Below are positions 1-64,000 of a DNA stretch of 64,000 nt, one piece after another. The stretch is from assembly GCA_963664535.1 (NCBI GenBank), contig OY761465.1:2063879-2127878 (forward strand), in the 5' to 3' direction. Position 1 is the stretch's first letter; each line of letters starts with the position of its first letter. Below the pieces are notes generated by a model, which was not told where the DNA came from, ran no database searches, and was given only the letters and a program-made list of their open reading frames with translations. Made by a program: the position numbers and the translations under genes. Origin of the DNA: Candidatus Binatia bacterium. Its GTDB lineage: Bacteria; Desulfobacterota; Binatia; UBA9968; JAJDTQ01.

Positions 1-259
1 CGATTCGGGAATGTGGCAAGGATGGTCGTTCAACGAGAAAATGAATCTTCCCTTGCTTCCCTTGCCAGGGAAAAAAGCGGCGCGATTCTGTGTTTGCGGT
101 ATTGACTTCAATTCGGGAATGTGACAAGCATAGCAGTCGATGAGTAAAATCCTTGCTTTTGCAGCGGGAAACAACAAGCTTCAACTTGTCTTACCGGACG
201 CGAAGCAGCCTAATTTCGGTGCCTAGGGAGCCTAGGGATACTAGGAGGGAGGAAACATA

Positions 260-2023
260 ATGTTTCGACACCAGATCAGACTTTCTCTTCTCGCAGTGTT
301 AGCGGCGGGCTTGCTCGCGCTTTCCGGTTGCGGCGGAGGCAGTTCAACGACGGCGCCCGCGGACTCCATGGATTCAATGCCGATGGAGCACACGGTGGAT
401 TTGAGCGGCTTGGAGGCCGAAGCCACGGCGGGCGAGGCTGAGATCGCCGCGGGTATGTCAGCCGTCATTGGTGATGTCGAGTACTCATGCCCTGCCGGCG
501 GCGAAGACTGCTCCGTCGCCGTCGTGGCGTCCGAGGACGGCATCGTTGCGACATCCACCGGCGGAATGGCCACCGCGGCGGACTCGCCCGCCTATGAGAC
601 GAGGGAAACCATGGCGATGACGGCCGAGGCGAACACCAAGAGGGTGCGCATCGTCGAGGAGGCCGCGCAGGGCCCCGGCCAGACCCCTGCAAACCCCGAC
701 GCCGGTCTCGGTGGGTCTGGCAGGAATAACGCGGACGGGACGGCGGACACTGCTGACGATCCATACGGACTTTCCATCGAGCGCGATGACGACGGCACCA
801 CGGTCAAGATCACCGATCCCGCCAATGCGGGCGACGACGATCCCAAGTTCACGCAGGCCGACGACCTGGGTAACGGGCGCACCATGCACACCCGCACGAT
901 GAAAGCGGATGACGACGGCAACGTGGAGACCGAGGTCGTGATCGTCCAGACTGACATCATGGCGCCCAAGGATGTGGCGTTTGCGGATTGGGAGAGCAAT
1001 GCGGGCGGAGATAAGCCCCAAGCCCTGACCGTGATGGGTAATGATGGCGCCATTCCAGGTGAGAATGAGGACGCCGATGCCCTTGATATTGACGAAGACA
1101 CCGATCTCGCCGATGACGCCAATACATACATAGTGCTTGATCGTTCCACAACGGACGGGGTACTCACGTACTCTCGCGATAATCCGGGCACCCAGCCAAC
1201 CATGAATGTGGACGAGGGTGAGCATGACGGAACCTACAACGGGGCTGAGGGCAAATACAGGTGCACGTCAACAACGACGGATAACTGCACCGTTACGTTC
1301 AACGACAAGGGCCAAGTCACCGGCAACAGCGACAACTGGGTATTCGTTCCAGATAAAGGCGCCACATCCTCCCAGCCGGACTACGAGTACCTCTCCTACG
1401 GGGTCTGGCTGAAGAAGACCAAGACCAAGGACGAGGACGGCGTGACCAAGTACGACGAGGTCGAGACCTTCTACAGTGTAGTGGGTCACCCGGAAACGAC
1501 CAACGGCGACCTTGCTGGCGTTGAGGGCACCGCGACCTATAACGGCTACGCCACGGGCGTGTACGTGAAGGACAAGACCGACGACTCGGCCACTCGCCTC
1601 TCGTCCACGGCCGGCCACTTCTCGGCGTCCGTCAAGTTGGACGCGAGCTTCGGCGGCGGTGACGTCGCCGACAACAGGCAGTTCACCATCGACGGCGAAA
1701 TCACGGGCTTCGAATTGTCCGGTGGCGAAACGAACGACTGGGAGGTGAGCCTGGATCTCACCGACTTCAGTGGCCGGGGTACAGGAGAAGAACCCGGCAA
1801 ATCGGACCACGGCACCGCATACGATAATGAGTTCAGCGGCGTGACCACGGGCGACGCCACGGCCGACCGCGGGACGTGGAACGGAGCATTCTACGGGTCC
1901 TCGACGGCGGTCGATGGCGTCAGTCCCCAGCCGGTCGCCGTAGTGGGCGAGTTCAACGCCGACTTCACGGACGGAACCGTGGCGGGTGCTTTCGGCACAA
2001 ACAAGGCGCCCGAGGCCAAGTAA
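260..2023 (+). CDS. Acidic surface lipoprotein with C-terminal TbpB/HupA-like beta-barrel (transferrin-binding-protein-like)
   Basis: Lipobox LSG-C followed by GGGSS; RBS GGAGG upstream; C-terminal pattern GTATYNG.ATG.Y / F.A.V.L.A.F / IDGEITGF / W.GAFYG / GEFNA.F..G.VAGAFG typical of TbpB-type barrels. Confidence 0.7.
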   Translation: MFRHQIRLSLLAVLAAGLLALSGCGGGSSTTAPADSMDSMPMEHTVDLSGLEAEATAGEAEIAAGMSAVIGDVEYSCPAGGEDCSVAVVASEDGIVATSTGGMATAADSPAYETRETMAMTAEANTKRVRIVEEAAQGPGQTPANPDAGLGGSGRNNADGTADTADDPYGLSIERDDDGTTVKITDPANAGDDDPKFTQADDLGNGRTMHTRTMKADDDGNVETEVVIVQTDIMAPKDVAFADWESNAGGDKPQALTVMGNDGAIPGENEDADALDIDEDTDLADDANTYIVLDRSTTDGVLTYSRDNPGTQPTMNVDEGEHDGTYNGAEGKYRCTSTTTDNCTVTFNDKGQVTGNSDNWVFVPDKGATSSQPDYEYLSYGVWLKKTKTKDEDGVTKYDEVETFYSVVGHPETTNGDLAGVEGTATYNGYATGVYVKDKTDDSATRLSSTAGHFSASVKLDASFGGGDVADNRQFTIDGEITGFELSGGETNDWEVSLDLTDFSGRGTGEEPGKSDHGTAYDNEFSGVTTGDATADRGTWNGAFYGSSTAVDGVSPQPVAVVGEFNADFTDGTVAGAFGTNKAPEAK

Positions 2024-2082
2024 CCACAACAACGGCGACAACCAGAGGGGATTGTTGACCCCTCTGGTTCCAACGGTGTGAC

Positions 2083-2116
2083 AAAGAGGGCGGCCGGCTG
2101 GCCGCCCTCTTTTTTT
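2083..2116 (+). terminator. Rho-independent terminator
   Basis: AAAGAGGGCGGCC-ggct-GGCCGCCCTCTTT 13-bp stem followed by a T run; a second 10-bp hairpin lies at 2041-2068. Confidence 0.8.
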
Positions 2117-2132
2117 GTCCTCCGAACGCCCC

Positions 2133-2308
2133 CCTTCCGTCATTCCCGCGAAAGCGGGAATCCAGGGGCGGCGGTGGGGTGCCCAGACCGATGAACCCCG
2201 CCCCATCTGGATTCCCGCTTTCGCGGGAATGACGGGAAGGGCAGCACCGGGAAAGACGGAAGGGCGGCACCGGGAATGACGGAAGGAGGGCACTGGACTT
2301 TTGAAGAG
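2133..2308. repeat. CGTC-type REP doublet with tandem tail; left arm of a ~176-bp inverted repeat
   Basis: CGTCATTCCCGCGAAAGCGGGAATCC, ~47-bp spacer, inverted copy, then GGGAA(T/A)GACGG half-units; reverse complement matches 4882-5059. Confidence 0.9.
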
Positions 2309-2406
2309 ATCCGGTGGTAGTGGGAGTTAGTCGGGGCGGCCGGTGGTCAATGGACCGCGCCCGCGGATTGTCGTCTACCAAATCTCCATCACAGGAGCGA
2401 ACTGCC

Positions 2407-3741
2407 ATGTTGGCGAATCTCATCAGGAACGCTCATGCGGCTGGTACTGCCTTGTTGATGGTAGCAGCGGCAAGCGTACTCTGGACCCCTGCGCATGCGG
2501 ACACTGCCGAGCGCATATGGACCGACGGTCTCATGGAGATTGGAACCTGCGGTACGACTAACGAAACCTTTTCAGCGGGTGCGCGCTGTTTCCTCGGCAG
2601 TAGCCTCAATCGTCTGCTCAACGAAGGAACCCGCTTGGCCAGCGACTACGGAAAGTCGGCGTTCGGACAGAATTTTCGGCTGGTTGGAAATCTGACCTAT
2701 TCTCCGATTCCTGGTCAAACCGGGCTCTTCGGTGATCTTGACGCTGTCATTCCGTTTGCTGGCGGCGGATACGGGACTGGATTGCAAGGGTCGGGCCCTG
2801 CGCTTTTCTTGCAGCAGGGCATCACCCGCTGGCGGGACAGTACCAGCTCTCTCCACAACGACCTGCGGCACGGGCTAGTCTATCGTTTTCGGACTTCGGG
2901 CGAGTCGGGCGCCGACATCCTGGGCGTCGCGGTGTTCCACTTGACCAACGTCGAGCAGCGGCACGAAGTGTTGGCGCATTCGATCGATTACATGGGCCGT
3001 TGGGGGACCGCCTCGCTTCGCTATTTCAGCCCGACTACCGACTGGCGCGCAACCGGATCCGGACAGATGGAACGCGCACTTGAAGGGATGGAGTTGGCGG
3101 CGGGTGTCGACGTCACCTCGACCTTTCGATTGAACACGACCGGCCATCGCTGGAAATCCGAAGACGGTTCTGATCAATGGACCCAGGGCGTGCGGTTGGA
3201 TGTCGGCTGGCGACCGCATCCGTGGATGCTCCTGAGCGCGGGCTACGACCGCATGAGGGAAGGCGAGGATACCGTATCGTTTCTTGCCGGGCTCAGGATT
3301 CCGCTTGGAAGCCAGTCGGAACCTCCGCGATGGGAAGGGCTTGGCTTGGCAGCCGGCGGTTCCGCGCCAAGTACGACGGACTTGTGGCGCCCCACGGAAG
3401 GCATCGGCCAGATACGCGTAGCCACACGTACGTCGCCGGAAAGCCTCGTCAACAACGCGAAGGTTCGTTTCCTGCAAGACACGGTGAGCAGCGGCGGCAC
3501 GGTGCAGCTTGAAGTCGTGCTTCCCGCTGCGGCGCCGCGGGACATCCGTGTCTCGGTGCGACTTGTTCCAGGGAGCGGCGGTGACCCCGCGGTTCCCGGT
3601 GAGGATTTCGTCGATGAGCCCGTGGAGACAACGATTGCGAAGGGCGCCAAGACGGGGCGTGTATTCGTGCGGCTCCTTCGCAATCCGGATATGCAAGAAA
3701 GTCGAAGTCTTGGAGCTACGGTCTCCGCCGTCTCGTCGTGA
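2407..3741 (+). CDS. Inverse autotransporter (invasin/intimin-type) beta-barrel protein with one C-terminal Calx-beta-like domain
   Basis: Start moved to ATG 2407 (AGGAG upstream, signal peptide ending AHA); amphipathic strands (LFGDLDAVIPF, LFLQQGITRW, GLVYRF, SLRYFSP, ERALEGMEL); tail resembles Calx-beta (AVPGEDF..V..TIAKGAKTGRV.V.LL). Confidence 0.6.
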   Translation: MLANLIRNAHAAGTALLMVAAASVLWTPAHADTAERIWTDGLMEIGTCGTTNETFSAGARCFLGSSLNRLLNEGTRLASDYGKSAFGQNFRLVGNLTYSPIPGQTGLFGDLDAVIPFAGGGYGTGLQGSGPALFLQQGITRWRDSTSSLHNDLRHGLVYRFRTSGESGADILGVAVFHLTNVEQRHEVLAHSIDYMGRWGTASLRYFSPTTDWRATGSGQMERALEGMELAAGVDVTSTFRLNTTGHRWKSEDGSDQWTQGVRLDVGWRPHPWMLLSAGYDRMREGEDTVSFLAGLRIPLGSQSEPPRWEGLGLAAGGSAPSTTDLWRPTEGIGQIRVATRTSPESLVNNAKVRFLQDTVSSGGTVQLEVVLPAAAPRDIRVSVRLVPGSGGDPAVPGEDFVDEPVETTIAKGAKTGRVFVRLLRNPDMQESRSLGATVSAVSS

Positions 3742-3805
3742 GTTCTTCGCCGTACATCACGAATCCGAATATCGGATCAAGTTGAATCCGCATCGGAGTG
3801 GACCC

Positions 3806-4789
3806 ATGTCGCGAAATCAATCTGTAAGGTTGGCGTCCTTGATGGCGGCATTTTGCGCCATCGCCGGATTGACTGCTTGCGGCGGAGGTGGTGGTGACAA
3901 TGCTACAAGCCGGAGTGGTCCCGGCGATGAGGTAGTGATCACGCCGCCGAGCGGCGCTCCGGACATGACGGTTGGGACACCTGCGGTCAGCGACAGCAGT
4001 CCGGATGCGGGTGCGTCGTTCACGCTTCGCGCGACGGTACGCAACGGGGGCGACGGCGGGTCGGCTGCGACGACGCTGCGCTACTACCGCTCCTCGGATG
4101 CGACGATATCCGCGTCGGACACGGCGGTGGGCACGGACGCGGTGAGTGCGCTTTCGGCTTCGGGCACGAGCGCGCAGTCGATCAGTCTGCCAGCGCCGTC
4201 GAGTGCCGGGACGTACTACTACGGCGCCTGCGTGGACACGGTGTCCGGAGAGTCCGATACGCGCAACAACTGCTCCGGTGGCGTGCGCGTCAACGTGAGC
4301 CGTAGTGGTGGCACGGGAGGAACGGGTGGCGCGGCGGCGACATCGGGCACGGCGGGCCCGACGAGCACGAGAGCCTCTTATTGCAATTCGGGCAATTCCC
4401 GCCACGGCGCGATCGTGCACAGTTGGCGGGGACAGTTCTGCGAGGACGGTTATAGCTGGTGTTACGCGTACAATTTTCCTGACCTCAATTCGGCCATATC
4501 TGGTGCGGAATCCGCGTGCCAAAGTGCCGGTTTGGCCTATAGGGGGTTGTTCTGGGTATTCACTCGCTGCGGAGCGCTGGCCTATGGCAAATCGGGTCCG
4601 AGGTGTGGCCTACGTCGTGGTAAAGGAGCTACAAGGTCCGCGGCGGAACAGGACGCCCTCTCGAAGTGTCGAGCAGATTTTACCGAGTGCGAGATTGCCG
4701 GCTATACTCCTAGCGAGGCTACGCCTCAGACCGACGAGTCGGAAAACATTGACTTTTTGAGTCAAGATCGGATGAATCAAGGATTCTAG
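3806..4789 (+). CDS. Lipoprotein with CARDB (Ig-like) domain and Cys-rich DUF4189-like C-terminus
   Basis: Start moved to ATG 3806; lipobox LTA-C GGGGG; PDMTV...FTLRATVRN.G...YYYGACVD..SGESDTRNNCS is CARDB-like; HGAIVH...C...CGALAYG...AEQDALSKC is DUF4189-like. Confidence 0.65.
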   Translation: MSRNQSVRLASLMAAFCAIAGLTACGGGGGDNATSRSGPGDEVVITPPSGAPDMTVGTPAVSDSSPDAGASFTLRATVRNGGDGGSAATTLRYYRSSDATISASDTAVGTDAVSALSASGTSAQSISLPAPSSAGTYYYGACVDTVSGESDTRNNCSGGVRVNVSRSGGTGGTGGAAATSGTAGPTSTRASYCNSGNSRHGAIVHSWRGQFCEDGYSWCYAYNFPDLNSAISGAESACQSAGLAYRGLFWVFTRCGALAYGKSGPRCGLRRGKGATRSAAEQDALSKCRADFTECEIAGYTPSEATPQTDESENIDFLSQDRMNQGF

Positions 4790-4881
4790 TGCCAGTTCGA
4801 GCGCCGACGCGCCGCCTCTTGCCGAGGCGCAGTCCGGCAGCAGCATCACGGATTCCCCGCCCGGCGCCTTGAACCCCAGGA

Positions 4882-5078
4882 CTCTTCAAAAGTCCGCTGC
4901 CCTCCTTCCGTCATTCCTGGTGCCCCCCTTCCCGTCATTCCCGGTGCTGCCCTTCCCGTCATTCCCGCGAAAGCGGGAATCCAGATGGGGCGGGGTTCAT
5001 CGGTCTGGGCGCCCCACCGCCGCCCCTGGATTCCCGCTTTCGCGGGAATGACGGGAAGGGCAGCACCAGGAATGACGG
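4882..5078. repeat. CGTC-type REP doublet with tails; right arm of the inverted repeat
   Basis: Reverse complement of 2133-2308, including the doublet spacer (one mismatch) and the inner end CTCTTCAAAAGTCC. Confidence 0.9.
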
Positions 5079-5201
5079 GGGCATGCGGGAGTCAATCGAA
5101 TCGCTGGCTGCCGGCGGTCCGTTCGTTCAGGCCCCGCATAATCACCAGCCAGCTCTCGAAACTTTCCCCCTGCATTTCGCAACCGCGCTCCGCCACGGCT
5201 G

Positions 5202-5684
5202 TCAAGGCGCGGCCGCCTTGGCCGCGCCCACCTGGACGATGCGGCGCTTGTCGACGCCGGCGACGCCCACGTACTTGAACATCCTGGCGTCCAGCTCACG
5301 GGCCTGGAAGCCCTGGACCACCACGCTCTTGCTGCCGTCCAGCAGCGCCGCGAAGGGCGCCGCCTGGCTCTTGCCTGCCGGGTTGGTGGGGAACCGGAAG
5401 CTCGTGCCCGGGACGTTGGTGAACTCGATGCGGCCCTTCTCGTCGCTGATCCAGAACTCCGAGATGGCCGATCCCGCGGCCACCTTGGTCAACGCCGCGT
5501 TGATGTCGTCGTTGCTCATGCCCGCCTTGAGCGCGGCGGCAATGAAATGGGCCGTGAGCATGGCTTGCCCCACCATGTGCCGCGAAACCGCATCGTCCGC
5601 CGCCCGCGCCCTGTCCGCTGTCAACACGCCGCCCAATACCAGACAAAGCCCCAGGGCCGCCACTGTCGTCAAGGTCCGTTTCAT
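5202..5684 (-). CDS. Secreted stand-alone Cache-like sensor-domain protein
   Basis: Start moved to MKRTL (5684, AAGGAG upstream); signal peptide; EFWISDEKG...Q..ELD..MFKYVGVAG.D..RIVQVG resembles Cache domains of chemoreceptors. Confidence 0.5.
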   Translation of the reverse strand: MKRTLTTVAALGLCLVLGGVLTADRARAADDAVSRHMVGQAMLTAHFIAAALKAGMSNDDINAALTKVAAGSAISEFWISDEKGRIEFTNVPGTSFRFPTNPAGKSQAAPFAALLDGSKSVVVQGFQARELDARMFKYVGVAGVDKRRIVQVGAAKAAAP

Positions 5685-5707
5685 GGTGCTCTCCTTTCGT
5701 CGCATGC

Positions 5708-5865
5708 CGTCATTCCCGCCCCCCCTCCTGTCACTCCCCGCCCCCCCTCCTGTCACTCCCCGCCCCCTCCCGTCATTCCCGCGGAAGCGGGAATCCCGGC
5801 GGGGCGGCGGAACAACGCCGTGCCCCGTCCTCCCCGCCCTGGATTCCCGCTTCCGCGGGAATGAC
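5708..5865. repeat. CGTC-type REP doublet with three ~21-bp half-unit repeats
   Basis: CGTCATTCCCGCGGAAGCGGGAATCC...GGATTCCCGCTTCCGCGGGAATGACG preceded by (C/T)GTCA(T/C)TCCC units. Confidence 0.9.
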
Positions 5866-5925
5866 GGGAGGGGGCGGGGAGTGACGATACGTCGCGCCGC
5901 AGCAGGACCCGGAGGGCCCTGCCCC

Positions 5926-6360
5926 CTACGCGTCTCCTTCCCATGGGTCGTAGCTGCCGAAGCACCAGAGGTTGCCTTCCGGGTCGCGGCAACAGTAGAG
6001 CCGGCCGCCGTATTCCTGGTCCTCGGGAGCCATGACGATCTCGGCGCCCGCGCCCGCGGCCCTGGCGTGGTGGGCGTCCACGTCGGTGACGATGAGATAG
6101 ATGGTTTGCGACACCGGATCGCCGGGCTTGGCCAGCGGCCGGTGAAGTATCCCGTAGTCGTCGTCCCGGGCGGAGCCGAGCATCACCATGCCGTTGCCGA
6201 ACACGAGCTGGGCGTGGAGGATGAGACCGCCCTCCCCCGGCACCACCAGATGCCGCTGAAAACCAAAGGCATCGCACAGCCAATCGATGGCCCGGCCCGC
6301 GTCCTTGTAGCGGAGCCCCGGAATCGTCGTCGTCCTCGTATCCTTCGCCAGACCGCTCAT
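5926..6360 (-). CDS. VOC/glyoxalase/bleomycin-resistance family protein
   Basis: LRYKDA..AIDWL..AFGF, HAQL.FG.G.VMLGS, DVDAHHARA..AGAEIV, YGGR.Y..RDPEGNLW.FG. Confidence 0.9.
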   Translation of the reverse strand: MSGLAKDTRTTTIPGLRYKDAGRAIDWLCDAFGFQRHLVVPGEGGLILHAQLVFGNGMVMLGSARDDDYGILHRPLAKPGDPVSQTIYLIVTDVDAHHARAAGAGAEIVMAPEDQEYGGRLYCCRDPEGNLWCFGSYDPWEGDA

Positions 6361-6459
6361 TCAGCCTCTCCTGTCGCCTCTTCGCCAGACCCCTGCAAGC
6401 GGGCCGCCGTTCGCGTAGTCTTCCATATTCGCCCCGACACGCCAAGTTCGGGGTGCCGG

Positions 6460-6624
6460 CTAGTGTCGTGTCCCACGTAAATGTTGACAAAGGTGCGCAG
6501 GATTTTTCGTTGTCGGCAAGGCGCGATGACGAGCAGTGGCGGATACCACGCGAGGAAGAGCAACGCAGCCGACGACGAAAAAGACCAGCAGATTTGTCAA
6601 CATTTACGTGGGACACGACACTAG
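6460..6624. mobile_element. 165-bp MITE, copy 1 (32-bp perfect terminal inverted repeats beginning CTAG)
   Basis: CTAGTGTCGTGTCCCACGTAAATGTTGACAAA ... TTTGTCAACATTTACGTGGGACACGACACTAG; interior is the reverse complement of the interior of 20353-20517; no ORF. Confidence 0.85.
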
Positions 6625-7946
6625 ACCAGCAGCGCGTTCACCCCCGCCAGCACCAGGATGCATCCAATGGCGAACAGCGCGGTGAACTGGAGGTTGGGAC
6701 CGAGGATGACCTTGCCCGGGGGGACGCGGAACATGGTGGTGGCGGTGCCGACCATGATGGCGGAGAGGCCGATTATGGACGAGCAGCACCAGGCCGCCAG
6801 AGTGCTCTCGATGAGCACCACGCCCGCCACCCGCACCGGCAGGTCCGAGAACACCGACAGGAGCAACGACACCGACACGATCTGGTGCACCCCGACCAGG
6901 GCGCCGAGGGACGTGGCGCCGATCATGGTGGCGATGACGGCAATGGCCGGCAGATCGAGGCCACCGATCCAGCCGGTAATGCCGGTCTGCGCGAAGACGT
7001 GGCGGATCACCCCGCCCAGGGCCAGCGACAGGGTCAGGATCGCGATCTCGTTGCCGACATAGGCGGTGCCCCGGTAGGTGCCGGCCAGGGCCGTCACGAA
7101 CGCGCGCCGGCCCTTTCCCAGGAGCGCCAGCGCGCACAGAACCGGCACGCTCACGATCAACGCCTCCAGGCCCGACAACACCGTGACGCCGGACAGCACC
7201 GCCACCGACAGGACGCAGACCGCCACCGGCGGGACGATGGGCTGGAGGCTCCGGAGCGCCCGCCACAGGAGGGTGATGCCTGGTTCCGGCGCAAAGAGCA
7301 CGTGGGAGGCCGTCAACGCCAGGGCGGCCATGGACATGCCCAACGCCATGGTGTGCCACAGGGGCACCCCCGGCACGTACTGCGACGACAGCGCCATGGC
7401 GATCCAGAACGGCGACCACAGGCCGGCGAGGCCGCCGCCGCGGTGGCAGGCGCGCATGGCCGCCAGGTGCTCCTCCTCCGCCTTGCCCTGGCCTATGATA
7501 GGGGCGGTGATGGCGTAGGCGCCCGGGCCCAGCACCACCGCCAGCAGGTGGCTGCCCACCAGGAAGCCGCCCAGCCGGTGGTCGGGCTTGAGCCGCTCGA
7601 ACAGCGCACGCGCATGAGCGATCTGCCGGAGCTGCTCCCCGGTGGCGCGCAGCAGCACGATGGTGCCGAAGAAGCCGGCGAACATGGGCGCCGCCGTGAA
7701 CCCTGTCAGCACCGTGGCCGGGCCGCCGTAGATGAAGATGAGCACGGCGGCCAGGGTGGTGAGCGCGCAGCACAGGACGATGGTCGCCCGGCGCAGGAAT
7801 ACGAACACCCGGAGGATGAACAACGCGGCGAAGACCGCCCCCGCGAGGTCCATGGCCGCGCCCGGCCATGCCATCCGGACCACCTGGCTCCCCCATAGAA
7901 GCACGAACAGAGTCTCCGGGCGGGTGAGTTGCTTCAAGAGCACCAT
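6621..7946 (-). CDS. Polytopic membrane protein, probable secondary transporter (family uncertain)
   Basis: 441 aa with about 10-12 hydrophobic segments; stop TAG lies in the MITE terminal CTAG. Confidence 0.6.
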   Translation of the reverse strand: MVLLKQLTRPETLFVLLWGSQVVRMAWPGAAMDLAGAVFAALFILRVFVFLRRATIVLCCALTTLAAVLIFIYGGPATVLTGFTAAPMFAGFFGTIVLLRATGEQLRQIAHARALFERLKPDHRLGGFLVGSHLLAVVLGPGAYAITAPIIGQGKAEEEHLAAMRACHRGGGLAGLWSPFWIAMALSSQYVPGVPLWHTMALGMSMAALALTASHVLFAPEPGITLLWRALRSLQPIVPPVAVCVLSVAVLSGVTVLSGLEALIVSVPVLCALALLGKGRRAFVTALAGTYRGTAYVGNEIAILTLSLALGGVIRHVFAQTGITGWIGGLDLPAIAVIATMIGATSLGALVGVHQIVSVSLLLSVFSDLPVRVAGVVLIESTLAAWCCSSIIGLSAIMVGTATTMFRVPPGKVILGPNLQFTALFAIGCILVLAGVNALLV

Positions 7947-8036
7947 TGCTTTGCGAAACGCGACACGCGTGTACTAGTCTGGTACGAATATTGGCATGGA
8001 CACCGACGCCCGGAAACCGTCGTTTCCGCTTTCTCC

Positions 8037-8229
8037 CGTCATTCCCGCGCCCTCCCGTCATTCCCGCGGAAGCGGGAATCCAGGTGGGGTGGGACCAGGA
8101 AACACTGACGCCGTGTCCCCCCGACCCTGGATTCCCGCTTTCGCGGGAATGACGGGAGGGTGCGGGAATGACGAGAGATAGCAGGAATTACGGGAGACAG
8201 CAGGAATGACGGGCGGGTCCGGGAATGAA
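8037..8229. repeat. CGTC-type REP doublet with ~19-bp periodic tail
   Basis: Two inverted ATTCCCGC-N4-GCGGGAAT palindromes followed by four to five GGAAT(G/T)ACG units. Confidence 0.9.
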
Positions 8230-8271
8230 AGGGGCCTGATAGACATCTCAGGTCAAGTCACGGAGCGGCAC

Positions 8272-10650
8272 ATGACACGGACTTACATCGGGGCGTCGAT
8301 CCGGCGCGGCGAGGACATTCGTTTCCTGACCGGCAGGGCCACGTTCATCGACGACGTGAAGCTGCCCGGGATGCTGTACGCGGCCGTCCTGCGGAGCCCG
8401 CACGCGCACGCGCGCATCAAGTCGGTGGACGTGTCGGAGGCCCTGAAGCTCGCGGGGGTCGTCGGCGTGCTCACCTTTGCGGATTTGCCGGCGGGCGTCA
8501 AGCCGATCCCGCTGCGCATGTACCAACTGGATGGGCTGGACCGCTTCCTGCAGTACCCGCTGGCCCGGGGCAAGGTCGCCTACGTCGGCGAGCCGGTGGC
8601 GCTGGTGGCGGCGGTGGACCGCTACGTGGCGGAGGACGGCGCCGACCTGATCCAGGTGGAGTACGAGCCGCTGGGAGTGGTGCCGGACGTGGAGGCGGCG
8701 CTGCGCGGCGACGTCATCATCCACGAGGAGCAGGGCACCAACGTGGCCGGCGGCCACGACATCAAGCTGGGCGACGTGGACGGGGCGTTCCGCGACGCCG
8801 AGTACACGCGCAAGGAGGTGTTGCGGACGCACCGTCACACCGGCAACCCCATGGAGACCCGCGGCCTGGTGGCGTCCTGGGACGCGGGCCGGAACGAGGT
8901 GACGGTGTGGGGGATGACCAAGGTGCCGCACTTCAACCGCGCGGTGCTGTCGTCGCTGATGGAGCTGCCCGAGCATCGCATCCACTTCGTGGAACCCGAC
9001 GTGGGCGGCGGCTTCGGCATCCGCGGCGAGTTCTACCCGGAGGACTACCTGGTCCCCTACGCCGCCATGAAGCTCGGGCGACCGGTCAAATGGATCGAGG
9101 ACCGGCGCGAGCACCTGATGGCCGCCAACCACTCGCGGGAAGTCCACTGCGAGCTGGAGATCGCCGCGCGGAAGGACGGCACGCTCCTGGGCATGCGCGC
9201 CCACATCCACGGTGATATGGGCGCCCACATCCGCACCCACGGCGGGCTGGTGCCGGCGTCCACCGCCGGAGTGCTGCCCGGCCCCTACCGGATCCCGGCC
9301 TACGAGGCCCACATACGCTGCGTCATGACCAACAAGATGGGGGTGGGGACCTACCGCGCGCCCGGGCGCTACGAGTCCTGCTACTTCCGGGAACGCATGC
9401 TCGACATGGTGGCCGAGGACCTGGGCATGGACTCCATCGACCTGCGCCGCAAGAACCTCATCCAGCCGGAGGAGATTCCCTACGAGCTCGGCCCTACCCG
9501 GCCCGGCATCGCCTCCACCGTGTTCGACAGCGGCGATTATCCCCGGGCGCTGGAGCACGCCCTGGAACGCTTCGGCTGGGACGAACTGCAGCCGCTCCAG
9601 GGGCAGAAGCGGGACGGGCGCTACCACGGCATCGGCATCGGCTGGTTCGTGAAGAACACCGGCCTCGGGCCGTCCGAAGGCGCGCGGGTGGCCATCACCG
9701 GCCCGGAGAGCGTGGCCGTCTACCTGGGCATCGCCACCCTGGGACAGGGGCACGAGACCATCATGTCGCAGATCTGCGCCGACGCCCTGGGCGTGCCCAT
9801 GGAGTGGATCACCGTGTTCCACGGCAGCACCGACCTCATGCCCTGGGGCGGCGGCACCTATTCCAGCCGCGGCACGGTCATGGCCGGCAACGCCGTGCAC
9901 CTCACCGCCCAGGCGCTCAAGAAACGCCTGCTGGAGGTGGCATCGCGACGCCTGGAGACCGACCCGGGCGGGTTGGAGTTCCACTCGGGCAAGGTCCATG
10001 CCGCCGGCACCGACCAGCCGCTGCTGGGGCTCGGAGACCTGCTGGAGATGACGAAGCCGGGCAAGGTCGCGGGCGACGTACCCGGCCTCGAGGCCACCGA
10101 GTACTTCCACAACAACCTGCTCACCTACACCTACGGCGGCCACCTGGTCCACGTGGCCGTGGACCCCGACACGGGAATGGTGGAGATCCTGCGCTACCTC
10201 GTGCTGGAGGACGTGGGCCGCGCCGTCAACCCGCTGCTGGTGCACGGTCAGGCCCTCGGCGCCGCCGCCCAAGGCATCGGCGGCACCCTGCTGGAAGAGC
10301 TCGTCTACAACCAGGACGGCCAGCTCCTGACCACCACCCTGCTCGACTACCCGCTCCCGTCCGCCACGGAGATCCCGCCGGTGGAGAGCATCATCACCGA
10401 GTACTCCCCCTCCCCCCTGAACCCACTGGGCGTCAAGGGCGCCGGCGAAGGCGGCATCGTCGCCTGCGGCGCCGCCCTCGCCAACGCCGTCTCGCATGCG
10501 CTGTCGTCGCTGGGGATCCAGATAAAGGAGCTGCCGCTGAGCCCGGACCGGATCAGGACGCTGGTGAGGGAGGCGCTAACCCGTCATTCCCGCGAAAGCA
10601 TCCCCCCGACCCCGATCGGGGGCCGGAATCCAGGGGTGGGGAGGGGCTAA
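8272..10650 (+). CDS. Xanthine dehydrogenase/CoxL-family molybdopterin-binding (large) subunit
   Basis: Start moved to MTRTYIG; GEDIRFLTG.ATFIDD, DVGGGFG, GQGHET, GGTYSSRG, HGQ..G...QGIG..L.E, GVKGAGEGG; active-site loop is YRAPG. Confidence 0.92.
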   Translation: MTRTYIGASIRRGEDIRFLTGRATFIDDVKLPGMLYAAVLRSPHAHARIKSVDVSEALKLAGVVGVLTFADLPAGVKPIPLRMYQLDGLDRFLQYPLARGKVAYVGEPVALVAAVDRYVAEDGADLIQVEYEPLGVVPDVEAALRGDVIIHEEQGTNVAGGHDIKLGDVDGAFRDAEYTRKEVLRTHRHTGNPMETRGLVASWDAGRNEVTVWGMTKVPHFNRAVLSSLMELPEHRIHFVEPDVGGGFGIRGEFYPEDYLVPYAAMKLGRPVKWIEDRREHLMAANHSREVHCELEIAARKDGTLLGMRAHIHGDMGAHIRTHGGLVPASTAGVLPGPYRIPAYEAHIRCVMTNKMGVGTYRAPGRYESCYFRERMLDMVAEDLGMDSIDLRRKNLIQPEEIPYELGPTRPGIASTVFDSGDYPRALEHALERFGWDELQPLQGQKRDGRYHGIGIGWFVKNTGLGPSEGARVAITGPESVAVYLGIATLGQGHETIMSQICADALGVPMEWITVFHGSTDLMPWGGGTYSSRGTVMAGNAVHLTAQALKKRLLEVASRRLETDPGGLEFHSGKVHAAGTDQPLLGLGDLLEMTKPGKVAGDVPGLEATEYFHNNLLTYTYGGHLVHVAVDPDTGMVEILRYLVLEDVGRAVNPLLVHGQALGAAAQGIGGTLLEELVYNQDGQLLTTTLLDYPLPSATEIPPVESIITEYSPSPLNPLGVKGAGEGGIVACGAALANAVSHALSSLGIQIKELPLSPDRIRTLVREALTRHSRESIPPTPIGGRNPGVGRG

Positions 10651-10698
10651 GCTGTCATTCCCGCCTCCTCCGTCATTCCCGCGAAAGCGGGAATCCAG
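10582..10698. repeat. Interrupted REP (inside the XDH 3' end) plus a half and an intact CGTC-type REP
   Basis: CGTCATTCCCGCGAAAGC[ATCCCCCCGACCCCGATCGGGGGCC]GGAATCCAG, then CGTCATTCCCGCGAAAGCGGGAATCCAG. Confidence 0.85.
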
Positions 10699-10753
10699 GC
10701 GGCGTGGAGCGGGAGGGCCTTCCCGGAAACCCACGCGGCCTTCCGCCAACGCC

Positions 10754-10806
10754 TTGTCAAGGCGTGCGACCTCGGAGTATATTCCGAAATAGTCGGACTA
10801 TTCCGG
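10754..10806 (+). promoter_or_regulatory. Putative sigma70 promoter with downstream 11-1-11 palindrome
   Basis: TTGTCA-N18-TATATT then CCGAAATAGTC-G-GACTATTCCGG (one mismatch). Confidence 0.5.
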
Positions 10807-10822
10807 AGTGAGTTCCGAAAAT

Positions 10823-11986
10823 ATGCACTACCGCCGCACCCTCCGCCTTGACCTGCCGCAGGGTCAGTCCGCCTTTTTGTGGGGCCCGCGCAAGACCGGC
10901 AAGTCAACCTTGCTTCGCGAGACCTTCCCCAACGCGGCCCGGTTTGACCTGCTCGATACCCGGCTACTGCTGGAACTCACGCGGTCGCCCTGGGCGTTGT
11001 CCGAGCGCGTGGCGGCATTCGATCAAGCGACGCGGGTCCACCCCATCATCGTCGACGAGGTGCAGAAGGCACCCGCCGTCCTGGACGAGGTTCATCGACT
11101 GATCGAGAACGAAGGGTTGAGCTTCGTCTTGTGCGGTTCCAGCGCCAGGAAGCTGAAGCGCGGCCGCGCCAACCTGCTGGGCGGCCGCGCCTGGCGTTTC
11201 GAACTGCATCCGCTCACCTGGCCGGAAGTGCCTGAATTCGATCTCCTGAGGGCGCTCAACCGGGGGCTGGTCCCGCAACACTATAACGCGACGGGATACC
11301 GGCGTGCGCTCGCGGGCTACGTGGATGACTATCTGAAAGAGGAGGTGTTCGACGAAGGGCTGACGCGGAACGTGGCGGGTTTCTCGAGGTTTTTCGAAGC
11401 CCTGTCGTTCTGCCATGGAGAACTGCTGAACTACAGCAACGTCGCCAGGGACTGCGGCGTCGACTCCAAGACGGTGCGCGAGTATTTTCAGATACTCGTG
11501 GATACGCTGCTGGGTGTGTTCGTCGAGCCGTTCAGTCCGCGCCGCTCACGCGCGGTCATCACCCGCGCCCCGAAATTCTACCTCTTCGACGTTGGCGTGG
11601 CCGGGCATGTGACCGGACGCCGGCTCGAACGCGAGCAGGGCGCCGACTTCGGGCGTGCCCTGGAGCACCTGGTCCTGATGGAGCTGCTCGCCTATCGCAC
11701 CTACCGCGAATACGATTTCCCGGTGCGCTTCTGGCGTACCAAGTCGGGCCTGGAGTGCGATTTCGTGCTCGGCCCCGCGGGCGAGGTGGCCATCGAGGTC
11801 AAGGGAAGCTCCCGCGTCCGGCCCGGAGAACTCAGGGCCATGCGCGCCTACATGGAGGAACATCATCCGGCCCAAGCCGTAATCGTGTGCAATGAAGACG
11901 CCGCCCGGCGCACCAGCGAGGGCATCTGGATACTGCCCTGGAAACGGTTCCTCGAACGACTCTGGACGGACGCGCTCGTCACGTGA
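10823..11986 (+). CDS. AAA+ ATPase with DUF4143 (AAA_14 / wHTH / PD-(D/E)xK-like), paralog 1
   Basis: Walker A GPRKTGKS, Walker B IIVDEVQK, LCGSSA, LLGGRA, PKFYLFDVG, RFWRTKSGLECDFV, IEVK. Confidence 0.92.
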   Translation: MHYRRTLRLDLPQGQSAFLWGPRKTGKSTLLRETFPNAARFDLLDTRLLLELTRSPWALSERVAAFDQATRVHPIIVDEVQKAPAVLDEVHRLIENEGLSFVLCGSSARKLKRGRANLLGGRAWRFELHPLTWPEVPEFDLLRALNRGLVPQHYNATGYRRALAGYVDDYLKEEVFDEGLTRNVAGFSRFFEALSFCHGELLNYSNVARDCGVDSKTVREYFQILVDTLLGVFVEPFSPRRSRAVITRAPKFYLFDVGVAGHVTGRRLEREQGADFGRALEHLVLMELLAYRTYREYDFPVRFWRTKSGLECDFVLGPAGEVAIEVKGSSRVRPGELRAMRAYMEEHHPAQAVIVCNEDAARRTSEGIWILPWKRFLERLWTDALVT

Positions 11987-12018
11987 AGGGCTCCGGCGGG
12001 ACAGAGCTCCGTGGTCAT

Positions 12019-12399
12019 CTACCCTCCACGCTTCTTGTCGCGAATCACCGCCACCGTGGCGCCCCATCCGCCCCTCTCCGGCGGTGCATCGTGGCACGAC
12101 TCCACCAGCGGGTTCTTCTGCAGCGCCGACTGGACGATGCGCCGCTGCACTCCCTTGCCGCGCCCGTGAATGATCCGCACCTCCCGGAGCCCCTCCTCGT
12201 GGCACTGCCAGACGTACTCCTCTACTACGCTGGGAATGTCCTTGGGCGCGAACGGGTGGAGGTCGATGTGGTCCTCCAAGGGGAGGACGACTGCGTCTTC
12301 GTCGGGCGGGGTGTCGTCGTGGGGGTCGTCGTCTACCGTCCCGCGAACGTTGCGGCCTTTCGAGGCGAACGTGGCGGCAATACGCCGCAGAGCTTCCAT
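12019..12399 (-). CDS. Stand-alone Smr/MutS2-domain protein
   Basis: IDLHPF, VRIIHGRGKGVQR, GGWGAT motifs; start uncertain (12399 or 12414); the rest of the 362-aa track ORF is antisense shadow. Confidence 0.85.
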   Translation of the reverse strand: MEALRRIAATFASKGRNVRGTVDDDPHDDTPPDEDAVVLPLEDHIDLHPFAPKDIPSVVEEYVWQCHEEGLREVRIIHGRGKGVQRRIVQSALQKNPLVESCHDAPPERGGWGATVAVIRDKKRGG

Positions 12400-12457
12400 C
12401 CAAGGGGGAGGCATCCAATTATCACCATCAACCGCAGAGTGGAGGCTGTTCATATCC

Positions 12458-12486
12458 TTGCAAAACCAAACAAAGCATTTTAATTT
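12458..12486 (+). promoter_or_regulatory. Putative sigma70 promoter for a leaderless transcript
   Basis: TTGCAA-N17-TAATTT, 6 nt before ATG 12493; no Shine-Dalgarno. Confidence 0.5.
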
Positions 12487-12492
12487 GCCAGG

Positions 12493-13668
12493 ATGATTAC
12501 GCGTCGCGCAGCCAAAGACGTCCGCGTCGCTCTGGGTCGTCAGGCCGCCGTGGCACTCATCGGCCCGCGTCAGGTGGGCAAGACCACGCTGGCGCGACAA
12601 ATCGCCGACGTTGACAATAACGTATACCTTGACCTTGAGAAAAGCACGGACCGGGACAGGCTGGCCGAGCCTTGGCTCTTCCTTGAGCGGTACGCCGACC
12701 GTCTGGTGATCATCGATGAGGTCCATCGCGCCCCCGAGTTGTTTCGCGAGTTGCGCGGCCTCATCGACGAAGGCCGCCGGGCGGGCAGGCGCACGGGCCG
12801 GTTTCTTATCCTGGGCTCCGCATCCATGGACCTGCTGCGGCAGTCGAGCGAGAGCCTTGCGGGGCGCATCGAATACGTGGCGCTCCATCCCTTCGACGTT
12901 CTCGAAGCAGCGCCTGACCACGAGGCGCTCAGGAGACTGTGGGTACGCGGCGGCTTCCCGGAGAGCTTCCTGGCCGGCAACGACGCCGACAGCCTCGCGT
13001 ACCGGCTGAACTTCATCGCCACCTACCTGGAGCGGGACATGCCGCAGTTCGCGCCGCACCCTGTTCCCGCCACCACGCTGGAAAGGCTGTGGCGGATGCT
13101 CGCTCACGCCCAGGGGTCCTTGCTGAACGCCTCCGCGCTGGCCGCCAGCCTGTCCATCAGCGCGCCCATGGTGACCCGGTACGTCGATCTAATGACGGAT
13201 CTCTTGCTGGTCCGGCGCTTGGCACCCTTCGTCGCCAACACGCGCAAGCGGCTGGTGAAGTCGCCCAAGGTCTACGTCAGGGACAGCGGCCTCGTGCACG
13301 GGCTCCTCGGCATCGAGGACGAACTCACCCTCACCGGTCACCCCGTGATGGGCGCGAGCTGGGAGGGTTTCGTGATCGAGAATCTCCTGGCCGTGGCACC
13401 CTGGCGGACCCTCGCCAGCTTCTACCGCACCGCCGGCGGCGCGGAAATCGACCTGGTCCTGGAGCTTCCCGGCCGCACCGCCCCCTGGGCCATCGAGATC
13501 AAGCACAGCCTTGCTCCACGCCCCACCCGCGGATTCCATCACGCGCTGGAAGACGTGCGGCCCGAGAAGGCGTTCGTGGTGTACGCGGGGACGGAACGCT
13601 ATCCGCTGTCGCGGGAGGTGGAGGTGGTTGGGGTAAGGGAGATGGCGGAGGTGCTGAGGGGGGTGTGA
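12493..13668 (+). CDS. AAA+ ATPase with DUF4143, paralog 2
   Basis: GPRQVGKT, IIDEVH, LGSAS, ESLAGR, RLVKSPKVYVRDSG, FYRTAGGAEIDLV, IEIK. Confidence 0.92.
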   Translation: MITRRAAKDVRVALGRQAAVALIGPRQVGKTTLARQIADVDNNVYLDLEKSTDRDRLAEPWLFLERYADRLVIIDEVHRAPELFRELRGLIDEGRRAGRRTGRFLILGSASMDLLRQSSESLAGRIEYVALHPFDVLEAAPDHEALRRLWVRGGFPESFLAGNDADSLAYRLNFIATYLERDMPQFAPHPVPATTLERLWRMLAHAQGSLLNASALAASLSISAPMVTRYVDLMTDLLLVRRLAPFVANTRKRLVKSPKVYVRDSGLVHGLLGIEDELTLTGHPVMGASWEGFVIENLLAVAPWRTLASFYRTAGGAEIDLVLELPGRTAPWAIEIKHSLAPRPTRGFHHALEDVRPEKAFVVYAGTERYPLSREVEVVGVREMAEVLRGV

Positions 13669-13821
13669 GGGATGGGTTCCGCCCTGGATGCGCTACGGTC
13701 CGGGTGGATTTGGTTGCCACTCCGAAAGCTGCTGATCTCGGCTTAAGGTCGCGAAGGAAGTTGATGGATAGTATGCAAGTGTGCGATTGCCCGCAATGGC
13801 AACTCTGGAAAGGACAAAGCC

Positions 13822-14475
13822 GTGACCGATCATCACAACGACAGCCTCTCCGTTCTCCTCAGCGGCGTGCGTACCTTCCGCCAGACCGAGTACAACACCG
13901 ACCGGTCCCTCATGGCGCGCCTGTCGAAGGGCCAGGAGCCGGATGTGCTGATAGTCGCGTGCAGCGACTCGCGGGTGGACCCCGCGCTGCTCTTCGGCGC
14001 CAAGCCTGGTGACCTCTTCGTCGTACGGGTCGTAGCGAACCTGGTCCCACCGCAGGGTGACCCGATGGGACACGCGGTGATGGCGGCGGTGGAGTATGGA
14101 GTGAAGTCGCTCGGCGTCTTCCACGTGGTGGTGTGCGGTCATTCCCATTGCGGTGGCGTCAAGGCGGCGATGGACGCGGCGCGCGGGCGGGAATTGCCGC
14201 CGTTCGAGTGCCTGAGGCCGTGGGTGGCGCTTGCGGATGCGGCTTGTCGAGAGGTGCTGGCGGAGAAAGGGGACGACGCCTTGGATGCAGATATGACGGT
14301 CGCGGCGGAGCGGCGTTCCGTGCTCAAGTCCGTGGGCAATCTTCGGTCGTATTCATGGATTCGTGAGCGAGTGGAACGGGGCGAGCTTGCACTGCATGGG
14401 TGGTGGTTTGACATTGATACGGGCGAGTTATGGACGGCGGATCCCGAAACGCAAGCCTTCGCACGACAGCCTTGA
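13822..14475 (+). CDS. can: Beta-class carbonic anhydrase
   Basis: Zn ligands CSDSR and HSHCGG; PGDLFVVR, AAVEYGV..L, LHGWWFDI. Confidence 0.92.
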   Translation: MTDHHNDSLSVLLSGVRTFRQTEYNTDRSLMARLSKGQEPDVLIVACSDSRVDPALLFGAKPGDLFVVRVVANLVPPQGDPMGHAVMAAVEYGVKSLGVFHVVVCGHSHCGGVKAAMDAARGRELPPFECLRPWVALADAACREVLAEKGDDALDADMTVAAERRSVLKSVGNLRSYSWIRERVERGELALHGWWFDIDTGELWTADPETQAFARQP

Positions 14476-14580
14476 CCGCCGCCTCACTCCACCTGGATTC
14501 CGGCCTCGTCGCCTGCGGAGCCGTCCGGTCCAATGCCGTCTCCTACGGATCGTCGTCGCTGGGGATTGTCCCCGCTACCG

Positions 14581-14631
14581 CGCTGGTTGCCTCCCTTCAC
14601 CGCCAACACCCGCAAGCGGCTGGTGAAGTGA
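14581..14631 (+). pseudogene. Relic fragment of a fourth DUF4143 ATPase gene
   Basis: Translates RWLPPFTANTRKRLVK-stop, matching RRLAPFVANTRKRLVKSPK of paralog 2 (about 13213-13269). Confidence 0.6.
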
Positions 14632-14633
14632 CG

Positions 14634-15542
14634 TCAAGGCAGCGCTGGTTTGCGAAAGACCTCCCGTTGGTGCCAGTTCACGAACTCGTGTTTGGGGTCG
14701 AGGTGGCGGTTGCGGGGTGCCCGTAACTCCTGGTCGTGAAAGTCCAAGAACCAGTGACGCGGAGGCGTGACACCACTGACTTCGCTGGAAACGAGGACCT
14801 TGAAGCCTTTGCCGACGGCTGCGAGACCGAGTGCTCCCCGGTCGAAAGCCTTGTGGTGGAGCCAGCACAAGGCCAACCCATTCGACACTTCGTCTGGGCC
14901 GCCGTACGCATGCCACTTGATGTGGGCAGCTTCGACGCCAATCCGTACGTCTCCGAGCTGCACGTCGAAGTTGCATACGGCGCAACGGTGTTCGTACTCA
15001 CGCAGGACTTCGTGCCGGAAGGCAGGGTCGCGCGGCTGGACGGGAGAATCATGCATCTCCCAAGTCCGAGGAATGCCGACGGCGTCCCGGATGTCGTCGT
15101 GCAGGGACTCCGGAAAATGACCGTCCAAGAGCTTTTGTGCGGCCTCCCGGACCAGTTCGGGTGCGTTGCGGAGCATGAGGTAGGCCGATTCAGGGAACCC
15201 GCCCTCGATGCTGTGGCTCCGCAGCTCCCGGACCGAGAAATCTCCGCTTGAAGTGACCGTCAAACGGTCGCTGCCGGGGATGTCCCACAGTCCGTCCGCA
15301 CTCAGGCGGCCGAAGGGGAACTCCGGGTGCAGCGCTTTCCGAGGAGGGCCGAAACGTTGCAGCAGTTGTCCGAGTCCCGGCTCTATGTCGTTCGGGTAGG
15401 ACGCGAGCCGACCCTCGCCGTTGAGGACGCGTCCGAGTCCCAGCAAGAGCAGCAAAGGTTTATGGGGCGCACGTTGTCCCCCGCTCTTCCACACGTTGAT
15501 CTGGTCGATTCTCCCAAGAAACTCGTTGCGATTCATAGCCAA
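14634..15542 (-). CDS. SBD-HNH endonuclease, probable phosphorothioate-dependent (type IV) restriction enzyme
   Basis: N-terminal RAPHKPLLLL and FPFGRL (sulfur-binding-domain pattern); C-terminal CAVC...EAAHIKW...D.V.NGLALC.LHHKAFD. Confidence 0.8.
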   Translation of the reverse strand: MAMNRNEFLGRIDQINVWKSGGQRAPHKPLLLLLGLGRVLNGEGRLASYPNDIEPGLGQLLQRFGPPRKALHPEFPFGRLSADGLWDIPGSDRLTVTSSGDFSVRELRSHSIEGGFPESAYLMLRNAPELVREAAQKLLDGHFPESLHDDIRDAVGIPRTWEMHDSPVQPRDPAFRHEVLREYEHRCAVCNFDVQLGDVRIGVEAAHIKWHAYGGPDEVSNGLALCWLHHKAFDRGALGLAAVGKGFKVLVSSEVSGVTPPRHWFLDFHDQELRAPRNRHLDPKHEFVNWHQREVFRKPALP

Positions 15543-15626
15543 GCAGTCGACAGACTCTGCAGAATACTATGAAAATTATACGCAAACCAGCCAGCAGGTA
15601 AGGGCCGGGGCCGTCCGGTTCCAGTT

Positions 15627-16139
15627 TCACTCGCCGCGTCGGATCGGGCGGTCTGACCTTCGCGCTGGCGGGCGATCCGATATGCCTCGCACCCGCTCCC
15701 ACTCTTCCCGGTACATGTCGCCCATCGGAGTCCCCGGCTTGCTGTGCGTGATAGCGCACGGCAGGCACATCGACTCGGCTCCGCCGAACTGAACGCCTGT
15801 ATGCCGCGGGTGCTCCTGCGCGCATTCGATGCAGGTCAACAGTTCGTTGTCATAGGCAGCCTTGCGCTCCGCGTTGATCTTGGCGACCTTCGCCTTGTAC
15901 TCGGGGCTGTCCTGGTAGGCCCTCTCGACGGCATCCGCCAGGACCGATCCGCGTCCGCGGCGTCCGCGCTGTCCGAGCTTCGCGTACATGTTCTCGTAGT
16001 ACACGGCGTTGCGACTCTCGTAGAGGGCTTGGCTAAAGTAGTGTTCTTGCTGGCTCTCACTCAGCGTGTCCCAGTAGGCGACTTGGTAATCTTCCAACTC
16101 GTGCTGCTCCGTGATTGCATTTGAAACCTTGCGTTTCAT
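15627..16139 (-). CDS. Hypothetical protein with CxxC...CxxC motif
   Basis: Start MKRKVSN (GAGAGG upstream); CIECAQEH and CLPCAITH; no family recognised. Confidence 0.55.
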   Translation of the reverse strand: MKRKVSNAITEQHELEDYQVAYWDTLSESQQEHYFSQALYESRNAVYYENMYAKLGQRGRRGRGSVLADAVERAYQDSPEYKAKVAKINAERKAAYDNELLTCIECAQEHPRHTGVQFGGAESMCLPCAITHSKPGTPMGDMYREEWERVRGISDRPPARRSDRPIRRGE

Positions 16140-16216
16140 GTCATCCTCTCTTGGGTTCGCTGCGCATTCTCCTGACATAGGTACATGGTAAGTACATGCA
16201 AAGCGGGGCTGTGCCG

Positions 16217-17362
16217 CTACCCCTCAATATACCTCAACATTCGCGCCAGATTGCACACCACCCGCGGACCCCGTTCCAAATACTCCCTGCTTTGACACAC
16301 GAGGAATCGCCGGTCGGCGCCCACCAGGTCGGCGTTGGCGTTGAGCCGCGCCAGGTCTTCGGGGCCGGGGCGGGTGGTGAGCTCGATTTCGAGCGCCCAA
16401 AGCTCGGAGTCGACCTGGACCAGGAGGTCGATTTCGCGCTGGTCGCTGGTGCGGAGATGATAGGGGTGGAAGCGCCGGCCGGAGCATTGCAGTGTGCCCA
16501 GCACCTGGTTGATGACGAACCCTTCCCAGCTCGTGCCCACCCAGGGCTGGCTCAGGAGGGTGTCCCGGTCGCTCGTGTTCAGCAGCGCGTGGAGCAGCCC
16601 CGTGTCCCGCCAGTACACCTTGGGCCGTTTCACCAGGCGCTTGCGTATGTTGGCGTGGTAGGCGGGCAGGCGGCGGACGAGAAACGCGCCTTCCAGGTAG
16701 TCGAGGTAGTCGTTGACCGTATGGTAGGAGAGCCCCAGGCTCTTTCCGAGCTGGCTGGCGTTCCACTCCTGGCCGTGAACGGCGGCGACCATTCGCAACA
16801 GGCGTTGGGTCGTTTGCGGACGGGCCGTCAGACCCCAGGTGGGAAGGTCCCGTTGGGCCAGCAGGTTGAGGTGATCCCCTTGCCAGACCGGGAACCTCTT
16901 GCCGTTCAGGACGCCGCCGTCGGGATAGCCGCCGAAGAGCCATAGCCTTTGACGCTGCCGGTCGCTGGTCAGTTCGGACCAAAGCAGGGGAGTCAGCTCG
17001 ATGACGGACAGCCTGCCGGCGAGGGACTCGGAGACTTGGGTCATGAGGGCCGGAGACACGGATCCGAGCAGCAGGAAGCGTCCGTTCCGACCCCGGTCAT
17101 TGTCAATGGCACCCCGCAGCCGCGGGAAGACTTCCGGCCACGCCTGGGCCTCGTCCAGAACGACGAGTTCACGTCCATCGACCGCTTCCTCCCACGTGAG
17201 GTCCAGGCTCAGGCGGTCCGGGTCCTGTTCGAGATCGAAGTATCGCCCGCCCAGCGAACGGGCCAGTGTCGTCTTGCCGCATTGGCGCGGACCGACCACG
17301 GCGACGGCGGGATAGTCCGCCAGCCGGGCGCGCACGATGGGCATTGTCCTCCGCGTGAGCAT
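16217..17362 (-). CDS. AAA+ ATPase with DUF4143, paralog 3
   Basis: GPRQCGKT, VLDEAQ, LGSVS, ESLAGR, RLVKRPKVYWRDTG, HLRTSDQREIDLL, LEIE (Glu in place of the usual ExK lysine). Confidence 0.92.
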   Translation of the reverse strand: MLTRRTMPIVRARLADYPAVAVVGPRQCGKTTLARSLGGRYFDLEQDPDRLSLDLTWEEAVDGRELVVLDEAQAWPEVFPRLRGAIDNDRGRNGRFLLLGSVSPALMTQVSESLAGRLSVIELTPLLWSELTSDRQRQRLWLFGGYPDGGVLNGKRFPVWQGDHLNLLAQRDLPTWGLTARPQTTQRLLRMVAAVHGQEWNASQLGKSLGLSYHTVNDYLDYLEGAFLVRRLPAYHANIRKRLVKRPKVYWRDTGLLHALLNTSDRDTLLSQPWVGTSWEGFVINQVLGTLQCSGRRFHPYHLRTSDQREIDLLVQVDSELWALEIELTTRPGPEDLARLNANADLVGADRRFLVCQSREYLERGPRVVCNLARMLRYIEG

Positions 17363-17368
17363 CCTCGT

Positions 17369-17396
17369 ATTTTAGAAGTTTATTTCTATTTTGCAA
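17369..17396 (-). promoter_or_regulatory. Putative sigma70 promoter for a leaderless transcript
   Basis: Minus strand TTGCAA-N16-TAAAAT, 6 nt before ATG 17362. Confidence 0.55.
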
Positions 17397-17469
17397 GAAC
17401 GCATGAGCGGGTTCAAGCTTCTCTGGCAATGTCCAATCGTGCACGCCACCTTGGGTGCCGCGAACGAGT

Positions 17470-17991
17470 CTATGTGCTGTCCAGGAGCGCTCGCAAATCC
17501 TTCATCAGCAGAAACAGATGGAAGGGGTCGGTGGGGCTGGGCTCGAAATCGTACTTCTGATACCAGAGCCGTGCCTCGTCGTCCCTGGCATGGACGAGAA
17601 GCGCTCGAATGCCGGCAATGTCGGCGGCTTGGGCAGTTCGGAGCAGGGCATCCTTCAAAAGTGCCTTTCCAAGGCCTTGTCCCTGCTCTTTCCGGTCGAC
17701 AGCCAGGCGGGCGAGAAGCATGATGGGAAGCGGATGACGGGCCATACCTCGGGTGATTCGGTGCGGGGCTTCGGCGTGTTCCACGGCACCGACGGCAAGA
17801 CTGTAGTAACCGACCATGAGCCTGCCATCCCGGCACACGACATAGGTTTGGGCTCCGCCGGCCTTTTGATTGGGCAGTGCGTATCGCTTCAAGAAGCGGT
17901 CGAGCGGTTCTTTCCCACAGTCAAAAGAGTCGCTGTCGTGTGCAGCATCGAGCTTCTCGACGGGCGAGTACCCTTGGGCGCCCGGAGTCAC
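17470..17991 (-). CDS. GNAT acetyltransferase toxin (TacT/AtaT family)
   Basis: FDCG.EPLD.FLK, VGYYSL, LLARLAVD, QGQGLGKALL, LVHA.D..A..WY.KY.F. Confidence 0.9.
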   Translation of the reverse strand: MTPGAQGYSPVEKLDAAHDSDSFDCGKEPLDRFLKRYALPNQKAGGAQTYVVCRDGRLMVGYYSLAVGAVEHAEAPHRITRGMARHPLPIMLLARLAVDRKEQGQGLGKALLKDALLRTAQAADIAGIRALLVHARDDEARLWYQKYDFEPSPTDPFHLFLLMKDLRALLDST

Positions 17992-18263
17992 TCAAGCACG
18001 CTTTTCTGTGTGATGAGGCCAGCCAGACCGGCTTTTCCGACGGGAGGACGATCGAGGGCCGCCTGGAACGCTCGCCATTGCGCATCGTCGAGTCGAAACA
18101 GACGTCGGTCGACCAAGGCCTCCGCCGCCGCTTTTACCCCTGCATCCAGCAGGAATTCGGTGACGCTTTTATGCGAAGAATTGGCTGCACGCTGCAACAG
18201 CGTTTTCATGGCCAGCGTGGTGCGAACCTCAATCCGCTCTGACTTGGGCTCGGCGATGGACAT
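17988..18263 (-). CDS. DUF1778 RHH antitoxin (TacA/AtaR family)
   Basis: K.ERIEVR, LLQRAA, S.TEF, F.L....W.AF.AALD.P; 4-nt overlap with the GNAT gene. Confidence 0.9.
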   Translation of the reverse strand: MSIAEPKSERIEVRTTLAMKTLLQRAANSSHKSVTEFLLDAGVKAAAEALVDRRLFRLDDAQWRAFQAALDRPPVGKAGLAGLITQKSVLE

Positions 18264-18323
18264 GGAAACCTCCTGCCTTAGGTTCACTCCATAACATACG
18301 GCTATCGTACGTACAAGTTACCC

Positions 18324-19739
18324 TCACCCCTTCAAATACCCCCCATACTTCTCCAGCACCTGCTCCTTCAGCTCCGGGCTCGCTCCCGACACCGGCGGGA
18401 AGTCCTTGATCCATTCGTAGGGGCGGCAGGCGTCGATGATGGCGCGGGAGTTGTGGCCTTTCTGGTCGCGGGGAATGATGGGGTCGAGGGGGCCGCTCCA
18501 GGTGCGGCGGAGGATGTCGATGGAGTCGGCGGGGTTGCAGCGGGTGCACATGGCCCAGACGACGTCGTTCAGGTCGGCGACGTCGATGTCGTCGTCCACC
18601 ACCACCACGTAGCGGCCGAGGTAGGCGCCGGTGTGGTTCTGGCTGGCGATCAAGGCGGCCTGCTTGGCGTGGCCGGGGTAGCGCTGGCGGATGGAGACGG
18701 CGGTGAAGAAGCGGTTCTGGTAGCAGGCGACGCCGGTGACGTCGGGGACGCCGGCCTTTTCCATGGAATCCCAGATGAACGCGGCCCGGATCAGCGAGGT
18801 GCAGCCGTCGGCGCCGGGCAGCGGCCGGAACGGCGGCGAGCCGGTGAGGATGGGGTTGTTGCGGTACATGAGGCTCTTGACGTGCACCACCGGTTCCTGG
18901 CGCGAGCCGCTGGCGTAGTAGCCGGGCCACTCGCCGAAGGGGCCCTCGTCCCGGGTCTCGTCGGGCATGATCTCGCCCTCGATGGCGATCTCGGCGTGGG
19001 CGGGAATCGGCAGGCCGGTGAACTCGCCGCGGATGACGTCGATGGGCGAGCCCTTGATGCCGCCGGCGTAGTCCAGCTCCTGCTCGCCCCAGGGGATCTG
19101 CCGCGAGGAGAGCAGGAACAGCAGCGGGTCCTGGCCGAAGGAGATGGCCACCTTGAGGGGCTTGTTCTGGTCGAAGGCCTTCTGGCGGTGGATGCGGCCG
19201 TGCTTGCCCGGCGAGATGTAGACCGCCAGGCGGTCCTTCTCGTGGACCATGGTGCGGTAGGTGCCCATGTTCACCCAGCCCTCGTCCGGGTCCTGGGTCA
19301 TGACCACGTGGGCGGTGCCGATGTAGCGGCCGCCGTCCTCGTCGTGCCACTTGGGCACCGGCAGCTTGAGCACGTCGACGTCCTTGCCGGTGAACACGTT
19401 CTCGTAGAGCGGGCTCTCGTCCACGTACTCGGGCGGGATCAGCTTCGGGTGGTTGAGGCGCTCCTTCCAGGCGGCGATGAACTCGTTGCGGGTGATGTCG
19501 GTGGGCAGGTTGGTGGTGAGGGCGGCGCGCTTGAGCGACTCCACCATGCCCACCAGCACCCGGTGCCCTTCGGGGTAGTCCTTGATGTTGTCGAACAGCA
19601 GCGCGGAGGCGTCCTGCCCGCGTCCCGCCACCTCGGCCAGGGCGCCGATCTCCAGGTTCCAGTCGCAACCCGGAATCCGCCGCAGCTCGCCCATGGCGTC
19701 CACCTGCTCGAGCCATTCTCTCAGGTCACGGTAGGACAT
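18324..19739 (-). CDS. UbiD-family (prFMN-dependent) decarboxylase
   Basis: True start MSYRDLREWL at 19739; LPVPKWH..DGGRYI, NMGTYR, EGPFGEW.GYY, VVVVDDDIDV, WA..TR..P. Confidence 0.92.
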   Translation of the reverse strand: MSYRDLREWLEQVDAMGELRRIPGCDWNLEIGALAEVAGRGQDASALLFDNIKDYPEGHRVLVGMVESLKRAALTTNLPTDITRNEFIAAWKERLNHPKLIPPEYVDESPLYENVFTGKDVDVLKLPVPKWHDEDGGRYIGTAHVVMTQDPDEGWVNMGTYRTMVHEKDRLAVYISPGKHGRIHRQKAFDQNKPLKVAISFGQDPLLFLLSSRQIPWGEQELDYAGGIKGSPIDVIRGEFTGLPIPAHAEIAIEGEIMPDETRDEGPFGEWPGYYASGSRQEPVVHVKSLMYRNNPILTGSPPFRPLPGADGCTSLIRAAFIWDSMEKAGVPDVTGVACYQNRFFTAVSIRQRYPGHAKQAALIASQNHTGAYLGRYVVVVDDDIDVADLNDVVWAMCTRCNPADSIDILRRTWSGPLDPIIPRDQKGHNSRAIIDACRPYEWIKDFPPVSGASPELKEQVLEKYGGYLKG

Positions 19740-19783
19740 GGTTGTCTTCCTTTGTGTGGCGGTTCCCCTTGGCCGCGCCGCTT

Positions 19784-19894
19784 CTGGATTCCCGCTTTCG
19801 CGGGAATGACGGAAGCGGGGGCGCGAAGTGACGGAAGCGGGGGCGCGGAATGACAGGCTCCGCTTCCTTTCAGTGACAGGCTCCGTTTCCTTTC
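19784..19894. repeat. Single CGTC-type REP with tail of pairwise-duplicated units
   Basis: GGATTCCCGCTTTCGCGGGAATGACG, then GACGGAAGCGGGGGCGCG x2 and TGACAGGCTCCG(C/T)TTCCTTTC x2. Confidence 0.85.
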
Positions 19895-19897
19895 GGC

Positions 19898-20305
19898 TCA
19901 CGCCGGCCGGAACTTCGGCAGGGTCATCTCGTCGGTGATGTCCTCGTAGGCCACCTCCACCGGCATGTCGCAGCGCACTTCCTCGGGCTTGCAGCCGATG
20001 ACGTTGGAGAGCATGCGCGGCCCCTCGTCGAGCTCGATGACCGCCACGACGTAGGGAAGCTCTTCCTTGAAGCCGGGGTGGTAGGCGCGGTGGTAGATGA
20101 CGAAGGAGAACACCCGGGCCTTGCCGGATACGGGCTTCCACTCGTAGGCGTCGGAGGTGCACTCGGAGCACACTGCGGCGGGCGGGAACCGGAAGGCGCT
20201 GCACGCGCCGCACTGCTGCAGCTTGAGCTCGTGGCCCTTGGCGGCCTCCCAGAAGGGAAGGGAATCCTCGGACGGCGTCGGTATCGGTTTCGCGTAGTCG
20301 CTCAC
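19898..20305 (-). CDS. DUF35 Zn-ribbon/OB-fold protein
   Basis: PFWEAAK..EL.LQQC.AC..FRFPP..VC.EC, PYVVAVIELDEGPRM. Confidence 0.92.
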   Translation of the reverse strand: MSDYAKPIPTPSEDSLPFWEAAKGHELKLQQCGACSAFRFPPAAVCSECTSDAYEWKPVSGKARVFSFVIYHRAYHPGFKEELPYVVAVIELDEGPRMLSNVIGCKPEEVRCDMPVEVAYEDITDEMTLPKFRPA

Positions 20306-20352
20306 GGCGGTCTCCTGGTTGTCGGGAGCACGTGACGGGTCTCGGCCCGTCG

Positions 20353-20517
20353 CTAGTGTCCTGTCCCACGTAATTCTTTACCAATCTGCTTGTCTTTCTT
20401 GTCGTCGGCTGCGTTGCTCTTCCTCGCGTGGTGCCCGCCACTGCTCGTCATCGCGCCTTGCCGACAACAAGAAATCCTGCGCATCTTGGTAAAGAATTAC
20501 GTGAGACAGGACACTAG
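20353..20517. mobile_element. 165-bp MITE, copy 2 (interior in opposite orientation to copy 1)
   Basis: CTAGTGTCCTGTCCCACGTAATTCTTTACCAA ... TTGGTAAAGAATTACGTGAGACAGGACACTAG (31/32 match). Confidence 0.85.
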
Positions 20518-21650
20518 TTCCTCAATATCAGCGTCGAGTGGCACACGGCGTTGCCGCCGTTGCCGCTGATGATGGCGGTCTCGGCGTCCTTGACCTGGCG
20601 CGGGCCGCATTCGCCGCGCAACTGGCGCACGCCTTCGACGATCTGGAGCATGCCCTCGATGTAGCACTCCGACAGCATGCCGCCCGAGGTGTTGGTGGGA
20701 AGCTCGCCGCCCAGCTCGATGCGGCCGCCGCTCACGAACGGGCCGCCCTCGCCCTTCTTGCAGAAGCCGTAGTCCTCGAGGGTGGCCATGAGGATGTAGG
20801 TGAAGCAGTCGTAGATCTGCGCGGTGTCGATGTCCTTGGGCTCGATGCCGGCCATGGCGAAGGCCTGGGCGCCGGACTCCTTGGCGCCCAGCTCGGTCAT
20901 GTGGTTTCCGTGGATGTAGCCGCGGGAGTTGTTGGCGCGGCCCATGCCCATGACGTGCACCGGCTTCTGCTGCATGTCTTTGGCGCGCTCCGCCGAGGTG
21001 ACGATGACGGCGGCGGCGCCGTCGCTCCGGAGGCAGCAGTCGAACAGGTGGAACGGCCACACGATCCAGCGCGAGTTGTGGTAGTCATCGAGGGTCATGT
21101 CGGCCTGCATGGCGGCCACGGGGTTGAGTTGCGCGTGTTTGCGGCAGGCCACGGCGATGGCGCCCATGTGGTCGTGGGTGGTGCCGTACTCGTGCATGTG
21201 CCGGGTGAGGCCGAAGGCGTGCTGCCCGGCGGCGCCGTACAGGCCGTACTCCGGACCGAACTCGCCGCCGCGTTCGCCCCGTCCGGGGGTCTTGCGGGTG
21301 GCGCCCTTGTCGCCGTGCACGCACAGCACGGTCTTACAGAAGCCCGCCTCGATGGCCGCGGCCGCCACCTGCACCATCAGGCATGACGTCGCTCCGCCCG
21401 CGGACAGCGACACGCCGAAGGCCGTATCGATGCCCAGCCGCTCGGAAAGGTTCTGGTGATGCACCCGGACGGCGCCCAGCAGGTGGCTATGGGTGATCAC
21501 CGCGTCGACGTCGTTCTTCGTGAGGCCGGCGTCGTCGAGGGCGGCCTTCACCGCCATCACCTGCAGGCCGTAGTCGCTCAGCTCGGGCACTTTCCCCAGC
21601 GCCGAGTGTCCCACGCCCACGATCGCGTACTTGTCCTTGAGTGAAGCCAT
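20514..21650 (-). CDS. Thiolase-like protein (SCP2/Ltp2 type, probable acyl-CoA aldolase)
   Basis: AIVGVG, CLRSDGAAAVIV, IYDCFT, NTSGGMLSECYIEG; adjacent to DUF35; stop codon in MITE CTAG. Confidence 0.85.
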   Translation of the reverse strand: MASLKDKYAIVGVGHSALGKVPELSDYGLQVMAVKAALDDAGLTKNDVDAVITHSHLLGAVRVHHQNLSERLGIDTAFGVSLSAGGATSCLMVQVAAAAIEAGFCKTVLCVHGDKGATRKTPGRGERGGEFGPEYGLYGAAGQHAFGLTRHMHEYGTTHDHMGAIAVACRKHAQLNPVAAMQADMTLDDYHNSRWIVWPFHLFDCCLRSDGAAAVIVTSAERAKDMQQKPVHVMGMGRANNSRGYIHGNHMTELGAKESGAQAFAMAGIEPKDIDTAQIYDCFTYILMATLEDYGFCKKGEGGPFVSGGRIELGGELPTNTSGGMLSECYIEGMLQIVEGVRQLRGECGPRQVKDAETAIISGNGGNAVCHSTLILRN

Positions 21651-21690
21651 TCAGTGTCCTTTCCGGTCCATTTGCCTGACCGTTGCCGGC

Positions 21691-22167
21691 CTAGCGTCCC
21701 CTTTCCCCTTCCTCCTCGTGCAGCCTCGCGTGTTGGCGGGGCGTCTCCGGGCGCGTGTCCTTGCCCTTCCCCCTGGTCAAGCGCAGCGTGCCCACGAACT
21801 TTACGTTGGCGCAGGCGTCGGCGCCGCCGGTGGCGCAGCCCTCGTCGTCGGGGATCAGGAACCGCAGCGGCCCGCCCTTGTCCCGGGGCAGCGGCTCGTC
21901 GCCGACGCGGTAGGCGATGACCGCGTAGCGCAGCGCCTCCAGCGGCACGCTGGCGGCGAAGCCGCCGTCGGTGGACTCCACCGTCAGGTGGTCGAGGTCC
22001 CGGTCCGGATTGAGCCGGTCGAGGACGGCCTGAAGCGTCACCGCGCCGCCGACCCGGCCCGGGATCAGTGCGCCGACGTCGGCGATCTGGCCGTCCAGTT
22101 CCGCGAGTTGCCGGAAATCCAGCTCCTGTGCCGGCATTCCTTCCTGTTCGATACGCAGCGCGCTCAT
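21691..22167 (-). CDS. Molybdopterin-dependent oxidoreductase-like (Oxidored_molyb) small protein
   Basis: V.S.DGGFAASVPL...PLP..KGGPLR.LIP....NVK.V. Confidence 0.7.
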   Translation of the reverse strand: MSALRIEQEGMPAQELDFRQLAELDGQIADVGALIPGRVGGAVTLQAVLDRLNPDRDLDHLTVESTDGGFAASVPLEALRYAVIAYRVGDEPLPRDKGGPLRFLIPDDEGCATGGADACANVKFVGTLRLTRGKGKDTRPETPRQHARLHEEEGERGR

Positions 22168-22304
22168 ATCGGTCTCCTGTGGCGGCGTTCACGGCACGGC
22201 TGGCCTTGACCTGCCAAGGGCCGGTGCCGCGAAAACAAAGCGAGTGAGCGGGTCGTAAGACCCACTTCCGCGATACGTCATCGTATGGGGAAACGCAAGT
22301 CCGT

Positions 22305-22739
22305 CTACGCGGGCATTCCCGTGCACGGGGGGCACACGCCGTAGAGCACGACCTGGTGGCCTTCGAGCCGGAAACCCTTGGGGGCGAGTTGCTGGATGGC
22401 CGGCAGGCAACCCTGGATGTCGAAGATGTCGTCGCAGGTCCGGCACTGGAAGTGATGGTGGTGTTCCTTTCCCGCGGTCTCGTAACGGGGAGCCTCCCCG
22501 GGTATTTCCACGGCGACGAGCAGGCCCTCGGTGATCATGGTGTGGATCGCGCGGTAGACGGTGGCGATGCCCAGTCCCGGCGCCGTGGCCTGCGCGGCCT
22601 GGAGGATGTCGTGGGGGCTGAGCGGCCGGTTGGCTTCCAGCAGCACCCGCTGGATGACGCTTCGTTGCCGTGTCCGCCGTTTGGCGCGGGGGCGATGCTG
22701 GGAAGCGGCTTCTTCGGCGTGGCGTTTTTCGTCGGTCAT
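22305..22739 (-). CDS. Fur-family regulator (Zur-like from context)
   Basis: RTRQR, GIATVYR, HHHHFQCRTC, YGVCPPC; divergent from metal ABC genes. Confidence 0.9.
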   Translation of the reverse strand: MTDEKRHAEEAASQHRPRAKRRTRQRSVIQRVLLEANRPLSPHDILQAAQATAPGLGIATVYRAIHTMITEGLLVAVEIPGEAPRYETAGKEHHHHFQCRTCDDIFDIQGCLPAIQQLAPKGFRLEGHQVVLYGVCPPCTGMPA

Positions 22740-22788
22740 GGGAGTCTCCCGATCCTGCCGCGGGCGGTGCGTTCCGTCCTCTTCCTGA

Positions 22789-22807
22789 ATAATCGGTCAC
22801 CGATTAT
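22789..22807. promoter_or_regulatory. Perfect 9-1-9 palindrome, candidate Fur-family operator
   Basis: ATAATCGGT-C-ACCGATTAT about 50 bp upstream of the regulator; second palindrome AGTATAT-TG-ATATACT at 22872-22887. Confidence 0.55.
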
Positions 22808-23014
22808 ACACCACTGCGCTTCGGACATGCAAAGCAGGGGGTCCTTTCGGCCACACCCGTCCGGACCCGCCAGTATATTGATATACTCCTACTAGTATCA
22901 AGTACATCCTATCACCAAATGCCATGTATACGACGTAAGAATGGTTGACTAATTGATATTTTCTTATTAATAAAGTGTCGGGTATCGAGCTCTGTACGCG
23001 GAAAGGAGACGCTG

Positions 23015-24486
23015 ATGGGACGGGTTTTCGTGAGGGAGAGGTTGTTTGCCGGGTGCTTCGCGCTCTTGCTGTCCTGCGGGTTGGCGGCGCCGGCGGGGGC
23101 GGAAGAGCCGGTGGACGCGCTCAAGAAGCAACTGCAGACGATGCAGGAGGAGATGGGTCGGCTGATGAAGCGCATCGACGAGCTCGAGCAGAAGAAGGCG
23201 GAGGCCGCTCGTGTGGATTCGGTGGAGCAATCGGTGAAATCGATTCAGAAGAGCCCTTCGATCCTGAATCCTTCCATCGGGGCTTCCATCGACACCACTT
23301 TCGAACACCGGGGTGACAGCGACGGAGAGTTCAGGTTCCGGACGCTGGAGGTCGGACTGTCGGCTGAAATAGATCCGTACGCCAGGGCCTATACGTTCAT
23401 CACCGGCTCGGAAGGCGGGGTCGAGATCGAAGAGGCGGCCGTGCAAACCACCGCTCTGCCCGTCAATTTCACCGCCGGGCGGTTCTTCGCGGATTTCGGC
23501 CGTCTGGGGCAGTTTCATCAGCACGAGCTTCCGTTCGTCAATGCGCCGTTGTCTCTTACCCGCATGGTGGGCGGGGAGGCCTTGGGCACCGGCGTCCAAT
23601 GGCGCTATCTCTTCCCGACACCGTTCTACCTGGCCGCCACGGGTGGCGTGTTCAACGAAATCGGCCATGCCCACGCGCACGGCGGTGACGAGCACGGCCA
23701 CGAGGGCGAGGGAAACGGTGAAGACGAACACGGCCACGAGGGTGACGATCACGACGAGGACGGCGAGGAGCACCACGAGGACGGTGAGGAACATGACGAG
23801 GACGGCGAGGAGCACCACGAGGACGGCGACGATCACGACGAGCACGGTGAGGAGCATGACGAGGACGGTGAGGAGCACCACGACGACGGTGAGGATCATG
23901 CGGAGGACGGCGCCTCCGGAGGCAAGCGCTTCCTCAGCCACCTGACCTATACCTGGGCCGGGTGCATGCCTTTTTCGACCTGAGCGAGACCTGGAACTTC
24001 GAAGTGGGTTCCTCGTTGGCGTTCACGCCAAGGATGGAGATGGAGGAGGAACGGAGCGAGCGCTCTCTGCTGGGTTTCGACGTGACACTCCGGCACCGGC
24101 CTCTGGTTGCGGATTTCTATGAAGGGTTCACGCTCGCGGGCGAGTGGTTCACCAACCGCCAGACGTTCCATGACCTGGGGCGGATCACCGCCCGCGGCGG
24201 CTATGCCTACGCGGAGTGGCATCTCAATCCGGAGATTCAGGGCCGTTGGAGTCTCGGGCTGATGCTCGATTCCGCGCCCGACCTGGAGAATCCCACCAAC
24301 AAGACGCAGAGCGTGTCGCCTTACATTTCCTGGTCGCCCAGCGAGTTCAACCGTCTGCGTCTGCAGTATACCGACGGTCGGGATGACGTCGGCGGAGCGG
24401 CATCGGGGAACGACGGCGGTCAGTTCTACCTTCAGTGGACCACCGTGTTCGGCAGCCATACGCATGGCTTTCGCGAGCGGCGTTAG
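23015..24486 (+). pseudogene. His-rich outer-membrane beta-barrel protein of Zn-uptake loci, split by a frameshift near 23950
   Basis: Signal peptide, coiled coil, NPSIG...LEVGLSAEIDPYARA...GRFFADFGRL..FHQHELPFV; second ORF 23962-24486 continues the barrel to QWT.VFGSHTH; removing 2 nt from ACCTATACCTG restores ..TYLGRVHAFFDL. Confidence 0.75.
23753..23899 (+). repeat. Seven tandem 21-nt units encoding (D/H)(E/D)(D/H)G(E/D)(E/D)H heptads
   Basis: DEDGEEH HEDGEEH DEDGEEH HEDGDDH DEHGEEH DEDGEEH HDDGEDH inside a larger His/Asp/Glu tract (23666-23910). Confidence 0.9.
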
Positions 24487-24497
24487 GAGGACTTCTC

Positions 24498-25424
24498 GTG
24501 AAGAGCATGTCTGCGAAGCAGTTGTCGGCGTTCGTCACGACGCTGGCGTTCGTCTCGATACTTTCGGGTTCCGTGGCGGCCCAGAAGATCCGGGTGATCA
24601 CGACGATACCGGACCTGGCCGACATCACCCGGCAGATCGGCAGGGACCGGGTGTCGGTCAGCAGCCTGACCCTGGGCGTCCGCGATATCCACAGCGTTCA
24701 GGTGAAGCCGAGCATGGTCACCCTGCTCAACCGCGCGGATGCGGTGGTGTTGATGGGGCTCACGCTGGAGCATTCGTTCCTGCCGGCCTTGCTCGACGTG
24801 GCCGACAACCCGCGAGTATCACGCGGAGGGATCGGCCATATCGATACATCCACCGGAGTCGTGCCCTTGGGGATGCCGGAGACTCTTTCGCGCAAGGGAG
24901 GCGACGTCCATCCCATGGGCAACCCCCACTACAATCTGGACCCGGTCCTGGGCAAGCTCATCGCGCGGAACGTTGCGGAGGGCCTGTCGAAAGCCTACGC
25001 CGAGCACCGTCCTTTCTTCATGGAGAACCTGAAGGCCTATCTGGCGGAGCTGGACCGGCGCATACCCGAGTGGCAGAGGAACGCCCGGAGCCTCAACGGC
25101 ATCCGGTTCGTCAGCTACCATGACACGCTCAACTATTTCGCCAGGCGTTACGGCATGCGGCAGTTCGACACCCTGGAGATTGCCTCCGGCATAGGGCCGA
25201 CGCCCGCGCACATCGTCCAACTGGTGGAGCGGATGAAGGCCGCGAAGGTTCCGCTGGTGGTGTACGGGACCTATCCGAGCCGGGTACCGAAGCGCGTCGC
25301 CAGGGAGACGGGTGCAAGGTTGGTGCACATTCCGTTGTACGTGGGCGGCCGGCCCGGCGTCGACAGTTACATCGGTTTGATCGACTACCTGGTCACCCAT
25401 CTGTCGAAAGCGGCCGGTCCCTGA
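24498..25424 (+). CDS. znuA: Zn/Mn ABC transporter substrate-binding protein
   Basis: GTG start after AGGAGG; ITTIPDLADI, DIHSVQ.KPS, GDVHPMGNPHYNLDP, SYHD. Confidence 0.88.
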   Translation: MKSMSAKQLSAFVTTLAFVSILSGSVAAQKIRVITTIPDLADITRQIGRDRVSVSSLTLGVRDIHSVQVKPSMVTLLNRADAVVLMGLTLEHSFLPALLDVADNPRVSRGGIGHIDTSTGVVPLGMPETLSRKGGDVHPMGNPHYNLDPVLGKLIARNVAEGLSKAYAEHRPFFMENLKAYLAELDRRIPEWQRNARSLNGIRFVSYHDTLNYFARRYGMRQFDTLEIASGIGPTPAHIVQLVERMKAAKVPLVVYGTYPSRVPKRVARETGARLVHIPLYVGGRPGVDSYIGLIDYLVTHLSKAAGP

Positions 25425-25426
25425 TC

Positions 25427-26089
25427 ATGGGGGCCGCGCCGGCGCATCCGGTCATCGCCCTCCAGGGAGCGTGTCTGGGGTACGGCGCCGAGCCGGTGCT
25501 TGAAGGAGTCGACCTGGAGATTCACGCAGGCGACTTCGTGGGCCTGGCGGGGGCCAACGGGTCCGGCAAGACCACCCTCCTCCGGTCCATGCTGGGCCTG
25601 CTCCCGCTGCGTGGCGGCAGAGTGGAACGCCACCTCGCGCGCGCCCGGCTCGGCTACGTACCACAGAACGATTCCCTGAGCGCCTACTTTCCGTTGAGCG
25701 TGTGGGAGGTGGCGGCCATGGGCGCCTACGGGCGGCTTCGACCCTGGCGGCTGTTCCCCGGAGACGAGAGAAGGCGGGTGGACAGGGCCCTCGATCGGGT
25801 GGGGCTGGGCCGCCTGGGCCGGACCGTGTTCGCCCACCTCTCCGGCGGACAGCGGCAGCGGGCTCTCATCGCCCGGGCCTTGACCACGGAGCCGGCCCTG
25901 CTGCTTCTCGACGAGCCGTTTTCCGGCGTCGACCGGGACTCCAAGGCAGACATCGCACAACAGCTCGTGGACCTCAACCACGGCTCGCGGATGACCATCG
26001 TCCTTTCCAGCCACGACGGCGAGATCCTGGACCGGATCTGTGGACGCGTGATCCGTGCCTCCAACGGCGGCTTGCAAGAGCCGGCGTAG
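25427..26089 (+). CDS. znuC: Metal ABC transporter ATP-binding protein
   Basis: GANGSGKT, GYVPQ, LSGGQRQR, LLLLDEP. Confidence 0.88.
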   Translation: MGAAPAHPVIALQGACLGYGAEPVLEGVDLEIHAGDFVGLAGANGSGKTTLLRSMLGLLPLRGGRVERHLARARLGYVPQNDSLSAYFPLSVWEVAAMGAYGRLRPWRLFPGDERRRVDRALDRVGLGRLGRTVFAHLSGGQRQRALIARALTTEPALLLLDEPFSGVDRDSKADIAQQLVDLNHGSRMTIVLSSHDGEILDRICGRVIRASNGGLQEPA

Positions 26090-26100
26090 GGTGAGCGGAC

Positions 26101-26982
26101 GTGGCGGGTGCCCTCGCGGAAATCCTGGACCCTTCCTTCGTGCTGTTTCCCGCGGTGGTCGGAAGCATCGTCCTGGGTTTGGTCTGTCCGGTGGTCGGAG
26201 GCTTCCTGGTGCTGAGGCGCAGCGTGCTGCTGGGCCTGACCCTGCCGCAACTGGCGGCCGCGGGGGTGGCGTTCTCGTTGTTCGCGCACGAGGTGGGGCT
26301 GGTGCCGCATCCGGGCCATACGTCGGGCGACGCCCACGAGGTCGAGCGCCTGCTCGCCTACGGCGGCTCGTTGCTGTTCACCTTCGCCGGCATGGTGCTG
26401 CTGGGCCTGATGGAGCGGCGCGGCGCCGGCCGCGCGGAGATCCGCCTGGCCGTGGTCTACGCTCTGGCCGGGTCGCTCTCGGTCCTCTTCGTGGCGTTCC
26501 ATCCCTTCGGCGACGTGGCGATCCTGAGCCTCGTCAAGGGAGACGCGGTGGTGTTGTCCTGGACCGAGTTCGCGACCCTGGGCGGAGTCTACGCGGTGGT
26601 GATGGCGTGCCTGATCCTGTTTCGCCGCGAGTTGCTGATCTCATCGTTCGATCGCGACCTCACGGTCCTTCTGAAGGGGGGCGCCGCCGTCTGGGACCTC
26701 CTTCTCTATCTCCTGGCCGGCGTCACCGTGGCGTTGGGCGTGATCATGGCCGGGCCGCTGCTCACCTTCGGCTTTCTGGTGCTGCCGCCCATCGCCGTGC
26801 GGCCTCTGGTATCGCGCATGGCACCCTATTTCATCGCCGCCTCCCTGGCGGGCGCCGGCATCGGCGTGGCGGGGTTCGCGGTCTGCTACCGCTTCGATCT
26901 TCCGCTGGGCCCCACCATCGTCGCCCTGGGTTGCGGGCTGGTGCTCGGCACCCACGCCGTGGGGTGGCTGTGGAAACGTTGA
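26101..26982 (+). CDS. znuB: Metal ABC transporter permease (ABC-3 family)
   Basis: G.FLVLRR..LLG..L.QLA..GVA, FRRELL.SSFDRD, G.LL.FG.LVLP. Confidence 0.88.
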   Translation: MAGALAEILDPSFVLFPAVVGSIVLGLVCPVVGGFLVLRRSVLLGLTLPQLAAAGVAFSLFAHEVGLVPHPGHTSGDAHEVERLLAYGGSLLFTFAGMVLLGLMERRGAGRAEIRLAVVYALAGSLSVLFVAFHPFGDVAILSLVKGDAVVLSWTEFATLGGVYAVVMACLILFRRELLISSFDRDLTVLLKGGAAVWDLLLYLLAGVTVALGVIMAGPLLTFGFLVLPPIAVRPLVSRMAPYFIAASLAGAGIGVAGFAVCYRFDLPLGPTIVALGCGLVLGTHAVGWLWKR

Positions 26983-27062
26983 GAATGGCGTCAAATGATG
27001 CTGATATTGATGACTAAATCGGCCTTTGCCCGGGCGTAGACCGAGGGCAGTCCGAGGGTATC

Positions 27063-27278
27063 GTGATGCGAACGACCTTGAACATAGACGATGAGTTGTT
27101 GGCCCGCGCGCGCGACCTCACCAACATAACGCGCAAACCGGCCTTGATTCGGGCGGCGTTGCAAGCGCTCGTGGAGCGTGAGAGCGCACGGCGGTTGGCG
27201 AGGCTCGGCGGCAGCCAGCCGGACCTGCAGCCGATTCCGCGCCGCCGTCTTGCCGGCGGTCGTCCGTCCCGCCGATGA
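27063..27278 (+). CDS. vapB: VapB-type antitoxin
   Basis: MRTTLNIDDELL, ALV.RESARRLARLGG; ATGA overlap with PIN gene. Confidence 0.88.
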   Translation: MMRTTLNIDDELLARARDLTNITRKPALIRAALQALVERESARRLARLGGSQPDLQPIPRRRLAGGRPSRR

Positions 27279-27646
27279 TTCTGATCGATACCTCGGTATG
27301 GATCGACCACCTGCGCTCCGGCGACCGGGAACTGGCGGCTCTGCTCGACGCGGACCGGGCGCTGGTCCACCCCTTCGTCATCGGCGAGTTGGCTTGCGGC
27401 AATCTGGCCCGACGCGGGGAGATACTGGCCATGGTGCGGAATCTGCCCGCGCTGTCCAGAGCCGACGATCCGGAGGTGCTCCATTTCATCGAACAGAACC
27501 GATTGATGGGGCGGGGCATCGGGTATGTGGACGCGCACTTGTTGGCGGCCGCCACGTTGGCTCCGCCGGCGAGGCTATGGACGCGCGACAAGCTGTTGCG
27601 GTCGGTAGCGGCTGACTTGGGCCTGGCCCACCGGAAGAACACCTGA
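27275..27646 (+). CDS. vapC: VapC PIN-domain toxin
   Basis: ILIDTSVWIDHL, HPFVIGELACG, GIGYVDAHLLA, LWTRD. Confidence 0.92.
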   Translation: MILIDTSVWIDHLRSGDRELAALLDADRALVHPFVIGELACGNLARRGEILAMVRNLPALSRADDPEVLHFIEQNRLMGRGIGYVDAHLLAAATLAPPARLWTRDKLLRSVAADLGLAHRKNT

Positions 27647-27661
27647 GCGAGGCGCCGATGC

Positions 27662-29026
27662 TCATTTTCCGGCGCCCTGGAACACCTCCTCGGTGGCGGA
27701 GGCCAGCAGCCGGTCGTGGCCGTGGTCCAGGGCGAAGACCCGGAACTTGACGATCTTGGACGGGATGTAGGCGAACAGCTCGGCCATGGACTCCTTGGTG
27801 ATGACCCCGGTGGACGGATCGTAGGTGTGGAGCTGCTTCTTGCCCATGGCCATGGGGTTTTCCGGCCGCGAGTCCTGGCTGGCGATGTCCACGTGATACA
27901 CGAGGTTCCGCTGCTCCGGGGGCAGCGCCGCCCGGATCAGGACCTCCCATTCGTGGACCTCGATGAGGTCGAGCCCGCTCGCCATCTCCGCCCCCGACAG
28001 GGTCCGCTCGTAAGCCAGCCGCCACTTGAGATCGCGGTCGAGGACTCGGCCCCACTCGCGGCCCAGCGGGGTGTCGAGCCGGCGCCAGCGGGACACCTCC
28101 TGCAACAGGGACCAGTCCGTCAGGTGCAGGTACCGCTCCATGTGGTCCAGCGGATTGCCCGGCGCGATCCGCGCCATGGTTTCCGGGAACAGTTCCTGGA
28201 GGTGGGCGTCGATGGCCCGGGTGGTGCGGTGGAAGTAGACGTTTTCGTAGAGGTACTTGCGCGCGTTCAGGAACATGGTGAGGGCGCCCTCGCCGGACCG
28301 GTGCAGGGTCAGTCCCTTGGGCGAGATGAAGGTGTAGTAGATCAGCCGTTCGCGGTCGATGGGCCCCACCGCCACCCCGCACATGTACGAGTCGCGCGAA
28401 ACGTAGTCGAGGTTGTCGAAGGTGAAGATGCCGTTGGTCAGCGGTTGGAGGAACCGCAGCCACAGGGGCTTGGCGGGATCGTCCTCGGAGTCCTTCTTGA
28501 TGGGGAAGGCGACGTCCTCGGGGTCCAGCTCTTCTCCGTCCGCGAAAGGCCCCGTGGGGCTGCGGCGGATGCCGCGGATGCGGTCGCCGAGATGTTCCCG
28601 GATGATGACCTGCGAGATGTCCTCGTGGATCAACCCGTGCTGGCTGAGGAAGTGATTGTCGAAGAAATGGCAGAACGGGCCGTGGCCGACGTCGTGCAGC
28701 AGGCCGGTGACCCGCATGTATTCTTCCACGTAGTTGGCGGAAGGGCACTCTTCGCCCAGCACCTTGCGCAGCGACGGGTACAGCCCGCGGGCGAAGGCGC
28801 CGGCCAGGTGCATGGCACCCAGGCAGTGCTGGAAACGGCTGTGCTCCGCCGAGGGGTAGACCCAGCGGGCGCTCTGAAGCTGGAAGATGTACCGGAGGCG
28901 CTGGAACCAGGGGGAGTCGATGAGGTCCTTTTCCGTCACCTCGTCGGCGTCCCTGGGAACCGTGAAGGGGATGTAGCGGTGGATCGGGTCGGCGATGAGG
29001 GAGCACCCGGAGTACTCGTCACGCAT
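27662..29026 (-). CDS. HD-domain phosphohydrolase (SAMHD1/dNTP triphosphohydrolase-like)
   Basis: DPIH.YI, FQRLR.I.QL, YP.AEHSRF.H.LG, LLHDVGHGPF.H, D.LDY..RD. Confidence 0.9.
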   Translation of the reverse strand: MRDEYSGCSLIADPIHRYIPFTVPRDADEVTEKDLIDSPWFQRLRYIFQLQSARWVYPSAEHSRFQHCLGAMHLAGAFARGLYPSLRKVLGEECPSANYVEEYMRVTGLLHDVGHGPFCHFFDNHFLSQHGLIHEDISQVIIREHLGDRIRGIRRSPTGPFADGEELDPEDVAFPIKKDSEDDPAKPLWLRFLQPLTNGIFTFDNLDYVSRDSYMCGVAVGPIDRERLIYYTFISPKGLTLHRSGEGALTMFLNARKYLYENVYFHRTTRAIDAHLQELFPETMARIAPGNPLDHMERYLHLTDWSLLQEVSRWRRLDTPLGREWGRVLDRDLKWRLAYERTLSGAEMASGLDLIEVHEWEVLIRAALPPEQRNLVYHVDIASQDSRPENPMAMGKKQLHTYDPSTGVITKESMAELFAYIPSKIVKFRVFALDHGHDRLLASATEEVFQGAGK

Positions 29027-29044
29027 GGCGCGCCCCGTTGACGG

Positions 29045-29473
29045 TCACAGCTCGAAACCAACCTGAGCGGTCCACTGGGAGCCCATTTTCCCCAGGTGGC
29101 TCAGCCGTTCGTCCACCGCGGCGATGGCTTCGCGTTCTTCGTGGCGGTCCGGGTCGAATTTCTCGCCGCGGGCCTCCGCGCGCACGAAGAACTCCCCGGC
29201 CTCGCGGATGTCGAAATCCTTCAGGATGAACCCGCTGGCCTGGTACTCGTAGAGCAGCTCCCGAATCCAGTTGACCATCAGGTCGTCGTTGTCCAGCCCT
29301 TCCACTTCGAGGGTGACGCTCTCCCGCGCTTCCACCGAATCGAGGTCCACCAACAGGTCGAACAGCGCAAACCCGGCGTCCGCCAGAAGCTGGGGCAGCG
29401 AGTCGCCGGAGAGCCGGACGCTCAACTCCGACGACCGTCTCAGCACGCGGTATTTCTTGTCTTCATCGGCCAT
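29045..29473 (-). CDS. Archease-like protein with degenerate catalytic motifs
   Basis: Start MADEDKKY at 29473; G.SL..L...A..A.FD, DLMVNWIRELLY, A.GEKFDP.RH...W.A.V.FE(L) fit the archease fold; HTAD and KA.TYH are absent. Confidence 0.7.
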   Translation of the reverse strand: MADEDKKYRVLRRSSELSVRLSGDSLPQLLADAGFALFDLLVDLDSVEARESVTLEVEGLDNDDLMVNWIRELLYEYQASGFILKDFDIREAGEFFVRAEARGEKFDPDRHEEREAIAAVDERLSHLGKMGSQWTAQVGFEL

Positions 29474-29520
29474 TTTCGTGTTCCCGTTACCGAAATTAGC
29501 CCATATACGGCACTGCCGTG

Positions 29521-30270
<750 letters not shown>

Positions 30271-30276
30271 GGTGGT

Positions 30277-31356
30277 CTAGCTCCCTGCCGCGCCGCCCCT
30301 GGATTCCCGCTTTCGCGGGAATGACGGTGGGGGGCGGGAATCCAGGGGCGGCGCGGCCGAGCTGACCGGGGCCGGCTGAAAGTGGTCGTAACCCGGTGCC
30401 GCCAGCGGCATGCTTTCCCCCCGCGGGTCCACCAGCGTGAGGCCCTGCTTTCGGGGCACGCATTCGCCGATGCGGGTGATGGGGACGCCGGTTCGCCGGG
30501 CCACGCGCTCCACTCCCTGGCGGGCGTCGCTGGCCGCGGTGAACAGCAGCTCGTAGTCTTCGCCGCCGGCCAGCGCGCAGGTCAGGTCGTCCGCGGCCGC
30601 GACCCGGCCGAAGGCGCGCGACAGCGGCACCTGGTCCTGTCGTACCACCGCCCCGGTGCCGCTGGCCTGGCAGATGTGGCCCAGGTCCTGGGCAAGCCCG
30701 TCGCTGACGTCCACCATGGCCCGGGCGAGGCCTTCCTTCGCCAGTTGCATGCCGGTGTTCACCCGGGCGGTGGGGTGGTGGTGCCGCCGGACGAGGTAGT
30801 TCCGGTCCCTCGCGGAGACCGTGGGCCGGGGCTTGGAAAGCAGTGTCAGACCCAGCGCCGAGTCTCCCAGCGTGCCGGTGACGTAGATGTCGTCGCCCAC
30901 CCTGGCGCCGCCCCGGGTGACCGCCCCGTAGGGGGCGAAGCCGGCCAGGAACACGTCGATGATCACCCGGTCCGCCGCGCAGGTGTCGCCTCCCACCAGC
31001 GCCACCCGGTGCTCCGCGGCCAGGGCGTGAATGCCCCGGACGAGCGCGGCCGCCTGCTGCACGGCGACGTCGGGCAGGGCCGCCGACAACAGGAAATAGG
31101 CCGGCCGTCCGCCCATGGCGGCGATGTCGCTCAGGCTTGCGGTGAGGGACTTGTGCCCGAGGTCCCGCATCGAGATCCAGTCGAGGTTGAAGTGGACGCC
31201 TTCGATCAGAAGATCCGAAGTGAACAGAAGCGAGTCCTCGGGAGTGGAGACCCGGGCGGCGTCGTCGCCGATGCCCAGACGCACGCCGCGCGTCCGCGGG
31301 GTCTTCCTCCGGATCAGGTCGATGAGCCCGAACTCTCCCAAATCCCGAAGTCTCAT
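30277..31356 (-). CDS. thiL: Thiamine-monophosphate kinase with REP-derived C-terminal extension
   Basis: Start MRLRDLGEF; GIGDDAA, EGVHF, SDIAAMGG, GGDT, DVSDGL, GGEDYELLF, GYDHF then 32 extra residues. Confidence 0.95.
   Translation of the reverse strand: MRLRDLGEFGLIDLIRRKTPRTRGVRLGIGDDAARVSTPEDSLLFTSDLLIEGVHFNLDWISMRDLGHKSLTASLSDIAAMGGRPAYFLLSAALPDVAVQQAAALVRGIHALAAEHRVALVGGDTCAADRVIIDVFLAGFAPYGAVTRGGARVGDDIYVTGTLGDSALGLTLLSKPRPTVSARDRNYLVRRHHHPTARVNTGMQLAKEGLARAMVDVSDGLAQDLGHICQASGTGAVVRQDQVPLSRAFGRVAAADDLTCALAGGEDYELLFTAASDARQGVERVARRTGVPITRIGECVPRKQGLTLVDPRGESMPLAAPGYDHFQPAPVSSAAPPLDSRPPPSFPRKRESRGGAAGS
30287..30357. repeat. REP-derived hairpin (24-bp perfect stem) inside thiL
   Basis: GCCGCGCCGCCCCTGGATTCCCGC ... 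GCGGGAATCCAGGGGCGGCGCGGC. Confidence 0.88.
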
Positions 31357-31447
31357 GGGGCATTGGCGCTTTTGAGCGCTCCGTCGCGTGTACGGGCACG
31401 GGAGGGTTTGCAACCCGCCCGTACGCCGGATCCCTGGGCGTCCCGGT

Positions 31448-33931
31448 TCACGCGTTGGCGGGAACCGTCCTGCCCCCCGCGCCCTTGGGGCGGGTCCGCC
31501 GGGGCGGCTTCCTGTTCTTGGCCGCGGCCCTGGTCTTCGTCTCGGGGTGGACCGGGCTGTCGGGCGGCGCGTCTCCGAAGGCCGCCGCCAGCACGTCGGT
31601 CATGTTGCGCGCCAGGATGAAATGCAGCTTGTTGCGCAAGGGACGCGGAATCTCTTCGAGGTCCTTGCGGTTCTGGAACGGAATGGCCACCGTCCCGACC
31701 CCGGAACGAAACGCCGCCAGACACTTCTCCTTCAGGCCGCCCACGGGCAGCACGCGGCCCCGGAGCGTGATCTCCCCGGTCATGGCCACGTTCCGGCTTA
31801 CCGGCCGCCGGGTCAGAGCCGAGATGAGGGCGGTACCCATGGTGATCCCGGCGGAGGGGCCGTCCTTGGGTATGGAGCCGGACGGGACGTGTATGTGGAT
31901 GTCCTGCTTCTGGTAGAAGTTCTCTTCGAGTCCCAGATGCTTCGCATGGGCCCGGGCGTAGCTCACCGCGGCCTGGGCCGACTCCCGCATGACGTCGCCC
32001 AACTGTCCCGTGAGGGTCAGGTTGCCGCGGCCCTTGGACAGCGAGGCTTCGACGTGCAGCACTTCGCCGCCGGCGCTGGTCCAGGCCAACCCCGTGGCGA
32101 CGCCGATCTCGTTCTGTTCCTGGGTCTCTTCCGCCGGGAACCTGGCGGGGCCCAGAAACTGGTGCAGGTTCCTCCGGGTGATCCGGGTACGGCTGGTGCG
32201 GCCGTCCGCCACCTTGCGCGCCACCTTCCGGCAGATCGCCGCCATCTCCCGCTCGAGGTTCCGGAGACCGGCCTCGCGCGTGTACTGCTCGATGATGCGC
32301 AGCACCGCGTCGTTGGAGACGTCCAGCAGATCGTCGGAGATCCCGGCCTCCTGCAGTTGCCGCGGGATCAGGAACCGCCGGGCGATCTCCAGTTTCTCCT
32401 CGTTGGTGTAGCCGGAGAGGTTGATCACCTCCATACGGTCCCTCAGCGCCGGCGGAACCGTGTCCAGCAGGTTCGCGGTGCAGATGAACAGCACGCTGGA
32501 CAGGTCGAACGGAACGTTCAGGTAGTGGTCGCTGAAGGCGTGGTTCTGCTCCGGATCGAGCACTTCCAGCAGGGCCGCCGACGGGTCCCCCCGGAAGTCG
32601 TTGCCGAGCTTGTCGAGCTCGTCCAGCATGAACACCGGGTTGTTGGTGCCGGCCTGCTTCATGCCCTGTACGATCCGCCCGGGCAGGGCTCCTACGTAGG
32701 TCCGGCGGTGCCCCCGGATCTCCGCCTCGTCCCGGATGCCGCCCAGCGAAATGCGCACGAAGTTCCGCCCGAGGGCGCGCGCGATGGATTTTCCGAGGGA
32801 GGTCTTGCCGACCCCCGGCGGACCCACGAAGCAGAGGATGGGGCCGCGGATCTTCTGCCGCAGCTTGTTCACCGCCAGGTACTCGAGAAACCGCTCCTTG
32901 ATCTTCTCCAGGTTGAAGTGGTCCTCGTCCAGGACTTCCTTGGCCTTCTTCAGGTCGAGGTTGTCCTCGGTGCGCTCGCTCCAGGGGAGTTCCACCATCC
33001 AGTCCAGGTAGGTCCTCACCAGGGAGGACTCGGAGGACTCGGGATGCATCTGCTCCAGCCGCTTGAGCTGCTTGGTGGCCTCCTTCTTGACCTCCGCGGG
33101 CATGCCGGCCTTGTCGATCTGGGCCTTTAGCTCGTTCATCTCCTCGGTCTTCTCGTCACCCTCCCCGAGCTCCTGGTGGATCTGCCTGAGCTGCTCCCGC
33201 AGGAAGTACTCCCGCTGGGTCTTGCTCATCTCGTCCTTGGCTTGGTTCTGGATCCGCGCCTGCATGGTGGCGAGCTCGAGCTCGCGGGTGAGCAGGTCGT
33301 TGACCTTCTTCAACCGTTCGATGGGTTCGTAGATCTCCAGGATGGACTGGCTCTCCTCGATGTTGAGCCGCAGGTTGGAGGCCACCAGGTCCGCCAGCAC
33401 GCCGGGGTCGACGACGTTGTCGGTGACCATGACGATTTCCGGCGGGAGGTTCTTGAGGTTGAGGATCTGCTCGATCTTCTCCTTGACGCTGCGCATGAGC
33501 GCCTCGACCTCGATGGACAATTCGACGACCGGCTGCTCGACGACCTTCTCGATGCGCACCTCGAAATAGGGCTCTTGCCGCAGCACCTCTTCGACGGCGC
33601 CCTTGGTGAGGCCCTGAACCAGGATCTTCACCCGCCCGTCGTCGAGCTTCAGCATGCGCAGGATGGTGGCTATCGTGCCCACGCGGTACAGGTCGCCGGC
33701 CTCGGGGTCGTCCTCGGCCGGGTCCTTCTGCACCACCAGGAAGATATGGCGGTCCCGCGCCAGCGCCTCGGTCACCGCGTTGATGGAGATCTCCCGTCCG
33801 ACGAACAGGGGAATCATCATGTACGGGTAGATGACGATGTCGCGGATGGGCAGGAGCGGTATGACGTCGGGGATGTCGCTCACCGGCCGGTCCGCCACGA
33901 GCTCCGCGGTGTCCTTGTCCGATACGTCCAT
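31448..33931 (-). CDS. lon: ATP-dependent protease La
   Basis: LON N-domain, GPPGVGKTS, RRTYVGALPG, PKDGPSAG, catalytic Lys in GGLKEK. Confidence 0.97.
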   Translation of the reverse strand: MDVSDKDTAELVADRPVSDIPDVIPLLPIRDIVIYPYMMIPLFVGREISINAVTEALARDRHIFLVVQKDPAEDDPEAGDLYRVGTIATILRMLKLDDGRVKILVQGLTKGAVEEVLRQEPYFEVRIEKVVEQPVVELSIEVEALMRSVKEKIEQILNLKNLPPEIVMVTDNVVDPGVLADLVASNLRLNIEESQSILEIYEPIERLKKVNDLLTRELELATMQARIQNQAKDEMSKTQREYFLREQLRQIHQELGEGDEKTEEMNELKAQIDKAGMPAEVKKEATKQLKRLEQMHPESSESSLVRTYLDWMVELPWSERTEDNLDLKKAKEVLDEDHFNLEKIKERFLEYLAVNKLRQKIRGPILCFVGPPGVGKTSLGKSIARALGRNFVRISLGGIRDEAEIRGHRRTYVGALPGRIVQGMKQAGTNNPVFMLDELDKLGNDFRGDPSAALLEVLDPEQNHAFSDHYLNVPFDLSSVLFICTANLLDTVPPALRDRMEVINLSGYTNEEKLEIARRFLIPRQLQEAGISDDLLDVSNDAVLRIIEQYTREAGLRNLEREMAAICRKVARKVADGRTSRTRITRRNLHQFLGPARFPAEETQEQNEIGVATGLAWTSAGGEVLHVEASLSKGRGNLTLTGQLGDVMRESAQAAVSYARAHAKHLGLEENFYQKQDIHIHVPSGSIPKDGPSAGITMGTALISALTRRPVSRNVAMTGEITLRGRVLPVGGLKEKCLAAFRSGVGTVAIPFQNRKDLEEIPRPLRNKLHFILARNMTDVLAAAFGDAPPDSPVHPETKTRAAAKNRKPPRRTRPKGAGGRTVPANA

Positions 33932-33940
33932 GCGTTGCCC

Positions 33941-35056
33941 TCAGTCGAACAGTTCCTTTACCTTCTCGAAGAACCCTTTGGCAATAGGATGGGCTTCCTC
34001 CCCGCCTTCCTCGGCGAAATCCTCGAGCAGCTTCTTCTGGCGGGCGTTGAGGCGTGTCGGCGTCTCCACCAGCACGCGCACGTGCTCGTCGCCCCGCCGC
34101 CCCCCGTGCACGTCCTTGATCCCCTTGCCCTTCAGGCGGAAGACCGCGTGCGACTGGGTCCCCGGCGGGATCTTCATCTTGACCTTGCCCTCCAGCGTGG
34201 GCACCTCGATTTCGGCTCCGAGGGTGGCGTTGACGAAGCTGATGGGCATCTCGCAGATGACGTCGGTTCCTTCCCGGGCGAAGATCGCGTGGTCCTGGAC
34301 GATGATGACCACGTACAGGTCTCCGGGCGGGCCGCCCCGGGCGCCGTTTTCCCCCTCGCCCCGCAGCTTGAGCCGCGAACCCGTGTCGACGCCCGCCGGG
34401 ATCTTGACGTTAATGGTGTGGAACTTCCGTGTCAGGCCGGCGCCGCCGCACATGGTGCAGGGATGGGGGATCACCCGGCCCTGCCCGCCGCACTGGCTGC
34501 AGGTGCGGGATACGGTGAAGAAGCCCTGCTGGAAGGCCATCTGCCCCGAGCCCTTGCAGGCGGGACAGGTCTGCGGCGAGGTGCCCTTCTCCGCGCCGCT
34601 GCCCTCGCACTCGTCGCAGGGTCCGTGGCGCGGGATCTTGATCTTCTTTTCGGTGCCGAAGGCGCCCTGCTCGAACGTGATCTCGAGGTTGTAGCGCAGG
34701 TCGTCGCCCCGCTGCGCCCGGGACCTGGCCCTGCCCCGGGACGATCCGCCGAAGAATTCGCCGAAAATGTCGCCGAAGATGTCCTCGAAACCCTGAGAGA
34801 AGTCGAAGCCGCCGGCGAACGGGCCGGTTTCGCCGAAGGCGGCGTGGCCGAACTGGTCGTATTTGGACCTCTTCTCCGGATCGGAGAGCACCGAATACGC
34901 TTCAGAGAGCTCCTTGAACTTCTCCTCCGCCTGCTTGTCGCCCGGGTTCCGGTCGGGATGGTACTGGAGCGCCAGCTTGCGGTAAGCCTTCTTGAGCTCG
35001 TCCTCGCCGGCGTTGCGGCTCAGGCCGAGAATTTCGTAGTAGTCCCTTTTGTCCAA
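33941..35056 (-). CDS. dnaJ: Chaperone DnaJ
   Basis: J domain HPD, G/F region, four CxxCxGxG repeats. Confidence 0.98.
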
Positions 35057-35128
35057 TGTTTAGTCCCGCCTGGGGCGGCTGTATCGGCTGATGGCGCGTG
35101 CGGGCACGGGCGGGTCTGAGAACCGCCT

Positions 35129-37060
<1,932 letters not shown>

Positions 37061-37102
37061 CTCTTCGTCTCCTTGTTCTTCAATCGAGTATTCTATGTGA
37101 AT

Positions 37103-37741
37103 CTAATCATCGCCCTGGTCGTTTTCAACCGGCGGCTCGTCATTTTCGTGTGGAGGTTTTCCCTGCAAAGTCGCGGCCTTAGCGACGCTCACCAGGGACG
37201 GCCGCAGCAGCCGGTCGGCCAGGTAGTAGCCCGGGTGGACCTCGTCCACCACCGTGTTGGGCTCGACTTCGCCGGTCTCCACCTGCGCGTAGGCCTCGTG
37301 CTTCTCCGGATCGAAGGGTTGCCCCTTGGCCGTGACCCGCGTGATCCCGTGCTTCTGCAGCGCTTCGAGGCAGGACTTGATCAACAGCTCGATGCCGTCC
37401 ACCAGCGCGCGCGGGTCGCCGTCGGCCGGCGCGTGCCGAGCCGCCCGCTCGAGGTCGTCGATCACCGGCAGGAGATCGCGTACAAGCGATTCGTTGGCGT
37501 AGCGGATAGCGTCCTGTTTCTCGCGGGTTACGCGTTTCTTGTAGTTCTCGGTCTCGGCCGCCTCCCGCAGGTAAAGGTCGTGATTGCGCCGCGCTTCCTC
37601 CCGGGCCGCCCCCAGCTCCGCCTTGAGCCGCTCGGTCTCCGACGGCTCCTCCGCGGCTTCCGCCGCCCCGGCGGCCTCGGCCCGGGTTGCTGCCTCTTCG
37701 TCGTCCACTGTCTCGGATTGATCCTTGTTATCTTCGGTCAT
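37103..37741 (-). CDS. grpE: Nucleotide exchange factor GrpE
   Basis: Start moved to MTEDNKD; AETENYKKR, LLPVIDDLERA, FDPEKHEA, GY.L.DRLLRP.LV.V. Confidence 0.96.
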   Translation of the reverse strand: MTEDNKDQSETVDDEEAATRAEAAGAAEAAEEPSETERLKAELGAAREEARRNHDLYLREAAETENYKKRVTREKQDAIRYANESLVRDLLPVIDDLERAARHAPADGDPRALVDGIELLIKSCLEALQKHGITRVTAKGQPFDPEKHEAYAQVETGEVEPNTVVDEVHPGYYLADRLLRPSLVSVAKAATLQGKPPHENDEPPVENDQGDD

Positions 37742-37810
37742 GATGCTGTCGTGTTTCGATGTCTTGTCCCGCGGGCAAAAATGGACCCCTTGCCCCGCAA
37801 CGGCCGAGAG

Positions 37811-37839
37811 AAGGTAATCACCGTATGGGACCTTGTCAA
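37811..37839 (-). promoter_or_regulatory. Putative sigma70-type promoter of grpE-dnaK-dnaJ-lon
   Basis: Minus strand TTGACA-N17-TACCTT. Confidence 0.55.
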
Positions 37840-37882
37840 GGTAGCCGGAATCGTCGCAAAATCTCATTTATGGGTCCCTGTC

Positions 37883-38125
37883 CGTCATTCCGGCATCCTC
37901 TCCCGTCATTCGGCCCCACCTCCGTCATTCCCGCGAAAGCGGGAATCCAGGGACGGTGGAGGGGCGTACGGCGGTGTTTCCCCGCCTCACCCCTCCTGGA
38001 TTCCCGCTTTCGCGGGAATGACGGAAGTGGGGCCGTTACGTCTCTCGGATGGTGTTTTGACATCAGCCGCTTTCGCGGGAATGACGGGAGAAGGATGCCG
38101 GAATGACGGAAGCGGCGCCGGAATG
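37883..38125. repeat. CGTC-type REP doublet with half-unit tails on both sides
   Basis: Two inverted full palindromes, a partial third, and several CGTCATTC / GAATGACG units. Confidence 0.9.
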
Positions 38126-38235
38126 CCCGAGGCGTGCGCGCGACTTTTTCGGCGCCTTGGTGTATACGTACGGATAGCGACGATTGCACGGCGGGACCGG
38201 GAGGCAGGCTGCCAGGCACCGAGCGGACGCCGTTC

Positions 38236-39015
38236 ATGTCGGGGGGGATTCGAGTGCCGGTGATACGGTCGAGCCCGGCCATCGTGCTGCGATCCTGGGC
38301 CTACGGCGAGTCGGACAAGATCGTTTCTTTCCTTACGCGGGATTACGGCAAGATCAGGGGCATCGCCAAGGGAGCCAAGCGGTCCCGCAAACGATTCCTG
38401 AACGTTCTGGAGCCCTTCACGCTGGTCCAGGTGCGTTTTCATCAGCGATCCAACAGCCCGCTGGCGTTCGTCCACGCCTGCGACTGGGTGTACGTGTTCC
38501 GGCGGATAACCAGAACCCTGGCCAAGATCGCGCACGCCTCCTATCTCGTGGAAATCACCGATGAGCTGACACGGGACGGCGACGACAGCCTGTCGCTCTT
38601 CGACCACCTGCGGGACGGGTTGCGGTTCCTGGAGGAGAACGAGGCGTCGACGGAGTTCCTCACCGCGTTCGAGTTGACGCTGCTGCGGCTTGCCGGGTTC
38701 CAGCCCACCCTGGAGCATTGCCAGCGCTGCGGCGCCCGGCCCTCGCCCGGCAACGGCCGGTGGGAGTTCAGTCCGCGCGACGGCGGCGTCCTGTGCCGCG
38801 GCTGCGGCGGCCTCCGCCGGGAATCGGTGCCCCTGTCCACCGAGGCGTTGGGCATCCTGGCGCACTTCCAGCGCCACGGCTGGATGCACGGGGAAACGCC
38901 GGTATTCTCGCCGCCGGCGCTCCGGGAGACCCGCGCGGTGGTCCCCTTGTTTATCCAGTACCAGATTAGTAAGAAGCTGAAGTCCGCGGCCTTCCTGGAT
39001 GGTTCGTTTCACTAG
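38236..39015 (+). CDS. recO: DNA repair protein RecO
   Basis: AIVLRS..YGESDKIV..LT...GKI..IAKGA..S..RF...LEPF; Zn finger C..C...C..C; start uncertain. Confidence 0.93.
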   Translation: MSGGIRVPVIRSSPAIVLRSWAYGESDKIVSFLTRDYGKIRGIAKGAKRSRKRFLNVLEPFTLVQVRFHQRSNSPLAFVHACDWVYVFRRITRTLAKIAHASYLVEITDELTRDGDDSLSLFDHLRDGLRFLEENEASTEFLTAFELTLLRLAGFQPTLEHCQRCGARPSPGNGRWEFSPRDGGVLCRGCGGLRRESVPLSTEALGILAHFQRHGWMHGETPVFSPPALRETRAVVPLFIQYQISKKLKSAAFLDGSFH

Positions 39016-39099
39016 AGGCCTCCATTTGGACGTTACAGGCCATCAGGTCCCGGCGGGCTCCGTTCCGGCAGACAACACCACGGGAGAGCCAGAGTACCC

Positions 39100-40421
39100 A
39101 TGAACGAGCACGCGACGATGGAAAAGGTCGTCAACCTTTGCAAGCGGAGAGGGTTCATCTTTCCGTCCAGCGAGATTTACGGAGGAATAGGCAGCACCTG
39201 GGACTACGGGCCCGTGGGCGTGGAGCTCAAGCGCAACGTCAAGGAGGCGTGGTGGAAGGCGGTGGTGACCGGCCGCAACGACACCGTGGGCCTGGACGCC
39301 TCGATCCTGATGCACCCGCGGGTGTGGGAGGCGTCGGGACACGTCGCCGGCTTCTCCGATCCGCTGGTGGAGTGCAAGGCGTGCCACCACCGTTTCCGCG
39401 AGGATTTCCTGGAGGAAGAGGGCAAATGCCCGGACTGCGGCGGCGAGGTCACGGAGGCGCGGCAGTTCAACCTGATGTTCAAGACCTTCATGGGGCCGGT
39501 GGAGGATACCGCCAGCACGGTTTTCCTCCGGCCGGAGACGGCCCAGGGCATCTTCGTCAACTTCGCCAACGTGCTGGACACCGCGCGCCAGAAGATCCCC
39601 TTCGGCATCGCGCAGATCGGCAAGAGCTTCCGGAACGAGATCACCCCCGGCAACTTCATCTTCCGCACCCGCGAGTTCGAGCAGATGGAGATCGAGTACT
39701 TCGTCAAGCCCGGGGAAGATGAGGAGGCCTTCCAATCCTGGCAGGAAGCGCGTCTCCAATGGTACGTGGACAACGGCGTCCGCGCCGGGAACCTCCGCAT
39801 CCGCCCCCACGGCAGCGACGAGCTGGCCCACTACGCCAAGGCCTGCGTGGACGTGGAGTACGAGTTCCCGTTCGGCTGGTCCGAGCTCGAAGGCATCGCC
39901 AACCGCGGCGATTTCGACCTGAAGCAGCACATGGAGTACAGCGGCAAGGACCTGACCTACTTCGACGAGGCCACCCGCGGCCGTTACATCCCCTACGTCA
40001 TCGAGCCCTCCGCCGGCGTGGACCGGCCCTTGCTGGCGTTCCTGGTGGACGCGTACGACGAGGAGGAGGTGGAGGGCGACCGGCGGATCGTGCTGCGCCT
40101 CGACCCGCGCCTGGCGCCGTTCAAGGCGGGCGTCTACCCGCTGCTCCGGAAGGAAGGACAGCCGGAGCGGGCCCAGGAGATCCGCGACATCCTGAAGGAG
40201 CATTTCCCGGTGGTCTACGACCAGGCCGGCTCCATCGGCCGGCGCTACCGGCGGCAGGACGAGATCGGCACTCCCTTCGGCATCACCGTGGACCACGAGA
40301 CCATGAAGGACCGGACGGTGACGTTGCGCGACCGGGACGCCATGACCCAGGTGAGGATTCCGGTGGACCGGCTGGTGGACGAGATCCGGCGTCGCATGGA
40401 CCCGCGCACGAGGGACCGTTG

Positions 40422-40422
<1 letters not shown>
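39100..40422 (+). CDS. glyQS: Glycine--tRNA ligase, homodimeric alpha2 type
   Basis: [63 protein letters not shown]. Confidence 0.96.
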
Positions 40423-43142
<2,720 letters not shown>

Positions 43143-43220
43143 CCTCCGGACCGTTTTTCCGCACGTTCCCCTACAGTTTTCGGCCGCCCGGCCGATCAAG
43201 AACTTCAGGAGACAAGTCCT

Positions 43221-44927
43221 ATGGAACTCTCTCTTGGAGAATCGATGGTAGGGGCCGGCGTCGTCACGCGTGAGCAGCTCGACCGGGCCGCGGCTGCCCG
43301 AGGGCGCACCGGCGCCAACCTGGTGGCGGCCCTGGTGGAGGACGGCGCCGCGGACGAGGGCCGGGTCATGGCGTTCGTCGCCGAGCGGTTCGGGCTGGAA
43401 GAGACGGAGCTGACCCCGTCGGACGTCGAGGCCGCGGCCGGCGGCCTGCTGCCCCTGCCGCTCTTGCGGAAACGCGGAATGCTCCCGCTCGCCCGTTCGG
43501 GGTCGGTGCTGGACGTGGCCATGAGCGACCCCACGGACCTGGCCGCCATCGACGAGATCCGGTTCATGACCGGGCACGACGTGAGGACCGTGCTGGCGCG
43601 CCCCTCCGCCATCCGGAGCATCCTGGAGGATCGTCCCCGTACCGTGGGTCACGACGCCTCCTTGCGTGACACGGCGCATGGAGAACGGACGAGCGCGCGC
43701 CGCCCCTCGGCCTCGACGCAGCCCGCCACGGACACGCCGGTGGTGGCGCTGGTGGATTCGCTTCTGAAGGACGCGGTGGCGCGCGGCGCCAGCGACGTCC
43801 ACGTCGAGCCCTGTGAGGAGGGCGTGCGCATCCGCTTCAGGATCGACGGCGTGCTGCAGGAAGTCATGACCCCGCCGCGCGAGATGAAGCTGGCGTTGAC
43901 CTCCCGCGTCAAGGTGCTGGCCGGCCTCGATATCGCCGAGCATCGCCTGCCCCAGGACGGACGCCTCAAGCTGGCCGCCGCCGGGGGCGAAGTGGACGTG
44001 CGGGTGTCCGTGCTGCCCACCCGGTTCGGGGAGAAGGTGGTGCTCCGGTTGCTGCACCGGTCCGATCTCGTCACCAGCCTCGACGGGCTCGGGCTGGAAG
44101 CCCGCGACCGGCGGCTCTTCACCGAGGCCATGAGCAAGCCCGCCGGCATGATCCTGCTCACCGGGCCCACCGGAAGCGGCAAGTCCACCACCCTCTACGG
44201 CATGCTGTCGGAGCTCAACCACCCCGGGGTGAACATCTCCACGGCGGAGGATCCGGTGGAGTACCATCTCGCGGGCGTCAACCAGGTCCAGACCCACGGC
44301 GAGATCGGGCTCACCTTCGCCGCCTGTCTGCGGGCGTTCCTGCGTCAGGATCCCGACATCCTCATGGTGGGCGAGATCCGCGACGCCGAGACCGCCCGCA
44401 TCGCCGTCAATGCCGCGTTGACGGGCCATCTCGTGCTGACCACGCTCCATACCAACGACGCGCCTTCCAGCGTCCACCGCCTGAAGGACATGGGAGTGGA
44501 GCCCTACCTCATCGCCTCCGCCATCACCATGATAGCGGCCCAGCGCCTGCTGCGACGGGTTTGCGACGGGTGCAAGGTGGAAGCGGCGCCGCGCGCCGGC
44601 ATCCTCACCCGGATCGAAGCGGTGCGCGACGTGGAGGCATCCCACGGGCCGGGCTGTGCCGAGTGCCACCACACGGGCTACCGGGGGCGGGTGGCCGTCT
44701 ACGAGGTCATGACCCTGTGCGACGACCTTCGAAAGTTGATCCTCCAGGGCGGCTCCGCCGCGGACCTGAAACGCGCGGCCATCCGCCAGGGCATGCGGAC
44801 CCTGCGTCAGGCCGCCGTCCGGAAGGTCCGTCAGGGGGTCACCACCCTCGAGGAGGCGCTGCGGGTGACGGAGCCGGACCCCTCGGACACCCGCGCGGCG
44901 TCCCCCGCGGCTTCCACGTCCGGGTGA
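43221..44927 (+). CDS. pilB: Type IV pilus assembly ATPase (PilB/GspE)
   Basis: MshEN-like N-terminus, ASDVH.EP, LPQDGR, GPTGSGKSTT, LRQDPD..MVGEIRD, TGHLVLTTLHTND. Confidence 0.93.
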   Translation: MELSLGESMVGAGVVTREQLDRAAAARGRTGANLVAALVEDGAADEGRVMAFVAERFGLEETELTPSDVEAAAGGLLPLPLLRKRGMLPLARSGSVLDVAMSDPTDLAAIDEIRFMTGHDVRTVLARPSAIRSILEDRPRTVGHDASLRDTAHGERTSARRPSASTQPATDTPVVALVDSLLKDAVARGASDVHVEPCEEGVRIRFRIDGVLQEVMTPPREMKLALTSRVKVLAGLDIAEHRLPQDGRLKLAAAGGEVDVRVSVLPTRFGEKVVLRLLHRSDLVTSLDGLGLEARDRRLFTEAMSKPAGMILLTGPTGSGKSTTLYGMLSELNHPGVNISTAEDPVEYHLAGVNQVQTHGEIGLTFAACLRAFLRQDPDILMVGEIRDAETARIAVNAALTGHLVLTTLHTNDAPSSVHRLKDMGVEPYLIASAITMIAAQRLLRRVCDGCKVEAAPRAGILTRIEAVRDVEASHGPGCAECHHTGYRGRVAVYEVMTLCDDLRKLILQGGSAADLKRAAIRQGMRTLRQAAVRKVRQGVTTLEEALRVTEPDPSDTRAASPAASTSG

Positions 44928-44931
44928 TTAT

Positions 44932-46152
44932 ATGGCGCGGTACCGGTGGCAGGGCAGGAACCGGGAGGGAAGACTCCTTCGGGGCGAAATGGAAGCGGCG
45001 GACAGCGCGGCGGTGACGGCCGAACTCCGCCGCCGCCGGATCCGCCCGTTGCCGTCCGGCATCCGGGAGAAGGGCGCCGGACTGACGCGTGAGATCCACG
45101 TCCCCGGATTCAACCCCAGGGTCAACGCCGACGACATCGTCATGCTCACGAGGAACTTCGGGGTGATGATCGAGGCCGGCGTGCCCATCGTCGAGTGTCT
45201 CGCGGTGCTCGCCGACCAGACCGGAAACGGAGTGGTGAAGAAGGCCCTTCAGGCCGTGCGGCTCGACGTCTCCAACGGGATGACGTTGACGGCGGCCATG
45301 GCCAGGCACCCCAGGCTGTTCGACACCCTGTTCGTCCGCATGGTGTCCGCCGGCGAGCACGGCGGCGTCCTGCCGGAGGTCCTCGCCCGTCTGGCGCTGT
45401 TCATCGAGCGGTCCGCGCGGCTCAAGCGCAAGGTCCGGACGGCCATGGTCTATCCCGCCACCGTCGTGGCGGTGGCCGCGGTGGTCGTGGCCGTGCTGCT
45501 CCTCCACGTGATCCCGGTGTTCGCGGAAGTCTACCGGGGCATGGGACAGACCCTTCCCCCCCTGACGGAGTGGACCATCGCCTTGAGCCGCGGCCTGTAC
45601 GACTATTTTCCGGCCCTTCTCGGCGGCTCCGCGGTCCTTGCGGTTGCGGCCCATGCCGCCTGGCGCACCGAACGCGGGCGCAGAGGGCTCCACGGATGGC
45701 TGCTGAAGGTTCCGCTGTTCGGGGAACTCGCGCGCAAGGCCGCCATCGCGCGTTTCAGCCACAACACCGGACTGCTGCTCCGGTCCGGCGTGACCCTGCT
45801 GGACAGTCTGACCGTCACCGCGGGGACCACCGGGAACAAGGTCCTGGAGCGCGCGATCCTGGAGACACGGGACGGGCTGGAGAAAGGGATGACCCTGGCC
45901 GACCTGCTGGCGGCCAGCGGCCTGTTTCCGCCGCTGGTCTGCCACATGGTCGCCGTGGGGGAGAACATCGGCGCTCTGGACGCGATGCTCAACCGGGTCT
46001 CCGCCTTCTACGAGGAGGAGGTGGACCGCGCGGCGGTCCGGCTGACCACCCTGATGGAACCGGTGCTGATGATCGTCCTGGGCGTGGTGCTCGGCGGCAT
46101 CGTCACCTCCATGTACCTGCCGATCTTCCAGATCGGCGGCATGGTGCAATAA
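44932..46152 (+). CDS. pilC: Type IV pilus platform protein (PilC/GspF)
   Basis: Two T2SSF domains; AGEHGG.L..VL, K.KVRTAMVYP, GE..G.LD.ML, EP....LG..LG.I...MYLPIF. Confidence 0.93.
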   Translation: MARYRWQGRNREGRLLRGEMEAADSAAVTAELRRRRIRPLPSGIREKGAGLTREIHVPGFNPRVNADDIVMLTRNFGVMIEAGVPIVECLAVLADQTGNGVVKKALQAVRLDVSNGMTLTAAMARHPRLFDTLFVRMVSAGEHGGVLPEVLARLALFIERSARLKRKVRTAMVYPATVVAVAAVVVAVLLLHVIPVFAEVYRGMGQTLPPLTEWTIALSRGLYDYFPALLGGSAVLAVAAHAAWRTERGRRGLHGWLLKVPLFGELARKAAIARFSHNTGLLLRSGVTLLDSLTVTAGTTGNKVLERAILETRDGLEKGMTLADLLAASGLFPPLVCHMVAVGENIGALDAMLNRVSAFYEEEVDRAAVRLTTLMEPVLMIVLGVVLGGIVTSMYLPIFQIGGMVQ

Positions 46153-46163
46153 GGAGATTCGAG

Positions 46164-46628
46164 ATGAACATGGATGGATGCGCCAGGGGTCTGGAGGGCC
46201 GCGTTCGCGGACGGATCGAGGACGCCGCCGGGATGGGCGGTCGCCGCCGGGACCGGGCGGCCGGGTTCACGCTGATCGAACTGCTGGTGGTGATCACCAT
46301 CATCGGCATCCTCGCCGCCATCGCGATTCCCCAGTTCGGCACCTACCGGCGCAAGGGCTACGACGCCGATGCCCAGGCCAACGTGAGGAACATGGCCCTG
46401 GCCCAGGAGGCCTACTTCATGGACAACAACACCTACACGGCGACCCTGAGCGACCTTACGGCCTTCGGCTACACCCAAAGCGCCAACATCACCCCGGCCA
46501 TCACCACCGGCAACGCCTCCACGTTCGTGATCACCGCCACGGTCGCCAGCGGCTGCGGCACTGGCACGGGGGTCGCCACCTACGACCGCGCCGCCGGCAA
46601 TGTCACCCTGGTAAAGTGCGCGCCGTAG
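46164..46628 (+). CDS. pilA: Type IVa pilin, Geobacter PilA-like N-terminus
   Basis: AAGGAG RBS; G|FTLIELLVVITIIGILAAIAIPQF cleavage site, mature chain 120 aa from 46266; two Cys. Confidence 0.92.
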   Translation: MNMDGCARGLEGRVRGRIEDAAGMGGRRRDRAAGFTLIELLVVITIIGILAAIAIPQFGTYRRKGYDADAQANVRNMALAQEAYFMDNNTYTATLSDLTAFGYTQSANITPAITTGNASTFVITATVASGCGTGTGVATYDRAAGNVTLVKCAP

Positions 46629-46685
46629 GCGCCGGTGTGGAGGCCACTCTCAGGTGAAGGGCGCCCAACTTGAACGTCGGTTCAG

Positions 46686-47556
46686 TCAGTGCCGTATCGT
46701 GAACACGCACCGTACCGCCCTGTTCACGGCCATTTCGGCCATCCTCGACAGCACGTGTCCGTCGAGTCCAGGTTGCATGAGTGCGTTGGCGACTCCGTCG
46801 GCTCGGGTCTTCACGGCTTCGCCGATCTCGGTGACCCGGCGGCGGACCAGCGGCAGGCCGAGTGTTGCCTCGGCGGCAAACACCGCCCAGGCCCGTGCGT
46901 CCATTTCCTCCAGCGTCGATCATCCTCCTGTCTTCATGGCCATCCCCTTTGAGAGTTCAGGGTAGGCGACCGTGGCCAACAGGTCGTAGAGCGGCGCCAA
47001 GCGCGGGCCGTCTTCGTCGTACAGGATCGAATAGTTCTTGCCGTGGGCGTCGGCGTTGCCGGCGACGAGATTGAAGATCACCGCGTCGAGGAGCTTCAGG
47101 ACGTCCACGGCGGGCCGCAGCGACACCCGGCGCAGCAGCGCGAAACAGTTCGTGAGGGTCGGTCCGCCTTCGCCCGAGTACTTCCGTTCCGGGTTGATGG
47201 CCAACGCCTGGCAGAAATCTTCCTGATGGATGCGGTGTATGCAACCGTCGGAGCCGGTTGCGCGATCATAGCGCGAGACAAGCAGAAACTTGCGGTCCCG
47301 GACCGCGCGGAGTTCCACCGAGGCCACATCCAGCCCGGCTGCGGCCGCGAGACGCATGACGGAGGCCGGCGAAGAACGGACGGCATTCGCGGCGCGAAAA
47401 CGGCTCCACGCGCTTGGGCAACGAGGCCGACAGGGCAGGAGCGTCTTCGCTTTGAAACCAGTCGGGCGAATAGACGAACCCGAGTTCGCCGTGGCGGTCC
47501 TGGGTGAGCCGGCCCACGAGCCGCCGGTCCCACCATAGGTCGAGCGAGGGACTCAC
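46686..47556 (-). pseudogene. hipA: HipA-family kinase toxin pseudogene
   Basis: GTG start; N-terminal L.LWWD...VG.L...ALS.SLP...PFFAGL joined out of frame to ..MRLA...R.HQEDFCQAL..GNADAHGKNYS..LAPLYD; in-frame TGA at 46920-46922 followed by a further 77 sense codons. Confidence 0.85.
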
Positions 47557-47795
47557 GGGCCCTGCTCTCCCTTGGGTGCGGGCGGCGGCACGATGTCGAA
47601 CGAGCATCCCAGCGCCTGCAGCACCTGAAGCGCCTTGCCGATCTGTGCGGTGGGTTTCCCCGCCTCAAGATCGACGATGAAGCGCACTCCGACCCCGGCG
47701 GCGCCCGCGAGCTCGTACTGGCGCAGTCCCGCGGCCTTGCGGGCGTCGCGCACGATATCACCGACCTCGGCAGGGGTTAGAGTTCGCGCCGGCAT
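47553..47795 (-). CDS. hipB: HipB/Y4mF-type XRE antitoxin
   Basis: VR.ARK..GL.Q.ELA..AGVGVRFIVDLEAGKPT.QIGK.L.VL; GTGA overlap with hipA. Confidence 0.9.
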   Translation of the reverse strand: MPARTLTPAEVGDIVRDARKAAGLRQYELAGAAGVGVRFIVDLEAGKPTAQIGKALQVLQALGCSFDIVPPPAPKGEQGP

Positions 47796-47799
47796 GGGT

Positions 47800-47863
47800 T
47801 TACCGGACGGGAATTTTACACTAATGTCGGAGGTGCTGCAAGTGTAATTTTACCGATCGGGAA
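47800..47863 (-). promoter_or_regulatory. hipBA promoter flanked by two operator-like repeats
   Basis: Minus strand TTGCAG-N17-TAAAAT; TTACCG-NN-CGGGAA at 47800-47813 and 47850-47863. Confidence 0.7.
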
Positions 47864-47919
47864 TCCAGCAGATCGAAGTGGCGACGGAAAGGGCAGGATT
47901 TCCCGATCGCGCCTGCCGC

Positions 47920-48168
47920 CTACTCCGGCGTCGCTTCCGATTCGGGCTCGGATACGGGCGCGGGTGTCGGGAGGGGCTCCTTGTCTTCCTTGATGAAGTC
48001 GAAGAGCAGGCGCGGGACGGCGTTGCAGCTTATGCAGCGAGGAGTTTCCGGCTGCTTGCCGTCCGGGTAGATCATGTTCTTGAGGTAGAAGGGCTTTTCG
48101 GTGCCGACGTAACCGTCGTAGTAGAACGCCAGCTTGCCGCACTCACTGCATTGAAGGTACTTCGCCAT
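47920..48168 (-). CDS. Small Zn-ribbon/rubredoxin-like protein (82 aa)
   Basis: MAKYLQCSECG...RCISCN; acidic Pro/Glu tail; follows the dioxygenase gene. Confidence 0.6.
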   Translation of the reverse strand: MAKYLQCSECGKLAFYYDGYVGTEKPFYLKNMIYPDGKQPETPRCISCNAVPRLLFDFIKEDKEPLPTPAPVSEPESEATPE

Positions 48169-48209
48169 TTCCGGTCTTTCCGCGTTCCGGGTGCCGTTGC
48201 CTCGAAGCC

Positions 48210-49286
48210 CTATGCTTCGAAGCTCCCCGTGATCTCCTGGTGGCCGTCTCCCTCTGTATAGCTTTCCTCGCGATAGAGGCCAAGGGCCTTCATCACCGGC
48301 GTGTCGTGTATGGCGAACAGGATGGACTCGCCGTCGGTGTCGTTGGCGTGCTCGTGCCAGGCCCAGGGCGGCACCACGAAGAAGTCTCCTTCCTCCCATT
48401 CGAACCGCTGGCCGTCGATGACCGAGTAGCCTTTTCCGGCGAAGGCCAGGTAGACCGAGCTCTGCACCTGCCGGTGGGCCTGCGTGCGGACCCCGGGCCG
48501 CACCCTCTGGATGGTGCAGCTCATGGTGGTCAGCACCGGCCCGCCCGTGCTCGGGTTCAGGTACTCGAAGCAGACGTCGTCGTGGGGGCTGGCCGGCCCC
48601 TCGCCAATGCGCTGGAGCGCGTCGTAGGTGGGCTCCCACTTGAAGTTGAGCAGCGGCGAGCGGTCCTCCGGCGGCTTCTCCCAGGTGGGGCGGAGGTGCG
48701 TCACGCCGAACTTCCGCTCCGACTCGTTGACGTCGGCGATGGGAAACCGGTGGTCCGGATACATCTCGAAGAAGGTGGCGTCCAGGTCCCCCACCAGCGG
48801 CAGGTCCAAACCGTCCATCCAGATCATGGGCTCGTCGGACTCGCAGCCGTGGTCGTGCCAGTCCCAGCTCGGCGTGAGCACCAGGTCGCCCCGGCTCATG
48901 ACGCACTTGTCGCCGTTCAGGTTGGTGTAGGTGCGGTCTCCCTCGATGATGAATCGGATGGCGGAAGGGGAATGGCGGTGGCAGGGGGCGATCTCTCCCG
49001 GCTTGACGATCTGCACCGCGGCCCAGAGCGTCCGGGTGGCCGCGTGCTTGCCGCCCAGCCCCGGGTTCGCCAGCCCCAGCACCCGCCGCTCGCCGCCCCG
49101 CTCGATGGGCACCAGGTCGCCGGCCCGGTGCGCCAGCCGGCGCAGGTCCGCCCAACGCCACAGGTGGGCCTTCACCGGGGACCGCGGCTCCGCGGGCAGG
49201 GCGTCCTGGGTGATGTTCCACAGCGGCACCAGGTGCTTCTCGTCCACTTCCCGGTAGAATGCGTCGGTTTCCGTGTTGGTGCTCAT
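48210..49286 (-). CDS. Gentisate 1,2-dioxygenase-family bicupin
   Basis: ERRVL.L.NPGL, HRHSPSAIRF, TPSWDWHDHG, WMDGLD.PL, VPPWAWHEH. Confidence 0.88.
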   Translation of the reverse strand: MSTNTETDAFYREVDEKHLVPLWNITQDALPAEPRSPVKAHLWRWADLRRLAHRAGDLVPIERGGERRVLGLANPGLGGKHAATRTLWAAVQIVKPGEIAPCHRHSPSAIRFIIEGDRTYTNLNGDKCVMSRGDLVLTPSWDWHDHGCESDEPMIWMDGLDLPLVGDLDATFFEMYPDHRFPIADVNESERKFGVTHLRPTWEKPPEDRSPLLNFKWEPTYDALQRIGEGPASPHDDVCFEYLNPSTGGPVLTTMSCTIQRVRPGVRTQAHRQVQSSVYLAFAGKGYSVIDGQRFEWEEGDFFVVPPWAWHEHANDTDGESILFAIHDTPVMKALGLYREESYTEGDGHQEITGSFEA

Positions 49287-49344
49287 GGGATACCTCCCGC
49301 CGTCGAATCACGGGTACGGGCGCGGGCGGGTTTCAAACCCGCCC

Positions 49345-50796
49345 CTACGCCGAGCCCTGCAGCGACAGCTTCAGCCCCGGTTTGCCGATGTACACGTGGT
49401 TGGCCTTGTGCCCGCGCAGGTTTTGCAGCAGGCCGAGCACGCCGTTGCCCGTGTAGGGCGTCGCCGGGCCGGCGGCGCGCATGGCGTTGAACTCGTCCCT
49501 GGTGACGAGCCAGCGCAGCAGCAGGTCGTCGTCCGAGAGCCCGGGCTCGAAGCTTTTGCGGATCTCGGCGATGGACGGCTGCGGCGGCTCCCATTTCGCC
49601 AGCTCCCGGGCCCGGGGCCGGTCCAGGATCCTGTCCTTGACTTCCGGGTTCATCAGCCGGCTGCCCTCCTCGCCCCAAAGCCCCAGGGCGTAGAGGATGC
49701 TCTGGTCGGTGACCTGGGCGTAGCGCTCGCCGACGATGACGTTGATGGCCGCCTGGCTTCCCACGAACTGCGACAGCGGCGTCACCATGATGGGATAGGC
49801 GAACTCCTCGCGCACCCGGCCGCACTCCTCCAGGGCCTCCTGGAACTTGTGCCCCAGGCCCACCTTCTCCAGTTGGTGGCGCAGGTTGGAATACATCCCG
49901 CCGGGCACCTGGTGGAGGTACTGTCCGTAGTCGTATTCCACGGGCTCTCCGGGGGGCAGCCCTTCCTGCCCGGCGATGCGGTTGAAGTGCTCGGATACGA
50001 CCCGCATCGACTCTTCGTCCACCGCGGTGGCATGGCCCAGCGCCCGGGCGTTGGCCGCCACGTTGAACAGCGACGGGTTGGACGAGCCGTTGGCCAGCGG
50101 CGGGACGGCGGTGTTCACGATGGTGATGCCCAGCTTGATGGCCTCCACGCAGCACAGCGGCCCGAGCCCGGTGGTGCAATGGGTGTGGAACTCCACCGGG
50201 ATCCCGTTGGCGTTCTCCAGCACCAGCGGCACCAGCTTGCGGACCCGGTCCGGGGTGATCAGCCCGCCGGGGTCCTTCAGGCAGATGCGCGAGACGTCGA
50301 GGGTGGCCGCCTGGCGCGCCCGCTCCGCGTAGTACTCGTCGGTATGCTTGGGCGATACCGAGTAGATGAGGTTGAGGATCGGCTCGAGCCCGGCGTCGAT
50401 GACCGTCTGCACCTTCTGCTTCCACCCCGCCGGATCGTTCCATTCGTCGGATATCCGGGCCTGGCTCATGCCGTTCTCGCGCATGCGCCGCAGGTAGAGC
50501 GCGTACAGCGAGTACGGAGTCACCTCGAAGGCGTTGAACCGTCCGGAGGTCATCCGAAGCGGGGTGTCGGGCATCCTTTCCTTCACCAGACGGATGCGCT
50601 CGAAGGGGTCCTCCTTGAGGTCCCGGACGCACTTCTTGAGGAAGATGCTGGACATCAGCTCAAGGGCGTCGAAACCCGCCCGGCCCATCCGCTCGGCGAT
50701 GGGGAGCATCATGCCGGTGCGCATGCGCGTAGCCCAAAGGCTCATCTGCCCGTCCCGCAACGTCGTGTCCACGAAGTGAATCTCGCTCATGGGCAC
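49345..50796 (-). CDS. Carboxyltransferase (pyruvate carboxylase B / oxaloacetate decarboxylase alpha family), no biotin-carrier domain
   Basis: DTTLRDG.MSLWATRM, CLKDPGG, HTHCTTG, HQVPGGM.SNL, YPIMVTPLSQFVG; no MKM motif. Confidence 0.88.
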   Translation of the reverse strand: MPMSEIHFVDTTLRDGQMSLWATRMRTGMMLPIAERMGRAGFDALELMSSIFLKKCVRDLKEDPFERIRLVKERMPDTPLRMTSGRFNAFEVTPYSLYALYLRRMRENGMSQARISDEWNDPAGWKQKVQTVIDAGLEPILNLIYSVSPKHTDEYYAERARQAATLDVSRICLKDPGGLITPDRVRKLVPLVLENANGIPVEFHTHCTTGLGPLCCVEAIKLGITIVNTAVPPLANGSSNPSLFNVAANARALGHATAVDEESMRVVSEHFNRIAGQEGLPPGEPVEYDYGQYLHQVPGGMYSNLRHQLEKVGLGHKFQEALEECGRVREEFAYPIMVTPLSQFVGSQAAINVIVGERYAQVTDQSILYALGLWGEEGSRLMNPEVKDRILDRPRARELAKWEPPQPSIAEIRKSFEPGLSDDDLLLRWLVTRDEFNAMRAAGPATPYTGNGVLGLLQNLRGHKANHVYIGKPGLKLSLQGSA

Positions 50797-50992
50797 AACC
50801 CTAGCACAAATGGGGACGGGAGTGGGATTCCCGCACCGCGCGGTCCATCACGGACGAGGGTGAACATTTGACCCAGAGCCGGCGACGTTCTATTCAGTTC
50901 GCATGCCCTGCATGAGCGAATTTCTCGAACGACACGGTTATTTCTAGATCCACAACAACACCCGCCGCCCAGGCGGCACAAGGAGGCATCCC

Positions 50993-51577
50993 ATGGCAAC
51001 AAGGCTGTTCAACTCGAAAAACTCCATGTTCTGCGAGAAGCTCCGCGTGGTCCTGACCATGAAGAAGGTTTCGTACGAGGTGGTGGACGTCCGCGCCGAC
51101 AACCGCGAGTCGCTGATCGCCTTCTCCAACCAGCGCAAGGTCCCCACCATGGACATCGACGGCCGGTGCATTCAGGATTCCACCATCCTGGCCAAGTATT
51201 GGGAGGAGAAAATCCCCGAGCCCACCATCTACCCGGACAACCCCTCCGACAAGGGGCTGTGCCTGATGCTGGAGGACTGGGCCGACGAGGACCTCAACGG
51301 CGCCGTCATGGCTTTCCGAAGGGCCGAAAACGACGAGGACCTGAAAAAGGCCGAGAAGGGGCTTGCGGTCCACCTGGAGAACCTCGACCTGCTCTATTCC
51401 GGAAGGGATTTCATCTTCGGCCGCATGACCCTGGCCGACATCTCCATCTACGCGCAGCTCCACTACCTCTACACCGCCCTGGACCGCGAGATTGATGGCA
51501 AGCACACGCACGTGCATGCTTTCATCGAGCGTATGATGAAGGCCACCGGCGTGTCGTCGATCAAGGATGTGGCGTAG
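50993..51577 (+). CDS. Glutathione S-transferase family protein
   Basis: SMFCEKLR..L..K, NQRKVP.MD, IQDST.L..Y, FG.MTLADI. Confidence 0.85.
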   Translation: MATRLFNSKNSMFCEKLRVVLTMKKVSYEVVDVRADNRESLIAFSNQRKVPTMDIDGRCIQDSTILAKYWEEKIPEPTIYPDNPSDKGLCLMLEDWADEDLNGAVMAFRRAENDEDLKKAEKGLAVHLENLDLLYSGRDFIFGRMTLADISIYAQLHYLYTALDREIDGKHTHVHAFIERMMKATGVSSIKDVA

Positions 51578-51580
51578 GCG

Positions 51581-52000
51581 TCAGATCCGGCCCCAGCGGA
51601 TGCACCGCGCCACCCGGATCCGGATGACGGGCCGCTCGTCCAGGGCCATGGCCCGGTACTGCGGGTACTTCCGGCGCAGCAGCCGGACTGCTTTCTTGTG
51701 GGTCTCCCCGCGTGTCAGGATGCCGGCCCTTCCCTGGACGATGATGTGGGCCAGGCGAGACCAGTCTTCGTCGTCGTAGCGGTGGACCACTACCGATACC
51801 CGGGGGTTGGCGCGGATGTTTCGGACCCGCTTCAGCTCCCGGGGCGCGGCGGACTTGGGCTTCTCGTCGATGGGGGAGTACAGGGACTCGCCGTCGAAGG
51901 CGAAGCAGAAGGGCAGGTTGAGCGGCTGGCCCTGCTCGTCGACCGTAGCCAGATGGCCGACACGGGCTTGGCGGATGAAGGTGGCCTCCTTGCGGGTCAT
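51581..52000 (-). CDS. PPOX-class (split-barrel) probable F420-dependent enzyme
   Basis: ARVGHLATV, DEKPKS, LKRVRNIRANPRVS..V..YD.EDWS.L, L..KYPQY. Confidence 0.85.
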   Translation of the reverse strand: MTRKEATFIRQARVGHLATVDEQGQPLNLPFCFAFDGESLYSPIDEKPKSAAPRELKRVRNIRANPRVSVVVHRYDDEDWSRLAHIIVQGRAGILTRGETHKKAVRLLRRKYPQYRAMALDERPVIRIRVARCIRWGRI

Positions 52001-52014
52001 GACCTCACCTTTCG

Positions 52015-52188
52015 GTCATTCCGGCACCCCTCCGTCATTCCGGCACCTCTCCGTCATTCCCGCGAAAGCGGGAATCCAGGGGTTGTGGGGGTCCTGCGGC
52101 CGTGCTTCACCACCCCGCCCCTCCTGGATTCCCGCTTTCGCGGGAATGACGGAAGGGTGCGGGAATGACCGAGGAGGCGGGAACGACG
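52015..52188. repeat. CGTC-type REP doublet with 19-bp half-unit tails
   Basis: GTCATTCCGGCACC(C/T)CTCC x2, full palindrome pair at 52052-52151, then GGGAA(T/C)GAC units. Confidence 0.9.
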
Positions 52189-52209
52189 GTTTCTGGGGCG
52201 TCGTCCCCA

Positions 52210-53205
52210 CTACAGCTTGTAATCCCCCACCAGCGTCGGCGCGAACAGTTCCTCCACCGCGGGGACCTTGTCGCCCAGCAGGCCCTGTTCGCCCATGTAG
52301 CGGGTCAGCGCCTCGATGACGTGGCGGTTGGCCTCGATGCCGTAGGGCCACCAGTCGTCGCCGAAGACGTCCCGCAGCAGCGCCATCTCGGCCTGGAGCC
52401 AAGGCAGCGTGCTGGCCATGGTGTTGTTGATGTTCATGCGGTCGATGGCGTCGTCCTTGGACTGGCAGAAGGCCGTGTAGAGGCTTCGGGCCACCCAGGG
52501 GTTGGCCTCGAACACGTCGTTGCGGATGCAGACGGTGTGCATGATGGGGAAGATCTTCGTGCGCCGGTAGTAGTCGATCTCCACGGACTTGAAGTCGGGG
52601 AAAAGGCGGCGGATGTGCGGCGCGCCGGCGGCGAAGCAGGAGGGGATGCGGGCGGTGACCAGGGCGTCGATCTCGCCCTTGTCCAGCATGTCGTTCAGGG
52701 TGCGGTCCCCGCCGATGGGCTGCACCTTGATCTCCGGCGGCAGCCTGAGCTCGATGCGTTCCTTTCGTCCCGGGACTTCCTGGCCGCCGGTAAACCACTC
52801 CACGTCGCCGGCCTTGACCCCGTGGTCGTCGCTCATGAAACCGCGGATCCACACCGCCGCGGTGATGGAATATTCGGGCACGCCGACGCGCTTGCCGCGC
52901 AGGTCCTCGGGCTTGTCCAGCCCCCGGTCGGTGTTGATGAACACGCAGGAGTGGCGGAAGTAACGCGACGGGAACACCGGGATGGCGGTGAACGGGCTTT
53001 CGCCCCGGGAGGTCATGGTGATGTAGTTGGCCAGCGACATCTCGGAGGCGTGGAACTCCTGGTGGTGTCCCATGCGCCAGAAGATCTCCTCGGCCTGCAT
53101 CGGCAGGTAGTTGAGGGCGATGCCGTCGGGACTGAGCGAACCGTCCTGCAGCGTCTTGGTGCGGTCGTAGTCGCCGCACGCCAGGGTCAGATGTAGTTTC
53201 GACAT
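52210..53205 (-). CDS. 4,5-dihydroxyphthalate decarboxylase-like protein (NMT1/SBP fold)
   Basis: L.LTLACGDYDRT, EMSL..Y, AIPVFPSR.FRHS, GKRVGVPEY..TAAVWIRG, FPIMH, WPYG...N. Confidence 0.85.
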   Translation of the reverse strand: MSKLHLTLACGDYDRTKTLQDGSLSPDGIALNYLPMQAEEIFWRMGHHQEFHASEMSLANYITMTSRGESPFTAIPVFPSRYFRHSCVFINTDRGLDKPEDLRGKRVGVPEYSITAAVWIRGFMSDDHGVKAGDVEWFTGGQEVPGRKERIELRLPPEIKVQPIGGDRTLNDMLDKGEIDALVTARIPSCFAAGAPHIRRLFPDFKSVEIDYYRRTKIFPIMHTVCIRNDVFEANPWVARSLYTAFCQSKDDAIDRMNINNTMASTLPWLQAEMALLRDVFGDDWWPYGIEANRHVIEALTRYMGEQGLLGDKVPAVEELFAPTLVGDYKL

Positions 53206-53267
53206 GAGCGTGTTCCTTGCACGTTGGCCCGCCGGACCGGAGGCCCCGGCGAGTGTCCCTCACTCTT

Positions 53268-54569
53268 CTAGACGTCCACCTTGTGGATCACCAGGCCGGT
53301 GACGAGCTTGGGAAAGAAATACGTGGACTTCTGCGGCATCTTCTCTCCCTTGAGGGAGACGCTGATCATTTCGCCGGCGCTCGGAGGGTTCAGGATGAAT
53401 GCGGCCTGGCAGCCGCCGGCCTCCACCTCGGCCAGCGCCTCTTCGGCGTCGTGGGTGTACGCGACCGCATCGGTATTCACCGCGCCGCGGGTCGACACGC
53501 CCAGGATATGCTCCATCAACAGCACGTGCAGTGTGGTGACGTCCAGGGCGCGCAACTCGGGGCCCATGTCGGGAGCCAACCGCCGCATCGTTTCGCCGTC
53601 TCTCAGGCGCAGGGCCAGGTAGCGCGAATCGCCCCGGAAACTCGCGCCCAGGAGCCGCTGGTCGCCCTTCAGGTTCCGGAGCGTGTCCAGAAACCGCCGC
53701 CGCCCGTCGCCGTTCCGGGGGAAAGCCTCCACGTCGAAGTGGCGTTGCAGGCTCTCTTCCAGCTCCGCGGACGACACGTCGGGCAGCTCCCGGACGAGCC
53801 GGTGGGTGGGCAGGATCACCACGCCCTCTTCCCGAAGATTGGCGAAGTACATCATCACGCGGTTGAAGCCCTCGACGCCGCCGGCGCCGGGCCGTTCCGC
53901 CAGACGCCGGTTGCGGTAGCCGGAGGCGGCCTCGTAGCGGTGGTGCCCGTCGGCGATGAAGACCTCCTGCCGGCTCAACGCCTCCTGCACCATGCCGATG
54001 AGGCCGGGGTCCGTCACCGCCCACAGCCGGGAGGTGCCGAACTCCCCCATCTCGGCCTCGACCTTGGGGTCCCGCGCCTTCACGTGGTCGCTCAGGGCGT
54101 CGGTCAGGGTCGGCCGCTCGTCGGTGTACAGGCCCAGGATGGAGCTGAACTGGGCGTCGCAGGCGAGCATCAGCCTCAGGCGGTCCTCCTTGGGCTCGGC
54201 CAGGGTGTTCTCGTGGCCGTGGATGCCGCCGCCGAAGTCCTCGATGGTGGCCAGCGCGATGAAGCCGCGCCGTTCCCTGGGGATGCCGTCCTGCAGCCGG
54301 TATTCCTGGCTCAGGTAGTAGATGGCCGGGGCGTCTTCGGGTACCAGGGTGCCGTCTTCCTGCCATTCCCGGAACCGCCGCGGCACAGTCTCGTAGGGAT
54401 CGGCGTCGCGGCAAAAATCGATGCGCACGACGTTCCGCGGCGAGCGGTCGTAGAGTTCCGCCTGGTGCTCGGCGGAGATTACGTCGTAGGGCGGCGCCAC
54501 CACGCTGGAGAAATCGGCGATCTTGCCGGGATTGTAGGTCAGGCCCCGGAAGGGAAAGATCTGTGCCAT
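53268..54569 (-). CDS. DUF1015 family protein
   Basis: [43 protein letters not shown]. Confidence 0.9.
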
Positions 54570-54585
54570 GCCCGCTTCTCCGGCG

Positions 54586-55098
<513 letters not shown>

Positions 55099-55218
55099 GT
55101 GTGTCTCCTCCTTCTTGCTTTGGTTCGAACGTCCAGGCGCCTCGCGCGGTCCTGTCGTGTTGCGCGGGCGGGTTTGGACCGCGCCCCATTTGAACCGCGC
55201 CCCGTTCGTTGGCGGACC

Positions 55219-56496
55219 TCAGGGTGCACCGCGGTTCATCGCGCGGCGGGCGATGTCCCGGCGGTAGTGCATGCCGTCCCACGAGATCCTGCTCACGCCG
55301 TCGTAAGCCTGCCCCGTGGCCCCCTCGATGGTGTCGCCCAGCGCGGTGACCCCCAGCACCCGTCCGCCGCCGGTGAGCCAGCGGTCTCCCTCGCGTTTCG
55401 TCCCGGCGTGAAACGCGTATCCGTCGCGCCAGGAATCGAGCGCGTCGAGTCCGGATATTTCCTTACCCGTTTGATACTGGCCCGGATAGCCCCGAGACGC
55501 CAGCACCACGCAGACCGCCGCCTGATCCGACCACTCGGCGGCGACCTCTCCGAGCCTGCCTTCGGCGGTGGCCATGAGGAGCGAGGGAAGATCGCTCTCG
55601 AGGCGCATCATGATCGGCTGGCATTCGGGGTCGCCGAACCGGCAGTTGAACTCCAGCACCTTGGGGCCGTCCTCGGTGATCATGAGCCCGGCGTACAGCA
55701 CACCGCGGTACACCAGGCCGCGGCGCTTGAGCCCCGCCGCCAGCGGCTTCAGCACCCGCTCCACCACCGCGTCGTGCACCGCTGCGTCCACCACCGGCGC
55801 CGGCGAGTAAGCGCCCATGCCGCCGGTGTTGGGGCCCTCGTCACCGTCGAAGATGCGCTTGTGGTCCTGGGCCGACGCCAGCGGCAGGAAATCGTCGCCG
55901 TCCATCAGGGCCATGGACGAAGCTTCCTCGCCCGTGAGCAACTCCTCGATGACGACCCGCTCGCCGGCCTCACCAAAGACCTTGCGCCCCATGACGGCGT
56001 CGAGGGCGGCTTCGGCTTCCGCCCTGCCGGAACACAGGATCACGCCCTTGCCCGCGGCCAGCCCATCCGCCTTGACCACGCAGGGCCGATCCTGGGCAAC
56101 GTACCGCCGGGCTTCGTCCAGGTCGGAGAACACCTCACAGGCCGCGGTGGGGATGCCGTTCTCCAGCATCACCTCCTTGGCGAAGGCCTTGCTGCCTTCC
56201 AGCCGTGCCGCCTCCCGGCTCGGTCCGAACAACCGGAGGCCCCGGCTCTCGAACAGGTCGGCGATGCCCGACACCAGCGGCTGCTCCGGACCCACCACCG
56301 TGAGGTCGATGCCCTCCCCGGCGGCGAAGTCGGCGAGCTTCTCGATGTCGCCGGCGCCGATGTCCACCCGTTCCGCCTGCTGGCGCATGCCGTCGTTGCC
56401 GGGCGCGCAGTAGAGTTTTTCCACCTGCGGGCTTTGGCGCAGCTTCCACGTCAGGGCGTGTTCCCGCCCGCCGCTGCCGATGACCAGGATCTTCAC
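55219..56496 (-). CDS. purD: Phosphoribosylamine--glycine ligase
   Basis: [57 protein letters not shown]. Confidence 0.97.
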
Positions 56497-56514
56497 GGTT
56501 CCGACAACTCCAAT

Positions 56515-56544
56515 CCGTCATTACCGCTTCCGCGGGAATGACGG
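56515..56544. repeat. Single degenerate CGTC-type REP
   Basis: CCGTCATTACCGCTTCCGCGGGAATGACGG between purH and purD. Confidence 0.75.
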
Positions 56545-56608
56545 GTACGGGGCGTCCCGGGCAGTTTCGCGCCGAAGAACATCCTGTTCCGTGAGTTCAT
56601 CCGCCGGA

Positions 56609-58183
56609 CTAGTGCCGGAAGTGCCGGATGCCGGTGAAGACCATGGCGATGCCGTGCTCGTCGGCGGCGGCAATGACCTCTTCGTCGCGGATGGAGCCGC
56701 CCGGCTGGATGACCGCGCGGGCGCCCGCCTCGGCGGCCGCGTCGACGCCGTCCCGGAAGGGATAGAAGGCGTCGGAGGCCACCACGGAGCCCGCGAGGTC
56801 GATGCCGTGGGTCTTCGCCCGGGTCCGGGCGAGTTGGGCGGAATCCACCCGGCTCATCTGGCCCGCGCCGACGCCGAGCAACTGGTCGCTCGACGTGAAC
56901 ACGATGGCATTGGACTTCACGTGGTGGCACACGCGCCAGGCGAACCCCAGGGCCTTGTACTCGTCGTCGGTGGGTTGCCGCTCGGTGACCACCTTGCACT
57001 CCCGAACGTCGATGGGCTTGTGGTCCCAGTCCTGCGCCAGCACGCCGCCGTGCACCCGCCGCAGGTCGAGGCTCCGGTCGTTGTCGGGGGTCATGTCGAT
57101 CTCCAGCAGGCGGATGTTCAGCAGGCGCTTGGCCGAGGACAGGATCTCCCGTGCTTCGGATGTGAACGAAGGCGCAATGACGATTTCCAGGAAGATCTGC
57201 TTCAATTCCTCGGCCGTCTCCGCGTCCACCGGGCGGTTCAGGGCGATGACGCCGCCGAAAATGGACACGGGATCCCCGGCCTTGGCCTTGCGGAAGGCAT
57301 CCGCCAGCGACACGCCGGAAGTGGCCAGGCCGCAGGGGTTGGTGTGCTTGATGGCGACGGCGGCGGTTTCGGGGAAGTCCATGACCGTGCTGAGGGCGGC
57401 GTCGGCGTCCAGGATGTTGTTGAACGAGAGCTGCTTGCCCTGAACCTGCGTGGCCCGGGCCACGGACGGTCCCGTGGAATCCGCGTGGGCATAGAACGCC
57501 GCGCTCTGGTGCGGGTTCTCGCCGTAGCGCAGCTCCTGCAGCTTGGAGAGCTGGATGTTGAGCCTCTCGCCCCACGGCCCGGCCTGCCTGTCTTCGTCGA
57601 GCCGTCCGAGGTAGTTGGAGATGGCGCCGTCGTACCGCGCCGTATAATGGAAGGCGCGGCACGCGAGCCTGAACCGGGTGTTGCCGGACAGGTCGCCGCC
57701 GCTGGCCGCAAGTTCCTCGGCCACCGCCGCGTAGTCCGACGGCTCCACCACCACCGCCACGTGCGGGTGGTTCTTGGCCGCGGAGCGGATCATGGCGGGG
57801 CCGCCTATGTCGATCTGCTCGATGATCTCGTCGAACGGCGCCTGCCGCGCCACCGTGGCCTCGAACGGGTAGAGGTTCACCACCACCATGTCGATGGCGT
57901 CGATGCCCAGCTCTTCCATCTGGGCGCGGTGCTCGGACTTGTCCCGCAGCGCCAGGATGCCGCCGTGGATCTTGGGGTGGAGCGTCTTGACCCGGCCGTC
58001 CATGATCTCCGGGAACCCGGTGACGTCCGCCACGTCGGTCACGTCGATGCGGTTCTCCCGCAGCAATGCGGCCGTCCCTCCCGTGGACAGGATTTCGATG
58101 CCCAGTCCCGCCAGCCCGGCGGCGAAACCGACGATGCCGTCCTTGTCGGATACGCTGACCAATGCTCTCTTTATCTTGCCCAC
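56609..58183 (-). CDS. purH: Bifunctional AICAR transformylase / IMP cyclohydrolase
   Basis: GTG start MGKIKRAL.SVSDK; [66 protein letters not shown]. Confidence 0.97.
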
Positions 58184-58365
58184 GGGTGCAGGGTTCCTCC
58201 TTCTTTCCAACGGTTCAAGCCTCGCGGTTCGAGCGATGCGAGGCGTTCGAGACCTTCTTTCTCTTGGCCATCCATGGGTACAAGCGGCGATCCGTCGGTT
58301 CGTGGCAGGATAACAAATCAAGCACGGACTTCCCAAGCCAACCGTTCGATGGAAACCTTTACCCT

Positions 58366-59529
58366 TCAACAGCGGCCGCCGCCGTCCGGTTTCTGGTTGG
58401 TTTCGATGTAGTGACGCGGAACGCCCTTGCTGATGGACGTGAGGATCTCGTACGAGATCGTGTCCGCCCAGCCGGCCATCTCTTCGGCTGAAATGGTCTC
58501 GTCTTCCTGCGTCCCCAGCAGCACTACCTCGTCTCCCGGCTGAACACCGTCTATGGCGGTGACGTCCGCCATCGTCAAATCCATGGTGACACGGCCCACG
58601 ACGGGCGCGCGACGGCCTCGGATCAGCACCGCGGCCTTGTTGGACAAGGAACGTTTGTAGCCGTCCGCGTAGCCCACGGGCACGGTGGCGATGACGCTTT
58701 CGCGGCAGGTTACGAAGGTGCCCCCGTAGCTTATGGGGGAATGCTTCGGGAGCGTCTTGAGCTGCAGCACGCGGGTTTTCCAGGTGAGCACCGGAGCCAG
58801 CGGGACGAGTTCGGCCAAGGGCGGATGCGAGAAGATGCCGTAGAGCATTCCGCCCGGCCGGACCATGTCGAAACGGGCCTCGGGCAGCGCCATGGTGGCG
58901 GCGCTGTTGGCCATGTGCATCAGCGGCGCATCGTGCCCCGCCGCGCGAATGCGCTTCAGCATCCGGCGGAACGCCCGTAGTTGTCCGCGGCACGACTGCG
59001 ACTCCGGTTCCTCGGCCCTGGCGAAGTGGGACATGACTCCTTGCAGCCTGACACCCTTGAGCCCGTCCAACTCGGGTAGCCATTCCTCGATGGCGTCCGG
59101 CAAGAGGCCCAGCCGGCCCATGCCGGTGTCCAGCTTGAGGTGGCAGGGAATCTCGGCGCCGTGTTCCGCGCCGAAGGCGTCAAGGTGTCTCAGGAGGTCG
59201 AGATTCGGAACGACAGGGTCCAGGGAATACCGCACCAGGGCGGCCGCATCGTCGGAGTAAAGACTGCCAAGAACGAGGATCGCGGCATCGATGCCGGCTT
59301 CCCGAAGCCGCGCGCCTTCCGCCACCGTGGCGACGCCCAGGCGGCTGACCCCTTCGGCGCACAAGGCGCGCGCGGTCTCGATGTCGCCGTGGCCGTAGGC
59401 GTCGGCCTTCACCACCGCGAGGACTTCCACGCCGGGGCCCACGAGCCGGCGCACCGTGCGCAGGTTGGCGCGCAAGGCCGACAGGTCGACTATACAGCAG
59501 GTCCCCTCGGTTTTGTCGGTGGAAGACAC
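58366..59529 (-). CDS. alr: Alanine racemase
   Basis: AVVKADAYGHG, HLKLDTGMGRLG, SHFA.A, VRPG..LYG, VGYADG, GRV.MD, TISYE. Confidence 0.97.
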   Translation of the reverse strand: MSSTDKTEGTCCIVDLSALRANLRTVRRLVGPGVEVLAVVKADAYGHGDIETARALCAEGVSRLGVATVAEGARLREAGIDAAILVLGSLYSDDAAALVRYSLDPVVPNLDLLRHLDAFGAEHGAEIPCHLKLDTGMGRLGLLPDAIEEWLPELDGLKGVRLQGVMSHFARAEEPESQSCRGQLRAFRRMLKRIRAAGHDAPLMHMANSAATMALPEARFDMVRPGGMLYGIFSHPPLAELVPLAPVLTWKTRVLQLKTLPKHSPISYGGTFVTCRESVIATVPVGYADGYKRSLSNKAAVLIRGRRAPVVGRVTMDLTMADVTAIDGVQPGDEVVLLGTQEDETISAEEMAGWADTISYEILTSISKGVPRHYIETNQKPDGGGRC

Positions 59530-59537
59530 TCGGCGTG

Positions 59538-59867
59538 TCAGGAAACCTTGGCGCCCGGAGCGATCTGTTGCTCCGGCGCCAGGATGACGAGTTGGTCGTC
59601 GGCGGATGCGGCCAGGATCATTCCCTGGCTCTCGATGCCTCTCAGCCTGGCCGGCTTCAGGTTCGCCACCACCACGAGCTGCCGGCCCGTGAGATCCTCC
59701 GGGCTGTAGTGGCCGCGGATGCCGGCCACGAGCTGGCGTTCCTCCGACCCCAGGTCCACCTTGAGCACCATGAGCCGGTCGGCATTGGGATGCGGCTCGG
59801 CGCTGGTGACCGTGCCGACGCGCAGGTCGAGGGCGCGGAAGTCGTCGATGGTGATCAGGTCGTCCAT
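59538..59867 (-). CDS. tRNA-binding OB-fold protein (Trbp111/CsaA/MetRS C-terminal type)
   Basis: Start MDDLITIDDF; LDLRVG.V, HPNADRL..L.VDLG..RQ.VAGI, NL.P..LRG..SQGM.LAA. Confidence 0.92.
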   Translation of the reverse strand: MDDLITIDDFRALDLRVGTVTSAEPHPNADRLMVLKVDLGSEERQLVAGIRGHYSPEDLTGRQLVVVANLKPARLRGIESQGMILAASADDQLVILAPEQQIAPGAKVS

Positions 59868-59999
59868 GGGTTGGATGAAGGCGGTCAACTTGCAGCAGGA
59901 TAGCAAAACACCGGGCGGCGGGCCAGTTGCCGCCCGCCGGGGACGGCGGACGGCGTTCCCGGCGCCTCCAGCCCTTGAACTGCGGGCGCGCTTCGGATA

Positions 60000-60030
60000 C
60001 TAATCAGAACCATTACTATTAATAATAAGG
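60000..60030 (+). promoter_or_regulatory. AT-rich stretch upstream of rbr, possible PerR/Fur-family site
   Basis: CTAATCAGAACCATTACTATTAATAATAAGG before the AAGGAGG RBS; a Fur-family gene lies in the same operon. Confidence 0.35.
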
Positions 60031-60038
60031 AGGCACCT

Positions 60039-60482
60039 ATGGCAAGCATCAATGGCACCAAGAGCCACGAGAACCTGAAGAACGCCTTTGCGGGCGAGTC
60101 CCAGGCGAACCGGCGCTATCTCTACTTCGCCCGGCAGGCGGACATCGAGGGTTACCCCGACATGGGCGGACTCTTCCGTGACACCTCCGAGGCGGAGACG
60201 GGCCACGCGTTCGGTCACCTGGACTTTCTCAAGGAAGTCGGCGATCCCTGCACCGGCGTTCCCATCGGTTCCACGGAGAAGAACCTGAAGTCCGCGGTGG
60301 AGGGCGAGACCTTCGAGTACACCGAGATGTACCCCGGCTTCGCCAAGACCGCCCGGGACGAGAACCTGGAGGAGTTGGCCGAGTGGTTCGAGACCCTGGC
60401 CAAGGCCGAGAAGTCCCATGCCGGCCGTTTCAACAAGGGACTGCAGGCCGTCGCCGGCAAGGACCCCGCGGACGCCGGTTGA
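60039..60482 (+). CDS. rbr: Short rubrerythrin (ferritin-like, no rubredoxin domain)
   Basis: [45 protein letters not shown]. Confidence 0.93.
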
Positions 60483-60509
60483 TTCGTCGGCCGTAGCTAC
60501 GGAAACTTC

Positions 60510-60552
60510 GCGTTCCCGGACCCCGGGCCAGGCCTTGGGGGTCCGGGAACGC
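60510..60552. other. Intercistronic hairpin (15-bp perfect stem)
   Basis: GCGTTCCCGGACCCC-N13-GGGGTCCGGGAACGC; no U tract. Confidence 0.7.
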
Positions 60553-60572
60553 CTGGATTCCCGGTTGCCCGA

Positions 60573-61145
60573 ATGGAAAAGGTTACCCTGAACGACATCG
60601 TCGGCTCCAACGTCTACGAGCAGAAGCGCGCCGCTTTCCGGCGCGAGATCATCGATCTCAAGAAGCACCGGCGAGTGTCCGTTGGCGACAAGGTTTCCCT
60701 GGTGTTCGAGAACCGGGCGACGGTGATCTTTCAGATACAGGAGATGCTGCGGGCGGAGAGCATCCGCGATCTGGACAAGATCCGGGAGGAGATCGACGTC
60801 TACAACGAGCTCATCCCCGATGCCGGAGATCTCAGGGCGACCCTCTTCCTCGAGATCGAGGATCAGACCGACCTGCGCGGAGAGCTGCTCAAGTTTCTCG
60901 GCATTGACGAAAGGGTGTTTCTCAGGATCGGCGGGGACCGCACGGTCCGCGCCCGCTTCGAGGAGGGCCGCAGCAAGGAAGACAAGATAAGCGCGGTGCA
61001 GTACATCACCTTCGGCCTCACCCCGGACGAAGCCGAAGCGCTGCGGGATCGGGATGCCAGCATCCTGGTCGACCACGAGAATTACCACGCCGAGGCTCCG
61101 TTGAGCCCGGCCACCAAGGCGGAGCTGCTCAGCGACCTGGGGTAG
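60573..61145 (+). CDS. DUF3501 family protein
   Basis: Y...R..FR..II..KK.RRV.VG....L.FENR.TV..QIQEM.R.E, YN.LIP, ATLF.E, K.SAV.Y..F. Confidence 0.9.
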   Translation: MEKVTLNDIVGSNVYEQKRAAFRREIIDLKKHRRVSVGDKVSLVFENRATVIFQIQEMLRAESIRDLDKIREEIDVYNELIPDAGDLRATLFLEIEDQTDLRGELLKFLGIDERVFLRIGGDRTVRARFEEGRSKEDKISAVQYITFGLTPDEAEALRDRDASILVDHENYHAEAPLSPATKAELLSDLG

Positions 61146-61175
61146 TGTCCCGCGCGCCGCCGGCGGGGATCGTCC

Positions 61176-61565
61176 ATGTCCACGAGACGGACACGACAGC
61201 TTGAAGTCATCTGGGATGTCCTGAAGGACGCGATGTCCCATCCCACCGCGGATCAGATCTACGAGCGGGTCCGAAGGGAGGTTCCGCACATCAGCCTCGG
61301 TACGGTCTACCGCAACCTTCAAAAGCTGGCCGCCGACGGCAAGGTGCAGATCCTCAACATCGGACGCACACAGCACTTCGATCCGATCCTGGACAAACAT
61401 CCACATTTCATTTGCGAAAGTTGCGGAAAGGTCTATGATGTCACCCTCGACCGTAGGGAAGAAGCCGAGCCCTTCCTCTCGCCCGACACCGGTTTCACGG
61501 TGACCTCCCACCAGCTTTCTCTCTACGGGACGTGCGAGGCGTGTTCACGATGCCCGCGGGTGTGA
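61176..61565 (+). CDS. perR: Fur-family regulator, PerR-like
   Basis: HPTADQIY, ISLGTVYRNL, FD.....HPHFICESCG, YGTCEAC; linked to rubrerythrin. Confidence 0.8.
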   Translation: MSTRRTRQLEVIWDVLKDAMSHPTADQIYERVRREVPHISLGTVYRNLQKLAADGKVQILNIGRTQHFDPILDKHPHFICESCGKVYDVTLDRREEAEPFLSPDTGFTVTSHQLSLYGTCEACSRCPRV

Positions 61566-61590
61566 GCCGCGGGCCACTCGGGGAGGAGCC

Positions 61591-62454
61591 ATGTCAAAAC
61601 ACCACATGACGGGTCTTGTGCTCGGGTTGGCGGTTTGGCTCAGCGCACAGGCCGCCTTTGCCATCTGCAATCCCAACCTGGTGCGTTCCTTCGAGTCGGG
61701 TCTCAACCTGGCCCGGTCCATCGGCCCGCTGGCCAGTGCATCCGCCAAGCCGGATGTCGGCCTGGGCCAGTATCAGCTCCGCTGGTTCGGCCACTCGAGC
61801 TTTGCCATCCGGTCCGGCACCGGCACCCGTGTGGTGGCCGATCCTAACTTCGACGTCACGCCCGGCATCACCGCCGACGCGGTGACCGTGAGCAACGGCC
61901 ACTACACCCACAACAACGTCGAGGCGGTTCGCGGGAATCCCCTGGTGCTCAGGGGCATCACGTTGGACCAGCGCTGGCAGCCGGTGCGGCGGAAGGTGAA
62001 GGACATCGTGGTGGTGAATCTGCCCAGCGCCCGGAACTACGACTTCACCCGTATCGCCAACTCGATCTTCGTCTTCGAGATGGGCAGCCTCTGTCTCGCC
62101 CACCTGGGCAACATCGGCCATCTGCTCACCGAGAAGCAGCAGAAGCTGCTGCGCCGGGTGGACGTCATGATGATTCCCATCGACGCCCGCAACAACCTGG
62201 GCTTCAGCGACCTCGTCAAGGTCATCGAGCAGGTGAAGCCGCCCATCGTGCTGCCGATGCACTACGACGACCCGGCCCAGGCCGAGTACTTCGCATCCTT
62301 TCTCGACGGCCGCTATCCGGTCGCGCGCCAACCCGACTCCCGGCTCGTGCTCACGCGCCGGATGCTGCCCAAGAAGACGGAGTTTTTCATCCTGCCGCAC
62401 CCGAACCCCTACGCCAGGAGCCGCCGGTGGGGCGACTGGGATGACGACCGGTAG
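61591..62454 (+). CDS. Exported MBL-fold metallo-hydrolase-like protein
   Basis: Signal peptide; WFGHSSF, TVSNGH..HNN, HLGNIGH, PMHY; canonical HxHxDH motif degenerate. Confidence 0.75.
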   Translation: MSKHHMTGLVLGLAVWLSAQAAFAICNPNLVRSFESGLNLARSIGPLASASAKPDVGLGQYQLRWFGHSSFAIRSGTGTRVVADPNFDVTPGITADAVTVSNGHYTHNNVEAVRGNPLVLRGITLDQRWQPVRRKVKDIVVVNLPSARNYDFTRIANSIFVFEMGSLCLAHLGNIGHLLTEKQQKLLRRVDVMMIPIDARNNLGFSDLVKVIEQVKPPIVLPMHYDDPAQAEYFASFLDGRYPVARQPDSRLVLTRRMLPKKTEFFILPHPNPYARSRRWGDWDDDR

Positions 62455-62475
62455 ACCCGTCAATCCCGCCACCTC

Positions 62476-62574
62476 CGTCATTCCCGCGAAAGCGGGAATC
62501 CAGGTGGGGTGAGGCGGGGAGACGCCCGTTTGGCCCCACCCCGCCCCTGGATTCCCGCTTTCGCGGGAATGACG
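62476..62574. repeat. CGTC-type REP doublet
   Basis: CGTCATTCCCGCGAAAGCGGGAATCC - ~49 bp - GGATTCCCGCTTTCGCGGGAATGACG. Confidence 0.92.
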
Positions 62575-62661
62575 AAAAGGAATGCACCTGCTCCGCTGCC
62601 GCTTTTGATTCCCACCTCCATGTGATACCCGTTACCGTTCACTCATCCGAAGGAGGCACAC

Positions 62662-63018
62662 GTGGCAGCAGAGACCAGCATTGGAGCCGTCAAGGAGCAG
62701 ATCAAGGCGCTTAGGGAAGAGAAGACCGGAGTCGAGGAGTCGGGCAAACGAGAGATCCTGCGGCAGAAGATCCGGCGACTGAAGCGGAAGACCCGCAAGC
62801 TGTCACAAGAGGCCACGCTCCCGGCGCAGAGCGCCGCCTCGGCTCAGGTCGAGGCCGCGGCACCGGTAGAAGCGGCACCGGCGGAGGCCGCGCCAGAGCA
62901 GGCGGCAGCGGCGGAGACTGAGGCGCCGGCTGAAGCCCCGGCCCCGGCCGAAGACGCGCCGGCGGCAGCCGCCGAACCCGAAGCCAAGGACGACGAGGAG
63001 CCCACGGGCACTCCCTGA
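62662..63018 (+). CDS. Hypothetical protein: basic helical hairpin plus Ala/Glu/Pro-rich tail
   Basis: AAGGAGG RBS, GTG start; KEQIKALREEK...RQKIRRLKRKTRKL then low-complexity AEAP repeats. Confidence 0.7.
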   Translation: MAAETSIGAVKEQIKALREEKTGVEESGKREILRQKIRRLKRKTRKLSQEATLPAQSAASAQVEAAAPVEAAPAEAAPEQAAAAETEAPAEAPAPAEDAPAAAAEPEAKDDEEPTGTP

Positions 63019-63073
63019 CACTCTGATACCCATCTCGCCGGATCTCATTCCCGCCCGCTGCGAGGATGCGGAG

Positions 63074-64000
63074 TCAGGCGACATCCACCCTCGATCGCAG
63101 ATAGTCGACAACCTGGTCCGCGACCGCGTCGACACCCCGCTCTGCGGTCTTCAACACGATTTCCGGATTCTCGGGCGGTTCGTAGGGGCTGTCCACGCCG
63201 GTGAAGTTCCCGATCTCGCCGGCCCGTGCTTTCCGGTAGAGCCCCTTGGGATCGCGCTTCTCGCAGACCTCGATGGGGCAGTCGACGAACACCTCGATGA
63301 ACTCGCCTTCCCCCATCATTTCGCGGGCCATGCGGCGCTCGTCGCGGAAGGGCGAGATGACGGAAACCAGAACGATCAATCCCGCGTCGACGAACAGTCT
63401 GGCGACCTCGGCGATGCGTCGCACGTTCTCCACCCGGTCGGCCGCGGTGAAGCCGAGGTCCCGGGTCAACCCGTGCCGGAGATTGTCGCCGTCCAGAGTG
63501 TAGCTGTGCCGCCCCATGGCGTGCAGACGCTTCTCCACCGCGTTGGCGGTGGCCGATTTGCCCGCCCCTGACAACCCGGTGAGCCACAGGACGCAGGCCT
63601 TCTGGTTCTTTTGGGCCGCCCGCGCAGGCTTGTCGATGGCGAGTTGGTGGAGGGTCAGGTTGGAGCCGCGCCACAGGCCGAAATCGATCATGCCCGCGCC
63701 CACCGTCCCATGGGTGTAACGGTCGATGAGGATGAACCCGCCCGTCTCCCTCAGTTCCCGATAGGGGTCGAACGCGATCTGCCGGTCGAGGCCGATGTTG
63801 CAGTAGCCGATGTCGTTGAGAACAAGGGTCTTGGCCGCGGTGTGCTCCAGGTTGTCGACGTTGAGCCTGTGCTTGATGGCCGTGACCTGGGCCCCGGCCA
63901 GGCGCGTGCCGATCTTCAGCAGATACGGTCGTTCGGGCAGCAGCGGGGGCTCGTGCATCCAGACGATGTGGCAGGCGAACTGGTCGCTGAGGCTGGGCGG
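63074..64000 (-). CDS. cysNC: Bifunctional sulfate adenylyltransferase subunit 1 / APS kinase (CysNC/NodQ type), 5' part outside window
   Basis: Frame open to the window edge (..SDQFACHIVWM); TGGFILIDR..H.TVGAG, WLTGLSGAGKS, LDGDNLRHGL..DLGF, DRVENVRR, DPKGLY.KAR, FTG.DSPYE. Confidence 0.93.
   Translation of the reverse strand, partial: PPSLSDQFACHIVWMHEPPLLPERPYLLKIGTRLAGAQVTAIKHRLNVDNLEHTAAKTLVLNDIGYCNIGLDRQIAFDPYRELRETGGFILIDRYTHGTVGAGMIDFGLWRGSNLTLHQLAIDKPARAAQKNQKACVLWLTGLSGAGKSATANAVEKRLHAMGRHSYTLDGDNLRHGLTRDLGFTAADRVENVRRIAEVARLFVDAGLIVLVSVISPFRDERRMAREMMGEGEFIEVFVDCPIEVCEKRDPKGLYRKARAGEIGNFTGVDSPYEPPENPEIVLKTAERGVDAVADQVVDYLRSRVDVA

Follow-up and report, generated by a model that had tools for sequence, protein, structure and literature searches.

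Inverted REPIN copies on either side of a foreign-looking surface-protein operon in a Candidatus Binatia bacterium

When two near-identical copies of a repeat lie in opposite orientation around a small operon of foreign character, do they move or flip the genes between them, or have they settled beside these genes as they might beside any others? The question is raised by a locus of a Candidatus Binatia bacterium, found near the start of the window, the whole stretch of 64,000 nucleotides that was analysed (contig OY761465.1, positions 2,063,879 to 2,127,878). A sequence-only reading of this DNA had described a surface-protein cassette between inverted repeats, and had taken it for a REP-bounded composite mobile unit or an invertible segment. 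The description has stood up in that the arms are REP doublets, the cargo is adhesin-type and foreign-looking and the REP core has the form of the Neisseria dRS3 repeat; the mechanism was supported by none of the tests that we ran. The arms are probably ordinary REPIN copies beside a horizontally acquired operon, and serve neither as the ends of a transposon nor for programmed inversion. We found no sign that the operon is moved or flipped by them, and as it stands the case is a routine one of genome-resident hairpin repeats beside imported DNA.

Anatomy of the arms

The inverted repeat is real, its two copies (window 2131-2308 and 4882-5060) being ~95% reverse-complementary. A repeat search returned it in two overlapping parts, one of 137 nt at 95% (2131-2267 / 4924-5060) and a continuation of 51 nt at 92% (2258-2308 / 4882-4932), and a MAFFT alignment of the arms gave a single unbroken match of ~178 nt with 6 substitutions and 1 indel. 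By blastn, arm against arm, the identity is 94.2% over 189 nt. No further degenerate inverted-repeat extension was found by alignment outside the arms.

Each arm consists of a REP, a 45-nt spacer, an inverted REP and then half-unit tails (Table 1), which confirms that the arms are built from REP doublets; the REP core reads ATTCCC-GCGAAAGC-GGGAAT. Each arm, taken as single-stranded DNA, forms a long hairpin; for the left arm the folding energy is -64.7 kcal/mol (z = -8.5). This is the organization of a REPIN, a REP doublet that folds to a hairpin and exists in hundreds of extragenic copies, in families with a dominant master type (Bertels & Rainey 2011, PMC3116915; PMC3337134). REPINs are non-autonomous and are normally propagated by a single-copy Y1 transposase of the RAYT type.

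The two arms also have much in common. Their spacers are near-identical, as had been noticed, with 1 mismatch in 45 nt (MAFFT), their doublets are 98.9% identical and are mutual best matches, and both carry an unusual tail of three half-units that places the terminal motif 61-62 nt from the doublet rather than the usual 14 nt. The motif-bearing ends of both arms face inward and bracket precisely the foreign operon. We hypothesize that the arms are siblings, two recent copies of one ordinary REPIN; they occupy the intergenic gaps on either side of an imported barrel and CARDB/DUF4189 operon. The near-palindromic build of REPINs and the opposite orientation of these two account for the inverted symmetry.

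The operon and the 157-aa gene converge, with the right arm between their 3' ends, and no terminator-like site was predicted after 4789; its hairpin is probably the 3'-end structure for both of these transcripts. A promoter donated by an arm was considered and rejected, as neither prediction nor inspection of the sequence gave a convincing sigma-70 match.

Table 1. Positions in the window of the arms, their parts and the genes around them
Feature	Position	Strand	Remarks
Lipoprotein gene, 587 aa	260..2023	+	ORF with lipobox; outside the inverted repeat, within the segment differing from relatives
Rho-independent terminator of the 587-aa lipoprotein gene	2083..2112	+	13-bp stem then T-run
Left arm, REPIN	2131..2308	.	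single-stranded DNA folding and repeat anatomy
Left arm, REP	2139-2163		
Left arm, spacer	2164-2208		
Left arm, inverted REP	2209-2233		
Left arm, tail	2235-2294		three half-units, GGAAGGGCAGCACCGGGAATGAC type
Left arm, terminal motif	2295-2308		GGACTTTTGAAGAG
Block shared with foreign genomes	2368..4299	+	blastn
Inverse-autotransporter-like outer-membrane barrel, 444 aa	2407..3741	+	short C-terminal domain; GC3 0.67
Lipoprotein, 327 aa	3806..4789	+	CARDB domain then DUF4189 domain
Right arm, same REPIN inverted	4882..5078	.	
Right arm, terminal motif at inner end	4882-4895		CTCTTCAAAAGTCC
Right arm, three half-units	4896-4957		
Right arm, REP	4958-4982		
Right arm, spacer	4983-5027		
Right arm, inverted REP	5028-5052		
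Right arm, outer end	5054-5078		one extra half-unit
Conserved 157-aa gene	5202..5675	-	right anchor of the variable locus; GC3 0.905

The enclosed operon and the locus that holds it

The arms enclose exactly two ORFs, and these are indeed A/T-richer than their surroundings, with a GC of 0.618 against 0.655 for the genome and a GC3 of 0.67 against 0.85-0.94 in the neighbouring genes. The barrel protein matches PF11924 (IAT_beta) with E = 0.0018 and 18.3 bits, and many of its homologues at 42-54% identity have a precomputed match to the same family; a PDB sequence search with the barrel protein returned no match. It would thus be related to the barrels of the inverse autotransporters (intimin/invasin), from which it differs in that its score lies under the Pfam cut-off and that it has almost no passenger domain. 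In the 327-aa lipoprotein, Pfam finds CARDB (7.5e-11) and DUF4189 (1.7e-9). The order of the two genes, first the barrel and then an Ig-like (CARDB) protein that is secreted or lipidated, recalls the ZirTS-type two-partner arrangement, and the pairing is kept in L017, an 8.18-Mb ENA genome. Unlike in that arrangement, the partner gene here differs between genomes: L017 encodes four CARDB repeats, a second foreign genome (L018) a MORN protein, and the present one CARDB plus DUF4189.

Sequence comparison indicates that the two-gene surface-protein operon is horizontally acquired. By blastn its DNA is 86% identical to L017 over 2368-4299 and 84% identical to L018 over 2368-3664, although lepA is only 66% identical between L017 and this genome (G000). 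Core genes have a GC3 of 0.9 in this genome and in L017 alike, whereas the cargo stands at 0.67 in the former and 0.65 in the latter. Homologues of the cargo within the genus reach at most 56% protein identity, and the sole paralogue of the barrel in this genome is 37% identical and has no matching partner. The foreign homology begins ~40 nt before the ATG, 60 nt inward of the inner end of the left arm. It takes in the CARDB part of the lipoprotein; the DUF4189 part (4300-4789, GC3 0.60) is absent from the homology with L017.

Does the operon travel with its arms? No REP flanks were found around homologous modules in L017 and L018 or around more distant homologues at seven same-genus loci (of which 1.5-kb flanks were covered) or at nine JGI metagenome loci (the REP-free loci are L017, L018, L026-L032 and L043-L051). 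Because copies with 84-86% DNA identity occur in two unrelated metagenomic genomes without REP flanks, the module travels without the arms. This bears directly on the idea of a composite mobile unit, in which the REPINs would serve as ends and a RAYT or other transposase would move the whole 2.9-kb unit. Near-identical copies of a mobile-type repeat do bracket foreign cargo, and the genome does contain a homologue of the Y1 HUH transposases. However, the unit is single-copy in the genome, with nothing closer to a second copy than the barrel paralogue, and its outer flanks, ending in TCCTCCGAACGC on the left and beginning with ATGCGGGAGTCA on the right, share no direct repeat, so that there is no target-site duplication. 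None of the homologous modules elsewhere has such ends, the junction of left arm and cargo has no match in metagenome contigs, and the arm spacer was not found in the genomes of other species or in metagenome contigs; a 20-mer from it gave just 10 chance matches, in unrelated taxa, among contigs representing one genome per species. In addition, the conserved terminal motifs point inward, not outward. We consider a composite unit highly improbable.

A functional invertible segment, in which recombination between the arms flips the operon and thereby varies the expression of surface proteins, is similarly far from what the locus suggests. The cargo is of the surface-protein kind and the inverted arms, with 178 nt at ~95% identity, are long enough for RecA-dependent inversion, yet the conserved 5' region of the operon and its start codon lie wholly inside the arms, so that inversion would leave promoter and gene together and expression unswitched. 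A search for outward-facing promoters gave none, the ORFs between -4 kb and +10 kb include no site-specific recombinase, and the divergence of the arm tails (92%) argues against frequent exchange. The mobility gene nearest the cassette is an rve-type IS 4.6 kb upstream. On the preferred reading the arms could still permit an occasional RecA-dependent flip, which would have no regulatory consequence; a functional switch, the other mechanism that had been put forward, is as improbable as the composite unit.

A comparison with relatives, which are different species of the genus and not strains, shows that the operon sits in a locus carrying different surface-protein genes in different species. 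Such genes differ between conserved anchors in G000, G007 and G017. The left anchor is an S8 peptidase gene and the replaced segment runs from about window -114 to 5200; because the anchor lies so far out, this segment exceeds the arm-bounded unit. In other words, the indel boundary is not at the arms, and the 587-aa lipoprotein gene is part of the difference. That gene has a GC3 of 0.77 and no Pfam match in its product, its homologues in the genus are at most 49% identical and sited at other loci, and a 57% paralogue lies at G000:2146208-2147977. Its terminator stops ~18 nt short of the left arm. On the right, the 157-aa gene shows 82-93% DNA identity in same-genus genomes, homology with G017 ends at about window 5200, and in both G007 and G017 a 289-aa outer-membrane-protein gene directly adjoins the 157-aa gene. 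A REP element lies at the far side of the insert in G017. Exact-protein look-ups for four proteins, namely the glyoxalase, the 157-aa protein and the two that the cargo encodes, found no same-species contigs on record.

Such an arrangement is reminiscent of the minimal mobile elements of Neisseria, reportedly described by Saunders and Snyder. Passages of PMC3898611 and PMC1538595 mention these elements. As in Neisseria, different genomes carry different cassettes between conserved flanks, here the S8 peptidase gene and the 157-aa gene, and the cassette has no internal mobility gene. The Neisseria elements involve transformation and homologous recombination, whereas the likeness here is one of gene content between species.

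The REPIN population and the pairing of the arms

A striking inverted pair in one window can stop looking unique after a whole-genome search. This genome contains ~275 REP cores and 94 inverted doublets with a spacing of 70-76 nt, in which spacers of many families (45-53 nt) separate ATTCCCGCGAAAGCGGGAAT cores. Spacer families have up to ~25 near-identical copies each, and at least 10 REPIN copies are 100% identical over 77 nt. The inner end of the arms, GGACTTTTGAAGAG, had been singled out as special and is not, since it occurs 24 times exactly and 42 times with up to 2 mismatches; it adjoins 24 of the 94 doublets and is one-sided at 23 doublets. Likewise, the statement that every other doublet has its own spacer holds inside the window but fails genome-wide, where the arm spacer recurs at two distant loci. 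These two further members of the arm subfamily, 0.9 and 1.1 Mb from the arms, are a third full copy (genome 1168413-1168554, 92%) and a cut-down copy (939816-939904, 97-99% over 87-89 nt). The REP occurs in every sampled genome of the genus but one (27 of 28), with copy numbers of 1-666, which is consistent with REPINs as residents of the genus, separate from the travelling gene module.

The proximity of the arms and their precise bracketing of a foreign operon stand against reading them as ordinary residents, as does a third subfamily copy that also adjoins a lipoprotein gene of low GC3. For a 3-copy subfamily with two members 2.8 kb apart, p is ~0.004 before correction; with the full set of 94 doublets taken into account it rises to roughly 0.1. 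In the whole REPIN population there are 746 pairs that are at least 88% identical, of which ~1.0 is expected within 3 kb and 2 are observed. Random placement would seldom bring two of 3-4 members to within 2.8 kb of each other, so that either a local process or a tie to the cassette is required. We propose that one arm may have given rise to the other, through copying of the REPIN over a short range or through recombination.

Two more general patterns were considered for the population and rejected. Similar REPINs do not generally cluster, as the number of pairs within 30 kb is 12 where 10.4 would be expected, and inverted REPIN pairs do not generally enclose foreign cargo, as two other close and inverted same-family pairs (177447/185664 and 2264457/2269481) enclose normal genes of high GC3.

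The population resembles known REPIN/RAYT systems in its inverted REPs with a short spacer that form a hairpin, in its hundreds of extragenic copies, sorted into sequence families with a dominant master type, and in the presence of a single-copy, vertically inherited Y1 (IS200-like) transposase homologue. This candidate RAYT, the one Y1_Tnp gene in the genome, is single-copy in 24 of 28 genus genomes. Unlike in the known systems, it is a 339-aa protein with a DnaA_C-like helix-turn-helix tail and is not directly bracketed by REPs; other genes separate it from the nearest REPINs, which are ~1.3 kb away on the upstream side and 2.6 kb away on the downstream side. Many doublets here also differ in carrying half-unit tails and a one-sided 14-nt motif. 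Across the genus, REP abundance and the transposase do not match fully: REPs occur in G010 and G023 without a Y1 homologue, and they number in the hundreds in G001 and G041 despite an internal stop in the Y1 gene. REP abundance thus does not track an intact Y1 gene, and by these genome comparisons the link between transposase and REPs is not clean, which counts against the resident-REPIN reading.

The Neisseria parallel and insertion into REPs

In Neisseria, NIMEs are defined by 20-bp dRS3 units of the form ATTCCC-N8-GGGAAT that flank diverse spacers of 50-150 bp (PMC1797815). The REP core has this form, as the sequence-only reading had recognised, and the likeness extends to the many spacer (RS-like) families, to the adjoining variable surface-protein genes and to an element of the IS110/Piv type that uses the repeat as an insertion site. 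The present organism differs in being of high GC and in having mostly discrete doublets, not long arrays. The likeness to dRS3 is one of the form of the core and may be convergent.

This parallel raises the possibility that REPINs promoted the integration or exchange of the foreign operon at the variable locus and that the paired arms are the scar of that event. Bentley et al. proposed such a role for the arrays that flank surface genes in Neisseria (PMC1797815), and the different surface-protein genes between the same anchors in three genomes, the REP at the far side of the G017 insert, an IS110-family element within a REP of this genome and the non-random nearness of the arms would all fit it. 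On the other hand, the donor-type copies of the module lack REPs as partners for recombination, the indel boundary lies outside the arms and takes in the 587-aa gene, the closest IS110 copy is >600 kb away, and a simple double crossover would not leave arms that are inverted rather than direct. We regard such a scar as unlikely, whether REPs recombined with one another by homology or were the substrate of a recombinase of the IS110/Piv type. A broader proposal would have REPINs with dRS3-like cores act, in a lineage remote from Neisseria, as landing pads or recombination handles that capture foreign surface-protein operons and later allow their flip or exchange, the sibling arms being the footprint of capture by REP-directed recombination (IS110/Piv-type or RAYT) and not of chance colonisation; this is very unlikely. 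If the arms do take part in capture, inversion or exchange, the long-standing and unproven NIME hypothesis would extend from Neisseria to another lineage.

On the preferred reading, with the arms as ordinary REPINs beside an imported operon, the locus still yields two by-products that may be useful. One is a REPIN population that is well defined, with a core of the dRS3 form, a candidate Y1 transposase and, inserted in a REP, an IS110 element. The other is a barrel-plus-lipoprotein module that keeps 86% DNA identity between distantly related genomes and has swappable partner domains.

Insertion of IS110-family elements into REP sequences is known from IS621 in E. coli and from ISPpu9 and ISPpu10 in Pseudomonas. 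The present genome offers a similar case, in which the insertion is unrelated to the cassette and >600 kb from it. REPs serve as integration targets here too, because the IS110-family element, of 1.19 kb (G000:2701320-2702512), is inserted ~6 nt inside a REP that belongs to the dominant REPIN family.

Inverted arms and their REPIN subfamily

The sequence-only reading had described a cassette of two A/T-richer genes enclosed by an inverted repeat, and this observation is correct. A repeat search recovers the arms as two paired segments, and pairwise alignment joins them into a single unbroken match of ~178 nt with 6 substitutions and 1 indel, in which the 45-nt spacer differs at 1 position, the one mismatch that had been reported; blastn gives 94.2% over 189 nt. 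Two ORFs, a barrel gene and a lipoprotein gene, lie between the arms as claimed, and the cassette is indeed lower in G+C than the genome (0.618 vs 0.655), with a GC3 of 0.67 against 0.85-0.94 in neighbouring genes.

Coordinates of features (bare numbers, window; G000:C1, source genome contig; L017 and L018, foreign metagenomic loci matching the cargo)
Feature	Position	Remarks
587-aa lipoprotein gene	260-2023	outside the arms
Terminator of upstream gene	2083-2112
Arm segments, first pair	2131-2267 / 4924-5060	137 nt, 95%
Arm segments, second pair	2258-2308 / 4882-4932	51 nt, 92%
Barrel gene	2407-3741	weak IAT_beta match, 18.3 bits, under Pfam cut-off
Lipoprotein gene	3806-4789	CARDB + DUF4189 domains
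157-aa gene	5202-5675
Second REPIN	5698-5870	between 157-aa and glyoxalase genes
Tandem half-units	5715-5736 + 5737-5758	perfect, 22 nt
Arm spacer, third full copy	G000:C1:1168413-1168554	92%
Third copy with adjoining gene	G000:C1:1168413-1170744
Arm spacer, truncated copy	G000:C1:939816-939904	97-99% over 87-89 nt
Paralogue of 587-aa lipoprotein	G000:C1:2146208-2147977	57%
Barrel gene with partner	2368-4789; L017:6961-11061; L018:3748-6746
Microsatellite	G000:C1:565556-565870; L017:6483-6615
rve-type IS copies	G000:C1:2059745-2061410 (window -4133 to -2468); 3609424-3611082; 4070600-4072265	99.8% identical
IS110-family copies	G000:C1:2701313-2702589; 3149970-3151196; 3506544-3507822	1.19 kb, 99-99.9% identical
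Extra stretch, dominant REPIN family	G000:C1:455992-456053; 917647-917708; 2269425-2269486	56-62 nt, 100% identical

The source genome (G000; a single contig of 4.31 Mb, 65.5% G+C) carries 275 copies of the 25-nt REP GTCATTCCCGCGAAAGCGGGAATCC by fuzzy search, among them 94 head-to-head doublets at 70-76 nt spacing, which is the REPIN architecture (PMC3116915). Doublet spacers group into families, one of ~25 near-identical members and another of ~8. In single-stranded form the DNA of the left arm makes a long hairpin, with a folding energy of -64.7 kcal/mol (z = -8.5). Two features taken to be private to the arms are not: the supposedly non-REP inner end, GGACTTTTGAAGAG, is found 24 times exactly and 42 times at <=2 mismatches genome-wide, flanking 23 doublets, each on a single side and mostly at 14 nt, and the arm spacer recurs in one full and one truncated copy elsewhere. 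The arms are nevertheless mutual best matches (98.9% across the doublet of 95 nt) and share an uncommon tail of three half-units, which sets the motif 61-62 nt away from the doublet; their subfamily was not found in the other species searched. On these comparisons the arms are recent siblings inside a small subfamily.

For two copies of a three-member subfamily to lie 2.8 kb apart has p ~0.004, which becomes of the order of 0.1 once all 94 doublets are allowed for. Among all REPINs of the genome, 746 pairs of doublets reach 88% identity or more; by chance ~1.0 of these pairs should fall within 3 kb and 10.4 within 30 kb, and the observed counts are 2 and 12. The pairing of the arms is suggestive of a local process and is not compelling as evidence for a dedicated structure.

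The third full copy of the arm subfamily adjoins a gene for a 707-aa lipoprotein whose C-terminal barrel is autotransporter-like; the GC3 of this gene, 0.72, is atypical. Within the window, the second REPIN is preceded by the tandem half-units, which run into the 5' end of the 157-aa ORF if the longest version of that ORF is taken.

Imported cargo at a variable locus

Positions 2368-4299 are 86% identical in DNA to L017, a locus of an 8.18-Mb ENA genome whose lepA is only 66% identical to that of G000, and positions 2368-3664 are 84% identical to the metagenomic contig L018. The best protein identity of the barrel within the genus is 56%, and its GC3 (0.67 in G000, 0.65 in L017) lies below the ~0.9 of core genes in both genomes. 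These values show the operon to be foreign to both hosts and to have spread by horizontal transfer. Homology of the cargo begins ~40 nt upstream of the start codon, leaving 60 nt between it and the inner end of the left arm, and REPs of the arm type are absent from L017 and L018, from 9 JGI metagenome loci whose homologues are 54-72% identical, and from 7 same-genus loci (1.5-kb flanks covered). The cargo module thus moves without the arms.

The gene downstream of the barrel is a modular partner: it carries four CARDB repeats in L017 and CARDB plus DUF4189 in G000, and in L018 it codes for a MORN protein. The barrel gene is a conserved carrier and its partner is swappable: that of L017 has 885 aa and CARDB repeats 86% identical, that of L018 has 516 aa, and in G000 the shared DNA breaks off at 4299. 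An identical pentanucleotide microsatellite, with 100% matches sliding by 5-nt steps, is common to the two unrelated genomes; in L017 it lies between an IS and the barrel gene, and could be a slippage tract.

On the right, the 157-aa, glyoxalase and membrane-protein genes are 82-93% DNA-identical across the genus. In two relatives (G007 and G017) a 289-aa outer-membrane-protein gene stands directly beside the 157-aa gene, where REPIN and cassette are both absent, and homology with G017 ends at ~5200. An S8 peptidase gene anchors the left side; its homologue in G000 stops 114 nt short of the window. The variable segment, from ~-114 to 5200, takes in the 587-aa lipoprotein gene, which has no orthologue in the genus; because it exceeds the arm-bounded unit, the boundary between presence and absence does not fall at the arms. 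The locus is a variable surface-protein site between conserved anchors, a pattern similar to that of the neisserial "minimal mobile element". The term occurs in PMC3898611. A role for the REPINs in capture or exchange of the cassette, similar to that proposed for neisserial NIME arrays, would fit a local process behind the pairing, but is unlikely given the armless homologues and the wider variable segment.

The gene of the 587-aa lipoprotein has a paralogue, also among REPINs, and over 70 nt of their 5' part the two are 95.7% identical in DNA.

Transposon, switch or settlement

The arms had also been proposed to bound a composite mobile unit or an invertible segment, and neither proposal found support. 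Paired inverted ends around foreign cargo are what a true composite transposon would present, but no direct repeat was found at the arm outer ends, G000 holds no second copy of the unit, and arm-type ends were not found in other species, metagenome contigs or homologous loci, which leaves this explanation very improbable. A functional invertible switch, to which the inverted arms would lend themselves, is equally hard to credit. No recombinase was found inside or beside the unit, and the nearest mobility gene is a three-copy 1.66-kb rve-type IS, 4.6 kb upstream. The conserved leader and start codon of the operon lie within the arms and no promoter pointing outward was detected, so that inversion would leave the promoter-gene link intact; the arm tails have diverged to 92%, which speaks against frequent exchange. 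The only two further inverted pairs of same-family REPINs that lie close together in G000 enclose ordinary high-GC3 genes.

We propose as most likely, with fair confidence, that two sibling REPINs settled in the intergenic gaps on both sides of an imported operon. The left REPIN lies just past the upstream gene's terminator; the right one separates the 3' ends of two convergent genes, a usual place for REPs, and no other terminator is predicted there. The inverted symmetry is incidental, and the arms may allow rare RecA-dependent inversion without regulatory effect. Two known kinds of element, REPINs and a variable surface-protein locus, meet here in a new instance.

The rve-type IS codes for a 419-aa DDE protein; one of its copies closely precedes the S8 peptidase gene at this locus, and in L017 a homologue of 68% identity is the immediate neighbour of the barrel gene.

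Candidate enzymes and REP insertion sites

A search for the HUH or IS110 enzymes suggested by the sequence-only reading did recover them in the genome (one Y1_Tnp gene and three IS110-family copies); the IS110-family copies lie >600 kb from the cassette. The IS200-like Y1_Tnp gene, a candidate RAYT for this REP, is single in G000, codes for 339 aa with a weak DnaA_C-like tail, and is not directly bracketed by REPs; its homologue is single-copy in 24 of 28 genus genomes, and RAYTs are typically single-copy. Genomes of the genus (G000-G043) carry anywhere from 0 to 666 REPs, a number that does not follow the presence of an intact Y1_Tnp gene. Homologues with internal stops occur in G014 (0 REPs), G024 (4), G001 (509) and G041 (666), and G010 lacks the gene, yet has 226 REPs.

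One IS110-family copy (2701320-2702512) has inserted ~6 nt inside a REP that belongs to the dominant REPIN family, and another lies immediately next to a REPIN; REPs in G000 thus serve as insertion sites for an IS110-type element. The dRS3 repeat of Neisseria is a parallel (PMC1797815). To its left the copy inside the REP is flanked by sequence identical to the 62 nt found ahead of three other REPINs, and to its right by sequence identical to REPIN interior. Members of the dominant family share their extra 56-62 nt opposite the terminal-motif side, so the propagated unit would be ~200 bp, exceeding the doublet.
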